A stretch of DNA of 64,000 nucleotides, from NCBI GenBank assembly GCA_965261915.1, contig CBDHDW010000013.1, forward strand, positions 1,408,491 through 1,472,490, given 5' to 3'. Both the position numbers and the translations under genes were made by a program. Positions 1-64,000 of the stretch are shown piece after piece (positions within the stretch are counted from its first letter, which is position 1; the number at the start of each line of letters is the position of its first letter). This DNA is from Candidatus Poriferihabitaceae bacterium (GTDB taxonomy: Bacteria; Pseudomonadota; Gammaproteobacteria; Arenicellales; Poriferihabitantaceae). Below the pieces are notes generated by a model that ran no database searches, had not been told where the DNA came from, and saw only the letters and a program-made list of their open reading frames with translations.

Positions 1-260
1 ATTAAGCTAGGGTTTGGATGTTTATTACCGTCATTATTGGGTATTTTTGCAGGGATGGTGTATTGGTTTGAAATGCCAGCAACGTCGGTGAATTAGGGCA
101 GTAATGAGAATGTGACCAAGGGTGGTGGTTTTTTTGCACAGTCTCTTTCGCAGGAATGACGGGGCGGTGCAGGAACGCCGTATATTGGTTTTTTTGCACA
201 GTCTCTTTAGCGGGAATGCGGGTAGGGCAGAAGATCAGAATTAGAATGTCAGACCACAAC
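1..260. repeat. degenerate ~60-bp tandem repeat block (about 4 units), cut by the window edge
   Basis: Units 121-180 and 181-240 align in register over GGTTTTTTTGCACAGTCTCTTT(C/A)GC(A/G)GGAATG. Weaker copies at 1-60 and 61-120 share TATTGG(G)T..TTTGCA and TAGGGCAG..GAATGT..GACCA. Confidence 0.6.
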
Positions 261-317
261 TTTGGAAAAGTATTTTTCTCGGCGCTATTTATTTTGGGTA
301 TTTATGTCATTTCCGGT

Positions 318-358
318 ATTCTGTTTTAGACAGAATTCGATATAATCCGCCGCCCGCC
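318..358 (+). promoter_or_regulatory. candidate sigma70 promoter of tRNA-Gln with GC-rich discriminator
   Basis: Perfect TATAAT at 341-346 followed by CCGCCGCCCGCC (stringent-type discriminator). The -35 is weak (TTCTGT/ATTCTG). The tRNA starts at 380. Confidence 0.4.
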
Positions 359-379
359 ATCGTATTTGCCGGATATTAT

Positions 380-456
380 TGGGGTGTAGCCAAGCGGCCT
401 AAGGCACCGGATTCTGATTCCGGCACTCGGAGGTTCGAATCCTCCCACCCCAGCCA
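380..456 (+). tRNA. tRNA-Gln (anticodon CUG), CCA encoded
   Basis: Acceptor stem TGGGGTG/CACCCCA. Anticodon arm CCGGA-TTCTGAT-TCCGG gives CTG. T-arm GGTTCGAATCC. Near-identical in layout to E. coli tRNA-Gln as I remember it. Confidence 0.93.
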
Positions 457-467
457 CTTTTGTATCG

Positions 468-830
468 TTACTTTTTGGCTTTTAAATACGCGCGTTTGGA
501 AGAAATTTTCCCGCCTCTAAAAGTGAATAGATCACAGCCATCGAGTTCGAGTTGTTTGCCATCCCTGGTGGTGCCGATAAAAGTCCATTCAGAACAGCCA
601 TATTTGTCATCACCAAAGTGAATGGCATTTTCAAATCGGACATCTGGGATATCGGTCCAGACCTCGATAAAACGTTCACGAACGATATCGTGGCCCTGAT
701 ATCGGGTTCCGTACCGTGCTTTACCGCCGCCAGTTTCAAAAACGCAATCCTCTGTCATAAAGGACATAATTACGTCGATATCGTGGTCATTCCAGGCTTG
801 TGCGTATTGCTCGAGAAGAATTTTGCGCAT
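468..830 (-). CDS. SnoaL-like / NTF2-fold protein
   Basis: 120-aa ORF. N-terminus LLEQYAQAWNDHDIDVIMSFMTEDCVFE is typical of SnoaL-like polyketide-cyclase-fold proteins. Confidence 0.7.
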   Translation of the reverse strand: MRKILLEQYAQAWNDHDIDVIMSFMTEDCVFETGGGKARYGTRYQGHDIVRERFIEVWTDIPDVRFENAIHFGDDKYGCSEWTFIGTTRDGKQLELDGCDLFTFRGGKISSKRAYLKAKK

Positions 831-876
831 AGTTCGTTATAAAATTTAAACCTGCCTCAGTACCGTTGCGAACGCA

Positions 877-1179
877 TTAGATGTGATTAGAATAATCTCC
901 GACATTGTCATCTGTGTCGATATTGTAGGCATCCAGCTCAATGACATTTCTATCTGGATCCCTGACGAAAATTGCAGACATACTTCCAAAACCAAATGAC
1001 CCTGTAATTTCAATATTATGGTTAGCCATAAAAGCTTTTGCATCTGCTATTGGGGAAACAGTTAAGGCCATATGGGTGATGCCTGTATACTTTTCATCAA
1101 CATCCATCAAAATATTTTTATTGTCTGCAATGGTTGCGGGTGCCAACAGATTCAACACAACGCCATTTTGGTTTTTCAT
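877..1179 (-). CDS. VOC/glyoxalase-family protein (first ATG shown; conserved N-terminal strand lies upstream without a canonical start)
   Basis: THMALTVS...DPDRNVIEL is a VOC-type beta-alpha-beta-beta-beta module. The in-frame upstream sequence to 1350 encodes IESVNHIGIRVSDKNQSVPFYELLGF. Confidence 0.65.
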   Translation of the reverse strand: MKNQNGVVLNLLAPATIADNKNILMDVDEKYTGITHMALTVSPIADAKAFMANHNIEITGSFGFGSMSAIFVRDPDRNVIELDAYNIDTDDNVGDYSNHI

Positions 1180-1350
1180 AATAATGGGGTGTCCCTTTTC
1201 AAAACTAGCGTCCGTTGTGAGTTCAAAACCAAGTAACTCGTAAAACGGGACCGATTGATTTTTATCACTGACGCGAATGCCGATATGATTAACGCTTTCG
1301 ATATTTAGCCTATTTTCAATTTTTCTGGGAATGAAGAAAATAATTTTAGC

Positions 1351-1977
1351 TTAAACCAGTCCGCTCTGCTTAATACCATCAAACATAAACTGCACAGCCA
1401 GGGCAGACAATAGCACACCCATTACCCGGGTGATGACGTGCATTCCGGTTACGCCAAGTAAATGCTGGATTCGCCCCGCAAGCACCAGACAAATAAACGT
1501 AATCAACAGCACCACCAGCAGTGCGCCCAGCACAAGGAATTGCCCGGTTATGTCACCCTGTTGATTGGCCATTAATAAAATGACAGCGCTCATTGCACCG
1601 GGTCCTGCGATTAACGGAGTCGCTAACGGAAATACCGAGATATCAGTTTTGGAAACGGCTTCCTGTTCTTCTTCGTCGGTGGTTGATGTTCCGCCAGATG
1701 ATCTGGCAAATACCATGTCGACGCCAATTAGCAGTAACAGTATACCGCCGGCGGTACGTAGTGCGGCCAGAGAAATGCCTAAACTACTTAACAGCACATC
1801 GCCTATGAGTGCAAAGGCAACCAGAATAGTCGTTGCAATCAATGCGCCCCGAATAGCAACGGATAGACGTTGCTTCGCAGTAAGGTCTGCGGTTAAGCCG
1901 GCAAACATCGCGGCAATATCGATGGGACCGATTGTCGCGAAAAATGTGGCAAATGCCAGGCTGGCTATTTCAAACAT
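1351..1977 (-). CDS. MarC-family (UPF0056) integral membrane protein
   Basis: 208 aa, multi-TM. FFATIGPIDIAAMFAGLT and ISVFPLATPLIAGPGA motifs are typical of MarC/NAAT. Confidence 0.8.
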   Translation of the reverse strand: MFEIASLAFATFFATIGPIDIAAMFAGLTADLTAKQRLSVAIRGALIATTILVAFALIGDVLLSSLGISLAALRTAGGILLLLIGVDMVFARSSGGTSTTDEEEQEAVSKTDISVFPLATPLIAGPGAMSAVILLMANQQGDITGQFLVLGALLVVLLITFICLVLAGRIQHLLGVTGMHVITRVMGVLLSALAVQFMFDGIKQSGLV

Positions 1978-2215
1978 AACAAATCAACACTTAAGCATCA
2001 GGCCAAAGAGCCGTTAAGTCTGCTTTTGACCAGGAAGGTGAGGCGCTTTGCGCTGAAATATTGCAATACCGAATTTCCCGTGTTTAAGAGGCTATGGGTT
2101 TGTATGAACGAATTCACGGCTCTCTCTCTGATTGGAGCGTATCTTAGTGCAAAGTAACCAGCGATACCATGAGAATCGTACCCGGCATCTAGCGGCTGCC
2201 AGATTCAAGCATGAA

Positions 2216-2509
2216 TCAAGCGGGTTTAAGGATGCCCGGGCTTTTGCCGACGGTTAAATTTACATCCGAGGTAAAATTGGTGGATATAAACCCGTTCCCG
2301 GACGGGTCCCCGGGTTTCATGCCTTGCTTTGTCATGACTTCACTATGATTCGGGTCCATATCCGCATGGGCTTCCAGTTTGTCCAGACTCGGTCCATTAA
2401 AAACAGCCATAGTCGGAATGTTTCGGGTCGCCGTCGATGCCGTAGTCTCAATCGAGGTCTTGCGCTTAAGAATGCGTGCCGCTCGACCACCACTACGTTT
2501 CTGTTTCAT
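2216..2509 (-). CDS. hypothetical protein (basic N-terminus)
   Basis: 97-aa ORF and the longest in the region. No recognisable family. Confidence 0.35.
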   Translation of the reverse strand: MKQKRSGGRAARILKRKTSIETTASTATRNIPTMAVFNGPSLDKLEAHADMDPNHSEVMTKQGMKPGDPSGNGFISTNFTSDVNLTVGKSPGILKPA

Positions 2510-2683
2510 ACCCCGAACTTATGGTCAATTAGTAACCTCTAAACCTCGTTTGAGTTACACGAATAAGCTCATTATTTTGGAATTTTCGGATTCGTGAGCG
2601 AAAGCGGTCGCAAGCAGACGAAAACCCAATGATTTTCCAGCAAGAATAAAGTGCCTGCTGCTATCTACCAACCAACAGGTGCG

Positions 2684-2718
2684 GGCAAAAACAACGAGGC
2701 GACCAGTATCGCCTCGCC
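2684..2718 (-). terminator. rho-independent terminator downstream of the symporter gene
   Basis: On the - strand: CGAGGCG-ATACTGGT-CGCCTCG followed by TTGTTTTTG. Confidence 0.6.
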
Positions 2719-2750
2719 GTTAAAAACAATATGAAATTGTTTGCTTTGAC

Positions 2751-2865
2751 TATTTGCCCTTGGCTCATGTAATGCATTTGCCTCTGGCTCTGATAATCAT
2801 TTGCCTTTGGCTCATGTAATTTATTTGCCTTTGGCTCTGATAATCATTTGCCTTTGGCAAAATAC
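2751..2865. repeat. ~47-bp tandem repeat (about 2.4 units; each unit = two ~23-bp subrepeats) duplicating the 3' end of the symporter gene
   Basis: ATTTGCC(T/C)TTGGCTC occurs 5 times between 2752 and 2858. The last copy is the coding end ...AKGK-stop of the 2844-4220 ORF. Confidence 0.8.
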
Positions 2866-4220
2866 TCGCGTGTCAGCGAAATGACCACCGGGCTCAACAT
2901 CACCAGCGCGATCAGGTTTGGCAATGCCATCATCGCATTCAGTGTATCCGCCAGCAACCAGACAAAATCTATGCCCGCACGGGCACCGCTACCGCCGTCC
3001 CATGTCAACACCCAGGGACCCACAAATACCGCGAGAACCCATGCCACACGATAAAGCATCACACTCTTGAGCCCAAACAGAAATTGCCAGCATTTTTCGC
3101 CGTAATAACTCCAGCCGAGTACTGTGGTGAAGGCGAAAACAGCCAGCGAGAAGGTTACGATATAAGCCCCAATGCCGCCCGGCAAACTTCGTTCGAATGC
3201 CATCGCCGTCAAGTCAACACCAGTTTCGCCAGAACTCCATACGCCAGTCGAAACGATGGCAAGACCAGTGATTGAACAGACGATTAAGGTGTCGATGAAG
3301 GTTCCGAGCATGGCTATCGAACCTTGACGTACCGGGTCGGTGGTCGTGGCGGCAGCATGTGCAATCGGCGCGCTACCAAGACCAGCTTCATTGGAGAACA
3401 CGCCACGCGCAACACCGAAACGTATCGCCGCCCAAACTGCCGCACCAGCAAAACCACCAGTTGCCGCCGTGCCGGTGAATGCGTTACTGAAAACCGTGAC
3501 TACTGCGGCAGGTATTTCCGCGTAGTTGATAAACAGCACAATGAGACCAAATAAAATGTAAAATACTGCCATGAACGGTACCAGCCTGCCCGCCCAAGTG
3601 GCAATGCGGGTAATACCGCCAATCAATACCGCGCCGACCAAAACCACCAGCACCACACCAGTCAGCAACGGCTCAATACCGACTGTATCATCGAGCGCGT
3701 CCGCGATCGAGTTGGTCTGCACCATATTGCCGATGCCAAAAGCGGCGACTGCACCAAACAGCGCGAACATAACCGCCAGCCATTTCCACTTGGCACCCAA
3801 ACCATTTTTGATATAGTACATCGGTCCGCCGACATGCTTACCGTTTTCATCCACTTCCCGATAGCGTACCGCCAGCACGGCCTCGGCATATTTGGTCGCC
3901 ATCCCGACCAACGCGGTAATCCACATCCAAAACAACGCCCCCGGCCCGCCTATGGCTATCGCGGTCGCAACACCAGCAATATTTCCAGTGCCAATGGTTG
4001 CCGACAGCGAGGTCATCAGAGCGTTAAAAGCACTGATATCACCGACCCCCTCGGGAGTCCGTCCAGCCCATAGCAAAGAAAACCCATAGCCCAGTTTGCG
4101 TAACGGCATAAACGCCAGTCGCAACAACAGAAAAGCCCCGACACCGACAATAATAACCAACATCGGTGCGCCCCAGACTACGCCGTTAATGAAGCCTACT
4201 AATTCGTTAAGTTGTTCCAT
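2844..4220 (-). CDS. alanine/glycine:cation symporter (AGCS family)
   Basis: 458 aa, ~11 TM. SAFNALMTSLSATIGTGNIAGVATAI and GLGSAPIAHAAA are AGCS hallmarks. Confidence 0.9.
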   Translation of the reverse strand: MEQLNELVGFINGVVWGAPMLVIIVGVGAFLLLRLAFMPLRKLGYGFSLLWAGRTPEGVGDISAFNALMTSLSATIGTGNIAGVATAIAIGGPGALFWMWITALVGMATKYAEAVLAVRYREVDENGKHVGGPMYYIKNGLGAKWKWLAVMFALFGAVAAFGIGNMVQTNSIADALDDTVGIEPLLTGVVLVVLVGAVLIGGITRIATWAGRLVPFMAVFYILFGLIVLFINYAEIPAAVVTVFSNAFTGTAATGGFAGAAVWAAIRFGVARGVFSNEAGLGSAPIAHAAATTTDPVRQGSIAMLGTFIDTLIVCSITGLAIVSTGVWSSGETGVDLTAMAFERSLPGGIGAYIVTFSLAVFAFTTVLGWSYYGEKCWQFLFGLKSVMLYRVAWVLAVFVGPWVLTWDGGSGARAGIDFVWLLADTLNAMMALPNLIALVMLSPVVISLTREYFAKGK

Positions 4221-4323
4221 TGTTTTCTCCTATTTAATAGTGAATACTTACAGTGATACATCTAGCCGATTAAACCTCTGGAATAGTGAATGCTCTATGA
4301 TAAAAAGTCAAGCGGACATATAC

Positions 4324-5986
4324 ACCCAAATCCCCAGATAGAGTAGCATCAGCGCTTCAGGGCTCGGTGAATCCCTCTTTCAAGCCTTGTGGCTGGCCAT
4401 TACAGCAAATTATGGTGGCTAGTGCCGAGAGGTTTACTCAAAAACCGCTGTTCGGTGCATTATCAGTGCTAAATCGGCTATTTTTGACGCACCTGTCCTG
4501 CAGAAGCCGTTATTCTTGTTCTATGTCGGGTTAAATGGGCGGCGCTTCAAACTCCTTCAGTGCCAGCAGCACTCGTTCCAGTAGTAGTCGGTGGTTTTCC
4601 CGCATTTTTACCAAGAGTTGACGTCCCGTTCTAACCACTTTTGCCGCGATGGCGTACAGCCGCCAGCGCAGTGTTATCGCACGATGCTGGGACAACTCCC
4701 CCGGCAGCAACTGACGCATGAGGGCACATAGATTGTAGGAGAGTGCGGAGATTAAAAAGTACAGCACATTGGCAGCAAAATCTGAACACGGCAGGGTGTC
4801 GCCACCAAAATCTCGTTTCAGTTCCTTGATTCGGTTCTCGCTGTCCTCGCCACGCTGGTTGTACCAGTGGACAATCTCGCTATCGCTAAGGCTATCCCGA
4901 TTAGTGGCAATCGCACGATAAATATAAGCACCTGAGTTTATTTCCTCTGAACTGTTTTCTGAGCTATCTTCTGAATTATCTGATGAATCTAAATCCAGAC
5001 TCGCCTGGCCGGTAACGGCTGTTCTCTGAATGATAAGGGTGAAGGGTTTTTCATACTCACCGATGCAGAAACTGGTGCGGTAGGTATCCTGACCATTGAC
5101 CGCTTTGTCTTTTTTATCCAGCAAAGGCTGCCAGTCCGAAGCGCTTGCCGCTGCTATCTGCGCGCGCAGTGCGGCGCTGGTCTTGGCGCGAATGGCATAC
5201 TCGATACCCTGCTTATCACAATACTCAATGACTTTTGTTTGGTAGCCGGCGGCGTCAATACGCAGCGCCTTCACGGTACAGTCTTCCGGGAGCGACTGCT
5301 GGCATTGCTGGATAAACGGCTTATTATCTTTCGCTGGCGGCACATTGCCGTGACGGAAATCCACGGCCACGATCTGCCCGGTTTCCGCAATATGCCCGAC
5401 CATCGGCATAAAACCCTTGTTCTTGTTGTAAGTCCACCGTGCACCCGCTTTATGGGCAACAATTTCAGTGGCATCAATGTCCAGTGTGACTTCCTTACAG
5501 CGATGCAAGGCTACCTTCAATAAGGCTTTATTCACCTTTACCCAGGCAGCCTGGATTTGCGGCTGGCTTCCCATTCGCCTGAGCCAATCTCCAATCGTGG
5601 TCGCCTGGGGAAGTTTCTTGAGATCCAGCACGGTGCGCAGTGCTTCATCATCCTGAAGGTGGCGAACCTCATCCAGGTGAAAACTGCCTTCATGCTGCAT
5701 CAGGATGAGGGTCTTGATGAACTCCGAGGGCTTATACCCACGATTGCTTTTAGGCTGGGGGAAGTGCTTGTCGATTCGCTCAGACAGGTTCAGGGAGTCC
5801 ATTAGTTGAGCAATCGCCAATAAACCGGCACGAGAGGTGAGTAAATCGTTCGTTGTATCGAGTTTGTAGGGTAGAATAGTCATCAGCCTTGAGCTGTGCA
5901 CCCATTGGGTGATGGTGGGTTTAAGAGCAAACCATTATACAGCCAAGGCTTCCTGCGTTTAAGAGATTTCTATCTGGGGATTGGGG
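4324..5986 (-). mobile_element. IS1380-family insertion sequence, copy 1 (~1663 bp)
   Basis: Terminal IRs are (A)CCCAAATCCCCAGATAGA at the left and TCTATCTGGGGATTGGGG at the right (17/18 match). Single transposase ORF. Left flank ATAC (4320-4323), right flank CAAA. Boundaries are +/-1 bp. Confidence 0.85.
4531..5901 (-). CDS. IS1380-family DDE transposase (456 aa; has an extra SEDS in an acidic Ser-rich linker)
   Basis: The layout matches ISEcp1/IS1380 transposases as I recall them: N-terminal LTSRAGL, DIDATEI...KGYNP-like region, RIDAAGY, YNQRGEDSENRIKELK. Confidence 0.85.
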   Translation of the reverse strand: MHSSRLMTILPYKLDTTNDLLTSRAGLLAIAQLMDSLNLSERIDKHFPQPKSNRGYKPSEFIKTLILMQHEGSFHLDEVRHLQDDEALRTVLDLKKLPQATTIGDWLRRMGSQPQIQAAWVKVNKALLKVALHRCKEVTLDIDATEIVAHKAGARWTYNKNKGFMPMVGHIAETGQIVAVDFRHGNVPPAKDNKPFIQQCQQSLPEDCTVKALRIDAAGYQTKVIEYCDKQGIEYAIRAKTSAALRAQIAAASASDWQPLLDKKDKAVNGQDTYRTSFCIGEYEKPFTLIIQRTAVTGQASLDLDSSDNSEDSSENSSEEINSGAYIYRAIATNRDSLSDSEIVHWYNQRGEDSENRIKELKRDFGGDTLPCSDFAANVLYFLISALSYNLCALMRQLLPGELSQHRAITLRWRLYAIAAKVVRTGRQLLVKMRENHRLLLERVLLALKEFEAPPI

Positions 5987-6155
5987 CAAATAAGTTATTT
6001 ATTTTATTGTAAAGGTGCTAAAGTTCGAGCACGTATTTGTGAGACCAAATGTTGAGCCAATACGTTTCGTTAAACGGTAGTTTGTAAAAATTTTATTTTT
6101 TCGTTACTGATTTATTTTCGCCGCAAAGCGGCTGTATTTTTTAGAGGTTGTTAGT

Positions 6156-6368
6156 ATGTCAGATGAGTTAGTTACCGGGATCGTTAAATGGTTTAACGAT
6201 GCAAAAGGATTCGGATTTATCGAGCGTGAAGGCGAAGCGGATGTTTTCGTTCATTACCGCGCAATCAATGGCGACGGACGCAAAACACTACACGATGGTC
6301 AACAAGTGACTTTCGAAATCGCTGAGAGCGACAAAGGCCTTCAGGCTGGAAACGTTACACCGGTTTAA
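6156..6368 (+). CDS. csp: cold-shock protein, CspA family
   Basis: 70 aa. [15 protein letters not shown] and DVFVHY are the RNP1/RNP2 motifs. Long AT-rich 5' leader. Confidence 0.95.
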
Positions 6369-6375
6369 GCTCAGT

Positions 6376-6405
6376 TGGCTTGCTTAGCGGCAAGCCATCG
6401 TTTTA
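6376..6405 (+). terminator. rho-independent terminator after csp
   Basis: TGGCTTGC-TTAGCG-GCAAGCCA followed by TCGTTTT. Confidence 0.6.
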
Positions 6406-6541
6406 GTTGTAGTCGAGATGCCGGTAAGGTCTCGAGTTTTAGCCCGGTCAGGCTTTTTCTAATTTTGTCTGGCGAGGTTTGGATGCTGGCGACCAGATTT
6501 TGTTATTCTTTTCATTCTCTCTGTGCTGCTTTTCCTTTTGA

Positions 6542-6880
6542 TTAGGCGATTCTCAGTCCATTTGCCACTTCACTGTCCGGGCTCAGCAATACCACTCCGT
6601 CCGCAGCCACAACACCCAATACCAGAACTTCCGATTTAACTCCGGCTATCTTCAGGGGTGGAAAATTAGTCACTGCAACCACCTGCTTTCCTGGTAAGTC
6701 TTGCCGAGCGTAGTGCTCGGTTATTTGGGCCGATGTGGTTTTCACGCCAAGCTCTTCACCGAAATCCACTGCCATTACATAAGCAGGCTTTCTTGCCTTA
6801 ACGTTATCGTGCGCAGCGGTTACGGTTCCAACATGAATGCAAACATTCATGAAATCTTCGATACTAATTGTGTTGTTCAT
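6542..6880 (-). CDS. tRNA-binding domain protein (CsaA/YgjH-like)
   Basis: 112 aa. Pattern GTV..A......KPAYVM.VDFGE..G.K.TSAQIT........L.GKQV.AV.NF.P.KIAG..SEVLVLG. Confidence 0.8.
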   Translation of the reverse strand: MNNTISIEDFMNVCIHVGTVTAAHDNVKARKPAYVMAVDFGEELGVKTTSAQITEHYARQDLPGKQVVAVTNFPPLKIAGVKSEVLVLGVVAADGVVLLSPDSEVANGLRIA

Positions 6881-6931
6881 GTATTATTCCGGTTTTACTT
6901 TTTAACGCCAGCACAGATACAAAAATAATCG

Positions 6932-7546
6932 ATGCTAATAAATTTAGAAGCGCTAAGCACCCCCCAAGTTTACTTTACAATGACGCAGACCGTCATGCCG
7001 AGACCTGTGGCCTGGGTATTGTCCGAGAATGAAAACGAAACCTATAACCTCGCACCCTATTCCTATTTCAATGCAGTAAACAGCGATCCTCCGCTGGTTA
7101 TGTTCTCTGTCGGCGTGCAGGATGACGGATCTTTGAAAGACACCTTGGTGAATGTTCAGAAGCGATCAGAATTTGTCATTCATATTGCAAGCTGTGATCA
7201 ACTCGCGGATTTAAACCAAAGTTCAGCCACATTACCGCCCGGCGAGTCCGAAGTTACTGCTGGAGATTTATCCTTAAGCGCCGTAGAGCGTTTCAGGATG
7301 CCTCGATTAACCGATGCCAAAGTTGCGTTCATGTGTTCCGTGTTTAAAATTGAAACCATCGGCAATGTAAACCAACATCTGGTTTTTGCTGAAGTCAATT
7401 CGATCTATGTCGCGGATGACTGCACTGAAACTAACGACAAAGGCCGCCTGCAAATCAAAGCGGATGCCATCGAACCGCTCGCTCGTCTTGGGGCCGGTCA
7501 ATACGCCTCATTTGGAGAAATCCTGAAAGCGCAGCGACCAGCCTGA
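6932..7546 (+). CDS. flavin reductase-like (FMN-binding split-barrel) protein
   Basis: 204 aa. MPRPVAWVLSENE...YNLAPYSYFNAV..DPPLVMFSV is typical of the flavin reductase domain. Confidence 0.75.
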   Translation: MLINLEALSTPQVYFTMTQTVMPRPVAWVLSENENETYNLAPYSYFNAVNSDPPLVMFSVGVQDDGSLKDTLVNVQKRSEFVIHIASCDQLADLNQSSATLPPGESEVTAGDLSLSAVERFRMPRLTDAKVAFMCSVFKIETIGNVNQHLVFAEVNSIYVADDCTETNDKGRLQIKADAIEPLARLGAGQYASFGEILKAQRPA

Positions 7547-7566
7547 GTTGATTTAAGCAGGTGCCG

Positions 7567-8193
7567 TCAGCAGAGTTCGTTAATTGCTGACAGCATCGAA
7601 TCCAGCGACTCGAAATTAACTGAAATGGGCGTTGCGCGATTTTTATTCAGCACCACCAGCGACGGAAACCCCTGGATACCAAGCTGACGAGAAAAATTGA
7701 TTTCGTCAATTAATATCTGATTTGTAGCGTTCGAGTTTAATGCGGCATCGAATTGCCCAATATCCATTCTGAGATTTTCTGCAATTTCAATCAGCGTTTG
7801 ATTGTTCGATGGATTCTTTGCCTGGAGGTAGTAAGCGAGCTGGATTCCCCTGATCATGGGCCGCTCCCAATCATCTCCCTGAGCGCGTGCGGCAATGACT
7901 CCCCGGCAAGCGGGATAGGTTGAACGTCGAGGCTGGCATTCTTTCCAAAAATCAAAATTGAAAACGGTGCCTGGAACTCGCTCAGATATCGTTCTCCAAA
8001 CCTCTTGAAGATGCGCTTGCATTTGTTCAGGCATGGCTTCATTCGAATCCGGGGCGAGTCCCCCGAGGACTCGGTAATGGTTGATGTTGTGCGGGAGTTT
8101 CTCAATGAGCTTTTCGTATTGAGGCGCAAATGCCCAACACCAGCTGCACATTGGATCGTGAATATAGACAAGTGACGAATAATTATTTTCCAC
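7567..8193 (-). CDS. DsbA-family thioredoxin-fold protein
   Basis: 208 aa. YIHDPMCSWCW active-site-like CxxC and a C-terminal GFPSLVV motif. Confidence 0.8.
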   Translation of the reverse strand: MENNYSSLVYIHDPMCSWCWAFAPQYEKLIEKLPHNINHYRVLGGLAPDSNEAMPEQMQAHLQEVWRTISERVPGTVFNFDFWKECQPRRSTYPACRGVIAARAQGDDWERPMIRGIQLAYYLQAKNPSNNQTLIEIAENLRMDIGQFDAALNSNATNQILIDEINFSRQLGIQGFPSLVVLNKNRATPISVNFESLDSMLSAINELC

Positions 8194-8196
8194 GGT

Positions 8197-8955
8197 TTAT
8201 CTTCCTCCCGCACAATCAAGAATCGCGCCCGTGCAATACGATGCCTTGTCGGACAATAACCAGACTATCGTCTCGGCAATTTCTTCTGGTTTACCGGGTC
8301 TCGCTAGCGGTATTGCGTGTCGCACCCGCTCCAACCTGCCCGGTTCACCGCCTTGAGCATGAATATCCGTTTCGATAAAACCCGGTCTAACCGCATTAAC
8401 ACGGATGCCCTCTTTCCCAACTTCATTTGCCAGACCAATCGTCATGGAATCAATTGCGCCTTTGGAGGCAGCATAATCTATATATTCATTCGCCGAACCG
8501 ATTCGGGACGCCACCGAAGAAACATTAACAATACTACCGCCAGCACCCCCGTATCGAGCAGACATTCTTAATACCGCTTGCTTTGCACACAAAAAACTTC
8601 CCCTGACATTGGTAGCAAAAACCCGATCCAGACGATCCGAATCCATTTCGTCAAGGCGCATTTGCTGCTCGAGAGTGCCGGCATTGTTTACCAGTCCTGC
8701 CACTACTCCAAGCTCGTTTTCAGCAAAATCAAACAGCCCTGCAACAGATTCTTCATCGGCAATATTGGCTTCATACACCACGGCAACGCCGCCGGCGCTG
8801 CGAATGCCGGAGACCACGGAGTCAGCCGAATTTTTGTCATTCATGTAATTGACGACGACCTGCCACTTTTGCCGCGCAGCCAGTGCTGCCGTTGCCGCAC
8901 CGATACCGCGCCCCGCGCCCGTGACCACCAAAGTATTACTCTTGGTGATATTCAC
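8197..8955 (-). CDS. SDR-family oxidoreductase
   Basis: 252 aa. TGAGRGIG, NNAG and S...YAASK catalytic motifs. Confidence 0.9.
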   Translation of the reverse strand: MNITKSNTLVVTGAGRGIGAATAALAARQKWQVVVNYMNDKNSADSVVSGIRSAGGVAVVYEANIADEESVAGLFDFAENELGVVAGLVNNAGTLEQQMRLDEMDSDRLDRVFATNVRGSFLCAKQAVLRMSARYGGAGGSIVNVSSVASRIGSANEYIDYAASKGAIDSMTIGLANEVGKEGIRVNAVRPGFIETDIHAQGGEPGRLERVRHAIPLARPGKPEEIAETIVWLLSDKASYCTGAILDCAGGR

Positions 8956-9066
8956 GCAATATTCACACTCAGAATGATAGCGTTATCCTGTTTTTTCTTA
9001 CCCGTTAATCTAAACCAATGAAACCAATTTATCACGATGCCGCCAACAGTTCCAGTTTTTTACGTA

Positions 9067-10716
9067 ACCCAAATCCCCAGATAGAGTAGCATCAGCGCTT
9101 CAGGGCTCGGTGAATCCCTCTTTCAAGCCTTGTGGCTGGCCATTACAGCAAATTATGGTGGCTAGTGCCGAGAGGTTTACTCAAAAACCGCTTTCGGTGC
9201 ATTATCAGTGCTAAATCGGCTATTTTTGACGCACCTGTCCTGCAGAAGCCGTTATTCTTGTTCTATGTCGGGTTAAATGGGCGGCGCTTCAAACTCCTTC
9301 AGTGCCAGCAGCACTCGTTCCAGTAGTAGTCGGTGGTTTTCCCGCATTTTTACCAAGAGTTGACGTCCCGTCCTGACCACTTTTGCCGCGATGGCGTACA
9401 GACACCAGCGCAGAGTTATCGCACGGTGCCGGGACAACTCCACCGGCAGCAGAGGACGCATGAGGGCACATAGATTGTAGGAGAGTGCGGAGATTAAAAA
9501 GTACAGCACATTGGCAGCAAAATCTGAACACGGCAGGGTGTCGCCACCAAAATCTCGTTTCAGTTCCTTGATTCGGTTCTCGCTGTCCTCGCCACGCTGG
9601 TTGTACCAGTGGACAATCTCGCTATCGCTCAGGCTATCCCGATTAGTGGCAATCGCACGATAAATATAAGCACCTGAGTTTATTTCCTCTGAACTGTTTT
9701 CTGAGTTATCTGATGAATCTAAATCCAGACTCGCCTGGCCGGTAACGGCTGTTCTCTGAATGATAAGGGTGAAGGGTTTTTCATACTCACCGATGCAGAA
9801 ACTGGTGCGGTAGGTATCCTGACCATTGACCGCTTTGTCTTTTTTATCCAGCAAAGGCTGCCAGTCCGAAGCGCTTGCCGCTGCTATCTGCGCGCGCAGT
9901 GCGGCGCTGGTCTTGGCGCGAATGGCATACTCGATACCCTGCTTATCACAATACTCAATGACTTTTGTTTGGTAGCCGGCGGCATCAATACGCAACGCCT
10001 TCACGGTACAGTCTTCCGGGAGCGACTGCTGGCATTGCTGGATAAACGGCTTATTATCTTTCGCTGGCGGCACATTGCCTTGACGGAAATCCACGGCCAC
10101 GATCTGCCCGGTTTCCGCAATATGCCCGACCATCGGCATAAAACCCTTGTTCTTGTTGTAAGTCCACCGTGCACCCGCTTTATGGGCAATAATCTCGGTG
10201 GCATCAATGTCCAGTGTGACTTCCTTACAGCGATGCAAGGCTACCTTCAATAAGGCTTTATTCACCTTTACCCAGGCAGCCTGGATTTGCGGCTGGCTTC
10301 CCATTCGCCTGAGCCAATCTCCAATCGTGGTCGCCTGGGGAAGTTTCTTGAGATCCAGCACGGTGCGCAGTGCTTCATCATCCTGAAGGTGGCGAACCTC
10401 ATCCAGGTGAAAACTGCCTTCATGCTGCATCAGGATGAGGGTCTTGATGAACTCCGAGGGCTTATACCCACGATTGCTTTTAGGCTGGGGGAAGTGCTTG
10501 TCGATTCGCTCAGACAGGTTCAGGGAGTCCATTAGTTGAGCAATCGCCAATAAACCGGCACGAGAGGTGAGTAAATCGTTCGTTGTATCGAGTTTGTAGG
10601 GTAGAATAGTCATCAGCCTTGAGCTGTGCACCCATTGGGTGATGGTGGGTTTAAGAGCAAACCATTATACAGCCAAGGCTTCCTGCGTTTAAGAGATTTC
10701 TATCTGGGGATTGGGG
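9067..10716 (-). mobile_element. IS1380-family insertion sequence, copy 2 (~1650 bp)
   Basis: Same IRs as copy 1. Left flank CGTA, right flank ATAC (10717-10720). Lacks the 12-bp linker insert and has a 1-bp deletion near 9190. Confidence 0.85.
9273..10631 (-). CDS. IS1380-family transposase (452 aa)
   Basis: Near-identical to 4531-5901. Confidence 0.85.
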   Translation of the reverse strand: MHSSRLMTILPYKLDTTNDLLTSRAGLLAIAQLMDSLNLSERIDKHFPQPKSNRGYKPSEFIKTLILMQHEGSFHLDEVRHLQDDEALRTVLDLKKLPQATTIGDWLRRMGSQPQIQAAWVKVNKALLKVALHRCKEVTLDIDATEIIAHKAGARWTYNKNKGFMPMVGHIAETGQIVAVDFRQGNVPPAKDNKPFIQQCQQSLPEDCTVKALRIDAAGYQTKVIEYCDKQGIEYAIRAKTSAALRAQIAAASASDWQPLLDKKDKAVNGQDTYRTSFCIGEYEKPFTLIIQRTAVTGQASLDLDSSDNSENSSEEINSGAYIYRAIATNRDSLSDSEIVHWYNQRGEDSENRIKELKRDFGGDTLPCSDFAANVLYFLISALSYNLCALMRPLLPVELSRHRAITLRWCLYAIAAKVVRTGRQLLVKMRENHRLLLERVLLALKEFEAPPI

Positions 10717-10720
10717 ATAC

Positions 10721-12371
10721 ACCCAAATCCCCAGATAGAGTAGCATCAGCGCTTCAGGGCTCGGTGAATCCCTCTTTCAAGCCTTGTGGCTGGCCATTAC
10801 AGCAAATTATGGTGGCTAGTGCCGAGAGGTTTACTCAAAAACCGCTGTTCGGTGCATTATCAGTGCTAAATCGGCTATTTTTGACGCACCTGTCCTGCAG
10901 AAGCCGTTATTCTTGTTCTATGTCGGGTTAAATGGGCGGCGCTTCAAACTCCTTCAGTGCCAGCAGCACTCGTTCCAGTAGTAGTCGGTGGTTTTCCCGC
11001 ATTTTTACCAAGAGTTGACGTCCCGTCCTGACCACTTTTGCCGCGATGGCGTACAGACGCCAGCGCAGAGTTATCGCACGGTGCCGGGACAACTCCACCG
11101 GCAGCAGAGGACGCATGAGGGCACATAGATTGTAGGAGAGTGCGGAGATTAAAAAGTACAGCACATTGGCAGCAAAATCTGAACACGGCAGGGTGTCACC
11201 GCCAAAATCCCGCTTCAGTTCCTTAATCCGGTTCTCGCTATCCTCGGCACGTTGATTGTACCAGTGAACAATCTCGCTATCGCTAAGGCTATCCCGATTA
11301 GTGGCAATCGCACGATAAATATAAGCACCTGAGTTTATTTCCTCTGAACTGTTTTCTGAGTTATCTGATGAATCTAAATCCAGACTCGCCTGGCCGGTAA
11401 CGGCTGTTCTCTGAATGATAAGGGTGAAGGGTTTTTCATACTCACCGATGCAGAAACTGGTGCGGTAGGTATCCTGACCATTGACCGCTTTGTCTTTTTT
11501 ATCCAGCAAAGGCTGCCAGTCCGAAGCGCTTGCCGCTGCTATCTGCGCGCGCAGTGCGGCGCTGGTCTTGGCGCGAATGGCATACTCGATACCCTGCTTA
11601 TCACAATACTCAATGACTTTTGTTTGGTAGCCGGCGGCATCAATACGCAACGCCTTCACGGTACAGTCTTCCGGGAGCGACTGCTGGCATTGCTGGATAA
11701 ACGGCTTATTATCTTTCGCTGGCGGCACATTGCCGTGACGGAAATCCACGGCCACGATCTGCCCGGTTTCCGCAATATGCCCCACCATCGGCATAAAGCC
11801 CTTGTTCTTGTTGTAAGTCCACCGTGCACCCGCTTTATGGGCAACAATTTCAGTGGCATCAATGTCCAGTGTGACTTCCTTACAGCGATGCAAGGCTACC
11901 TTCAATAAGGCTTTATTCACCTTTACCCAGGCAGCCTGGATTTGCGGCTGGCTTCCCATTCGCCTGAGCCAATCTCCAATCGTGGTCGCCTGGGGAAGTT
12001 TCTTGAGATCCAGCACGGTGCGCAGTGCTTCATCATCCTGAAGGTGGCGAACCTCATCCAGGTGAAAACTGCCTTCATGCTGCATCAGGATGAGGGTCTT
12101 GATGAACTCCGAGGGCTTATACCCACGATTGCTTTTAGGCTGGGGGAAGTGCTTGTCGATTCGCTCAGACAGGTTCAGGGAGTCCATTAGTTGAGCAATC
12201 GCCAATAAACCGGCACGAGAGGTGAGTAAATCGTTCGTTGTATCGAGTTTGTAGGGTAGAATAGTCATCAACCTTGAGCTGTGCACCCATTGGGTGATGG
12301 TGGGTTTAAGAGCAAACCATTATACAGCCAAGGCTTCCTGCGTTTAAGAGATTTCTATCTGGGGATTGGGG
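10721..12371 (-). mobile_element. IS1380-family insertion sequence, copy 3 (~1651 bp), head-to-tail with copy 2
   Basis: Same IRs. ATAC on both sides (10717-10720 and 12372-12375). Confidence 0.85.
10928..12286 (-). CDS. IS1380-family transposase (452 aa)
   Basis: Near-identical to the other two, with a clustered patch of substitutions at 11198-11267. Confidence 0.85.
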   Translation of the reverse strand: MHSSRLMTILPYKLDTTNDLLTSRAGLLAIAQLMDSLNLSERIDKHFPQPKSNRGYKPSEFIKTLILMQHEGSFHLDEVRHLQDDEALRTVLDLKKLPQATTIGDWLRRMGSQPQIQAAWVKVNKALLKVALHRCKEVTLDIDATEIVAHKAGARWTYNKNKGFMPMVGHIAETGQIVAVDFRHGNVPPAKDNKPFIQQCQQSLPEDCTVKALRIDAAGYQTKVIEYCDKQGIEYAIRAKTSAALRAQIAAASASDWQPLLDKKDKAVNGQDTYRTSFCIGEYEKPFTLIIQRTAVTGQASLDLDSSDNSENSSEEINSGAYIYRAIATNRDSLSDSEIVHWYNQRAEDSENRIKELKRDFGGDTLPCSDFAANVLYFLISALSYNLCALMRPLLPVELSRHRAITLRWRLYAIAAKVVRTGRQLLVKMRENHRLLLERVLLALKEFEAPPI

Positions 12372-12397
12372 ATACCCATGTTAGTCCAAAGCAGTAA

Positions 12398-13150
12398 TGT
12401 CCCCTTTTGACTTCTTCAGGAGCGGTTATGACACCGATTTTTTGCTCCTGCAAAATCGGCATACCGTACATCTATATTAGTGACCTAGTGGATGTATTTC
12501 GTGAAGTTCGCAGGGTATTGAAGCCCGATGGCACATTCTGGCTTAATATCGGTAATACATATTCCTCCGGTGGTAGGAAATGGCGCGATGCTGATGATAA
12601 AAACAAAGGGCGTGCTATGTCTTACCGCCCACCTACCCCACCCGGACTAAAGAAAAAAGATTTAATTGGTGTGGCTTGGCTCTTGGCTCTTGAATGCCAG
12701 AAAGATGGTTGGTATCTACGCAACGACATAATATGGAATAAACCAAATTGTCAGCCTGAAAGTGTCAAGGATCGGTTGACTATTTCTCACGAATATCTAT
12801 TTATGTTTTCAAAGTCTGAACGGTACTATTTCAACCAAGATGCTATAAAAGAAAACACAACAAATGGTAATGGAATAAAAAACAAAAGAACTGTGTGGTC
12901 AATAAATACTGAACCATGCCCAGAGGCTCACTTTGCGGTATTTCCCAGGGCATTGGTTCGGCCTTGTATTTTAGCTGGCAGCAGAAAGGGAGACCTCGTT
13001 CTAGACCCTTTTTATGGTGCTGGGACGGTTGGCATTGTTACTAAAGAACTTGATAGGAAGTGCGTGGGTATTGAGTTGAATGACGAGTATATAGACATAG
13101 CAGATAAACGAACTGAAATAGTCCAGTCCTCCCTTATACTTGAGGTATAA
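12398..13150 (+). pseudogene. 5'-truncated beta-class N4/N6 DNA methyltransferase
   Basis: Has REVRRVLKPDGTFWLNIGN, NDIIWNKPN, SHEYLFMFSKS, HFAVFPRAL and C-terminal motif I VLDPFYGAGTVG. The N-terminal (D/S)PPY motif IV region is absent and there is no credible ATG. Confidence 0.7.
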
Positions 13151-13902
13151 CAAACTCCCACTCTGCATGCACACGACAATAATCTTTGTTCAAGCTCTTG
13201 ATCTGCAATTTTCTTTCACCGCCGCCATCAAAATACAAGTTTAGTATTGTGGTATCTTGTTTATCATGTGCATAACAATAACCCGGTTTTGGAAATTGCT
13301 TGCTATTCAGTTTCATTTCAAGTTTCCCTCCGCTGGCAAGCTCTAATACTGATATTGGAATTTCCACAAGTTCGTATTTCCTAGTGTAGCGACTTTTGGA
13401 GAGTACGGAGGGTGAAAATCTTTTCATGGCTTTCCATATGCCTAAAAAACTGATTTCTTAAACCTACGAGATCAGTTGGGCTGTCACCCCAATCTCCTTT
13501 TCCCAGTTCCATAAACTTGCTTATCCATAGCGTTTGTTCTTTTATATTTTTATCTGCTTGGGTTTTTAATGACAACTTAACTCCATCAACGGTGATGTCA
13601 TGACCAGGATTTCCTTTCGGAGCCAATTCGGCTTTGTGACCACTCAGGTTTAAAACATTTACAAGGACGTGCTCAAATTTATCTTTACTGAATGGTTCAG
13701 ACGAGAAGCTATGATGTACACGCATTGCGTCACCGAAATTTTGCAATGTGATTTCATCAAATAGATCACTTTCATTCAGAGTGAATTCATAGTCGGCAGC
13801 GTACACGGAAACAACACGTTGAATCCGGTGTAATTGACCAGCTGTCAAATCTGGGATTGACCGAACTAATGATTCTATTATTTTTTGTTTATCGTGGTTC
13901 AT
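13134..13902 (-). pseudogene. frameshifted type II restriction endonuclease-like gene (two overlapping ORFs 13381-13902 and 13134-13427)
   Basis: PD-(D/E)xK-like GHDITVDGVKLSLKT. The reading frame switches within 13381-13427 (...KIFTLRTL / SKSRYTRKYELVEIP...). Convergent with the methyltransferase gene, overlapping it by 17 bp. Confidence 0.55.
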
Positions 13903-13923
13903 GCCTTCCTCATTTCTTTTCTC

Positions 13924-13995
13924 GCCTAACGCCTCGCATCAGCGGCTGAGGGGAGCGTCAGCTCACCGAAGTCCGACTGAATGCGATTGTTATAC
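13924..13995 (-). other. integron attC recombination site of the cupin cassette (72 bp)
   Basis: Read on the - strand: R'' GTATAAC (includes the cupin stop), L'' TCGCATTCAG, L' CTGATGCGA, R' GTTAGGC (= GTTRRRY). One bulged base in the L arms. Confidence 0.8.
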
Positions 13996-14301
13996 GCTGC
14001 CTTCATTTTCAACAACCAAAATTCGAGCCTCTCCAATTGGGTGCGCAACGTGTTCCGTGCCAGTAGAGGCGTAAAAGATATCACCACATTTTAGTATTGT
14101 AGAATTCTCCTCGCCATTTTCTCGGTAAAACATTTCTATCTCACCATCGAGTACCACAAAAACTTCTTCACCGTCATTTATGTGCCATTTATATGGCTGA
14201 TCAGTCCAATGTAATCTCGTCGTGATTCCGTTCATGTTTGCTATGTTTTTAGCTCCCCATGCCTTAGATGCCTTATATTCTTTTCCTTTTATGATTTCCA
14301 T
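13990..14301 (-). CDS. cupin-domain protein (integron cassette ORF)
   Basis: 103 aa. GEEVFVVLDGEIEM...GDIFYASTGTEHVAHP is the two-motif cupin signature. SD AAGG lies 7 nt before the ATG. Confidence 0.85.
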   Translation of the reverse strand: MEIIKGKEYKASKAWGAKNIANMNGITTRLHWTDQPYKWHINDGEEVFVVLDGEIEMFYRENGEENSTILKCGDIFYASTGTEHVAHPIGEARILVVENEGSV

Positions 14302-14336
14302 AAAAATGCCTTCATCTGTGATTCATTGCGAAATGC

Positions 14337-14420
14337 GTATAACCGTTTCTTCTACGACACGTGTCGTATATTACGGTGGTCGTAAATTTATCGGGGGTGT
14401 TTGGACAATACATAGGCTTC
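14337..14420 (-). other. attI region; cassette insertion point G|TTATAC at 14343->14337
   Basis: GTTATAC on the - strand is the exact reverse complement of the cupin attC R'' GTATAAC. It lies between intI and the first cassette. Confidence 0.6.
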
Positions 14421-14626
14421 TTCCTTCCTGATCAAGGCGTTAGTGTGTGTGTTGAAATACTTTATCACGATTGATATACGAACGGTGTTGTATATTTAAT
14501 GACGCATATTTTGTTTTTGATTTTTAACGAATATGACTTAACCTATTGTTAATTAATCGAAATATGGAACATGACGACAGAGTGGTTATTTGTGATATCC
14601 GTCGTGCGTATATTTTTCGGTTGCGG

Positions 14627-14655
14627 TTGTAGAAAAATAGTAATCAGGATATGAT
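14627..14655 (+). promoter_or_regulatory. candidate intI promoter
   Basis: TTGTAG (14627-14632), 17-nt spacer, TATGAT (14650-14655), about 20-30 nt upstream of the intI start. Confidence 0.4.
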
Positions 14656-14676
14656 CATTTCAGGATTAACACAAGG

Positions 14677-15669
14677 ATGTGGATTATGGAAAATGTCAGG
14701 CTCCTGTTGGGGGACTCCAATCGCTTTTTTGATCGCTTTCGACGATATATTCGTTCTCAGAACCTCGCCTGGAAAACAGAGAAAACCTATTGCTCCTGGG
14801 TAAAGCGCTATATTCTGTTTCATAAAAAACGACATCCTGAGAATTTGACTCGATTGGATGTAGAGTCTTTCTTGCATGACCTGGCCGTGAACAGAAATGT
14901 TGCGGTGAATACACAACGCGCTGCGCTAAATGCGCTTTCTTTTCTTTACAATCGATTTCTGGATTTACCATTAGGTGAGCTAGAGTTCACCGGCGCGAAA
15001 AAATCACCTCGCATTCCGGTTGTATTTTCGCATCCGGAAGCGGTGAAAATTATGGCTTATCTCGCGAGTCCATATAAATTACTAGCTTCGATGATGTATG
15101 GATCGGGTCTCCGTGTTTCTGAAGTAGTGAGTCTGCGATATAAAGATATTGACTTCAGTCGAAGCACGATCGTGGTTCGTAGTGGCAAGGGAAATCGTGA
15201 TCGAGTCACCATTCTTCCCGAAACCCTTGTTGAGACATTAAAGCGACAATGCGAGTACGTTGGGAATTTACATGACTACGATAAATTACAGGGTTACGGG
15301 GAGGTCTATTTGCCAGATGCGCTATCAGGGAAGTGCAAATCAGCTGCAAAATCTCTTGCATGGCAATACCTGTTTCCGGCGAAAGAAAGCTCGGTTGATC
15401 CGCGGTCAGGTGAGATCAGACGCCATCATATTCAAACGAGAGCGGTGCAAAGGAAAGTGAAACAAGCGGTTGTGGGACTTGGGATAGAAAAGCATGCAAG
15501 CTGTCACACATTCCGACACAGTTTCGCTACGCAATTATTGCAGAAGGGCTACGATATACGGACCGTTCAGGAATTATTGGGGCATTCGGATGTGAAGATT
15601 ACCGAGATTTATACCCATGTTCTGAAGCAAGGGGCAAATGCGGTGCGCAGCCCGGTTGACGATCATTGA
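14677..15669 (+). CDS. intI: integron integrase IntI (tyrosine recombinase); alternative start at 14686
   Basis: WKTEKTYCSWVKRYILFHKKRHP, GLRVSEVVSLRYKDIDF, the IntI-specific insertion LPDAL..K...AAKSLAWQYLFPA...DPRSGEIRRHH, then CHTFRHSFATQLL and LGHSDVKITEIYTHV. Confidence 0.92.
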   Translation: MWIMENVRLLLGDSNRFFDRFRRYIRSQNLAWKTEKTYCSWVKRYILFHKKRHPENLTRLDVESFLHDLAVNRNVAVNTQRAALNALSFLYNRFLDLPLGELEFTGAKKSPRIPVVFSHPEAVKIMAYLASPYKLLASMMYGSGLRVSEVVSLRYKDIDFSRSTIVVRSGKGNRDRVTILPETLVETLKRQCEYVGNLHDYDKLQGYGEVYLPDALSGKCKSAAKSLAWQYLFPAKESSVDPRSGEIRRHHIQTRAVQRKVKQAVVGLGIEKHASCHTFRHSFATQLLQKGYDIRTVQELLGHSDVKITEIYTHVLKQGANAVRSPVDDH

Positions 15670-15671
15670 CT

Positions 15672-16904
15672 TTACCCGGCGAGGGCGTCTTCGTAAGGGT
15701 AGGTGGTGAGTAGCCCGTAGCCGGTTTCGGTTACCACTGCCTGTTGTTCGAGTTTTACACCATCTTTTTCACCTTCGGCGCCCATATAGCTTTCAATGCA
15801 TAGCACCATTCCGGGTTGTATGATTTCGTCATAGGGCAGGGGGCCTCGAAAATTGGGGTGGAGGTGTGGATATTCGTCACACATACCGACGCCATGTACG
15901 ATACAGGGATAGGCATTTTTCTGGTATTCGGATTCAACCGGGTAGGCATTTTCCTGGACTTCGCTGAAAAGCACCCCCGGTTTTATGAGCGATAAATTGT
16001 GTGCTATCTCTGCCATGGCCAGACGGTAAATTTGTTTTTGGCGTTTCGTGGGGCGGTCGGGGCCGCAGTGAAAGGTTCTCGACAGATCAGCGAAGTATCC
16101 CTTCGGACCGATCATGTCGGTGTCGAAACCCATTAAATCGCCGGATTCGAGTTTGCGCTCTGATGCCTCCTGCAGCCACGGATTAATTCTCGGTCCGGAG
16201 GCTAACATTCGTCCATCATGCCAGTCGCCGTTGTTTGCGAGATTGGCATAGTTGAGTAAGGCCCATAATTGCACCTCTGACACGCCGGGTTTGAGCGCTT
16301 GTTTTACTTTCGCTGCACCGTGTTCTGCTACCGCCACTGCCCAACGAATACAGGCAAGTTCATCTTCTGACTTGATTAGACGGGCACGTTCAGTAATCAA
16401 AACTCCGTCAACTACCTCGATGCCTCTCGCTTCCAGAGCTTGAGTAATGCCTGGATTGACATATTCGATCGCGATCTTTCGATTGGTTGCGCCAATCTCA
16501 ATCAAATAATTTTCAACCTCCAAAGCGAATTTTTCGGCAAATTGAGAAAGTTTGTCGCCGCCGTAAAAATACGAAATCGCCTGGCCGATTCTCTTATTCG
16601 AATCGGCAATTGCCGGCTCGAACGCGTTATACAACATGTATTGCCCATCACTTGCCAAAAACAGGTAGGTTGACGGGATATGCGACATAAAAGCGGCGTA
16701 GTTCCGATAGTTCACTGCGTATCGCAGGCTGATTGGATTCACCATCACGCAAACGGCTACGTCGTGCTTTTGCATTTCGGCTTGCAGCCGATCTGATCGA
16801 TACTGCTGCAGACGCTCGAAATTGATTTCAGGCATGGTCTGGAATTGTTTGAGGTCACTCCAATTGTCTTCGCAGACCATTCTGTCAGGGGAAGTTGAAT
16901 CCAT
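15672..16904 (-). CDS. M24-family metalloenzyme, DddP-like (candidate DMSP lyase)
   Basis: 410 aa with a pita-bread fold. FDTD-x9-D, then YPCIVHGVGMCDEYP, then CIESY...KLEQ. The ligand spacing matches what I recall for DddP rather than a classical prolidase. Confidence 0.55.
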   Translation of the reverse strand: MDSTSPDRMVCEDNWSDLKQFQTMPEINFERLQQYRSDRLQAEMQKHDVAVCVMVNPISLRYAVNYRNYAAFMSHIPSTYLFLASDGQYMLYNAFEPAIADSNKRIGQAISYFYGGDKLSQFAEKFALEVENYLIEIGATNRKIAIEYVNPGITQALEARGIEVVDGVLITERARLIKSEDELACIRWAVAVAEHGAAKVKQALKPGVSEVQLWALLNYANLANNGDWHDGRMLASGPRINPWLQEASERKLESGDLMGFDTDMIGPKGYFADLSRTFHCGPDRPTKRQKQIYRLAMAEIAHNLSLIKPGVLFSEVQENAYPVESEYQKNAYPCIVHGVGMCDEYPHLHPNFRGPLPYDEIIQPGMVLCIESYMGAEGEKDGVKLEQQAVVTETGYGLLTTYPYEDALAG

Positions 16905-16981
16905 AGGGCTATTCAGACGATTGCAACGAAAACACCCGGAGCACGTTAAGAACCAGGCGTTTTAGGCGAATTGATGATTCG

Positions 16982-17539
16982 TTACTGTGGCGGCGCGGTA
17001 TCGCTGAAAACAGATTGTTGATTGGCGGCGTCCAGTAGGTTTAGGAGATTCGCATGACTGCTGAAATCGACTCTATTTCTAAAAACAGCCCAGCCAACAT
17101 AGCAGGCGCAGCGCAAATTACTATCGTCTGAAAAGCCTCGGCTAACGTCAATACGCTGGTTAAGCTCGGCAACGCCAGACTCTATTCGATCAGCTTGTCT
17201 TTGCAGGTAAGGAATTTTATCTGGGCCGAAACCATTATTTTCGAGTAGAAAAAGATTAATCGTAGCGTCTAAAATGGTATTGGTCATCGCAAACAATTCA
17301 AATTCTTCCAGGCTGCCCAGAAAACTTTCCCCAGACTTCTCCCGACTGTATTTTACGATTGAGCTTGAGTCGGTCAGAGACGTATCGCCAGCGCAAAAAA
17401 AAGGTACTTTGCTGGTGGGGGACATTGCTGCGCTCATGTCGTAGTCGGTTTCGACAAATTCGAAATCGTGTCCGCCCTGAGCGAGTGCAATGCGGCAATG
17501 GCGCACGAAAGGAGAAGTATAACTGCCGTATAGTTTCAT
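16982..17539 (-). CDS. glutathione S-transferase family protein
   Basis: 185 aa. N-terminal thioredoxin-like MKLYGSYTSPFVRHCRIAL...KVPFF...LTDSSSI. Confidence 0.75.
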   Translation of the reverse strand: MKLYGSYTSPFVRHCRIALAQGGHDFEFVETDYDMSAAMSPTSKVPFFCAGDTSLTDSSSIVKYSREKSGESFLGSLEEFELFAMTNTILDATINLFLLENNGFGPDKIPYLQRQADRIESGVAELNQRIDVSRGFSDDSNLRCACYVGWAVFRNRVDFSSHANLLNLLDAANQQSVFSDTAPPQ

Positions 17540-17612
17540 TTGATTTTCCGGATTAGATGGTAGGTAATTTCGAGTAAGTTATTCTATCAGAATACGATAA
17601 AACCGAGAATAT

Positions 17613-18051
17613 TTAACCCAGTGCCTGTTCGTGAAGATCGACCCCTTCCGGGTAGCACATGTCGGGCCGCGCCGAGCGGGTCCAGATATGGGCATCTATG
17701 CTAAACCAGTGCGCATCATCGAATGCACCTGCTGCAATAGCGCGAAGTCCGGGCCGCATTTCCAGCGTCCAGCTATAGGCGGTTCCGCAGGATTTACAGA
17801 ACGCATTTTCTATCCAGCGACTGCTCGTGTCTGAGTAAAATTTGTGTGTCCCCGCATTATCCTGATCGGTCGTGATTTCGATATCATCTTCGGCAAAGTA
17901 AAGGCCGATACCGTATGCCGAACCGGTTCTCTGTTTTCAGGTAGCGCAATGACAAGCGATAGTTCTTGCCGGACTCGTGGTGGTTTTAAACCGAATTGCC
18001 CCGCATTGACACCCGCCTTCTTTAAAATTGCTGTCGTTCTGTTTGTCGTTC
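17613..18051 (-). pseudogene. GFA-family (CENP-V/GFA zinc) gene, separated from its start codon by an IS66-family insertion and carrying an in-frame TGA
   Basis: GGCQCGAIRF...ACHCAT-TGA-KQRTGSAYG...FCKSCGT. The native ATG AAC GAC A lies at 19585-19576 on the far side of the IS. Confidence 0.75.
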
Positions 18052-19575
18052 GTAACTGCCCAGGTTGTTTTTAAGCGTATTTCAGTGTTGCGATAATCTG
18101 ATCGGCAGGCATCATCAGTGTTTCGATGATGTTCCATCCTTGTTTTCTCGCCGTTGTGATGACGCTGCGCAGGGTGGCAAAATCCTCTGCCCCTTGTTCA
18201 GACCTGAACCCTCCCGATATTTTCTGGCGTAACTTCATCATCCGCAGGTCGCGTTCAGCTTCGTTGTTTGTGAATGGCACGTCGGGATCTGTCAGAAAGC
18301 GCAGGGTGCCTTCCTTGTGATCGCGCAATCGTAAAGCCAGATTATGTCCTGTCCGTCGCTTCTTGCGCCCCCGTCTTCCGGGTTTTGGCGGCACGAGTGG
18401 AGGCAATTCCTCATGGAAACCCAATGCAGCGGTGATGATCCTGTCGTATCGCCGATTAATAAGCGCAACAAGCGGTGTTGAAACCGCCACGCCCTTATCC
18501 CGCGCGGCCTGTGTGACATGGTGCGCACGCCGCAGTAGCCTTTGCATCTGACCAGCCCAATCTTCCTGTTCGATTTCGACCAACGCTTGCAGTTCCCGTA
18601 AATGGTGTGCATTGCACAACGCATGGGTAACACCATCCAGCGTGAAGTAGGGCTGCCAATGATCATGCACGATACAGCCCGTGAGATTGGATAACAGATT
18701 ACCGCGTTTGCTGCTGACCCGGTAGAAAGCCAGAAGCGGTGTACAGGCAACGTGAAGCCATTGCAGGCACCCCGTAATCCGGAAACCCGTCTCGTCAAGA
18801 TGTTTGACGTGGACCTGTTGGGCGATCACATCCTGCAGGTGAGAAGCAACCCCCTTGAGCCGCTCTGATGCTTTGCGGTTCATGGCGGCCACAGTGGCAG
18901 GAACCAAAGGGGCATTGAACAAATCGGCCATTATTTGCGCCAGTCTGTCTTCCGGCAGGAAATGGGCGCATTGGAGATATGTTGCCACTCCGGCAATGCG
19001 TGGCCCGTACTGCACGGGTGCCTTCACCTCCAGAGGAAACGCAGCCTTGGTTGTTTCTCCACAGTGGCCACAAAGGCAGACATGTGCCCTGTGTTCCGTT
19101 GTCACCAGAGGCTGTGGCTCGGGCAGGTCAAACACCTGTCGTGCGGCGTAATCCTCTGCCATTGATGGCGACAGCGGTGTGCCACATTGCCCGCAGACAG
19201 AAGGAAAGTGATCTTCAACATGATCGGGGTCTGCCGTTTGGCACAGAGTGCTTCCCTTGTGGCTTTTCTGCCCGCCTGACTTTTTACCGGATTTTCTCCG
19301 CAGACTTTTGGTTCTGGGTTCAGCCTTGGGCTTCTTTAGGCCGTCGCTTGAAGGCGGCTTGCTACTGTTGCTGCTGTTCAAGCTGAGGCGACGCTCAAGG
19401 TCTTCAATGCGAGCCACAAGCAGGGCTATCGTTTGTGCATTCTTCTGCTTCAGCTCTTCATAAGCCTCAACGGAAACATAACCTTTGGGGGCGTCTGGAA
19501 AATTCATAATCTTAATGAATCACATCGGGATTCCTCAGGCAAAAGAATTATTCATTAGGGTACCTGGGCAGTTAC
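18052..19575 (-). mobile_element. compact single-ORF IS66-family element (1524 bp)
   Basis: 14-bp perfect IRs GTAACTGCCCAGGT. 8-bp TSD TGTCGTTC at 18044-18051 and 19576-19583. Confidence 0.9.
18071..19507 (-). CDS. IS66-family transposase (TnpC-type)
   Basis: 478 aa. N-terminal coiled coil, SSKPPSSD, CxxC...CxxC zinc motif, HLDETGFR, CNAHHLREL. Confidence 0.9.
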   Translation of the reverse strand: MNFPDAPKGYVSVEAYEELKQKNAQTIALLVARIEDLERRLSLNSSNSSKPPSSDGLKKPKAEPRTKSLRRKSGKKSGGQKSHKGSTLCQTADPDHVEDHFPSVCGQCGTPLSPSMAEDYAARQVFDLPEPQPLVTTEHRAHVCLCGHCGETTKAAFPLEVKAPVQYGPRIAGVATYLQCAHFLPEDRLAQIMADLFNAPLVPATVAAMNRKASERLKGVASHLQDVIAQQVHVKHLDETGFRITGCLQWLHVACTPLLAFYRVSSKRGNLLSNLTGCIVHDHWQPYFTLDGVTHALCNAHHLRELQALVEIEQEDWAGQMQRLLRRAHHVTQAARDKGVAVSTPLVALINRRYDRIITAALGFHEELPPLVPPKPGRRGRKKRRTGHNLALRLRDHKEGTLRFLTDPDVPFTNNEAERDLRMMKLRQKISGGFRSEQGAEDFATLRSVITTARKQGWNIIETLMMPADQIIATLKYA

Positions 19576-19657
19576 TGTCGTTCATTGTATTGGCTCTATG
19601 CTAAAGGGTAGACTTAAATCACCTTATCACAACTTTTAAACAGGATATGTCAATTTC

Positions 19658-20536
19658 ATGAGTAACAACGTTATTTTGACCTGCGCAGTCACCGGCGGAC
19701 ACAACAATCAGGCCAAACATCCGAACTATCCAATAACCCCTGAACAAATTGCCAACGATTGTATCGAAGCCGGGAAGGCGGGTGCCGCGATTGCGCATAT
19801 TCATGTTCGGCACCCGGAAAGCGGAATGCGTTCAGGTGATGCCAGCCTGTTTCGCGACGTATTTAACCGAATTAAGGATTGCGGAAGCGATATTCTCATC
19901 AATCTTACGTCAAGCGAAGGCGGACGATTTATTCCCGGCGATGTTGACGCGCATATTGGGGGGCCGGGAACGACGTTGTTACAACCGCTGGATCGATTAC
20001 CGCACATTGAGGAATTGAAACCGGATATCTGTACTCTGGATGTGGGTACTTTTAATTTTGGAGATGCCATTTTTGTGAATACGCCGGCGCATTTGCGGAT
20101 TATGGCGAAACGTATGCAGGAATTGGGAGTGAAGCCAGAAATGGAGGTTTTTGAGCCTGGACATATCATGTTTGCGAAAAAGCTGATTGACGAAGGATTA
20201 ATCGATTCGCCAGCAATGTTTCAATTGTGTCTGGGTATCCCGCATGCTTCTCCGGCAACACCTGAAATTCTCGCCGTGATGAAGAGCTTGCTGCCGGAAG
20301 GCTCGAACTGGAGTGCCTTTGGTATTTCGAGATTCGAGTTTGATATTGTTGCCCAGGCGGCAACCCAGGGCGGCAACTGTCGCGTTGGTCTCGAAGACAA
20401 CCTCTATATAAACAAAGGTGAGTTCGCAACCAATGTACAGTTAGTGGAGCGGGCCGTTCGCGTCATTCGCGAGACCGGTCGTGAGCCCGCGACGGTAAGT
20501 GAAGCGGCTGAACGCCTCGGTGTTCGGCAGTCCTGA
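19658..20536 (+). CDS. BKACE-family enzyme (3-keto-5-aminohexanoate cleavage-like, DUF849), paralog 1
   Basis: 292 aa. ILTCAVTG...PITPEQIA...AGAAIAHIHVR, ...VGLEDNLY. Confidence 0.85.
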   Translation: MSNNVILTCAVTGGHNNQAKHPNYPITPEQIANDCIEAGKAGAAIAHIHVRHPESGMRSGDASLFRDVFNRIKDCGSDILINLTSSEGGRFIPGDVDAHIGGPGTTLLQPLDRLPHIEELKPDICTLDVGTFNFGDAIFVNTPAHLRIMAKRMQELGVKPEMEVFEPGHIMFAKKLIDEGLIDSPAMFQLCLGIPHASPATPEILAVMKSLLPEGSNWSAFGISRFEFDIVAQAATQGGNCRVGLEDNLYINKGEFATNVQLVERAVRVIRETGREPATVSEAAERLGVRQS

Positions 20537-20811
20537 AGACGGGTTAATTAGCGGCGTTATTTGCCTTTTAGCAGATTCACGATCACCGTGGCTAAATCTG
20601 AATCCGGGTAGCGCGCCTGGAATCGTGGATCCGGGTGGAGACCCGCTTCATGAGCTGCGTTGAGAAAAACTTCAGATTCCAGTATGTGCTGATCCGAATA
20701 ACCGTGGGTTCCATATCGAAATTTCAGTCAAACCCGATTCAGATTGAGTGCGAATCCAGCCCCGCGCCAGTACCAACAAAGAGGTGAACTTGTGTAAGAA
20801 TTTGGGCCTAT

Positions 20812-22398
20812 CTAGCGGTAGGCAGGAAAGGCTCGCCAACGCAATGACGGTGCGGCAGCCTGAATAGCCCGTTTTTGATGATGCAATCTGTCTTGCAAAT
20901 TTGCCGGTACCGATTCCAGTGAATCGAATGACGAATATATTTTTTGTTCTGAATCCGCGCTCTTTTCACCACCGATGAATTCACTGTGGGTTTGTATGCA
21001 TACTTCGTTGATGTTTCGGTAGAACTCGGCACGGAAGTCTTCGATTACCGATTTTGCCTGGATAAATAATTCTTCGTCATTACAGCTGAACGTCACTCGG
21101 TTATGCGGATCGACTCCATAAGGATTCAGGTGACCATAGACCAGAACTGAGCCCTGAACATCGGGCAGGCTGCCAAGATAGTGCTCTACTGCACCGACAA
21201 AATCGGTGCTACATTGCCAAAGTTTCGACATCGAAGTGTATACCGAATCCTTGTTTATCCGAATGTTGGCGTCAGTATGGCTTTTGTAAACGAATTCCCC
21301 CTTTGGCTCCACAGTGCGAGCGGCGAATGAAACCGATTCGCGAAATTCTCGCATGTCCTCCGGATTGGAAAACATTTCGGCGAATTCGGCGTTTACATCA
21401 CCAATTGCCATGGAACCGTCTTTTCGGGTTTCAACCAGTTCCATCAAAAACTCATCGACTTCGAGTTCGCTAAAGCCTGAAATAAATACCAATCCATCAA
21501 CCGCTGCCTGCTTACATTTGTCTACCAGTCTTAACGCCTGTTTTACCTGCGTTGGATTTGACCCGGAGTCAATTAACGGTTGCATTGATTGTGTTGTGAG
21601 ATGTTCAATACCGAGTAAGATACTGGTAGATCCCTGGGTCGTTTGAACCAGGTCAGTGCTGACATCGAGAAAGCAAAATCGGGATAATCCTGACAGCATT
21701 GTTGCAAGACCGGTAGCCGAATTGGCTACCGGCAGTGCAAATGCAATTTCATTCGGTGGCAATCGGTTGTATTGGCATTTCACTGCACTAACCAGCCCAC
21801 TCCATCCGTATGTACCGGAAAAGCCCTTTAATTTTTCACCGCTGACAGTCTGCAGTTGAACGCCATTGTGTAATGAAACCTCGATAACACTGTCACTAAA
21901 ATATCGCCGTTGCGGGCCCATTCCGCCGGTCATAAATGTAGAACCGACCTGAGCATATGAATAACTGGTCAGGTCGGCGCCCAAAACCCGAAAGTCGCTG
22001 CCAAGTTCGTCGGCCAGCGCCTGATTTAATTGACCCAGAGTGATGCCTGCTCCGGCGCTAACTTGCCGCCGATCTTTGTCAATGACAATCTCATCTACAC
22101 GCAGGTTTCGCAGATCAGCCGATGACTTGTGGGTTACCCGAGGTTGAGCAGGGCAGAGAAACTGCAATCCAACAACAGGGGAGGAATCAGCACGATCGAA
22201 TTGAAAGACGCCCCCGCCAGCGGATGTTCCGGATAGTGGGAGCAATCGGGTATTCTCGCCGTGTAAGGCGAATATTTGCTGCAACGTCGTTTCCAGTTCA
22301 TTATGCCGAATTCGGTAAACCGCATCCGTATGAATCGGGTTGTTTTCACCATCACGAAATGTTTCGTTGACGGGTTTCAGGGAAGCAGAAGTAACCAT
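20812..22398 (-). CDS. FAD-binding (PCMH/GlcD-type) oxidoreductase
   Basis: 528 aa. VDEIVIDKDRRQVSAGAGITLGQLNQAL and VGSTFMTGGMGPQRRYFSDSVIEVSL resemble the FAD_binding_4 domain. Confidence 0.6.
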   Translation of the reverse strand: MVTSASLKPVNETFRDGENNPIHTDAVYRIRHNELETTLQQIFALHGENTRLLPLSGTSAGGGVFQFDRADSSPVVGLQFLCPAQPRVTHKSSADLRNLRVDEIVIDKDRRQVSAGAGITLGQLNQALADELGSDFRVLGADLTSYSYAQVGSTFMTGGMGPQRRYFSDSVIEVSLHNGVQLQTVSGEKLKGFSGTYGWSGLVSAVKCQYNRLPPNEIAFALPVANSATGLATMLSGLSRFCFLDVSTDLVQTTQGSTSILLGIEHLTTQSMQPLIDSGSNPTQVKQALRLVDKCKQAAVDGLVFISGFSELEVDEFLMELVETRKDGSMAIGDVNAEFAEMFSNPEDMREFRESVSFAARTVEPKGEFVYKSHTDANIRINKDSVYTSMSKLWQCSTDFVGAVEHYLGSLPDVQGSVLVYGHLNPYGVDPHNRVTFSCNDEELFIQAKSVIEDFRAEFYRNINEVCIQTHSEFIGGEKSADSEQKIYSSFDSLESVPANLQDRLHHQKRAIQAAAPSLRWRAFPAYR

Positions 22399-22413
22399 TT
22401 TTACTGAACCGGC

Positions 22414-22707
22414 TTAGCCCGGAGTAGCGCTCGTCAGGGTCAGAAATTCGGCGCTATCATTTAGTTTGTGCGCCAAAAGTCTGAGCGAGTTGTGAAATTC
22501 ATCGCGGTTTACCGAACATTGCTGCAAATGCCGATGACCAAGCCCCGGATCAAATGCTGTTCTGCCATGGAGCGCTCGATAATTGTCGAATACGTCTAAA
22601 TCACTCATTACTGCATCTCGAGAATGTCGTTTTATCTCCTCACGTTGGCTACAACGCACCAGAATCCGTTGTCCGGTTGCCTGATATTGCGGTAACCAGA
22701 GTTGCAC
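22414..22707 (-). CDS. hypothetical small protein (likely real start at 22608, MSDLDVF...)
   Basis: The ORF ends 15 nt upstream of the FAD oxidoreductase gene on the same strand. No family recognised. Confidence 0.4.
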   Translation of the reverse strand: MQLWLPQYQATGQRILVRCSQREEIKRHSRDAVMSDLDVFDNYRALHGRTAFDPGLGHRHLQQCSVNRDEFHNSLRLLAHKLNDSAEFLTLTSATPG

Positions 22708-22803
22708 CTTGTTCGATTCGTTGTTGAATTAGTCCCTGAATTTTATCGAACTGAAGATGATTTTGCATGGGTTTAGCGTGGTGAATGGCGGTTATCGTTG
22801 CGG

Positions 22804-23598
22804 TTATTGTTTAAGGTCAACCGGAATTTCACAAACAGGAATGGGATCCATCTTGTGTCGATTGGCTTTGTGGAGTCGGGTGTAAATATCGAAAACGACT
22901 TTCTCGCGACCTTGAAGGTTGGACACTTCAGCATCCGTTGTTTCGGACAGCGCCATCGCCCACTCCAATTCTGCATAGCTGGCACCAAGCTGATCTTCGT
23001 CACTTCGATCGTCTCGCCACAGACCATCGGTTGGCTTTGCAGCCATAATGGAGTCAATAACCCCAAGCGACTGTCCCAGGTCGTATACCTCGGTTTTATT
23101 CAAGTCGGCAATCGGACTCAAGTCTACTCCGCCATCACCGTATTTCGTAAAAAACCCGACGCCAAAATCTTCGACCTTGTTGCCTGTTCCCGCCACCAGA
23201 TAGTTATTCAGCCCGGCGAAGTAGTATAAAGTGGTCATTCTCAGCCTTGCTCGGGAATTCGCCAAAGCAAGCAATCGATCTTCTTCATTGTCAACGGCGG
23301 GCATCTGATTGACGAGGCTGTCGAAAACCGGGGTTAAATCTGTGCAATGTGAACGCAGATTAGGGTGTTGTGCCTGTAGCTGTTCAATGTGTTCACGCGC
23401 TCTGGTAACCTGACTCTGCGCCTGATGGATGGGCATTTCGAGGCATATTACGGGTTTTCCGGTATAACTGACCAGAGCAGATGTTACTGCTGAGTCGATG
23501 CCGCCGGAAACGCCGACTACGAATCCCCCGGTATTTGCACGCTCGCAATAGTCATTTAACCACTGAACGATATGTTTTATTACGGTTTCCGTTTGCAT
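22804..23598 (-). CDS. nadE: ammonia-dependent NAD+ synthetase
   Basis: 264 aa. GFVVGVSGGIDSAV P-loop (SGGxDS) and the overall NadE layout. Confidence 0.9.
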   Translation of the reverse strand: MQTETVIKHIVQWLNDYCERANTGGFVVGVSGGIDSAVTSALVSYTGKPVICLEMPIHQAQSQVTRAREHIEQLQAQHPNLRSHCTDLTPVFDSLVNQMPAVDNEEDRLLALANSRARLRMTTLYYFAGLNNYLVAGTGNKVEDFGVGFFTKYGDGGVDLSPIADLNKTEVYDLGQSLGVIDSIMAAKPTDGLWRDDRSDEDQLGASYAELEWAMALSETTDAEVSNLQGREKVVFDIYTRLHKANRHKMDPIPVCEIPVDLKQ

Positions 23599-23724
23599 CT
23601 CTTGCTATTTCAATTGTGAATGGCTTGTTGAAGTATATATTGGGATGAAACTTCAAATTTCATGCCAACTCCATTATATTAGTGCGCTTTTTTGCAAACT
23701 CGACAAAATCAGCGGTAATTCATT

Positions 23725-24849
23725 ATGGCTAAAACAATCGTCAGTTCCTGGAACGATTTTGATCCTTTAAAGCACGTTATCGTCGGCCGCGCCGATCATA
23801 CCTGCATTCCCCCCAGCGAACCTGCGACGCAAGCAAAAATTCCGCAAGATAGTGATATGCGCGGTATGTGGGGACCAAGATCGCTGGATACCGTTGAAAA
23901 GGCGAATTTTCAACTGGACAATTTAGCGAAACTGCTTGAAAGCCGCGGCATCCGTGTGGATCGACCTTCACCGCTGCAATGGAATCAGGCGGTTAACACT
24001 CCCGATTTTTCCACAGCATCGCAGTTTGGCTGTATGCCGCCGCGTGATGTTTTGTTAACGGTTGGAAATGAAATCTTAAGTGCCGCGATGTCTTTTCGCT
24101 GCCGTTATTTCGAGTATCTCGCTTACCATGATTTAATGCAGCAGTATTTTGATGAAGATGCCAATTTTCGCTGGGAGCAGGCGCCACGCCCGCGTTTAAG
24201 CGATCAATCCTATCAACAGGGTTATTTTGACGAAATCACCATCGATGAGCGTTTGAAGCGTACCGCCGCGCTCGATTTCGTTACCAATGAACACGAGCCG
24301 TTATTCGATGCCGCTGATATTTGCCGAATGGGTAAAGACCTGTTCTGTCAACACGGTCTGACAACGAACCGTAGAGCGATGCAATGGTTAGCTCGCCACT
24401 TTCCCGATCATCGTGTTCACGCAGTCAACTTTCCAGGAGACCCGTACCCCATTCACATTGACGCTACGTTCGTTCCATTGCGTCCCGGTTTGATCATCAA
24501 TAATCCGAATCGACGTCTTCCTGAAACGCAGCGAAAGATTTTTGAAGCGAATGACTGGGAGATTGTCGATGCCGCCCAGCCTTCACACGAAGCACCGCCT
24601 CCGCTATGTTATTCGAGTGTTTGGTTGTCGATGAACTGCCTGGTAATTGACCACAAGACGGTAGTGGTTGAAGCTAGTGAGGTGAATCAGGCAGAGCAGA
24701 TGGATAAACTGGGAATGGCGGTTTTGGCCGTTGAGTTTCGTGATGCTTACGCCTTTGGCGGCGGTTTGCATTGTGCTACAGCGGATGTTTATCGTCAGGG
24801 CGACTGCGAAGATTACTTCCCGAACCTGGTTTCCGGTACACAGGTTTAG
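23725..24849 (+). CDS. amidinotransferase (glycine/inosamine amidinotransferase family)
   Basis: 374 aa. WNDFDPLKHVIVG at the N-terminus and C-terminal FGGGLHCATADV with the catalytic Cys. Confidence 0.75.
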   Translation: MAKTIVSSWNDFDPLKHVIVGRADHTCIPPSEPATQAKIPQDSDMRGMWGPRSLDTVEKANFQLDNLAKLLESRGIRVDRPSPLQWNQAVNTPDFSTASQFGCMPPRDVLLTVGNEILSAAMSFRCRYFEYLAYHDLMQQYFDEDANFRWEQAPRPRLSDQSYQQGYFDEITIDERLKRTAALDFVTNEHEPLFDAADICRMGKDLFCQHGLTTNRRAMQWLARHFPDHRVHAVNFPGDPYPIHIDATFVPLRPGLIINNPNRRLPETQRKIFEANDWEIVDAAQPSHEAPPPLCYSSVWLSMNCLVIDHKTVVVEASEVNQAEQMDKLGMAVLAVEFRDAYAFGGGLHCATADVYRQGDCEDYFPNLVSGTQV

Positions 24850-24955
24850 TTAAAGCCGACAGGTCAAACCGGAATATATTCTGATGTAACCGGACTTTCA
24901 GTAATTCAGCGCCAATTTGTGTAAACTAACCGAAACACCGGCAAATAAAATAAAC

Positions 24956-26086
24956 ATGACAGGCACACCAAGTTTTACCCTGGGCATAGAAGAAGAATAT
25001 ATGCTGGTTAACCCCGATACCGGGGATTTGGTTCGCAAGGTTCCGCGGTCCTTGATGCCAGCAATGCGGCGCAAGCTGGGTAAGCGGGTATCGCCTGAGT
25101 TTTTGCAGTCGCAAGTTGAGGTGGGCACGCCTGTTTGCCAAACCATTCAACAGGCGCGAGACGAACTTGGTGATTTGCGAATGCAGGTTTCCGAGGTGGC
25201 GCAAAGTCATGACATGGCGATAATCGCAGCCTCAACACACCCTTTCGCTCAACCCCAGGATCAAGAAATTACCCACAAAGCACGTTATGCAGCGCTGGCA
25301 AACGATTTGCAGGCAGTAATCAGACGGTTGCTGATTAGCGGCCTGCATGTGCATTGCGGAATTGATGATGATGATCTGCGTATCGATTTGATGAATCAGG
25401 CAAGCTACATTTTCCCACATTTACTGGCATTAAGCACTTCATCACCTTTCTGGAAAGGCGAGGATACCGGGCTAAAATCTTATCGTATGTCGATCTGGAA
25501 CGAAATGCCGCGCACAGGATTGCCCCACCGGTTCGATAGCTTCTCCGAATATATGCGCCATGTGAATGTCTTGGTGAACGCCGGTGTTATTGAAGATGCT
25601 TCGAAAGTCTGGTGGGATTTGCGCCCCAGTATTCGTTACCCGACGCTGGAAATGCGTATATCAGATTTGTGTACGACTCTAGACGATACCATCTGCATCG
25701 CCGCGATGTATCAATGTTGGCTGAAGATGTTATATCGATTACGCAAGGACAATAAAAAATGGCGTCTCTATTCGAATATGCTGATCAATGAAAATCGTTG
25801 GCGGGCACATCGATACGGTATCGATCAGGGTTTGATAGATTTTGGCCTCGGCGAAGTGGTCGATTATTCAATTCTTCTGGATGAGATTTTCGGTCATATC
25901 AAACAGGACGCTTCTGAAGCAGGTTGCCTTAAAGAAATTCGGCATGCAAAGAAAATTCTTAAACGCGGCACTAGTGCGCATCGTCAGCTACAGATTTATT
26001 ATAAGTCGCTAGACGCCGGCGATGACCACAGTCATGCGATAAAAGAGGTTGTTGACTGGCTGCGGAAGGAAACGCTGCGTTTTTAA
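24956..26086 (+). CDS. carboxylate-amine ligase, YbdK/GCS2 family (ORF opens at TTG 24917; ATG 24956 preferred)
   Basis: FTLGIEEEYMLV near the N-terminus and GLHVHCGI are GCS2 hallmarks. Confidence 0.8.
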   Translation: MTGTPSFTLGIEEEYMLVNPDTGDLVRKVPRSLMPAMRRKLGKRVSPEFLQSQVEVGTPVCQTIQQARDELGDLRMQVSEVAQSHDMAIIAASTHPFAQPQDQEITHKARYAALANDLQAVIRRLLISGLHVHCGIDDDDLRIDLMNQASYIFPHLLALSTSSPFWKGEDTGLKSYRMSIWNEMPRTGLPHRFDSFSEYMRHVNVLVNAGVIEDASKVWWDLRPSIRYPTLEMRISDLCTTLDDTICIAAMYQCWLKMLYRLRKDNKKWRLYSNMLINENRWRAHRYGIDQGLIDFGLGEVVDYSILLDEIFGHIKQDASEAGCLKEIRHAKKILKRGTSAHRQLQIYYKSLDAGDDHSHAIKEVVDWLRKETLRF

Positions 26087-26169
26087 ACGGTGAGTTTCGA
26101 CGCGATTGATGGGGTGTGAACAAAAACTCTGGGTATCTGGTTGGCAATTTCAATATGTGGTTTTGAAGC

Positions 26170-27660
26170 TCAGCCGCTGCTAAGGGTTTTTTCAAGGGCG
26201 TTGTGCCAACCCGACAGATTCTCATTTCTTAGCCGCTGATGCATTCCTGAGTGACACGTTGCGTTCGCTTTCCAGTTCGAATGAAGATCCTCCAGCGATG
26301 GGTTGATGCCGAGCGCAATACCTGCCAGACTGGCAGCTCCCAATGATGTCGTTTCGATATTCTCTGGTCGTTGTACAGACACGTTTAAAATGTCAGCGAG
26401 GAATTGCAGCAGCCAATCATTCGCCGTCATTCCGCCGTCAACACGAATTTGGCAAATTTCGATGTTGCTGTCTTGTTGCATGGCGTTGATTAAGTCATAA
26501 GACTGGTAACACACCGATTCAAGTGCCGCACGCACCAGTTGCGATTTCCCCGTGTCTCGAGTGATGCCGGTTAAAACACCTCTGGCATCGGCATCCCAGT
26601 GGGGTGCGCCAAGTCCGGTAAATGCGGGTACCAGATAAACGCCGTGGTTATTTTCTGTTTGTTCAATCAGGTTATCAATTTCATCGTTGCTATGAAACAC
26701 GCCAAGCTCGTCGCGCAGCCATTGAATCGTTGTGCCGGCGTTGAAAATCGAACCTTCCAGGGCATAGTTGATTTTCCCATTAATTTGATACGCTACAGTC
26801 GTGAGTAGATGGTGTTGCGAAACCACGGCTTGATCGCCCGTGTTCATGACCATAAAACAGCCCGTGCCATAAGTGCTTTTGGTCATGCCGGGGTTGAAAC
26901 AGGCTTGTCCAATCAATGCCGCCTGCTGATCACCGGCAGCGCCGCATATTGGAATCTCTCTGCCGAGAACCGAGGGATCGGTGACGCCATAGTCATCGGC
27001 GCAGTTTTTGACATCCGCAAGCAGCGATCGAGGAATGTTGAATAGCTTCAGCAAATCACTATCCCAATCACCGGTGTGGATATTAAACAACAGCGTTCGG
27101 CTCGCATTCGTTGCGTCTGTGGCGTGGCTATTGCCGTTGGTTAACCGCCAGATCAGGAAACTGTCCACTGTGCCAAAGCATAATTCACCGTTCTCAGCGC
27201 GTTTTTGCGCACCATCAACATGATCCAAAACCCAGCGGATTTTGGTGGCTGAAAAATAGGGGTCCAGCAGCAGTCCGGTTTTTTCGCGAATCATTTGTTC
27301 ATGCCCCTGTGCCTTTAGTGCATTGCAATAATCTGCTGTGCGTCTATCCTGCCAGACGATGGCGTTATAAATCACCTGCCCTGACTGCCTTTCCCAAACT
27401 AACGTGGTTTCCCGTTGATTGGTGATTCCGATCCCGGCAACGAATGCGTCACTTCCGAGCCTGGATAAGACATCCTTGCAGGTATTCAGACAGGTTTGCC
27501 AGATATCCATCGGCTTGTGTTCAACCCAGCCGTTGTTCGGATAGTATTGATCAAAAGGTTGTTGGGCTGATGTTATTACCGTTCCTGCCGTGTCAAAGGC
27601 CAGTGAACGTGAACTGGTTGTGCCCTGATCTATGGCAATAATGAAGGTGTTTTTATTCAT
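26170..27660 (-). CDS. glpK: glycerol kinase
   Basis: 496 aa. IAIDQGTTSSR, GITNQRETT, GAAGDQQAAL, YGTGCF. Confidence 0.93.
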   Translation of the reverse strand: MNKNTFIIAIDQGTTSSRSLAFDTAGTVITSAQQPFDQYYPNNGWVEHKPMDIWQTCLNTCKDVLSRLGSDAFVAGIGITNQRETTLVWERQSGQVIYNAIVWQDRRTADYCNALKAQGHEQMIREKTGLLLDPYFSATKIRWVLDHVDGAQKRAENGELCFGTVDSFLIWRLTNGNSHATDATNASRTLLFNIHTGDWDSDLLKLFNIPRSLLADVKNCADDYGVTDPSVLGREIPICGAAGDQQAALIGQACFNPGMTKSTYGTGCFMVMNTGDQAVVSQHHLLTTVAYQINGKINYALEGSIFNAGTTIQWLRDELGVFHSNDEIDNLIEQTENNHGVYLVPAFTGLGAPHWDADARGVLTGITRDTGKSQLVRAALESVCYQSYDLINAMQQDSNIEICQIRVDGGMTANDWLLQFLADILNVSVQRPENIETTSLGAASLAGIALGINPSLEDLHSNWKANATCHSGMHQRLRNENLSGWHNALEKTLSSG

Positions 27661-27737
27661 GACGACTATTCTATCCCGAAACGTAATCGGTTTTTAAATA
27701 CCCTATAATTCGGTGAAAGTTTTCCTGAATTCTGAAT

Positions 27738-28129
27738 ATGACCGATTCCTTTGATATAGAACGCGCACGCGCGGAAACCCGAGCCTGTGGCGATAGGGTG
27801 CATTTCAATAATGCCGGATCATCCCTGATGCCAGCGCGTGTGGCAGATTACTTGCGCCGATTTCTCGATAAAGAAGAAATGCTCGGTGGATATGAAACTG
27901 CGGACGCTGAAGCTGAAGCGCTGGAGAATTTCTATCATGCTTGTGGGCGCTTGTTAAATTGTGGCGCACACGAAATCGCCTACGCAGAAAATGCCACCCG
28001 CGCATGGGACATGGCGTTTTACGGGATGAACTTTAAGCAAGGTGATCGAATACTGACGACGATGTCTGAGTACGGCAGTAATGTCATCGCGTATAACCAG
28101 CAGGTGCGAAAAACGGCTGCCGAGCTCGT
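27738..28129 (+). pseudogene. class V aminotransferase (cysteine desulfurase/epimerase-like), 5' part, interrupted by IS
   Basis: VHFNNAGSSLMP...; the frame continues exactly at 30058 after removal of the IS and one TSD copy. Confidence 0.8.
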
Positions 28130-30041
28130 CCTGACTTCGACGGTTCACACTCATAACTCATTGATTTATAAGGAAACACAAAAATACCTAGGCACTACAA
28201 ATGCCCAGATATTGAAGAATTATGTCAATTAGTACAGTGGGTAAGCTGTGGTAATCGCTTTTAATCCCATCACAGCATAGATTTTTTTTGCCTCTGGATT
28301 GATTTGAGAAGGCATGACATAACGCTGTTTGGTGCGCTTGTGTTTGAACACACTATGTTGCACATGAATCAAGGCATTACGAATAACTTCAGGGGATAAG
28401 GCTTTGTGTTGTAGCTTGATTCGATACATTAGCTGTCTGATGCAGGCAAAAGCCATGAACGAAATAGCAATGTGGGCACGCACCCTGGAAGGTGTCCAGT
28501 GGTAGATAGGGCGTACTTTTAAGTCATGTTTAGTGATGCGGAAACTTTCTTCAACCTGCCATAAGCCGCGATAGTGTGATAACACTTCTTGGTGCGGCGT
28601 ATCAGGCAAATTGGTAATCACCCCATGCAAGCCGTCCCAACGGCTTTCGGCATCAATTTTATCCTGGTTGATACTCAGGCTGGTTTTTTCCCTTGATAAT
28701 CAGAAAGATAAACAAAAAGATAATCAGAAACTTTTTATAGCCGTAGTTATTTAATAAGTCCTTGGGATTCTGGCTTTTACCTATTTTCTTGATGAGCCGA
28801 TCGACCGCCTTTTGTCGGTCATGTTGATCTTTATCCGCACGCTTTGGACAATGCGAGACAATGAGCCGTCTCTTCTTGTGCGTCAGCTCGGCTGCGCTTG
28901 ACCCGCCTTTGCCAAGTGCCTGATAAGCTGATTTATCCAATACTTTGGTTTGTAGTGCACTTGGTAATTGTTTTAGTTTCGCTCCGACAATGTAATAAGC
29001 GCCCGCCTCATCCAGGGCGCTTAGATTGTCTTCATTCAACATGCCCCTATCAGCGACAAAGATCATTTTCCTGACATCATAGCGCGCCTGCATCGTCTTC
29101 AAAACGCTGATTAGGCTATGGCCCTCGAAAGTAGCACCGGGGAACACTTCGTAGCCGACCGGCAGGCCTTCATGGGTGACCAGCAAAGCCAGCAATACTT
29201 GCGGCTGATTGAATTTACAGTCCTTGCTGTAGCCATTTTGTTTTAACTCATCTTCCTTGAAAGACTCAAAATACAGTGTCGTACAGTCAAAAAACAACAC
29301 ATCCAACGCACCAGGTAACAAGGATCGCGTGCCTTCACAGGTCATCGCTTGTAGCCGACTGATGGTGTTATCGTCCAGCTGATCCATCATCCGATAAACT
29401 TTCTCTAAGGACAAAGAAACGCCAAAGTCCTGCTCCAGCTGCTGCACACTGCCGCGCTTACTTTTAGGATTGGCAATGCGTGCCATCACACAATGAAACA
29501 GTGCTTCTGTGGAGGCACGATACTTCTTTTGCGGCAACAGGGTATCGAACGACAACTGGCGATAGACCGCGCCATACACCTCATGGATGCCCAGTACCAC
29601 CCGTTGTTCTTCCACCATCTGCATCAGGTCAACATTCAAGGTGGCTTTGGACGCTTTGGCTGCTTTCGCTTCAATAACTTGTTTGGCGACCGCCTCAGGC
29701 GGAAACAAACCGGGCTGGTGTTGGGCTTCAAGCTTCGCCTTGACGACTTCGGCCAGCTCTTTCAATCGCACTAACTCATCGTCATCCATGGCAATGCCGA
29801 TATAACGGACAATCTTTTGCTTGACCTTATCGCCGACGCGCACAGATGAAACAATCTGAACCGATTGTCTTGGGCTATTGGGTGTCGATTTAACGCGAAC
29901 AAACATGGGGTGAGCTTACACCATGCTATCGCCGAAGCCAACACAAATATTAAGATAGGCACTACAAATCGATCTCAACAGAAGACCCCCGTATTGACTG
30001 GGCTGTAGGCGATCTGCGTGGGGTGGACCGTCGAAGTCAGG
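28130..30041 (-). mobile_element. IS1634-family insertion sequence (1912 bp)
   Basis: IRs CCTGACTTCGACGGT(T/C)CAC. 16-bp direct duplication CGGCTGCCGAGCTCGT at 28114-28129 and 30042-30057. Confidence 0.85.
28229..29906 (-). pseudogene. IS1634-family transposase, frameshifted (ORFs 28659-29906 and 28229-28630)
   Basis: N-terminus MFVRVKSTPNSPRQSVQIVSS. The frame breaks at an A6 run (28683-28688). The downstream part reads ...DKIDAESRWDGLHGVITN...LWQVEESFR. Confidence 0.75.
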
Positions 30042-30856
30042 CGGCTGCCGAGCTCGTGTTTGTACCTGATGATGAATTTGGTCAAATTGATGTGAGTGAG
30101 TTGGAAAATCTGGTTGATGAAAAAACCAGATTAATTTCAATCAGTCTGATCCCGACGGGGGGCGGGTTGGTTAATCCGGCTGCAGCGGTGGGTGAAGTCG
30201 CCAATCAGGCCGGTGTACCGTTTTTACTGGATGCCTGTCAGGGAGTGGGGCATATCCCTCTGGATGTTGAAACAATAGGCTGTGACATGTTGAGTGGTAC
30301 CGGACGTAAATACCTGCGCGGCCCACGAGCAACCGGGATGCTGTATATAAAAGAAGCGATGATGGATCAGATTGCACCCCCGTTTCTTGATCAACATTCA
30401 GCAGATTTGATTACACCGACAGAATATAAACTACTGCCGGATGCCAGGCGTTATGAGAACTGGGAGCAGTATTTTGGCGGAAAAGCCGGTTTGGGTGTGG
30501 CAATAGATTACGCCATGGAGTTTGGATTGTCTGCGATTCAACAGCGAATTTATTGTTTAGCGGACATCCTGCGATCAAAGCTTGAAGATATCGATGGCGT
30601 AACCCTAACGGATTTGGGTAAAGAAAAATGCGGTATCGTCACTTTCATCGCCGCCCAAAAAAGCGGTGCGGAAATCAAGGCGGGATTAGCGGCGAAGCGA
30701 ATTAATGTAACGATTTCTGATGGATCCGGCAGTCTGGTATCTTTCCAGCAGCGTGATCTGACAGAAGTGGTTCGTGCATCGGTTCATTATTTTAATTCCG
30801 AACAGGAGATTGATTATTTTATTGAAACGCTAAAAGGAATTCTGGCTGGCCGTTAG
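30042..30856 (+). pseudogene. class V aminotransferase, 3' part
   Basis: LLDACQGVGHIPLDV...LSGTGRKYLRGP (PLP-lysine region). Confidence 0.8.
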
Positions 30857-31050
30857 GATTTCTTTGGCTGGATTTTATTGATGATCCGGCATTCCCTGGC
30901 CGGTGAAGTCACCGTTGAGCGTAATGTCTCGAGACCAGTAGTCACGAGCAGTCACGAGTAGTCAAAGGTTACGATCTATAGAGTGATTGCATTTTCGCTG
31001 GTATCGTTGAATCACGTGAACAACTGAAATTGAATTCGACTGGCGCAAGT

Positions 31051-32238
31051 TTATGAGGTCACAGCTACCAGTGCATCCGAGAAGCGATTAAGCTGATCAT
31101 CATCTTTCAGACCCGCTATGTTCACTCGACCGCCCGCCACTGCGTACACTGCGTGATCTTCTCGCAAACGGTCTACCTGTTCATCTGACAGCACCAGAAG
31201 TGAAAACATACCCCTGTGATCGGCAATAAAGTCCCAACGATCACTATTGGATTTTTCACGCAATACATCGCTCAGTTGTTTGCGTAAAACCAGCATGCGT
31301 CCTCGAGTTTGTTCAAGCTCATTCTGCCAGTTCGCTCTAAGATTGTCGTCAGTCATAATAGCGGCAACCAGCGCCGCGCCGTGATCGGGCGGCATGGAGT
31401 AGGAGCTCCTTGCGTTACTCAGGATATGTGACCGTGCGATATCTGCGGTTTTGCTGTTTTCGCCAAGTAAGAGGGAGCAGCCCACACGATCTCGGTACAG
31501 GCCAAAGTTTTTAGAACAAGAACTCGCAACCACCATGGCTTCGACTTCTTTAGCCATCGCTCGAATACTATAGGCATCTTTCTCCAGTGAGTCTCCAAAT
31601 CCCTGATACGCCATATCAAAGTAAGGGAAAAATCCATTTTTCGCCGCCAGTTTGGCAATCTCATCCCAGTCTGAAGGAGCCAATTCAGCACCAGAGGGAT
31701 TGTGACAACAGGCATGAAATACCACGATGTCGCTTTTCCCCAGAGTCGAAAGTTTGCCCATCAGCGCATCAACATCGACGGTTTTGGTTTTTCGGTTTAA
31801 GTAGGGATAGGCATCAATATCAAAGCCGCTTTGACGAAAAATCGGGTAGTGGTTTCCCCAGGTCGGATCGCTAACCCAGAATTTTCGATCACTGGCAATA
31901 CGATAAAGCATATCGGACAGCATTCTCAGTGCGCCGCATCCGCCGGGTGTCTGGACGGCTCGGATACGATCCATTTCGCCATCTGCAGCGAAAACCAGTT
32001 TGGTTATTTCACGGTTAAAGGTCTCATCCCCTGCAAGTCCCACATAAGCTTTGGTTGTCTGTTCGTGATGAACCTTTTCTTCGGCCAGACGTACCGCTTC
32101 CATGATCGGCGTTTGCCCGTTTTCATCGCGAAATACCCCCACGCCAACGTCTATTTTGTTATCGCGTGTATCAGCACGAAACATGCCCATTAACTGGATT
32201 ATGGGATCCTGTGGGGTGGGTTCGAATTTCTCAAACAT
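31051..32238 (-). CDS. aspartate/aromatic amino acid aminotransferase (class I, AspC/TyrB type)
   Basis: 395 aa. DKIDVGVGVF, CCHNPSG, SCSKNFGLYRDRVG. Confidence 0.88.
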   Translation of the reverse strand: MFEKFEPTPQDPIIQLMGMFRADTRDNKIDVGVGVFRDENGQTPIMEAVRLAEEKVHHEQTTKAYVGLAGDETFNREITKLVFAADGEMDRIRAVQTPGGCGALRMLSDMLYRIASDRKFWVSDPTWGNHYPIFRQSGFDIDAYPYLNRKTKTVDVDALMGKLSTLGKSDIVVFHACCHNPSGAELAPSDWDEIAKLAAKNGFFPYFDMAYQGFGDSLEKDAYSIRAMAKEVEAMVVASSCSKNFGLYRDRVGCSLLLGENSKTADIARSHILSNARSSYSMPPDHGAALVAAIMTDDNLRANWQNELEQTRGRMLVLRKQLSDVLREKSNSDRWDFIADHRGMFSLLVLSDEQVDRLREDHAVYAVAGGRVNIAGLKDDDQLNRFSDALVAVTS

Positions 32239-32325
32239 TGTGGTTTTCCGAAAGATTCAGGTTCAATAACAGGCAGTGGATTTGCCGCAGGTTGTAAGCA
32301 ATCTAATGGTCTTTGTCAACTACCA

Positions 32326-32547
32326 TTGGCGGATGCCTCTTCAGTATTCTATACCGCTTCACTATTGGCAGTGGCGTTTTCAGTCTCCATTCTTGGAGAA
32401 CGGGCAGGTATTCGCCGATGGAGTGCAATTATTGTGGGTCTCATCGGTGTTTTTATTATTGCAAGCGGGTTATATTCTGTGCATCGCGAAGCCAGCCTGG
32501 CGCGTCATCAGGATCGTCAGGAAAAAGCCACCGCCCTGAGGCAATAG
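32326..32547 (+). pseudogene. C-terminal remnant of an EamA/DMT transporter
   Basis: LLAVAFSVSILGERAGIRRWSAIIVGLIGVFII is a typical last EamA helix pair. There is no ATG, and the open frame runs back into the aspC-like promoter region. Confidence 0.35.
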
Positions 32548-32588
32548 GCGACAACGTAATCGAGAGCGTCTAAAAGCCAAGTCTGTTT

Positions 32589-32909
32589 ATGTCAGAAAAT
32601 ATTGTTAAAAGCCAAATAGAAAATCAACTGGTGCCATTTTCACCGATTTATTGCGAGGTCAAAAACGAAAGCGCAATGCATAATGTGCCGGTTGGTTCGG
32701 AATCCCATTTCAAGGTCACCATCGTCTCTGAGCAGTTCAATGGAAAAATGCTGGTGGCACGTCATCGTATGGTTAATGAACAGCTTAAATTACTGATTGA
32801 AGGCTCCGTTCATGCTTTGGCGTTACATACCATGACCCCTGATGAGTGGTTTGAAAAGGGTGGATTAGCGCCCGACTCTCCTGAGTGTCTGGGCGGCGGC
32901 AGTTCTTGA
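32589..32909 (+). CDS. bolA: BolA-family protein
   Basis: 106 aa. NESAMHNVPVGSESHFKVTIVSEQFNGKMLVARHRMV...HALALHT. Confidence 0.88.
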   Translation: MSENIVKSQIENQLVPFSPIYCEVKNESAMHNVPVGSESHFKVTIVSEQFNGKMLVARHRMVNEQLKLLIEGSVHALALHTMTPDEWFEKGGLAPDSPECLGGGSS

Positions 32910-32948
32910 GCAGTTAACTGTCGACAATAACAAACACGATAATTTGCA

Positions 32949-33731
32949 ATGAGTTGGTGGGGAAAAGTTGTTGGCGGAACATTTGGATTCCTGATTGGCG
33001 GACCCCTCGGTGCGTTATTGGGGGCATCGCTCGGGCATTCGCTCGATAATAGTTTTAGTAACGCCAGCGGTTATCTGCCGGGAGATCAGGAACGCACACA
33101 GGCGGCATTCTTTACCGCGACGTTTTCGATTATGGGCTACGTGTCGAAAGCGGATGGTCGTGTAACGCAGGATGAGATTACGCTTGCGCAAAGTATTATG
33201 GCGCAGATGCAACTGGATTCAACCCAGCAGAGAGCCGCAATAGAACTCTTTAACAGTGGCAAGTCCGAGGATTTTCAGATTGACCCGGTGCTGAATCAAT
33301 TTCGCAGGGAATGCCATCGACGTTCAACACTACTGCAAATGTTTCTTGAGATACAGGTCCATGCGGCTTTTGCAGACGGCAGCTTAGACCCAAAAGAAAA
33401 TCAGGTTTTACACGACATCGCTCAACAACTTGGTTTTCGACCTGGCGATGTAAATTTGATTATTGAAATGGTTCGCGGCGGCGCTCAATCTGGTGCAAAT
33501 GCAGGGGCTCAATCGCAAACCAATATGGCAGACCCCTACAAGGTGTTAGGGGTATCTCCTGAAACGCCTTTGGCGGAAATTAAAAAAGCTTACCGCAGGC
33601 TTCTCAGTCAGCATCATCCTGACAAGCTGGTTTCAAAAGGATTGCCTGAAGAAATGATTAAGCTGGCGAATCAAAAAACCCATGAAATTCGGCAAGCCTG
33701 GAAAACCATTCAGAGAAATCATCAAACATGA
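32949..33731 (+). CDS. djlA: co-chaperone DjlA
   Basis: N-terminal TM, TerB-like middle domain, C-terminal J domain DPYKVLGV...YRRLLSQHHPDK. Confidence 0.88.
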   Translation: MSWWGKVVGGTFGFLIGGPLGALLGASLGHSLDNSFSNASGYLPGDQERTQAAFFTATFSIMGYVSKADGRVTQDEITLAQSIMAQMQLDSTQQRAAIELFNSGKSEDFQIDPVLNQFRRECHRRSTLLQMFLEIQVHAAFADGSLDPKENQVLHDIAQQLGFRPGDVNLIIEMVRGGAQSGANAGAQSQTNMADPYKVLGVSPETPLAEIKKAYRRLLSQHHPDKLVSKGLPEEMIKLANQKTHEIRQAWKTIQRNHQT

Positions 33732-33783
33732 TGCGCGGAATCAGTTTTATTGTTGAATCTGGCTCGACCAGCACCGACTAACC

Positions 33784-34551
33784 ATGTGTCGAATCGCAAC
33801 TTATCTTGGGCCGGAAATTCCGTTACAAAACATTGTTACCGGACCTGTGCACTCTTTACTTTCCCAGAGCCGCGATGCGGCGGAATCGAAGGTAAACCTG
33901 AATGGTGATGGCTTTGGAATTGCCTGGTATGGAGATCTTAAAGAGCCTGGTTTGTATCGAGAGGTACTGCCCGCGTGGTCTGACGAGAATCTCACCAATA
34001 TATGCCGGATGATGCGCTCAAATCTGTTTATCGCGCATGTTCGTGCGTCGACCATTGGTGAAACCATGCGATCGAACTGCCATCCGTTTGTCTACGAAAA
34101 CTGGAGTTTTGCCCATAATGGTCAAATTGGGGGATTTGATTTGATGCAGCGTCAGCTTGAATCGGAATTGTCCGATGATCTTTATCTGTCTCGCCGTGGC
34201 ACGACGGATTCAGAGTTGCTTTTTCTGACACTGCTAAATTGTGGGTTAGGTGAATCTCCTGGGACGGCTTGCAGCCGAGTTATTGAAAAGCTCGAAGGTC
34301 TACGAACTGTACACGCAATCTCCGCACCATTGAGATTGACGTTTGTATTCTCCAATGGTCAAGAGCTATTCGGCGTTCGCTACGCTTCGGATCGATTCAG
34401 TCCCACCTTGTACTATTCAAACCAACTGGATAACAATGGCTTTTCATTGTCTTCGGAACCGTTGGATGGTGTGGTGAGTAACTGGACGAAGATTCAATCT
34501 TCTTCTTTTGTTCAAGTCTCTAAAAACGGAATCCAACTCGAACCATTCTAG
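33784..34551 (+). CDS. class II glutamine amidotransferase (YafJ/EgtC-like)
   Basis: Starts MCRI (catalytic Cys2), then NGDGFGIAWY, HVRAST, HPF. Confidence 0.8.
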   Translation: MCRIATYLGPEIPLQNIVTGPVHSLLSQSRDAAESKVNLNGDGFGIAWYGDLKEPGLYREVLPAWSDENLTNICRMMRSNLFIAHVRASTIGETMRSNCHPFVYENWSFAHNGQIGGFDLMQRQLESELSDDLYLSRRGTTDSELLFLTLLNCGLGESPGTACSRVIEKLEGLRTVHAISAPLRLTFVFSNGQELFGVRYASDRFSPTLYYSNQLDNNGFSLSSEPLDGVVSNWTKIQSSSFVQVSKNGIQLEPF

Positions 34552-34791
34552 TCCCGTTTTTATACAATTTCCCACCAGAATAGCGAAAGACAAACATGTA
34601 AATGCACTGATTTGGGCGATATTGGACCAAGGCGCAATTTTCTATGAATTTATCTCCGTTTCAGCGACTTTTTGTGGTTGAAAAACCTGTTTTAAGACAC
34701 CATTTGATGTATCATCGCGCCCGCTTCGGAAATGCTCGGATCGGTATCGCCGAATTCTCTAAAATTTGCGCTAATTCAAACATTTAAAGCC

Positions 34792-36870
34792 ATGAAAGAC
34801 TTAACAAAGTATAGAAATATTGGAATTTTTGCCCACGTGGACGCGGGTAAAACCACAACAACTGAACGAATTCTCAGCCTGACCGGAAAAATTCACAAAA
34901 TCGGTGAAGTACACGACGGTGAGGCGACAACCGATTTCATGGATCAGGAACGCGAGCGCGGTATTACAATCCAGTCTGCTGCAACCAGTGCATTTTGGGA
35001 TGATCACCGACTGAACATCATCGATACTCCGGGTCACGTTGACTTTACTATTGAAGTCTACCGTTCTTTGAAGGTGCTCGATGGCGGTATTGGGGTATTC
35101 TGCGGTTCTGGCGGTGTTGAACCACAGTCGGAAACAAACTGGCGTTATGCTAACGACTCAGAAGTTGCACGAGTTATTTTCGTCAACAAACTGGATCGTT
35201 TGGGTGCTGATTTTTACCGGGTAGTCGATCAGATCAAGAATGTGCTTGGCGCCAATCCATTGGTGATGACGCTGCCCATCGGCATCGAAGATGATTTTAG
35301 CGGTGTAGTAGACCTACTCACTCGCAAAGCGTGGCTATGGGACGGTTCAGGTGATCCCGAGAAATATACGATTCAGGATGTCCCTGAAGACATGGTGGAC
35401 AGTGTCGAGCAATATCGAGAAGAGCTGATCGAAACTGCACTTGAGTATGACGACGATGCTATGGAAAAATATCTTGAAGGTGAAGAGCCTGATGTGGATA
35501 CCATCAAAGCCTGTATTCGCAAGGGTACTGTTGAACTGGATTTCTTCCCCACGCTGTGTGGGTCCGCGTTCAAAAACAAAGGTATTCAGCTGGTGTTGAA
35601 TGCGGTAGTCGATTACTTGCCGAATCCAGTGGAAGTGAAGCCGCAACCGGAAACTGATCTGGAAGGTAATGAAACCGGTGAGTTGGCTTACGTCGATCCA
35701 GATAAACCAATGCGTTCATTGGCGTTCAAAATTATGGACGACCGATACGGTGCCTTGACTTTCCTGCGCGTCTATTCCGGAACGCTGAGCAAGGGCTCAA
35801 CCGTTTTGAATACAGCGACCGGTAAAACTGAACGTATCGGACGCATCGTCGAAATGCATGCGGACTCTCGTGAAGAACTGGATGAAGCCCAGGCCGGTGA
35901 TATCGTCGCTGTGCTGGGTATGAAGAACGTTAAAACCGGACATACCCTGTGTGATCCGAATAACCCTGCGACCCTGGAACCGATGGTATTTCCCGACCCG
36001 GTTATTTCCATGTCGGTTTCACCGAAAGACAAGAGCGCTTCGGAAAAAATGGGTGTCGCGTTGGGTAAAATGATTTCTGAAGACCCTTCTTTCCACGTCA
36101 GTACCGATCAGGAAAGCGGTGAAACCATTCTTCAGGGTATGGGTGAATTACACCTCGATATTAAAGTTGATCTGTTGAAACGGACGCATGGTGTTGAAGT
36201 TGAAGTTGGAAAACCTCAGGTAGCCTATCGTGAAACCATTACCCAAATGGTTAAAGACGCATACACGCACAAAAAGCAAACGGGGGGTTCCGGGCAGTTC
36301 GGTAAAATCGAATATGTTATCGAGCCTGGTGAAACAGGATCCGGCTATCAATTTGAATCCAAAGTAACAGGTGGTAACGTGCCTCGCGAATTCTGGCCGG
36401 CTGTTGATAAAGGCTTTAAAGAATGTATGGAGAAAGGGGTACTTGCCGAATACCCGTGTATTGACGTTAAAGTCACCCTCATGGACGGTGCGTTTCATGC
36501 GGTGGATTCTTCTGCTGTTGCATTCGAACTGGCGGCACGCGCTGCGTACAGACAATCGATGACTAAAGCAGGTCCGCAATTGCTTGAGCCTATTATGAAG
36601 GTCGATGTGTTTACCCCGGATGCAAATGTTGGCGATGTTATTGGCGATCTTAATCGCCGCCGCGGCATGATTAAATCCCAGGACGCAGGCCCAACAGGTG
36701 TTCGTATCAAAGGTGATGTACCGCTTTCTGATATGTTTGGTTATATCGGTGATTTGCGAACGCTGACTTCCGGTCGAGGACAGTTTTCCATGGAGTTTTC
36801 TCACTATATGCCATGCCCTCGGAATGTCGCCGATGAAGTTATCAAAGAAACGCGTGAGCGTAAGGGTTAG
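34792..36870 (+). CDS. fusA: elongation factor G paralog (ORF opens at 34732; ATG 34792 gives [22 protein letters not shown])
   Basis: Full set of GTPase motifs ([21 protein letters not shown]) and EF-G domains II-V. Not located in an str operon. Confidence 0.9.
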
Positions 36871-36933
36871 GCTTTCATTTTTTCTGCATCTGCCGTGACC
36901 GCAGCTTGCGGTAATATACTATAACGACAGGCT

Positions 36934-37104
36934 TCAACTACTGCCCGGGTTCATGCCGCGCACAGAAACTGCTTGCATCATGGCAATGGCTTCAGCGTAT
37001 GATCCGGGGCCATGTTGAAGATCAATCAACACCGTGTCGTAGCCGCTGAGGGACACAATTTCTGCTGCGATGGGACTGAACATGCCAATCCAGCAGGCGC
37101 TCAT
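36934..37104 (-). pseudogene. N-terminal remnant (~56 codons) of an HpcH/HpaI-family aldolase
   Basis: The - strand reads MSACWIGMFSPIAAEIVSLSGYDTVLIDLQHGPGSY..., then stops. Confidence 0.35.
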
Positions 37105-37203
37105 TTTTTCACCGTGTTGCCGGCGACTTTTGATGGGTGGTTATTTATCATTGCCGAATTGCTGCGCAACCGGACAATTAAATGCAAGGGATGAGTTCAC
37201 TCC

Positions 37204-38478
37204 ATGTTTAATCTGATTAAAACCGAATGGAAATTTTTGCTGTTTGGTTTTCTAATGACATTCTGGTCATCTCCCGGACAAACATTCTTCATATCATTGT
37301 TTAGCGGAGAGATTCGTGCGGACCTTGGATTGTCGGACGGTCAGTTCGGCGGACTCTATTCCGTCGCAACCCTGCTCAGTGCCATGATGATGGTTTGGAG
37401 CGGCAGTTTGATGGACAGAGTCGATTTGCGGAAGTTTTCCATTGCAGTCGTTGTTGGGCTTGCTGCGGGTTGTATGGTTATGTCATTCAGTACGGGGGTG
37501 GTTTTACTGGTGCTGGGGATATTCCTGCTCAGGCAAATGGGTCAGGGATTGATGTGCCTTGCGAGTTCCACGGCAATGGTGCGCTACCTCGAACGTAACA
37601 AGGGAAAGAGCAGTGCGCTTGCTGGTATGGGCTATGCCGTATCCGAAGCGGTGATGCCGAGTGCGGTTGTCAGCGTGATTGTTATAGTGGGGTGGCGTCA
37701 GAGCTGGATGATAAGTGCGGTGGTGTTGGTGACGTTGGTGATTCCGCTGATTTTGATTTTGTTGCGTGATCACACCAACAGACATGAAAAGTATTTGCAG
37801 CAAATCAGTGCGACTGAATCTGCGTCGAAAGACGCAGGTTCTGATCATCTAACCATTGATCACAGTTCAATCCGGGAAAAGCCGCAGTGGACTCGCAGAC
37901 AGGTGCTGAAAGACAAGTGCTTTTATTTGTTCCTGCCGGGTTTGATGTCCCAACAGCTCATGTTTACCGGGTTTATTTTTCATCAAATCCATCTGGTTGA
38001 ATCAAAAGGCTGGTCATTGTCGGCCTGGGCTTCGTTGTTTGTAGTGTACGCCATGGTATCCATTGTGACCAAACTGGTGATCGGGGTGCTGATAGACAAG
38101 ATCGGTACGATCAAGATGGTCCCGCTGATTGGTTTGCCAATGGCAGTGGGGCTGGTCGTGCTCGCTTCAGGCTCGAGTCTGGGTGTGGCAGCGATATTTT
38201 TAATACTTACCGGTGTCACTGTGGGTTTCCAGAGCACCGTTGCCGCACCGTTTTGGGCGGAGATGTATGGTACTCGTCACCTTGCATCGATCAAATCGCT
38301 GGGTTCTGCGATAATGGTGGTGTTCACTGCGCTATCGCCAGTGATATTGGGTTATCTGATTGATCTTGGTGTCACCATGAACACGCTGGCAGCGGGCAGC
38401 GCCGTTTATATCTTTGTTACTTCGTCTCTCGCATACTATGCCTGGCGGTTGCTGCGGACACGACTAAGTGTTAATTGA
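37204..38478 (+). CDS. MFS transporter
   Basis: 424 aa, 12 predicted TM segments. Confidence 0.8.
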   Translation: MFNLIKTEWKFLLFGFLMTFWSSPGQTFFISLFSGEIRADLGLSDGQFGGLYSVATLLSAMMMVWSGSLMDRVDLRKFSIAVVVGLAAGCMVMSFSTGVVLLVLGIFLLRQMGQGLMCLASSTAMVRYLERNKGKSSALAGMGYAVSEAVMPSAVVSVIVIVGWRQSWMISAVVLVTLVIPLILILLRDHTNRHEKYLQQISATESASKDAGSDHLTIDHSSIREKPQWTRRQVLKDKCFYLFLPGLMSQQLMFTGFIFHQIHLVESKGWSLSAWASLFVVYAMVSIVTKLVIGVLIDKIGTIKMVPLIGLPMAVGLVVLASGSSLGVAAIFLILTGVTVGFQSTVAAPFWAEMYGTRHLASIKSLGSAIMVVFTALSPVILGYLIDLGVTMNTLAAGSAVYIFVTSSLAYYAWRLLRTRLSVN

Positions 38479-38690
38479 GTGATGCGGCGACCTTCCCTGA
38501 TATCGTATATACAGAGCGTTCAGGGGAGGACTATTTGAATACGTTGAATCGGGTATTTGAGTATTGCGGGCAGGACGGACGTGCCGACAGTTTTATCAAC
38601 ATAAAATGGCATTCAGGGATTCGCTTTCCTGTAAATTATGATTACAATCGGCAACAACTTCAGACCAAGCATCGAGAGGCAGCAAAATGA
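38475..38690 (+). CDS. hypothetical small protein, translationally coupled on both sides
   Basis: 71-aa ORF overlapping the MFS stop and the next gene's start by 4 nt each. Confidence 0.4.
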   Translation: MSDAATFPDIVYTERSGEDYLNTLNRVFEYCGQDGRADSFINIKWHSGIRFPVNYDYNRQQLQTKHREAAK

Positions 38691-39460
38691 GCAATGTCGC
38701 AACTCCCATCAGGAAGGCGAAAATGAGCGATGAAGAATGGCAGGCTCGCCAGGATTTAGCCTGCTGTTATCGAGCCTTCGCCCACTATGGCTGGACCGAT
38801 CTGATTTATACACACCTCAGTGTTCGGGTGCCTGGTGAGGTGGGTCAGTACATGATCAATCCCTATGGATTGCTGTTTCATGAAATCACAGCGAGTAATC
38901 TGATCAAGGTTGATTTCGATGGCAACGTTGGCGCAGGTGACTACCCGTACAACGATGCTGGCCATTCTATTCACACCGCGATTCTTAAGGCGAGGCCGGA
39001 TATAAACGTTGTTTTGCACAGCCACACACGCGCCGGAATGGCGGTGTCGTGTATGGCGTGCGGGCTTTTACCGCTTACTCAGCAGGCAAACGAAGTGAAT
39101 GCCGTTCTCTGTTCCCATGAATACGGTTTGGCAACCAATAACGAAGCTGAATGTGAAGCTTTGGGCCGCAGTTTTGGTGATTCGAGTTATTTGATGCTAA
39201 TGCAAAACCATGGTCTGTTGGGTGCCGGCCGAAATGTAGGAGAAGCTTTTTATTTGCTTTACGAATTGGAGAATGCGTGCAAGGTGCAGGTGGATGTACT
39301 TGCATCCGGCCAAAAATACATCGTGCCCAATAGTGAAGTTGTCAGGGAGATGAAGCGCTATGGAACGCCGCCAAAGGCGGCACCTGCCCGCCATACCGCG
39401 ATGGCCTGGGATGCTGTGGTTCGATTGATGGATTTAAAAGATCCTTCTTATCGGGAGTAA
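38687..39460 (+). CDS. class II aldolase/adducin-domain protein
   Basis: 257 aa. GWTDLIYTHLSVRVPG, ...INVVLHSHT..., ...MQNHGLLGAG. Confidence 0.8.
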   Translation: MSNVATPIRKAKMSDEEWQARQDLACCYRAFAHYGWTDLIYTHLSVRVPGEVGQYMINPYGLLFHEITASNLIKVDFDGNVGAGDYPYNDAGHSIHTAILKARPDINVVLHSHTRAGMAVSCMACGLLPLTQQANEVNAVLCSHEYGLATNNEAECEALGRSFGDSSYLMLMQNHGLLGAGRNVGEAFYLLYELENACKVQVDVLASGQKYIVPNSEVVREMKRYGTPPKAAPARHTAMAWDAVVRLMDLKDPSYRE

Positions 39461-39468
39461 TCCAATGC

Positions 39469-40326
39469 TTGCTGTCGTCAGTTAGCATAGAGGATGAATT
39501 TGAGCGAAATGACTTCGTTGCGATAGCGATGGCAGAATCTTTTGCTAATATACATTTTAGTTTTCCTGAAACTCGCGTACTGGTTACTGGCGGTACATCG
39601 GGAATAGGAGAATCGGTGGCAAAGGCGTATTCAACAGCGGCTGCGCAGGTGGTGTTTACTGGCAGAGATGCGGTTAGGGGGGCGCGTGTTTTGCGGGAAG
39701 TAGACAGCTTATCCGGGAACCGCGGTAAGCACGATTTTATAGCCGGCGATATTACTGATTCTGATTTTTGTGATGATCTCGTTAATCAGGCATCCGATAC
39801 CCTTGGCGGTCTGGATATTGTGGTGAATTGTGCGGGGGTGATTCACCACGCAGAAGCAGGCGATACTACGGATGAACAGTGGCACCACACTATGAATGTG
39901 AATCTGCACGGGACATTTTATGTTTGCCGAGCGGCACTGAAACTGATGAAACGGTTAAAAGAAGGGGTCATTGTGAATATTGCCTCGGATGCGGGATTAT
40001 CTGCGAGCAGTCATCTGGCCGCGTACAGTGCGAGTAAAGGTGCGGTGGTTCAATTATCAAGGGCGATGGCGAAAGACTATGGAAAGCATGGGATTCGTGT
40101 TATTCCGCTCTGTCCGGGCGATGTCGATACGCCGATGCTCCGCGGAGAATTTGATCAGTTAGGGGTTTGCGCTGAAGAGGGGCTGGATGATTCCGCGCAA
40201 AGCGTACCGCTGAACCGTGTCTGTACCCCTCAGGAAGTAGCGCAGTTAGTGCTTTATGCTTCCAGCGATGCTGCCGCATTTATGAGTGGTTATCCATTGG
40301 TGCTCGATGCGGCAAATCGGGCCTGA
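39469..40326 (+). CDS. SDR-family oxidoreductase (TTG start shown; ATG 39529 possible)
   Basis: VTGGTSGIG, NCAG, S...YSASK. Confidence 0.85.
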   Translation: MLSSVSIEDEFERNDFVAIAMAESFANIHFSFPETRVLVTGGTSGIGESVAKAYSTAAAQVVFTGRDAVRGARVLREVDSLSGNRGKHDFIAGDITDSDFCDDLVNQASDTLGGLDIVVNCAGVIHHAEAGDTTDEQWHHTMNVNLHGTFYVCRAALKLMKRLKEGVIVNIASDAGLSASSHLAAYSASKGAVVQLSRAMAKDYGKHGIRVIPLCPGDVDTPMLRGEFDQLGVCAEEGLDDSAQSVPLNRVCTPQEVAQLVLYASSDAAAFMSGYPLVLDAANRA

Positions 40327-40349
40327 ATTCAATTCCAGTATTTGCAAAA

Positions 40350-40757
40350 ATGATGACAGAAACTCGGTACACGATTGAACAATCGTACACAGATGAGCTC
40401 GGACACCTGAACCATGTCTGGGCGATCAAACTCCTCGAGCTGGCTCGAGATGAATGGTATCGCGATGCCGGTTTATGGGAAGGACGGCCATGGAGTGACG
40501 ATGAAACTTTGGGCACAATTGTTGTCAATATAAACGTGAACTATCGGTTGGAGTGCTTTCTCGATGAAGCTATCGTTGTCAGGACCTTTCCATTAAACAA
40601 AGGAAGCAAGAGCTACTCCATTGGGCAGGAACTCATTAAGGCGAATGGCGATATCGCCATAGATGGAGAATCAACCAATGTGATTATGGATAGGGTGTCC
40701 CATGAACTGGTCCTGGTGCCAGAATCCATCGGTCAGTATTTGCAGCCCAAGACCTAG
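40350..40757 (+). CDS. hotdog-fold acyl-CoA thioesterase (4HBT/YbgC-like)
   Basis: 135 aa. YTDELGHLNHVWAIKLLELARDEW. Confidence 0.7.
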   Translation: MMTETRYTIEQSYTDELGHLNHVWAIKLLELARDEWYRDAGLWEGRPWSDDETLGTIVVNINVNYRLECFLDEAIVVRTFPLNKGSKSYSIGQELIKANGDIAIDGESTNVIMDRVSHELVLVPESIGQYLQPKT

Positions 40758-40986
40758 CCTCCGTGCGCGATTCTCCCGCCGCCATATGCCCCGCACAACC
40801 TGGAAGCAGACAGAACCTATTGTGATGGTCTCTGGTTAATTTCGGTCGGCATTGAAGTTGCACTGGAGGATCGAAATTAAATATCGAGGTGTTTGTTTTG
40901 TTACCTAATGATTCGCAGAATCCCCTATAATCGGGCGTTTTAGCGCATCACAAAGAGCTGGCGGTTAGCCGCAGTATCCATTTCCC

Positions 40987-42525
40987 ATGACGTCTTCAAA
41001 TCAAACGCAAAATATTAAAATCGTAGACGTAACCTTACGAGATGGCGAACAGACTCAAGGCGTATCTTTCGCGCAGTCTGAAAAAGTCACGATTGCTAAA
41101 GCGTTGCTTCATACGCTGAAGGTGGATCGAATAGAAGTCGCGTCTGCGGGAATTTCCGAAGGCGAACGTGAAGCAGTGCGTCGGATCAATGAATCGGCCG
41201 CTGAACAAGGTTATCTCGATCGCGTAGAAGTGCTTGGTTTTACTGACCACAAGCGCAGCGTTGACTGGATTGATTCGGTTGGTGGAAAAGTGATCAATCT
41301 GCTGACCAAAGGAAGCGAAAAACATTGCTGTGAGCAATTACGCATGTCGCCGGATCAGCATCTTGAAGGCATCCGTAAAACGGTTGAATATGCCGATCAA
41401 AAGGCTATGCTGGTGAATGTATATCTTGAAGACTGGTCAAACGGATATGTAGACAGTCGTGAATACGTCTATGCCATGATGGATAAGCTTGCGCAGCTCC
41501 CAATCGCGCACTTTATGCTGCCGGATACTTTGGGAGTGATGTCTCCTGCTGAGGTGTCAGCTAATTTAGCTGACATGATCGCGCGCTATCCTGATTGCCG
41601 GTTCGACTTTCATCCGCATAATGACTACGGCCTGGGTACCGCAAACTGTATGGCAGCAGCACAGGCTGGCGTGACTTCTGTGCACTGTACAGTGAATTGT
41701 CTCGGCGAACGCGCGGGTAACGCATCGCTTGCAGAGGTGTGTCTCGCGCTGAAAGATAAGCTGGGGCTGAATCTGTCGGTGGATGAAAGTAAAATTTATC
41801 ATTTAAGCCAGATGATCGAAATTTTTTCCGGAAAAGCGGTTGCCGATAATGCCCCGGTGGTTGGGGCAGATGTGTTTACACAAACCGCAGGAATACACGC
41901 CGATGGCGATCAAAAAGCGGGGCTGTATCAGACGCAATTAAGCCCGGATCGGTTTAATCGGTCTCATACTTATGCGTTGGGGAAGATGAGCGGCAAAGCG
42001 TCTCTGCAAAAGAATCTGGAGACGCTGGGGATTAGTTTGTCCCAGGAAGATCAAACCAAAGTGCTGGAAAAAGTGGTTTCCCTTGGAGATTCAAAAGCGG
42101 TGATTACGTCAGAGGATCTGCCTTTAATCATTGCAGATGTGCTGGAGTCTCGCGGTGACCGACATCTCGAATTACTGAATTGTTCTATCACCAGTGTTTA
42201 CGGTTTGAATTCTCATGTCAGTATCAGCGTAAAATTGTATGACGAAGTAATTAAGGCAACGGGAGTGGGTAACGGTGGTTTTGATGCTTTTATCGAAGCG
42301 ATTAACGAGGTGCTTGAACGGCATCATATCGAAGTCCCTGAGCTGCTGGATTATCAGGTTCGAATACCGAAAGGCGGTACTACCAGCGCGCTGGTAGAAT
42401 GTTTTATTACCTGGATGGACGATGGCAGGAAAGTCAGAACCAGAGGAGTTGATGCAAACCAGGTGTTTGCTGGAATTCAGGCGACGCTGCGAATGCTGAA
42501 TATGAAGCTGGGTTCTTCTGCCTGA
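40987..42525 (+). CDS. 2-isopropylmalate/citramalate synthase-family enzyme (LeuA/CimA-like)
   Basis: 512 aa. DVTLRDGEQ, HPHNDYGLGTAN, and a C-terminal LeuA-dimer-like domain. Confidence 0.8.
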   Translation: MTSSNQTQNIKIVDVTLRDGEQTQGVSFAQSEKVTIAKALLHTLKVDRIEVASAGISEGEREAVRRINESAAEQGYLDRVEVLGFTDHKRSVDWIDSVGGKVINLLTKGSEKHCCEQLRMSPDQHLEGIRKTVEYADQKAMLVNVYLEDWSNGYVDSREYVYAMMDKLAQLPIAHFMLPDTLGVMSPAEVSANLADMIARYPDCRFDFHPHNDYGLGTANCMAAAQAGVTSVHCTVNCLGERAGNASLAEVCLALKDKLGLNLSVDESKIYHLSQMIEIFSGKAVADNAPVVGADVFTQTAGIHADGDQKAGLYQTQLSPDRFNRSHTYALGKMSGKASLQKNLETLGISLSQEDQTKVLEKVVSLGDSKAVITSEDLPLIIADVLESRGDRHLELLNCSITSVYGLNSHVSISVKLYDEVIKATGVGNGGFDAFIEAINEVLERHHIEVPELLDYQVRIPKGGTTSALVECFITWMDDGRKVRTRGVDANQVFAGIQATLRMLNMKLGSSA

Positions 42526-42544
42526 GTTTTTATTCCTGGTCGAT

Positions 42545-44797
42545 ATGTCTCACTCAACCTACCTTCCCGAAAAAATGGGCTCTGCTACGGTTGAGCCTGC
42601 AGGGAGTTTTGAAGCCGGCTCATACCAGCAATTTACGGTAACGTATACCGCAGGTTATTTTGGCATTGACGATACCGGTTCGCTAAAAGTTGTGCATCGT
42701 TTCGCATCAGATATGGGCAGACCCCAATTCGATAATCCTGCGGCGCCGAACTACACCACAGTGGAAGCCAGCAATGGCGCGGTGTTGCATGTTGAATATG
42801 ACATGAAGCGTAATATTCGTCCGTGGGACAAAACCTTATACATTAAGGTGGTAAGAGGTTTTTTGCGGGAATCAGATCAAATCATTATTCGTTTTGGGGA
42901 TCGTCGTCAGGGTTCACCGGGTATTCGCTTGCAAACTTTTTGTGAGGACACGTTCGAGTTTCGGGTACTGGTCGATGCCATTGCCACCTATAACTACGTG
43001 GAACTGCCGCAGCAACCCGTGATAAAAATCATTCCTGGGCCGGTAAATCGATATAAGGCAATAATGCCCACTGCTGTAGTCGCAGGCGAGCCGTTTCGAG
43101 TCAGAATTAAAGGCGAAGATGGATGGGGAAACCCCACCGATCAGCACGATGGATTGCTCCATCTCAGTTCCAGTTTTCCGCTGGAGAATCTCCCGCAATC
43201 GATTCAATTAAAGCCGGGAGTGTTTGACTTTACGGTTGATGGGGTTGTGGCGACGCAGCAGGGTGATCTTGTTATCGAAATTGAAGACAAGGATATTCAG
43301 TTGTCGGCGAAGTCAAATCCGCTAAGAGTGAGTGAGAGTTTGGCTCTCAGGCCTTTTTGGGGAGATTTGCACGGCCAATCCGAAGAAACCATCGGAACCA
43401 ATTCTGCACGGGATTTTTATGCGTTCGCTCGGGACAAGGCGTTTCTGGATGTTTGCGTGCATCAGGGAAATGATTTTCAAATTACCAATGCATTTTGGCA
43501 ATGGTTAAATGCGTTGTCTGCGGAATTTAATGTGGATGGTGAATTTGTGGTTTTCCCCGGCTGGGAGTGGTCAGGAAATACGGGGCTGGGCGGCGACAGA
43601 AATGTGTTAATGATGAAAGAGGGGAGGCAGATTCATCGATCCTCTCACGCGCTGGTTGATGACCTGTCGGATATTGATACCGATGCCAATTCCGCTGAAG
43701 ATTTGTTTGCGATGCTCAAAGACGAAGACTGTGTGGTATTCGCCCACATCGGCGGGCGCTATGCCGATATCAAAGTTGCCCACGATAAACGTCTGGAGCG
43801 CGCCGTGGAAGTGCATTCTGCATGGGGTACATTTGAATGGTTGATCCATGATGCGTTCGAACAGGGTTATCGTGTTGGCATCATGTCGAATTCAGACGGC
43901 CATAAAGGCAGACCGGGTGCTTCACATCCCGGCGCAACCAAGTTTGGCTCCTATGGCGGCTTGACCTGTATGTTGGCGAAATCATTAAATCGCACCGATA
44001 TAATGGATAGTTTGCGCCGCCGACATCATTACGCTACCACGGGGTGTCGATCTATCTTGCATACACAGGTTGATTTTACAGAGTCCGCTCAGCTTTTTGG
44101 TGAAGATCCGAATCTGGGGGATTGTCAGTTTGTTGCATCGGATTCGGCAATGATGGGTGATATCGTCGGCACACGGCAGGCAGCAGCGCAGTTCTCAGTG
44201 AGTGTTAGTTGTTCAGCGCCGATAGAAAGGATTGATATTCGAAATGGGCTGGATACGCTCGAAGTTTTTCGCCCCTTTGACGAAAGCGATCTGGGCTGTC
44301 GAATTCGAGTAGTTTGGGAAGGGTCAGAATATCGGGGCCGGGGTCGCGAGACAATTTGGGATGGACAGGCGACACTGCAAGGCAATCAGTTTATCCGTGT
44401 TTCACCAATCAATCGATATAATCTGGATAAGAAATTTGACGTGGTTGATGAATCCAATCTTCACTGGACGGCGTTGACCACGGGTGGGTTTGGCGGATTC
44501 GATGCGTGGCTGGATTCAAAAGATACGGGTGTTCTGAAAATTCGGAGTGCACTAATCAATGAAGATATCGCAATTGCTGAGATTGGTTTGGATGACCTGA
44601 TTTTTGAGAATGGCGGTATTGAAAGACGGATTCGGATATTTAGACTGCCGGATGAAAATGCGCACACCCGTTGTGATCTGACTCGTGAAATCGAACTCAA
44701 TCGAAATGCGGACAACCCGTTATACGTGCGTGTGACTCAGGAGGATGGTCATTACCTTTGGTCGAGTCCGATCTATTTGATTGATCCGGTAGAATAG
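42545..44797 (+). CDS. large uncharacterised protein, PHP/DUF3604-like C-terminal half
   Basis: 750 aa. FWGDLHGQSEET, HSAWGTFEW, SNSDGHKGRPG, RRRHHYATTG resemble a PHP-type metal site. The family name is from memory only. Confidence 0.55.
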   Translation: MSHSTYLPEKMGSATVEPAGSFEAGSYQQFTVTYTAGYFGIDDTGSLKVVHRFASDMGRPQFDNPAAPNYTTVEASNGAVLHVEYDMKRNIRPWDKTLYIKVVRGFLRESDQIIIRFGDRRQGSPGIRLQTFCEDTFEFRVLVDAIATYNYVELPQQPVIKIIPGPVNRYKAIMPTAVVAGEPFRVRIKGEDGWGNPTDQHDGLLHLSSSFPLENLPQSIQLKPGVFDFTVDGVVATQQGDLVIEIEDKDIQLSAKSNPLRVSESLALRPFWGDLHGQSEETIGTNSARDFYAFARDKAFLDVCVHQGNDFQITNAFWQWLNALSAEFNVDGEFVVFPGWEWSGNTGLGGDRNVLMMKEGRQIHRSSHALVDDLSDIDTDANSAEDLFAMLKDEDCVVFAHIGGRYADIKVAHDKRLERAVEVHSAWGTFEWLIHDAFEQGYRVGIMSNSDGHKGRPGASHPGATKFGSYGGLTCMLAKSLNRTDIMDSLRRRHHYATTGCRSILHTQVDFTESAQLFGEDPNLGDCQFVASDSAMMGDIVGTRQAAAQFSVSVSCSAPIERIDIRNGLDTLEVFRPFDESDLGCRIRVVWEGSEYRGRGRETIWDGQATLQGNQFIRVSPINRYNLDKKFDVVDESNLHWTALTTGGFGGFDAWLDSKDTGVLKIRSALINEDIAIAEIGLDDLIFENGGIERRIRIFRLPDENAHTRCDLTREIELNRNADNPLYVRVTQEDGHYLWSSPIYLIDPVE

Positions 44798-44807
44798 CGA
44801 CACTGCG

Positions 44808-44990
44808 ATGAATGAGATTGAGCAATGGTTAGAAAAAATCAAACATCTCGCATACGAAAGCAAAGCTTTTACCTGCGGTCTTTGTGGTCTGCTGCTGCTC
44901 ATTGGTATTTTCCTTGCCAAAATTTCTGGTTTGGGTGGTAGCGGTTTTCGATCGCATGATGCTGCTTTCGGTACGCACATTTCAATATGA
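44808..44990 (+). CDS. hypothetical small membrane protein
   Basis: 60-aa ORF with one hydrophobic helix. Its end overlaps the EamA gene start by 4 nt. Confidence 0.35.
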   Translation: MNEIEQWLEKIKHLAYESKAFTCGLCGLLLLIGIFLAKISGLGGSGFRSHDAAFGTHISI

Positions 44991-45889
44991 CTACTATTTT
45001 GGCAGGGAATATTAAGGTTCGCGCCTACTTATGTTTGGTGGCAACGACATTTTGTTGGGGATGTAATTCGATCTTCGCGCGTCTTATCGTCGGTGAAGTT
45101 TCACCACTGCTTGTGGTCTCACTGCGATGGGGCGGAACCGTCATTCTGATGTCAGTATTTGCCCGAAATACGATTTCGCAAGATTGGCCGGTATTAAAGC
45201 GGAACTTACCGCTATTGTTTCTAATGGGTGGGTTGGGGTTGACTGCTTTTAACGCACTGTTTTATGTCGCTGCCCACACTACTACGGCGCTGAATATCGG
45301 AATTATTCAGGGCGCAATACCCGTTTGCGTATTGATTGGAAGTTATATCGTTTACAAAACACAAATCAATACGCTGCAGATTGTTGGTGTCATTGTCACT
45401 ATTGCAGGGGTGTGTATTGTTGCGTCAGCAGGTGATTTACAACAGTTAGCATCACTATCAATACGCGAAGGAGACTATTTCATGATTATCGCCAGTGTAT
45501 TGTACTCAGCGTATGCACTAACCCTGCGCCGATTTAAGGGAACATCACCGTTGAGTCTATTCGCAGTCATTGCTGCAGCGGCTTTTATTGCTTCGATTCC
45601 GCTTAGTCTGTGGGAATCCGCGCACGGAGATTTGCACTGGCCGACCTCCCTGGGGTGGATCATTGTGCTATTGATTACGTTGCTCCCGTCATTTTTAGCG
45701 CAAATATTTTTTATTCAGGGTGTTACCGATTTAGGTGCAGATCGTGCGGGTATATTTGTCAATCTGGTTCCGGTTTTCGCAGCTATTTTGGCTGTTAGTA
45801 TCCTGCATGAACCCTTTCAGTGGTATCACGGCGTCGCGCTTTGCCTGGTACTTAGCGGTATCTGGCTGAGTGAAAGAATGAAAAATTGA
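44987..45889 (+). CDS. EamA/DMT-family transporter
   Basis: 300 aa, 10 TM, two EamA repeats. Confidence 0.85.
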   Translation: MTTILAGNIKVRAYLCLVATTFCWGCNSIFARLIVGEVSPLLVVSLRWGGTVILMSVFARNTISQDWPVLKRNLPLLFLMGGLGLTAFNALFYVAAHTTTALNIGIIQGAIPVCVLIGSYIVYKTQINTLQIVGVIVTIAGVCIVASAGDLQQLASLSIREGDYFMIIASVLYSAYALTLRRFKGTSPLSLFAVIAAAAFIASIPLSLWESAHGDLHWPTSLGWIIVLLITLLPSFLAQIFFIQGVTDLGADRAGIFVNLVPVFAAILAVSILHEPFQWYHGVALCLVLSGIWLSERMKN

Positions 45890-45966
45890 ACGGTCGTTTT
45901 TTCCAATTCCACCCATTCGTCAATCCCGAAAAACAGTCAATGATTCCTTAATTATGTAGTTTGCAG

Positions 45967-47118
45967 ATGCCGGAAAAAGAGCAAATTCACATCCGAAATC
46001 TGGTGGCAGCCTGTTCCGCAATTTGTGTGTTCGGTCTGGCATTTGGCATGACCTATCCCCTGCTTTCTCTGATCATGGAATCCAGAGGAGTATCCCCAGG
46101 CATGATCGGTATCAATTCTGCGATGATGCCCATTGGAATATTGATGTTCTCATCCGTAATACCGTACCTTGCCAGGCGTTATGGCGGAAGAAACATTGCC
46201 GCAATAGCAGCAGTGATCACTTCAATTCTCATTCTGGCTTATAAGGCATTTGATCATCTCGAAGCCTGGTTTGTCATTCGTATGTTGCAGGGAATGTCCA
46301 TTTCGACGCTGTTTGTATTGAGCGAAGCGTGGATAGTCAGATTTGCAGGCAGCAGGCATCGCGGCAAGATTATTGCTTTGTATGGCAGTGTATTGTCAGC
46401 CAGCTTTGGCGCGGGGCCAGCGCTGGTGAGCTGGATTGGCATTGATGGCTGGATGCCATTCGTCGTTGGGTCGGTGATTATCGTACTGGGCATCTTTCCG
46501 GTTTTCCTGTTAAAAGAAGATTTGTCTGAACCAAAGGAAGAAGCACGGGCAGCGGGCATCTTTGAATTTGCGCCGAAAGCTCCGATGCTAATGGCATGTG
46601 TGTTCGCATTTGCGATCCTGGACGCAGCCACATTGTCACTATTGCCGGTTTACGGTATCGAAAATGGCCTTGATATATCCACTTCAGCCCTGATTCTGAC
46701 CGCACTCATTGTTGGTAATACGGTTTTGCAGTTTCCCATCGGTTGGCTGGCAGATAAATATCCACACCGAGCCGTTCTGGCAGGCTGTGCATTCGTCACT
46801 GTGGTGATGCTGATGATATTACCCTGGGTAATGGCGACAGCTTTGATGTGGCCTGTGGTAATTACTGCCGGTGCCGCTGGCTACGGCATTTACACCGTAT
46901 CCTTAACCTCGTTAGGGAGCCGTTTTAACGGTATCCAGCTGGTTAACGGTTCTGCTGCATTTGCAGCGATGTGGGGTGTCGGAGCGTTGATTGGCTCCTT
47001 GTCTGGAGGTTGGTCGATGACGTTGTTTGGCCCCCATGGATTGCCTTACCATCTGGCACTCGTTTATTTGATTCTGGTGATTGGTTTGGCCATGCGCGGC
47101 TATCAAACAAAACGATAA
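45967..47118 (+). CDS. MFS transporter (ORF opens at TTG 45961)
   Basis: About 383 aa, 12 TM. Confidence 0.8.
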   Translation: MPEKEQIHIRNLVAACSAICVFGLAFGMTYPLLSLIMESRGVSPGMIGINSAMMPIGILMFSSVIPYLARRYGGRNIAAIAAVITSILILAYKAFDHLEAWFVIRMLQGMSISTLFVLSEAWIVRFAGSRHRGKIIALYGSVLSASFGAGPALVSWIGIDGWMPFVVGSVIIVLGIFPVFLLKEDLSEPKEEARAAGIFEFAPKAPMLMACVFAFAILDAATLSLLPVYGIENGLDISTSALILTALIVGNTVLQFPIGWLADKYPHRAVLAGCAFVTVVMLMILPWVMATALMWPVVITAGAAGYGIYTVSLTSLGSRFNGIQLVNGSAAFAAMWGVGALIGSLSGGWSMTLFGPHGLPYHLALVYLILVIGLAMRGYQTKR

Positions 47119-47272
47119 GCGCGGTCAGGATTTTGAGCCGAACGGATTCGGGAATTGCGTCATACCATTCGTCGGTATTGTCGAACTTCGGGTCGACATC
47201 AAATATGACAGCCCTGAAATCATAAACCCGATGACGTACCACCTGACCAGGCTGAAATTTGGCGATTCTGAA
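47119..47272 (-). pseudogene. remnant of a YccV/HspQ-like hemimethylated-DNA-binding domain gene
   Basis: The - strand reads IAKFQPGQVVRHRVYDFRAVIFDVDPKF...EWY (compare HspQ KFGIGQQVRH...GVVVDIDP). No usable start, and the distal part is replaced by the MFS 3' end. Confidence 0.3.
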
Positions 47273-47448
47273 TACGGTACAGAAAATATCCTGTTGGTTC
47301 TCGCGATAAATAACGTTTCGTCTCGCACTACAACACTCTGCGGGTAGTGACGGGGTTTTATGGAAATAAATTGATTAAACACGCTAATTTGTATTTTCTC
47401 AGGTTCCGGGTGATGATAAATTTCAACGCCGAACCTGAGTGAATTTGA

Positions 47449-48279
47449 ATGCGGGTTCGAATCATCGAAATCCTGATTATTTCGGTAACCCGTTTATGCA
47501 ATTGGATTAAAAACTTGAAATCTTTGGTAGAGAGCCGTCGCTTCGAAATTTTTATTGTTACGCTGATCGTTATAAACGCGATAACACTGGGTTTGGAAAC
47601 GGATAGCAGGGTAATGGAAGCAATTGGGCCGTTGCTGATATTTCTCGACAAAATGGTTTTGACGATATTTGTATTAGAAGTTCTGATTAAGGTTTGTGTC
47701 TATCGTTTACGTTTTTTTAAGGACCCCTGGCGTATCTTTGATTTGTTGGTGGTGGGTATCTCTTTGTTGCCGGCGACCGGAAATCTCTCGGTATTGCGTG
47801 CGCTGCGTATTCTGCGGGTTCTGCGCCTGATTAGTGTCGTGCCATCGCTGAGAAAAGTGGTGGGTGGACTGGTGGCTGCATTACCCGGTATGGGGTCGAT
47901 AACATTGCTGTTGTTACTGGTTTTCTACGTATTTTCGGTAATGGCAACCAAACTGTACGGCGGCGCATTCCCTGACTGGTTCGGCTCAATCGGCGATTCT
48001 GCGTATTCGCTTTTCCAGATTATGACGCTGGAAAGCTGGTCTATGGGTATCGTTCGACCCGTCATGCAACAATTTCCGCTGGCCTGGATATTTTTTATCG
48101 TGTTTATTCTTTGTACTTCGTTTACGGTATTAAATTTATTCATCGGAATTATTGTTTCAGCGATGCAATCCGAAACGGAGGATTCTGCACACCAAGATCG
48201 TGAACAATTAATAGCTCGTCAGGATCTCATCATGCAGGAGCTTAAATCGATTCGGCAAATCATCGATCGGAAAACCTGA
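47449..48279 (+). CDS. bacterial voltage-gated sodium channel (BacNav/NaChBac family)
   Basis: 276 aa, 6 TM. S4 LRALRILRVLRLISVVPSLRKVV. Selectivity filter FQIMTLESWSMGIVRPVM. Confidence 0.9.
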   Translation: MRVRIIEILIISVTRLCNWIKNLKSLVESRRFEIFIVTLIVINAITLGLETDSRVMEAIGPLLIFLDKMVLTIFVLEVLIKVCVYRLRFFKDPWRIFDLLVVGISLLPATGNLSVLRALRILRVLRLISVVPSLRKVVGGLVAALPGMGSITLLLLLVFYVFSVMATKLYGGAFPDWFGSIGDSAYSLFQIMTLESWSMGIVRPVMQQFPLAWIFFIVFILCTSFTVLNLFIGIIVSAMQSETEDSAHQDREQLIARQDLIMQELKSIRQIIDRKT

Positions 48280-48388
48280 TTGCTGTCGATATTTGAACCG
48301 GATATAAGATGCGCTGCTGTTAGAATTCGCGGAATATTCCAGCTTGAAATTCAAGCGTTTTTAAAACTTAACCAGATGAGGCTAAATA

Positions 48389-49273
48389 ATGAATCATGAT
48401 GTTGTCATTACCTGTGCCGTTACCGGAGCAGGGGACACTACAGATAAAAGTGAACATGTTCCAGTGACACCGGAGCAAATTGCCAATGCCGCAATTGAAG
48501 CGGCGAATGCGGGTGCCGCTGTTGCGCACATTCATGTTCGCGATCCGGAAACCGGTAAGGGCTCTCGTGACGTGGGTTTGTTCAGGGAAGCAGTGGACCG
48601 GGTAAGAGACAGCGCTGTGGATGTCATCATTAACCTTACCGCAGGGATGGGCGGGGACTGGATTCCGAGTGACGAAGACCCTGCATTGCCGGGGCCGGGT
48701 ACCGATATGGTTGGACCGGAAGAACGACTGGCGCACGTTATCGAATGTATGCCGGATATTTGCAGTCTGGATTGCGGTACGATGGTGTTCGGAAATGGCA
48801 ATGACCTGTATCTGAATACCCCGACCTATTTGCGTACCATGGCAAAAATTGTTCAGGATATGGGTGTTAAGCCTGAGCTTGAAGTGTTTGATCTTGGCCA
48901 GGTGCGTCTTGCCAGAGCACTGGTCGATGAAGGATTGATCGATGCTCCGCCAATGTTTCAGTTATGTCTCGGTATACCCTGGGGAGCGGGTGCTGATACT
49001 GAAACCATGGTTGCGATGAAACAGGCATTACCCGACAACGCAGTCTGGGCCGGGTTTGGTATTTCCAGAATGCAAATGCCGATGGTTGCTCAGGCCATGG
49101 TTTTAGGCGGCAATGTCCGTGTTGGATTAGAAGACAATATTTATCTCGACCGCGGGGTCCTGGCCACTAACGGACAATTGGTTCAGCGCGCAGTGGAAAT
49201 AGTTGAGCGTCTCGGTGGACGCGCATTATCTGCTGCAGAAGCCCGGCAAAAAATTGGTTTGAAACCGCAGTAG
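48389..49273 (+). CDS. BKACE-family enzyme (DUF849), paralog 2
   Basis: 294 aa. VITCAVTG...PVTPEQIA...[11 protein letters not shown]...VGLEDNIY. Confidence 0.85.
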
Positions 49274-49321
49274 AATTATTTTCATCTGTTGGAAATAACC
49301 GCCGAATCAGGGGGCGTACTT

Positions 49322-50968
49322 TTAGTTGCCAGCGAGCATTTCCGCAGTCGGTGCTTCGCCTCTTTTACGGCGTTCCACCAGGTCATCGAGCCAGTCCGGG
49401 TCCATTTCCGGTACCGATGAAAGCAGCAGTTCGGTGTATTTTTCCCAGGGCGGATCCAGTATTTCCTGTTTTCGTCCCTGTTCCACAATACCCCCTTGAT
49501 ACATAACTACGATCTCATCCGCAATGGCTTTCACGGTGGCCAGATCATGGGTGATAAACAGATAGGAAACATTAAGTTCCATTTGCAGGTTCTGCAGCAG
49601 GTCGAGAATGCCTTCTGCAACCAGTTGATCCAAAGCAGAAGTCACTTCATCACAGATAATTAACTCAGGCTCTGCTGCCAATGCACGGGCTATACAAATG
49701 CGCTGTTTTTCTCCGCCCGACAATTGCCCTGGAAAGCGATCAATATAACTTCCCGGAATTTCGATTTTGCGAAGTAACGCTAAAACTTTGGTTTCGTTTT
49801 CGTCGCCGGAAATGTTCCGGTAAAACTCCAGGGGACGACCTATAATTTCGCGGATGCGGTGACGCGGGTTCATCGCCACGTCAGCCATTTGGTAAATCAT
49901 CTGGATGGAGCGAAGATTCTCTTTACTTTTATCTTTCAGGCTCGGAGGGAGAAGTTCTCCCCGATAGGTGATCGTGCCCTCAGAAGGCGGCAGCAGACCG
50001 GTGATAACCCTGGCCAATGTGCTTTTACCGCTACCGGACTCGCCTACAACGGCCACGGTTCTGCCTTTTTCCAGCTTGACGTTAATGTTTTTAAGCACAT
50101 CCGCTCGGCTACCGGGGTAATGTGCGGTGACGTTGTTAACTTCTAATATTATGTCTTTACCATCCCCGCTGGAACGTTGATCCCGAAGGGAGCGAACCGC
50201 TAAAAGCTTTTGAGTGTATTCCTGTTTAGGGTGGTCCAGCATTTCTCTGGCATTGCCTTCTTCAACCAGGTCACCGTATCGCAGCACCATGATTCGGTCA
50301 GCCATTTGTGCGACCACGGCAAGATCATGGGTGATGTAAATTGCTGCAACATTTCTGGCTTTTACCGCTTCTTTTATCGCCGATAGAACTTCAATTTGTG
50401 TGGTTACATCGAGTGCTGTGGTGGGCTCGTCAAATATGATGATAGCTGGATTGCTTCCCAAAGCCATCGCGGTCATTGCGCGTTGTAACTGGCCACCCGA
50501 AACCTGGTGTGGGTAGCGTTTACCAATGGTGTCTGGCTCCGGCAGATCGAGTTGCCGATACAGTTCTCGACCACGAATTTCAGCTTCTGAGGATTTCATT
50601 TTTCCATGCTGAACAGGTGCTTCTGAAAATTGTTCAATCAAGGTGTGAGCCGGATTAAAGGAAGCCGCAGCACTTTGAGCAACGTAGGCAACCTTATTAC
50701 CCCGAATATCCCGCAGTTCAGCTTCAGTTTTACCGACAAGTTCGTCACCGTCCAGTTTAATTGAGCCGGAGACGATTCGACACCCTGGTTTGGTGTAGCC
50801 CAACGCGCAAAGCCCAAGTGTCGATTTTCCGGCACCAGATTCCCCTATTAAGCCGATTACTTCGCCTCGCTTCAGCGTCATCGACAAACTGTTGACGATG
50901 GGTTTCCACTCGCCTTCGATATCGGCTTCAATCAGGATGTCTTTAATTTCCAGTAAATTTTCGCGCAT
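49322..50968 (-). CDS. ABC transporter ATP-binding protein with two fused ATPase domains (Dpp/Opp type)
   Basis: 548 aa. Two Walker A sites (GESGAGKST, GESGSGKST) and two LSGG signatures. Confidence 0.9.
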   Translation of the reverse strand: MRENLLEIKDILIEADIEGEWKPIVNSLSMTLKRGEVIGLIGESGAGKSTLGLCALGYTKPGCRIVSGSIKLDGDELVGKTEAELRDIRGNKVAYVAQSAAASFNPAHTLIEQFSEAPVQHGKMKSSEAEIRGRELYRQLDLPEPDTIGKRYPHQVSGGQLQRAMTAMALGSNPAIIIFDEPTTALDVTTQIEVLSAIKEAVKARNVAAIYITHDLAVVAQMADRIMVLRYGDLVEEGNAREMLDHPKQEYTQKLLAVRSLRDQRSSGDGKDIILEVNNVTAHYPGSRADVLKNINVKLEKGRTVAVVGESGSGKSTLARVITGLLPPSEGTITYRGELLPPSLKDKSKENLRSIQMIYQMADVAMNPRHRIREIIGRPLEFYRNISGDENETKVLALLRKIEIPGSYIDRFPGQLSGGEKQRICIARALAAEPELIICDEVTSALDQLVAEGILDLLQNLQMELNVSYLFITHDLATVKAIADEIVVMYQGGIVEQGRKQEILDPPWEKYTELLLSSVPEMDPDWLDDLVERRKRGEAPTAEMLAGN

Positions 50969-50977
50969 GATTTTGTC

Positions 50978-51820
50978 CTAGTGATCATCCCGTAAGCCAC
51001 TGGCTTTATGCACCAGCGAATCAACCAACAGGTTTATTCCAATGGTCAGCAGTGCGATGCAGGATGCTGGAAGAAGAGGGTGCATATAGCCCCATGCGAT
51101 GCCTTCTGAGTTGGATCGAACCATGGCGCCCCAATCCGCCAGTGGCGGCTGCAGTCCGAGTCCGAGAAAGCTCAAGCCACTGATGAGCAGGAAAACGAAA
51201 CAAAACCGTAATCCAAATTCCGCAGCAAGTGGCGTTATGGCATTGGGCAGAATTTCGCGTTTCATGATCCACCATAATCCTTCACCTCGAAGTCGGGCCG
51301 CCTCAACGTAGTCCATAACTTCGATATCCATCGCAACAGCACGGGCAATCCGGTAAACCGGCATTGCATAGATGATGCCAATAACAGTGGCGAGTACGAA
51401 AAACGAAGTGCCTACCGCTGATACCACGATTAAGGCGCAGATCAGCGTGGGTACGGAAATGATGATGTCAACGATTCGACTCAAAACCTGATCAACCCAG
51501 CCGCCTGTGGTGGCCGCCAAAAACCCCATCAACGCGCCCAGGCCAAAAGAACAAGTGGTGGTTAACAGCGCCAGCACAATCGTATTTCGGGCCCCATAGA
51601 TGAGTCTCGAGAGTATGTCTCGGCCAATAATATCGGTTCCGAAAACAAAGTTTCCGCCGATCGGTTCCCAAACATCACCAACAATTTGACTTTCACCATA
51701 CGGTGCAAGCCACGGTGCAAATGCGGCGCAGATGCCGAAGAATACAATAATAAACAAGCCGACTCTGGCGCTCCAGTTTAGCTCAGATATATGTTCTTTA
51801 CAGGCAGATAAGAATTTCAT
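50978..51820 (-). CDS. ABC transporter permease (DppC-like)
   Basis: 280 aa, BPD_transp_1-type topology. Confidence 0.85.
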   Translation of the reverse strand: MKFLSACKEHISELNWSARVGLFIIVFFGICAAFAPWLAPYGESQIVGDVWEPIGGNFVFGTDIIGRDILSRLIYGARNTIVLALLTTTCSFGLGALMGFLAATTGGWVDQVLSRIVDIIISVPTLICALIVVSAVGTSFFVLATVIGIIYAMPVYRIARAVAMDIEVMDYVEAARLRGEGLWWIMKREILPNAITPLAAEFGLRFCFVFLLISGLSFLGLGLQPPLADWGAMVRSNSEGIAWGYMHPLLPASCIALLTIGINLLVDSLVHKASGLRDDH

Positions 51821-51823
51821 GGT

Positions 51824-52783
51824 TTACCTCCGATGACGTAAACGCGGATTGGCGATGATCGACAGCACATCGGCAAGAAGATTAAGCAGAACATACGCTG
51901 ATGCAAAGATCATTGCAGTGGCCTGAACCACGGTCATGTTTCTTAGCTGTACAGAATCAACCATCAGCGCGCCTAATCCAGGGTATACAAAAACGACTTC
52001 GATAATGACTACGCCGACTACCATAAAGGCGATATTGAGAATCACCACCTGGATGATTGGCGCCCAGGCATTCGGTAAGGCATGTCTGACAATAATTCTT
52101 CCGGGCCTGATGCCTTTTAATTTCGCCATTTCGATGTAAGGGCTTGCCAGCAGATTAACAATAGATGCCCGCGTCATTCGCATCATGTGTGCAATGGAAA
52201 TTAATGTCAGGGTTAATACCGGCAGCGCTGAGACATACACTCGTTCCCAGAAATCCATATTTGCCGAGACGTTTGAGATGGCCGGGAAGATGGTGAGCTT
52301 AACGGCAAACAGTGCCATCAGAATGTAAGCGACGAAAAAATCCGGAACCGAGATGGTGCTTAAGGTGGTAACTGAAATTCCGCGGTCAAAGCCGGTGTTT
52401 CGATAAAGTGCCGCGATGATGCCGAGAAAAATCCCCACTGGAATGGCCACCATGGAGGAGAAGGCGGCGAGGTAAAGGGTATTGCCGATACGCGCACCGA
52501 TTAATGAGGCCACCGTTCGCTTGTTTGCCAGTGAGTTGCCGAGATCGCCCTGCATGAAGTTGAACAGCCACTCCACGTATCGTATTAATACGGGGCGGTC
52601 CAAATCGAGTTGCGCGCGGCAGGCGGCTAAGGTCTCTTCGGAAGCCATTTGTCCCTGAATTGCGCTACAGATATCACCCGACAGCATCTCGACACCAACG
52701 GTAATCAGGAATGAGATAGCGAGTATGGTAAAAATACCAAGCCCTATACGCTTGGCAATCATAATCATAAGTTCTTTATTCAC
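51824..52783 (-). CDS. ABC transporter permease (DppB-like)
   Basis: 319 aa, permease topology. Confidence 0.85.
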   Translation of the reverse strand: MNKELMIMIAKRIGLGIFTILAISFLITVGVEMLSGDICSAIQGQMASEETLAACRAQLDLDRPVLIRYVEWLFNFMQGDLGNSLANKRTVASLIGARIGNTLYLAAFSSMVAIPVGIFLGIIAALYRNTGFDRGISVTTLSTISVPDFFVAYILMALFAVKLTIFPAISNVSANMDFWERVYVSALPVLTLTLISIAHMMRMTRASIVNLLASPYIEMAKLKGIRPGRIIVRHALPNAWAPIIQVVILNIAFMVVGVVIIEVVFVYPGLGALMVDSVQLRNMTVVQATAMIFASAYVLLNLLADVLSIIANPRLRHRR

Positions 52784-52907
52784 ATTGGCACCAATACCGA
52801 GATAAATACGAATACATCAGAATAAATAAAAAAGGCGGTCAGAACAATCTGACCGCCCCATAGCAGATTATTTTTTATAATTGATTTTTCAAATCAAATG
52901 CAGCTGC

Positions 52908-54506
52908 TTATGCAAACCACCAACGTGATGCACTTCGCGCACCATCCAGATCCCAGTTACCTGCGATCTTGTCCGGTTTGCCTAATGCAGTTGACGCAGC
53001 ATCGACGTTATTTACAAAACACGGCACAACGACACCGCCTTCGTTACTCACGATAGTTTGCATTTCAACATAAATGTCGTTGCGCTTGGCTTCGTCAAGT
53101 TCTGCACGTCCCGCGACGAGCAGCTCTTCAAAACGCGCGTGGTTCCAGAAAGTGTCTGTCCAGTTACTGGCGTTGGCATAAGCAAGAGTGAACATCCAGT
53201 CAGCGGTAGGTCGTCCGCTCCAGTAGCAGGCACTCCATGGAACCTTCATCCATACGTTATCCCAGTAGCCGTCCGGAGAAACCCGATTTACCTTCAGATT
53301 GATAGCCGCTGGTTTTAGTGCTTCAGCGTAGAGTTCACTTGCGTCTACGGCGCCACCAAATGCGGCATCAGCAGCGGACAGTTCAACGTCCAGACTGGTT
53401 AAACCGGCCTGCTTGAGATGCCATTTCGCTTTATCGATATCGTATTCACGCTGCGGTAAATCCGAAGCATGATAATTTTGAGTGGAAGCAATCGGATGAT
53501 CGTTACCCACAGAACCGTAGCCGCGTAATACCGTGTCCACGAAGCCTTGACGGTCCATGCCGTATTTCAACGCCATTCTGACATCATTGTTGTCAAATGG
53601 GGCTGAGCGGATATCCATCGGGAAGGTGAAATGCTTGGTGCCGGTAACCTGCAATACATCGACATCGGGTTTCTTTTCCAGTAAGCCTGCGGTTTTCAGG
53701 TCGCAGCGTACGATGGCGTCAACCTGCCCGGTAACCATGGCGTTCATACGCGCCGCAGTATCGTTAATGGCCGTCATGTGAACTTCATCGAAGTTGCCTT
53801 CATTTTCAATAAAGTAATTGGGGTTGCGTGTCATTGTAGCGCGCACACCAGGCTCGAATTCCCCCATAACGTAAGCGCCGGTTCCATCACCGGAAGCCCA
53901 ATCAATAGCGCCTGATGCATCCGCATTACCAATCAAAATATGGTAGTCACTCAACAGGTAAGGGAAATCTGCGTTGCCGCTTTGCAGTGAAAAAACAAGG
54001 CTGTCACCGTCTTTGCTGATTTCGCCCATGGATTCTGCAACAGACTTCGCAGCAGAAGTGGAGTCTTCACCGCGATGGTGTTCGATTGAAGCGACAACAT
54101 CATCCAGCGTCAGCGTTTTTCCGCTATGGAATTCAATACCTTGTTTCATTTTCACACGCCAGGTCGCGGCGTCTGCAGAAGGTTCGAGGCTGGCGGCCAA
54201 TTCAGCGACGGCTTCACCATTTTCATTCACCCGAACGAGCTGGTTTCTAACGGCACCGTGGTTCATGTTAAGCATGAAAGTATCGCTAGTGGTTGCCGGA
54301 TCCATGGAGTCACCAGTATTGGCTCCCCCCAGTCCCATGCGGTAGGTTCCGCCTACTTTCGGCGCCGCTTTTGCAGCTTCGCTATAGAGTGATGGGGCCA
54401 TCGCGCCAACACCCAGAGCCACTGCGCCTTTCATAAAGCCGCGGCGACTCAGTTGGTTGTCAGAAACCTGCTTTTGCAGTTTCTTGATTTGTTTATCTAA
54501 ACTCAT
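52908..54506 (-). CDS. family-5 ABC substrate-binding protein with a Tat-type signal
   Basis: 532 aa. LSRRGFMKGAVALGVGAMAP twin-arginine leader. Confidence 0.85.
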   Translation of the reverse strand: MSLDKQIKKLQKQVSDNQLSRRGFMKGAVALGVGAMAPSLYSEAAKAAPKVGGTYRMGLGGANTGDSMDPATTSDTFMLNMNHGAVRNQLVRVNENGEAVAELAASLEPSADAATWRVKMKQGIEFHSGKTLTLDDVVASIEHHRGEDSTSAAKSVAESMGEISKDGDSLVFSLQSGNADFPYLLSDYHILIGNADASGAIDWASGDGTGAYVMGEFEPGVRATMTRNPNYFIENEGNFDEVHMTAINDTAARMNAMVTGQVDAIVRCDLKTAGLLEKKPDVDVLQVTGTKHFTFPMDIRSAPFDNNDVRMALKYGMDRQGFVDTVLRGYGSVGNDHPIASTQNYHASDLPQREYDIDKAKWHLKQAGLTSLDVELSAADAAFGGAVDASELYAEALKPAAINLKVNRVSPDGYWDNVWMKVPWSACYWSGRPTADWMFTLAYANASNWTDTFWNHARFEELLVAGRAELDEAKRNDIYVEMQTIVSNEGGVVVPCFVNNVDAASTALGKPDKIAGNWDLDGARSASRWWFA

Positions 54507-54543
54507 ATAAGGTGTCCTCCAAAAGACATATATTAATGTTTTT

Positions 54544-54561
54544 TGACAATCTGGATTGTCA
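54544..54561. promoter_or_regulatory. candidate operator: perfect palindrome TGACAATC-TG-GATTGTCA upstream of the ABC operon
   Basis: 8-bp inverted arms, 38-55 nt upstream of the SBP start codon. ATTGTCA-like half-sites recur at 56593-56599 and 56454-56460 (ATTGTCT). Confidence 0.35.
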
Positions 54562-54690
54562 GATTATTGTGCTGCTTAATTAATTAGCCCCGCTATAGTT
54601 AACCAATCAACCAGAAATGTCAAATAATCGACCTGAACAGCGCTTGTTTACGCGCTAAAATCCTGTTTTTACCCAGTGGGGATTGACCTG

Positions 54691-55638
54691 TTAATGGTGA
54701 TTTTTTAATTTCATTTTGGCAATCTCCACCAATCCCTGATTCATTTTTTTACTCAGGCTGGCGAAATCCTCTCCAGCACACATTTCCGCACAGCCGTTGA
54801 CCATCGCATCGCGTAGCGCCTGGGTAAGTTGCGGCGCAATCAGTCTTGTCCAGGGTAACTTTAAGGCGGGTCCAAACTGGTCGAGGCAGTAAGCCATACC
54901 GCCTTCACCGCCACCGACATGGAAAATTTCACAAGGCCCCATCAGTGCCCACCTCGGACCGGGGCCATTAACCACCGCCTGATCGATTTGTGCTACTGTG
55001 GCTTCGCCATTTTCAACCATATGCAACGCTTCTCTCCAAATGGCTTCCTGCAATCGTGTTGCAATAAATCCCGGCACTTCTTTTTGCATGACTAACGGCG
55101 ATTTGCCGGCAGCTTTATAAAATTTCTCTGTCCACTCGACTGTACGAACGCTGGTTTTGTTTCCGCCAATCATCTCTACCAGCGGCAACAGATACGGGGG
55201 ATTGAACGGGTGAGCAACCACGGTTCGTTCGGGTGTCGCACATTTTGACTGAATATCGCTCATGGATAATCCCGAAGTGCTGGAAGCAATAACCACTTCT
55301 GGATCGAGAATTTCGCCTAACGCCTTGTACAGGTTTTGTTTTAATTCCAGAACTTCCGGGATGCTCTCTTGTATAAATTCGGCGTTCTCGACGGCATCTT
55401 CCAGCGAATCGGTCCAGTTGAAGTTGTCCAGGGAAGCGCCGGGGCTCAAGCCAATCTCTACAAGACTTGGCCAGGCGGTCTCTAATAATCGCTGGAGCGC
55501 ATCAATCTCTGATTTATCGTGCAGGTACGTCGTTACGTTATAGCCCTTCGCAAGATAGTGGGCGCTCCAGCCTCCGCCAATGGGGCCGGCGCCGATACAG
55601 GTAATATGCTTTACAGATTCGGCTGATTGATTGAGCAT
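54691..55638 (-). CDS. 3-hydroxyacyl-CoA dehydrogenase-family protein (L-carnitine dehydrogenase-like)
   Basis: 315 aa. N-terminal Rossmann ITCIGAGPIGGGW. No crotonase fusion. Confidence 0.75.
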   Translation of the reverse strand: MLNQSAESVKHITCIGAGPIGGGWSAHYLAKGYNVTTYLHDKSEIDALQRLLETAWPSLVEIGLSPGASLDNFNWTDSLEDAVENAEFIQESIPEVLELKQNLYKALGEILDPEVVIASSTSGLSMSDIQSKCATPERTVVAHPFNPPYLLPLVEMIGGNKTSVRTVEWTEKFYKAAGKSPLVMQKEVPGFIATRLQEAIWREALHMVENGEATVAQIDQAVVNGPGPRWALMGPCEIFHVGGGEGGMAYCLDQFGPALKLPWTRLIAPQLTQALRDAMVNGCAEMCAGEDFASLSKKMNQGLVEIAKMKLKNHH

Positions 55639-55640
55639 GC

Positions 55641-56453
55641 CTATGCTCCCCTGAAATCGGCTTTGCGTTTTTCGACAAAGGCTTTTACGCCTTCAGCGGC
55701 ATCATCTGAGCGTAACATTTGACGATACACGGGCAGATCATCAGAACGCATTTTCTGAAACGCATGCTGAATGCTGACCCCATCGACGGCACGCAGCACT
55801 TCCTTTATCGACTGTAGCGCGAGCGGCGCTACGCCAGACAATTGTTCAGCCCACGCCATTGCCGATTCCATCAGCCTGTCCGCCGGGACGACCTTGTTAA
55901 TCATGCCGTAACCGGCCGCTTCCGAAGCGCTCATGCGTCGGCCCAGATAGAGCATTTCCAGGGCGATGTTGTACGGTAATCTTTTCGGCAGGCGCTGTAA
56001 TGCTCCGGCATCTGGAATAATTCCCAGCGCTAATTCTGGCAGCGCAAATTCAACCTGTTCTGCAGCAATGACAAGATCGCACGAAAGTGCAATCTCAAAA
56101 CCAGCGCCAACAGCCAGCCCGTTTAGTGCGGCAATAACGGGTTTATTGAGGTTCCATACTTCAGTAATTCCGGCGAAACCGCCAAGACTGGCATCTTCCT
56201 GCCGCCACCAGTTGTCGAGTTCAATGTCGCCGCTGTCCAACGATTTTAAATCCCAGCCTGCCGAAAAGATTTTTTCGCCGGCACCGGTAAGAATGCAGAC
56301 TTTTAAATCCGGGTTATCCCTAAAATAGACAAACGCTTCGCCCATCCTACGACTGGTTGGTGTGTCAATAGCATTAACCTTCGGTCGGTTGATGGTAATC
56401 GTGAAAATTGCGCCGTTTTCCTGACAAAGGATATCTTGAGTAGGATCTGTCAT
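55641..56453 (-). CDS. crotonase-family hydratase, CaiD-like (carnitinyl-CoA dehydratase-like)
   Basis: 270 aa. RPKVNAID, ILTGAGEKIFSAGWDLKS, GFAGITEVWNLNKPVIAALNG closely parallel E. coli CaiD as I recall it. Confidence 0.75.
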   Translation of the reverse strand: MTDPTQDILCQENGAIFTITINRPKVNAIDTPTSRRMGEAFVYFRDNPDLKVCILTGAGEKIFSAGWDLKSLDSGDIELDNWWRQEDASLGGFAGITEVWNLNKPVIAALNGLAVGAGFEIALSCDLVIAAEQVEFALPELALGIIPDAGALQRLPKRLPYNIALEMLYLGRRMSASEAAGYGMINKVVPADRLMESAMAWAEQLSGVAPLALQSIKEVLRAVDGVSIQHAFQKMRSDDLPVYRQMLRSDDAAEGVKAFVEKRKADFRGA

Positions 56454-56606
56454 ATTGTCTGGTTTTGGTTGCGGGTTTTGAGAGGTTTCTGATGTTGATT
56501 AAAATTCAGCAAAGAAAATTACAATTTCTAAGCAATAGCGCTACGGTAATGGTGCCTGAGTCTAGTATCATATTGTATATTCTGAATCATCCAATTGTCA
56601 CTATCC

Positions 56607-57767
56607 ATGGACTATCCGTTAACCGAAGAACAGCAGATGCTGACCGACGCTGTTCGCGCCTTCCGCGAGCAGGAACTTGAACCCCATGAAGCTGAAGTTG
56701 ATCGAACCGGAGAATGTCCCGATGAACTGGGCGCACAGATTAAACAGCGCGCCATTGAAATGGGTTTTTATGCGCCGAATTTGCCGCAATCGATGGGTGG
56801 AGGCGGACTTGATTACAAATGTCTTGCACTATTTGAGCGTGAATTAGGGAAAACCAGCTACGGACTTCACGGTTACATGCACAGACCGTCTGAAATCCTC
56901 ATGGGCTGTCAGGGAGAGCAGATAGAGGAGTACCTGATGCCCTGCATCAGCGGAGCGAAAAAAGAAGTATTTGCACTGACCGAACCTGCGGCCGGGTCAG
57001 ACATAATGTCAATCCAGACGCGGGCCAATCGGGAGGGTGAGAACTTTATTATCAACGGTAAGAAGCACTTTATCAGTAGCCCGGTAAAGCCGGATTTTGC
57101 GATCTTATTTGCGCAAAGCGGTGTTGCTGAAACGCCGACGGGCGAAAGAAAACGGGCAACCGCCTTTTTGGTGGACGCGAACACGCCCGGGTTCACTATC
57201 GAGCGTGGCCCGCGCTGTGCAGCGCAGCGCGCGTATCATACCTGGCAGCTTACGTTTGAGAATTGTGCAGTACACCAAAGTAAAATACTGGGTGAGGAGC
57301 ACAAAGGCTTTGAGCTTGCCGATGAATGGCTGAGAATGGCTCGGGTTTGGGTTGCGGCGGCGGCATGCGGAAAGATCGAACGATTAATCGATCTCGCGGC
57401 AACCTGGGCATCGGAACGCAAACAGTTTGGGCAATCCATAGGGCGATTTCAGGGAACGTCTTTCAAAATTGCAGATATGGCAGTGGATCTGAAAGCGGCG
57501 GATTTGTTGGTGATGGATGCGGCGGATAAAGCGGACCGTGGTGAAATGCGCAATGAAGATGCGGCAATGGCAAAACTTTTTGCATCTGAGGCGGTGGGAC
57601 GTGCGGCCGACAGCACGATTCAGATTTACGGCGGAATGGGACTGATGGAAGAACTGCCGATAGAGCGTATCTGGAGAGATGCCCGGCTCGATCGGATTTG
57701 GGACGGTACTTCTGAAATTCAACGCCATATTATTTCTCGCGCATTACTAAGAAATTATGGTGGATAG
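56607..57767 (+). CDS. acyl-CoA dehydrogenase (ORF opens at TTG 56595)
   Basis: MDYPLTEEQQML..., ...IYGGMGLMEE...RD.RL..IWDGTSEIQR. Confidence 0.88.
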   Translation: MDYPLTEEQQMLTDAVRAFREQELEPHEAEVDRTGECPDELGAQIKQRAIEMGFYAPNLPQSMGGGGLDYKCLALFERELGKTSYGLHGYMHRPSEILMGCQGEQIEEYLMPCISGAKKEVFALTEPAAGSDIMSIQTRANREGENFIINGKKHFISSPVKPDFAILFAQSGVAETPTGERKRATAFLVDANTPGFTIERGPRCAAQRAYHTWQLTFENCAVHQSKILGEEHKGFELADEWLRMARVWVAAAACGKIERLIDLAATWASERKQFGQSIGRFQGTSFKIADMAVDLKAADLLVMDAADKADRGEMRNEDAAMAKLFASEAVGRAADSTIQIYGGMGLMEELPIERIWRDARLDRIWDGTSEIQRHIISRALLRNYGG

Positions 57768-57799
57768 CATTCGGCTCCCGCTTGATTGTTGATTGTTAA

Positions 57800-59929
57800 T
57801 TGATAGGCATGCCAATGGAAAGCCAACAAGCAGAAAATCTGAAGCGTCTGCTTGCGCCGAAACATATTGCCTTTATCGGTGGCGCAGATGCCGACTATTC
57901 TGCCAGACAGTGCGCAAAATCCTTTTCAGGATCGATTTGGGGTGTTAACCCCAAACGTGACAAACTCGGTGGGCAGCCCTGCTTCGCCAGCGTGAAACAG
58001 CTTCCGGAAGCACCGGATGCTGTTTTTCTGGCGACACCCAAAGCAGCGGCGCTGGAAGTGGTAACCGATTTGGCCGAAATGGGTGCCGGGGGCATTGTTT
58101 GCTTTACCGCAGGCTATGGAGAAACCGGGGCTGATGGCAGAACCGATGAAAAGGAGTTGATTGAGTCTGCTGGAAATATGGCTTTTGTGGGGCCGAATTG
58201 CTATGGGCTGATCAATTATGTTCACAATGCTACGCTGTGGCCATTTGGAGCGGGCTCATGTGAATCAGAAACCGGTGTTGCGCTCATTATGCAAAGTGGA
58301 ATGATTGCAGCGGATTTGGCAATGAATCAGCGATCGGTGCCAATCTCGTATGTTATTTCCGCAGGCAATCAGGCGGCGCTGGCGATTGAGGATTATATCG
58401 ATGTTATGGTTGATGACCCGCATGTTTCAGGGTTTGGTGTTTATATAGAGGGTATTCAAAATGTAAACAGGTTTGCTGCAGCAAGCCTGAGCGCACTCAA
58501 AGCAGACAAACCCATCGTTCTGATTAAGGCCGGCAGTTCAAAAATTGGCGCCGAGTTGGCGGTCAGTCATACCGCGTCTCTTGCTGGTGCGGATGCGGCG
58601 CACGATGCCTTTTTTGAGCGACTTGGAATAGTGCGTGTTTATTCTCCCGAGCTGATGCTGGAAGCGCTGAAATTTATGACCGTTTCTGGTATTCCGAAAG
58701 GCAACAGAGTGGCGGCATTTACCTGTTCAGGCGGGGAAGCGTTAATGGTTGCAGATTACTGTGAACGGAGCGGATTGCAGTTGCCGCAACCTTCCGGTCG
58801 TTGTTTTAAAAAACTTGAAAAGTTGTTGCCCGAGATTGCCACTGTTTCTAATCCGCTGGATTACACAACGCCACTTTGGGGTAATACTGAGATTATGCCT
58901 AAGGTATTTGCGGCGGCGCTTGAGGATGGATTCGACAGTGCCGTTTTCATCCAGGACTATCCGCCGGAATCGTTCGATGCAGACAGTCGTTACTACCGCG
59001 CTGATGGAAAGTCTTATATGGACGCGGTGAACCATGCCGGTATACCCGCAGGTATTTGTAGTGAGTTATCGGAGAATTTTGACAGGTTGTCGCGTGAATA
59101 CTATGTCGATGGCGGCGTTACGCCAATGCAGGGATTTGATCGGGGGCTGGATGCAATTCGGTTGGCTGTCGCCTACGGTGAACGAAAAACAAACATCCTG
59201 TCGAGTGAGGCATTAATTGAATTTGAATGTCTAAGTTCGAAAAGCCAACCGCTAAATCCACGATTAGAAAATGAATGGCAAGGGAAGCTGGCTCTCAGGT
59301 CAGCCGGAGTGCCTGCTCCAAAAGGGGTCTTAATTCAGATTGATGAGATTGACCGGCTGCAACAACGTATCGCTGAATTACAATATCCTTTAGTCGTGAA
59401 ACTGGTTTCCAACAAGATTCCACATAAGTCTGAGCTCGGTGCGGTGAAGCTGAACATTGAAAATGTTACCAGCGCAACTCAAGCTGCGGATGATTTGATT
59501 GCGCTTTTGAAGGATGAAAACCTGACAGCTGAATGTCAGGGAATTCTGTTTGAACAGATGATCGAAAATGGCCTCTGTGAACTTCTGCTTGGCATTAAAG
59601 CCGACCGGCAATTTGGCTTGACCATGGTGCTGGCAAGTGGTGGTGTGTTTGTCGAGTTATTAAAAGATTCGGTAACTTTTATACTGCCCGTTACGGATAA
59701 TGAATTGCTTGCCGGGCTGAAAAAATTAAAGTGTTATCCATTGCTCGATGGGTTTCGGGGTAATCCGGCTTGTAACCTCGACAGTCTGGTGCAGAACATA
59801 CAAAGATTTGCCTGCTTTGCTCAAGCCAATATTGATACACTCGAAGAAGTCGAAATCAATCCCATGATTGTCACGAAGCAAGGTGAATATGCTGCGGATG
59901 TCCTGCTTAGAGCGGTTGATCGTCATTAG
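57800..59929 (+). CDS. ADP-forming acyl-CoA synthetase (CoA-binding + ATP-grasp; fused alpha/beta)
   Basis: About 705 aa. HIAFIGG, GPNCYGLIN, SHTASLAG, and a C-terminal ATP-grasp. In-frame ATGs at 57809 and 57815. Confidence 0.8.
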   Translation: MIGMPMESQQAENLKRLLAPKHIAFIGGADADYSARQCAKSFSGSIWGVNPKRDKLGGQPCFASVKQLPEAPDAVFLATPKAAALEVVTDLAEMGAGGIVCFTAGYGETGADGRTDEKELIESAGNMAFVGPNCYGLINYVHNATLWPFGAGSCESETGVALIMQSGMIAADLAMNQRSVPISYVISAGNQAALAIEDYIDVMVDDPHVSGFGVYIEGIQNVNRFAAASLSALKADKPIVLIKAGSSKIGAELAVSHTASLAGADAAHDAFFERLGIVRVYSPELMLEALKFMTVSGIPKGNRVAAFTCSGGEALMVADYCERSGLQLPQPSGRCFKKLEKLLPEIATVSNPLDYTTPLWGNTEIMPKVFAAALEDGFDSAVFIQDYPPESFDADSRYYRADGKSYMDAVNHAGIPAGICSELSENFDRLSREYYVDGGVTPMQGFDRGLDAIRLAVAYGERKTNILSSEALIEFECLSSKSQPLNPRLENEWQGKLALRSAGVPAPKGVLIQIDEIDRLQQRIAELQYPLVVKLVSNKIPHKSELGAVKLNIENVTSATQAADDLIALLKDENLTAECQGILFEQMIENGLCELLLGIKADRQFGLTMVLASGGVFVELLKDSVTFILPVTDNELLAGLKKLKCYPLLDGFRGNPACNLDSLVQNIQRFACFAQANIDTLEEVEINPMIVTKQGEYAADVLLRAVDRH

Positions 59930-60159
59930 CGCAAATTATGGTTGAAAGGCTAAAACCGGTTTTCTACGGGATCAGGAGAAGATGGCTAAAAGCGCTGCTC
60001 CCGAAAATCTGCTGGCCTGGATTGGGCGAGTTTGTCCGGCGTGCTTTAAGCAAAGCATTTTTCTTTGCTCTGATCGGTTCAGTGATTGTGGTTGGTCGTG
60101 GTCGTGGTCGCTCCCAGGCAAGGGATGGCGAAAAAGTAAGTCGGCTTAAGTAAGTCGGT

Positions 60160-61194
60160 TTAGTGGCTTCGAATCACCGAAAATCGGGCCAGATCTTCCA
60201 GCGCGTTTCTAAACTCACTGTTGGTTATGCCTTGCAGTTGGTCAATTGCCAGACTGGATTGAGTCGCCGCCTGATTTGCGGTGTATTCCAGCGCGCCGGT
60301 TTCGCGAACGATATTGAGAATAACATCGATGTTTTCCCGCTCACCATTTTCGATTGCGCGTTCGACTGTTTTTCGCTGGTTTTCATTGCCATGCTGCATG
60401 GCAAAAATGAGTGGCAGGGTTGGCTTGCCTTCTGCGAGATCATCCCCCACATCCTTACCGGTCTCTTCGGAATTGGCATCGTAATCGAGAATATCATCAA
60501 TTAGCTGAAACGCGGTTCCAAGATACATTCCATATTCGGTTAAGGCTTCGATCCGGTCATCAGCAGCATCAGAAATCACCGCACCCAATCGTGCTGAAGA
60601 GGCAAATAATTTAGCGGTCTTGCGGTGAATCGTTTCCAGGTACTGCTGCTCTGTGGTTTGCGGGGAGTGGGCATTAAGCAATTGCAAAACCTCGCCCTCA
60701 GCAATTGAACTGGTTGTACTCGCGAGAATATTCATTACCGCCATATTCCGGGTTTCGAGCATCATTTCAAAAGACCGTGAATACAAAAAGTCGCCAACCA
60801 GAACGCTGGCCTCATTTCCCCAAACCTGATTCGCTGTAGCCTGCCCCCGGCGCATCGCCGAGGCATCGACGACATCGTCATGCAACAGTGTGGCGGTGTG
60901 GATAAACTCGATAACTGCGGCCAGCAATACGTGATAATTTCCGCTATATCCGCAAGCCTTTGCAGATAACAGCAGTATCAGCGGGCGCAGCCGTTTTCCG
61001 CCACTGCGAATGATGTACTCACCGAGGGTATTGATTAAGGCAATATCCGAAGACAAACGCGCTTGAATGGTATGATTAACCGCACTCATCTCAGTTTTCG
61101 CCAAATTAAGCGCATCGTCCAGCAGGTTTCGGGAAGCATTTTTCGCGGTGTCAATGGGAACGGGGTTTAGCGGCTTGTTCACGGTCTGCGTCAT
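60160..61194 (-). CDS. ispB: octaprenyl-diphosphate synthase
   Basis: LLHDDVVD and FQLIDDILD aspartate-rich motifs. Divergent from rplU, as in many gammaproteobacteria. Confidence 0.9.
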   Translation of the reverse strand: MTQTVNKPLNPVPIDTAKNASRNLLDDALNLAKTEMSAVNHTIQARLSSDIALINTLGEYIIRSGGKRLRPLILLLSAKACGYSGNYHVLLAAVIEFIHTATLLHDDVVDASAMRRGQATANQVWGNEASVLVGDFLYSRSFEMMLETRNMAVMNILASTTSSIAEGEVLQLLNAHSPQTTEQQYLETIHRKTAKLFASSARLGAVISDAADDRIEALTEYGMYLGTAFQLIDDILDYDANSEETGKDVGDDLAEGKPTLPLIFAMQHGNENQRKTVERAIENGERENIDVILNIVRETGALEYTANQAATQSSLAIDQLQGITNSEFRNALEDLARFSVIRSH

Positions 61195-61496
61195 TAGTGG
61201 GTTTTGGGCGATTTTAGCCGAGATTGCCTGAAAATTTATACGAATTATTCGCTGCCGTGAGTTTCGCGCCGACCATTTGGGCTGATTTAACCCGATTTTG
61301 TCAATAAATGTCGAGAATTGCGTAACTTATGCCACCGTCAATTCGGTAGAATTGTTGGTTATTTAGGATTGACGACTGCCTTGTGTATGGATAAAATCCC
61401 GCGTCCGCAAAATTGCGGGGAAAGCTGTTTTCGGGTAACTTGCATGGTATTAAATGCGATTCGGAAATCCCAATTCATGAATGAAAGAATGATAAA

Positions 61497-61925
61497 ATGT
61501 ACGCAGTAATTGAATCTGGCGGAAAACAATACCGAGTTGCCATCGGTGATAAAGTCAAGGTAGAGAAACTGGCCGCATCGGCAGGTGATTCGGTAAATCT
61601 GGATCGGGTTTTGATGATTGCAGATGGCGACAGTGTATCAGTCGGTGCGCCACTGCTGGAAAGCCCGGTTACGGCGACTGTGGTTAGCCACGGCAAAGCA
61701 TCGAAGATCAAGGTTTTCAAAATGAAACGGCGTAAGAATTATCGCCGTACCCAGGGCCATCGACAGGACTACACAGAGCTGGAAATTAGCGCAATCGGCG
61801 GCGCATCCGCTACCGAAAAAGCCGTCGCAAAAGAATCAACGGCTAAAAAGCCGACCCATAAAAAGGTTGAAGAATCGGTTGCAGGGGATCATGTCGGTGA
61901 CGAACAGAATGAGTTTACATTCTGA
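61497..61925 (+). CDS. rplU: ribosomal protein L21 with a ~40-aa C-terminal extension
   Basis: [14 protein letters not shown]...[16 protein letters not shown], then an extra Ala/Lys/Glu-rich tail. Confidence 0.93.
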
Positions 61926-61950
61926 AATCAGGATAATCAGGTAAAATACA

Positions 61951-62208
61951 ATGGCACATAAGAAAGCGGGTGGCAGTTCCAGAAACGGCCGTGATTCCGA
62001 ATCGAAACGGCTCGGCGTGAAAAAATTTGGTGGTGAGCAGGTTCTCGCGGGCAATATTATTGTTCGTCAACGCGGTACAAAGTTCCACCCGGGTCGAAAT
62101 ACGATGTTGGGAAAGGATTACACTTTATTCGCAACAGCGCCCGGCAGGGTACTGTTTGAAGTCAAGGGGCGGAACAAAAGGAAGACCGTTAGCATCGTCG
62201 CGGAATAA
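61951..62208 (+). CDS. rpmA: ribosomal protein L27
   Basis: [16 protein letters not shown]...[13 protein letters not shown]. Confidence 0.95.
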
Positions 62209-62234
62209 CCCGGTACAAACGATTTTGCCCGAAA

Positions 62235-62264
62235 CCCTGCTTTGGCAACGAAGCGGGGTTTTTA
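62235..62264 (+). terminator. rho-independent terminator after rpmA
   Basis: CCCTGCTT-TGGCAACG-AAGCGGGG followed by TTTTT. Confidence 0.7.
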
Positions 62265-62386
62265 TTGGGTGATTGACAATAGCGCATCCATCCTCGATTG
62301 AGGCGTTGCACGCAGAATGATGAAAACCGGTTTACAATCAGCAGATTCCCCAGATTCCCCATTGAAGCCAGCATTGAGATACCTGA

Positions 62387-64000
<1,614 letters not shown>

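Follow-up and report, generated by a model that had tools for sequence, protein, structure and literature searches.

A small chromosomal integron with a complete cupin cassette and an IS-truncated restriction-modification cassette in an uncultured marine gammaproteobacterium

Introduction

The chromosomal integron of Vibrio cholerae, with its integrase VchIntIA and its VCR-type attC sites of about 120-130 nt, carries intI divergent from the cassette array, and sedentary chromosomal integrons hold tens to hundreds of cassettes. In attC hairpins the extrahelical bases occupy positions 16, 20 and 24 (PMC5027507), and the first of them is usually G (PMC5027507). Cassettes with restriction-modification genes are also documented, for example the XbaI system of a Xanthomonas integron, whose endonuclease and methylase genes lie together in a cassette (PMC10661359).

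Here we describe an integron in a 64-kb stretch of DNA (hereafter the window) from Candidatus Poriferihabitaceae bacterium. The locus shares with V. cholerae the divergent arrangement of intI and array; its attC, in contrast to the VCRs, measures 72 nt and is of the CATNCAG...CTGATG type, and its array consists of one complete and one truncated cassette rather than tens to hundreds. We are highly confident that it is a chromosomal integron composed of an integrase (IntI), an attI site, a complete cupin cassette and the IS-truncated remnant of a restriction-modification cassette, and with intI and at least one attC it is complete in the sense of IntegronFinder. The identity of IntI, the attC site, the boundaries of both cassettes and the fact that cassette 2 is decayed and truncated are observed directly.

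Results

The intI gene (14677-15669, + strand) encodes a product of 330 aa from the ATG at 14677, public gene calls starting at the ATG at 14686 instead (327 aa). In a profile search the product scored 404 bits against the integron integrase model TIGR02249 (cut-off 265), and it contains the Pfam domains Phage_int_SAM_4 and Phage_integrase. VchIntIA (PDB 2a3v) aligned to it over the full length, extra domain included (260 bits), and in this alignment the extra domain retains the W of LAWQY, the P of DPRS and the RRHH motif. The same domain, about 35 aa near the patch III region, also aligned with that of IntI1, with which IntI shares 46% identity and all six catalytic residues at identical residue numbers (R146, K171, H277, R280, H303 and Y312). 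A first-pass annotation of this DNA had read an integrase at 14677-15669 (+) with the tyrosine recombinase catalytic residues and an insertion found only in integron integrases; the conservation with IntI1 bears out the former, the TIGR02249 score and the VchIntIA alignment the latter. We considered and rejected a XerC/XerD-type recombinase: the models TIGR02224 and TIGR02225, with cut-offs of 330-335, scored about 134 bits and matched in two separated pieces apiece, and the IntI-specific extra domain is present. Membership of a mobile integron class was likewise rejected with respect to IntI1, the sole class compared directly, the class 1 equivalog model NF011946 giving 297 bits, under its cut-off of 435, at only 46% identity. 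Judged from its sequence, the ORF encodes an apparently intact integron tyrosine recombinase.

The spacer between intI and attI (14512-14676, no strand assigned) presumably holds the intI promoter; a promoter scan of the spacer returned a single weak site on the + strand (14666-14694), and a search for CTGT-N8-ACAG at no more than one mismatch found no LexA box between intI and attI. Down to position 14540 the spacer is 99.8% identical to two nearly identical contigs of one metagenome (L081 and L082), and an unrelated metagenome contig, L087, shares just 29 nt of it (14588-14616).

The integron is chromosomal and vertically inherited, since a 3.39-Mb contig on record encodes an identical IntI (P0001) and a 3.30-Mb contig its cluster variant (P0121), the M24 peptidase and GST neighbours are shared with a relative, and the flanking DNA codes for housekeeping functions (EF-G, glycerol kinase and NAD synthase). 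The relative in question (L084) bears the closest other IntI on record, 74% identical when P0001 and P0121 are set aside; synteny was not shared with the locus of a 67%-identical IntI (L085). Look-ups by exact sequence for the IntI, cupin and IS1380 proteins of the window gave no record, and the host was placed through its EF-G, which is 87% identical to that of Candidatus Spongiihabitans. As to size, we found a single attC in 64 kb and an array truncated by IS1380 rather than a large array with homogeneous attC sites, so the locus is best called a small chromosomal integron, the designation already proposed by the first-pass annotation and supported by the 3.39-Mb contig and the housekeeping flanks.

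About 165 bp upstream of intI lies an attI element of about 175 bp (14337-14511, - strand). Its crossover falls between G14343 and T14342 on the - strand, within the core GTTATAC (14343->14337), and it includes three TACGAC motifs, two direct (14384->14379 and 14368->14363) and one inverted (14353-14358), as well as a 16-bp perfect palindrome (14353-14368). Contig L087 carries two copies of the element, conserved at 92-96% over about 170 bp. These copies agree letter for letter as far as ...GAAGAAACTG|TT, after which they split into different cassettes, one continuing with TTGGGGC and an HNH cassette, the other with TTATAC and a cupin cassette; because they diverge exactly at G|TT, they confirm 14343|14342 as the insertion junction. 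The first-pass annotation had recognised an attI at this place, which holds, and had given no extent for it; the element reaches about 14511. It had also read GTTATAC as the exact reverse complement of R'' GTATAAC of the cupin cassette (7/7) and the downstream R' GTTAGGC as a partial complement only, and had taken the two as the signature of circular-cassette insertion at G|TT. On re-reading, the first match is exact and the second extends to 5/7 positions, and the L087 comparison confirms the proposed signature. R1, the covariance model described below, found no attC inside the attI element. A promoter scan of the - strand from 13850 to 14750 yielded no consensus promoter, the best Pc candidate read by hand being the weak TTGATC-N17-TGTATT at 14435->14407.

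The attC site (13924-13995, - strand; 72 nt) comprises, from 13995 to 13924, R'' GTATAAC (13995->13989), the spacer AATCG, L'' CATTCAG (13983->13977), a central part ending in CCG, L' CTGATG (13942->13937), CGAGGC and R' GTTAGGC (13930->13924); its recombinogenic bottom strand is the + strand of the window. We built R1 from seven attC sites, namely four of L085, one of L009, one of L054 and the aadA1 site of plasmid R100 (its sequence confirmed by 1962 plasmid records with identities of at least 99%), with no site from the present window among them. R1 matched 13995->13924 over the entire model (positions 1-62 of 62) at 47.7 bits and E 2.3e-9, the second-best match in the 64 kb reaching 13.4 bits, and it detected no further attC anywhere in that stretch. 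A strict architecture scan of both strands of the whole window (NNNNAAC, a 5-nt spacer, an L'' of 3 nt, bulge and 3 nt perfectly paired to a 6-nt L', a 5-6-nt spacer and GTTRRRY, 50-150 nt overall) returned this one site, against 0.1 expected from first-order Markov randomisations of the window. Rfam has no attC family, and a search of it produced chance-level matches only. The 72-bp attC proposed in the first reading, together with its R'' and R' boxes, is thereby upheld by a model built from the sites of other integrons.

In the predicted fold of the bottom strand (-17.6 kcal/mol, z = -3.4) three bases are extrahelical, A16, A20 and T24, at the positions expected of an attC. The L'' and L' boxes of the first-pass annotation stand, and the single bulged T that it had read on the top strand is replaced by these three bases. 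The first of them is A16 and not the usual G16, and most of the unpaired central spacer is base-paired in the prediction, which might lower recombination efficiency if the site folds in this manner.

Relatives of the locus were also harvested for attC sites. A first harvest demanded that the minimum-energy fold pair the box ends; it recovered few sites and was dropped, motif and covariance-model searches taking its place. The 25 harvested sites are 89% paired in an alignment fitted to R1, with 67 cells changed on both sides (24.5 in shuffles) and a covariation score of 0.48 (0.10 at most for slid registers), counts that lean towards structure owing to this fitting and to the seven training sequences included. 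In loci oriented by intI, most R1 matches fall on the strand opposite to intI and upstream of it, the side on which a cassette array is expected, four of them (three of L085 and that of L009) being the model's own training sequences; the exceptions, L025 and L054 (two sites, one a training sequence), lie on the + strand downstream of intI.

Cassette 1 is complete (13930-14342, - strand; 413 bp) and extends from the 5' TTATAC to the 3' G of R', bounds that are supported by the L087 copy and by the complementarity of its first six bases, TTATAC, to its own R'' GTATAAC. It contains a 103-aa Cupin_2 ORF (13990-14301, - strand; PF07883, E 1.6e-7), which lies divergent from intI as the first reading had it, and its TAA stop falls within R''. 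A GAAGG motif 8 nt upstream is likely its ribosome-binding site. Homologues of the cupin number more than 4000 at 75-98% identity, the named ones mostly from marine gammaproteobacteria. Over the cupin cassette and attI together (13924-14511), L087 is 95.6% identical to the window; a different cassette follows the cupin cassette there, and the R'' of that one, GCCTAAC, matches TTAGGC. The GC content is 0.36-0.46 from 12.4 to 14.8 kb against 0.48-0.56 in the flanks, in agreement with the earlier remark that the cassette region is richer in AT than its surroundings.

The first-pass annotation was right about the cupin cassette and stopped at 13924, thus missing a second cassette and its truncation by IS1380. 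Cassette 2, a two-gene restriction-modification remnant (12376-13929, - strand), begins with TTAGGC at the crossover of the cassette 1 attC, is cut by IS1380 at 12375/12376 and lacks its distal part and its own attC. The endonuclease gene (13134-13902, - strand) has its ATG 27 nt beyond that crossover; it belongs to the SmaI family of type II restriction endonucleases (PF17411) and is split by a frameshift into ORFs in different reading frames, 13381-13902 (173 aa) and 13134-13427 (97 aa), which match profile positions 4-160 (E 5.8e-44) and 154-240 (E 9.5e-26). The frameshift could be a sequencing error. A 5'-truncated N4/N6 DNA methyltransferase gene (12398-13150, + strand) converges on the endonuclease gene and shares 17 bp with the 3' end of the latter; its PF01555 match (E 3e-50) starts at profile position 28, and R1 found no attC between the two genes. 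The methylase reading frame meets an in-frame stop 7 codons from the IS end. In an alignment with CcrM (PDB 6pbd), methylase residue 35 falls opposite CcrM residue 83, which suggests that about 48 N-terminal residues are missing. Going by the motif position in CcrM, the missing portion would include DPPY; a search of the whole window for [DSN]PP[YFW] found no remnant whose surroundings could plausibly be the N-terminus of a methylase.

The array ends at two tandem IS1380-family copies (9067-12375, - strand; about 9068-10716 and 10722-12371, with ATACA between them), identified by the transposase profile NF033539 transpos_IS1380 (309 bits), by repeats spaced 1654-1655 bp apart and by the terminal inverted repeats CCCAAATCCCCAGATAGA. 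The neighbourhood as a whole contains three IS1380 copies and one IS66. A 17-nt stretch near the left end of the IS1380 (9089-9105) resembles the attC L' region at 14/17 positions, and we take this resemblance as chance.

Contigs L081 and L082, whose intI is 99.8% identical to that of the window, have an IS1595 in place of attI and the cassettes, and their break coincides with an IS1595-family terminal inverted repeat (TTACCTAATTACCACC...GGTGGTAATTAGGTAA). The loss of attI and cassettes in these contigs is due to an IS1595-associated rearrangement. Together with the IS1380 truncation, it shows that the integron is undergoing erosion in this lineage, where it may no longer be under selection. 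An inverted 11-mer, ACAATAGGTTA, lies 34 nt past the IS1595 in both contigs. The two attI copies of L087 are both without intI, and an IS5-like end adjoins each of them at the same nucleotide. That the attI element of the lineage travels without intI in IS-bounded modules is a conjecture to which we give little credence.

Discussion

The foregoing erosion raises the alternative that the locus is a dead relic, its IntI or attI non-functional and its cassettes frozen passengers heading for deletion. The array is down to one and a half cassettes, the second pseudogenised and cut by an IS; attI is wholly lost in L081 and L082; the neighbourhood is dense in IS elements; and neither a LexA box upstream of intI nor a clear promoter (there or on the - strand between 13850 and 14750) came to light. 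Against this, the intI ORF has its full length and preserves all catalytic and extra-domain residues, attI and attC are structurally intact, and the cupin ORF is undamaged, with 98% identity to its counterpart in L087, so that we consider the relic reading possible and on balance unlikely.

A second alternative shifts the junction. If the true attI crossover were G|TTAAGT at 14542->14536, then 14541-14343 (199 bp) would be an ORF-less first cassette, and GTTATAC at 14343 would be the R' of its attC and no part of attI. The homology to L081 and L082 does end exactly after AACAATAGGTTA at 14540, inside a GTTRRRY-like heptamer, and a 6/7 inverse copy, AATTAAC, lies 5 nt upstream. The break at 14540, however, is explained by the IS1595 insertion in those contigs. 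Within 14343-14541, moreover, R1 recovered no attC even at E 10 without filters, inspection by eye found no L''/L' complementarity, and the motif GGTTAAGT is not kept in L087, which reads GACTTAACT at this place and conserves the 170 bp downstream, its two element copies diverging just at the 14343 junction. We reject the 14542 crossover, which is highly improbable, and retain 14343|14342. Still less credible is a terminator or generic hairpin after the cupin gene, with intI solitary and devoid of cassettes (In0-type): the 72-nt repeat does follow a stop codon directly, like terminators, and is the only such repeat in the window, but it has no T-run after it, a terminator scan was empty, it carries RYYYAAC-type and GTTRRRY boxes with bulges at 16, 20 and 24, and the R1 match over its whole length and the different neighbours of the repeat-bounded unit in L087 refute this reading.

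For the integron as we read it, established integron biology (PMC5027507, PMC2727003) lets us propose how recombination would proceed today, how the cassette would be expressed and in which order the restriction-modification pair may have decayed. IntI would bind the attC hairpin and exchange one strand with the double-stranded attI between G and TT, and replication would resolve the junction; such resolution would account for TTATAC complementing its own R'' while the R' that follows (TTAGGC) belongs to the next cassette. The promoterless cupin gene would be transcribed from a putative promoter in the attI or intI region. The array beyond cassette 2 has been replaced by the tandem IS1380 copies, and loss of the methylase probably selected for, or came after, inactivation of the endonuclease.

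The integron is genuine but ordinary, and the understanding of integrons is unchanged by it. It adds one well-delimited chromosomal integron from an uncultured marine gammaproteobacterium and offers a snapshot of IS erosion, with one strain that keeps attI and one and a half cassettes, two near-identical contigs without attI, and L087, which retains attI and cassettes and lacks intI at the junction. Natural variants fix the attI to the nucleotide, something that to our knowledge is seldom possible in environmental integrons. The locus is of use chiefly as a cleanly annotated example and for work on attI/attC specificity, because its first extrahelical base is A16 and not the usual G16. If the IS-plus-attI modules were real and mobile, IS elements could seed new acceptor sites served in trans by a resident IntI, a dispersal route that would be distinct from CALINs (attC clusters without integrase) and from transposon-borne integrons.

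Among the known systems, V. cholerae offers an IntI that aligns with the present one across the extra domain and, in VCR2, a hairpin with three extrahelical bases at 16, 20 and 24, as predicted here; the first of these bases is A here and G there, and the LexA box was not found here. With class 1 integrons the locus shares insertion of the first cassette at G|TT of attI, and its attC follows that of aadA1 (Tn21/R100) position by position in the layout R''(7)+5+L''(3+1+3)...L'(6)+6+R'(7); unlike class 1, it has no 3'-CS (qacEdelta1/sul1) in the window, and its cargo is not a resistance gene. The environmental relatives, with IntI at 57-74% identity, comprise the metagenome contigs L084 and L085, Cellvibrio sp. 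(L002) and Neptunomonas antarctica (L003). L084 has the intI/M24-peptidase/GST neighbourhood in common with our locus. In L085 the attC sites are of the same family (for example ATATAAC AATCG CATGCAG...CCG CTGATG) and cupin cassettes occur too, and its array of about 12 small ORFs is uninterrupted whereas the one described here is IS-truncated. Compared with the XbaI cassette, the restriction-modification pair of the present integron, which starts directly after the attC crossover and is of a SmaI-like family, is a dead copy, with its endonuclease gene frameshifted, its methylase gene 5'-truncated and its own attC lost.

Integron integrase

Both strands of 12.0-16.2 kb were re-read with an ORF listing, and every feature that the first-pass annotation had placed there was present at its coordinates. 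The 330-aa intI ORF at 14677-15669 (+; 327 aa from the second ATG, 14686, in public gene calls) had been read as an integron integrase with the tyrosine-recombinase catalytic residues and the insertion specific to this group. Its product scored 404 bits against the NCBIfam integron integrase model TIGR02249 (cut-off 265), compared to about 134 bits against the XerC and XerD models (cut-offs near 330), the latter matches being split into two separated stretches, the pattern that an inserted domain gives. Pfam detected a SAM-like N-terminal domain as well as the catalytic one. VchIntIA (PDB 2a3v) aligned with the protein end to end (260 bits), including the IntI-specific segment (YGEVYLPDAL...LAWQYLFPA...DPRSGEIRRHH in the window and YGGVWLPTAL...FRWHYLFPS...DPESDVMRRHH in VchIntIA), and R146, K171, H277, R280, H303 and Y312 were invariant in an alignment of five sequences: the window IntI, IntI1 (46% identical to it) and three environmental IntI. 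We conclude that intI encodes an integron integrase in which both the catalytic residues and the insertion are kept.

Contigs of 3.39 Mb and 3.30 Mb encode, respectively, an identical IntI and a variant within the same 90% cluster; the next relatives are 74%, 73%, 67% and 64% identical, followed by many at about 60% or less. Among GTDB-based species-representative genomes, the closest IntI (57-60%) come from a Cellvibrio MAG, Neptunomonas antarctica and an unclassified proteobacterial MAG. The locus of the 74%-identical IntI shares its M24 peptidase and GST neighbours with the window; that of the 67%-identical IntI does not share them. EF-G from the window shares 87% identity with its Candidatus Spongiihabitans counterpart and 84-91% with gammaproteobacterial sequences. 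The M24 peptidase gene (15672-16904, -) lies immediately downstream of intI and convergent to it, and its best family match is the DMSP lyase DddP, at 293 bits far under the cut-off of 600.

The attC site of the cupin cassette

Directly after the stop of the cupin ORF (103 aa; 13990-14301, -) lies the proposed attC site (13995->13924, -), which reads GTATAAC AATCG CATTCAG TCGGACTTCGGTGAGCTGACGCTCCCCTCAGCCG CTGATG CGAGGC GTTAGGC. Rfam is without an attC family, and searching it for attC returned chance hits only, so three independent tests were made instead. A strict architecture scan (NNNNAAC, 5-nt spacer, 7-nt L'', 6-nt L', 5-6-nt spacer and GTTRRRY, with positions 1-3 and 5-7 of L'' perfectly paired with L' and a total span of 50-150 nt) found this single site on both strands of the 64 kb, compared to a mean of 0.1 sites in first-order Markov randomisations of the window. 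For the second test we used a covariance model, R1, trained on seven attC sites from other integrons only: four from the array of the 67%-identical IntI (L085), one each from the integron loci L009 and L054, and that of R100 aadA1, whose sequence was confirmed verbatim in plasmid records (1962 at at least 99% identity). With filters off, R1 matched 13995->13924 (-) over 62/62 model positions (47.7 bits, E 2.3e-9), the runner-up within the window reaching 13.4 bits. Across 83 other loci, the majority of R1 matches in intI-oriented loci lay upstream of intI and on the other strand; training sequences of R1 itself account for four of these upstream matches. Matches downstream of intI on the same strand were seen in L025 (11570-11626, +) and L054 (11669-11772 and 12874-12975, +), suggesting that in these two integrons the integrase is inverted relative to the array. 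An alignment of 25 harvested attC sites had a structure 89% paired, 67 cells with both-side changes compared to 24.5 in shuffles, and a covariation score of 0.48 compared to at most 0.10 in slid registers, counts that are biased towards structure since the alignment was fitted to R1 and includes its seven training sequences. Finally, the bottom strand of the site (the window + strand) has a predicted fold of -17.6 kcal/mol (z -3.4), the top strand being less stable, and, counting from R'', single unpaired bases are predicted in its '' arm at 16 (A), 20 (A) and 24 (T). The attC assignment was supported by the scan, the R1 match and the predicted fold.

Cassette boundaries and attI

The 7-mer at the upstream edge of the cupin cassette, GTTATAC (14343->14337, -), is the exact complement of R'' GTATAAC, and R' GTTAGGC is complementary to R'' in part (5/7 positions); this had been proposed as the signature of insertion at G-TT. 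The boundaries could be traced on L087, a metagenome contig that encodes a 98%-identical homologue of the cupin protein. Its identity to the window is 95.6% between 13924, the final base of R', and 14511, so the homologous block ends exactly at attC. The cassette next to the cupin cassette on L087 (137 aa) differs from its counterpart in the window, and the R'' of this L087 cassette (GCCTAAC) is the exact complement of its first bases, TTAGGC. Homology extends 170 bp upstream past GTTATAC, and L087 carries a second copy of this 170-bp element: both copies are identical through ...GTCGTAGAAGAAACTG/TT and different beyond, one leading by TTGGGGC into an HNH-endonuclease cassette with its own attC and the other by TTATAC into the cupin cassette. 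A recombination site with its crossover at G-TT behaves in this way, and the insertion signature had placed the junction exactly there. The comparison puts attI at about 14511->14337 (-) and its crossover between 14343 and 14342, which delimits a cupin cassette of 413 bp (14342->13930, -). As annotated, the cassette region is AT-rich, with a GC content of 0.36-0.46 across 12.4-14.8 kb compared to 0.48-0.56 on either side.

One other placement was rejected, in which the crossover lies at 14542 and 14343-14541 is an ORF-less cassette. It had been considered since homology to the near-identical contigs L081/L083 and L082 (below) breaks off inside GGTTAAGT, but that break corresponds to an inverted repeat belonging to a decayed IS1595; in addition, R1 found no attC in 14343-14541, and L087 does not conserve the GGTTAAGT motif.

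Three TACGAC motifs lie inside the attI element (a pair at 14353-14368 and a third at 14379-14384), the pair making a perfect 16-bp palindrome, TACGACACGTGTCGTA, 9 nt from the crossover; further ACGAC-type motifs are present closer to intI (about 14575 and 14608). The motifs and the palindrome may serve IntI binding or act as the operator of a regulator. No LexA box was found between intI and attI, and a promoter scan found no cassette promoter. The two attI copies of L087 (about 300-475 and 5690-5960) share one contig with no adjoining intI, head different first cassettes (HNH and cupin) and each meet an IS5-like end at the same nucleotide (...GGCTGTTAAAGCC/AAAATATACG), and one has a deletion of ~110 bp between AAATATACG direct repeats. 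Either duplication of an IS-plus-attI module or assembly from mixed strains could explain them.

A disrupted restriction-modification cassette

A SmaI-family restriction endonuclease gene starts 27 nt past the next crossover on the - strand and is broken into two frames, 13902->13381 (PF17411 positions 4-160) and 13427->13134 (PF17411 positions 154-240). The + strand carries a gene for an N4/N6 DNA methyltransferase (PF01555, E 3e-50) that is convergent with the endonuclease gene and shares 17 bp with its end. Residue 35 of the methylase aligns with residue 83 of CcrM (PDB 6pbd), indicating that ~48 N-terminal residues are missing, presumably including DPPY, given the position of this motif in CcrM. 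The methylase frame is closed by a stop codon that lies seven codons from where an IS1380 copy ends (12375), and no plausible remnant of the lost part was found within the 64-kb window. As no attC separates the two genes, they form a single two-gene cassette, whose distal part and attC were lost to IS1380; in the likely history, methylase loss and endonuclease inactivation would have gone together. Restriction-modification cassettes are documented in integrons (PMC10661359).

IS elements and rearrangements

Three IS1380-family copies (4325-5986, 9068-10716 and 10722-12371) lie to the left, the last two in tandem with only ATACA between them, a sequence also present left of the first copy. The 3-kb segment between the first copy and the tandem pair (5987-9066; flavin reductase, DsbA-like thioredoxin and short-chain dehydrogenase) is missing at the corresponding place in L081/L082, near-identical contigs from one metagenome, which suggests a translocatable unit inserted by IS activity. 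A 17-nt sequence close to the left end of IS1380 (9089-9105, GCATCAGCGCTTCAGGG) and the attC L' side (13936-13952, GCATCAGCGGCTGAGGG) are alike at 14/17 positions, probably by chance. An IS66-family element (18052-19576; transposase 18071-19507), flanked by a GTCGTTC direct repeat, is missing from L081.

From 14539 through intI and the downstream genes, L081/L083 and L082 match the window at 99.8% identity; between that point and the tandem IS1380 copies, they carry DNA entirely unlike that of the window. At the position of window 14540 they have the decayed IS1595 (L081 12365-13416, with the L082 equivalent), and attI and cassettes are missing. No target-site duplication was seen; an inverted copy of the 11 nt before IS1595 (ACAATAGGTTA; L081 13451-13461) lies 34 nt past its other end, followed by a 56-aa ORF and an MFS transporter gene on the opposite strand.

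Comparison with known integrons

Taken together, these results make it highly probable that the locus is a complete, small, chromosomal integron, as originally observed and interpreted. It adds to a thoroughly known kind of element and is of mild interest for an attI delimited by natural variants, a dead restriction-modification cassette, IS erosion visible in several related contigs, and an attC whose first extrahelical base is A. In described attC sites the extrahelical bases lie at positions 16, 20 and 24, position 16 usually being G and position 23 or 24 a conserved T (PMC5027507); the predicted fold of the window's attC departs from this pattern only by A for G at 16 and by pairing over most of the central spacer.
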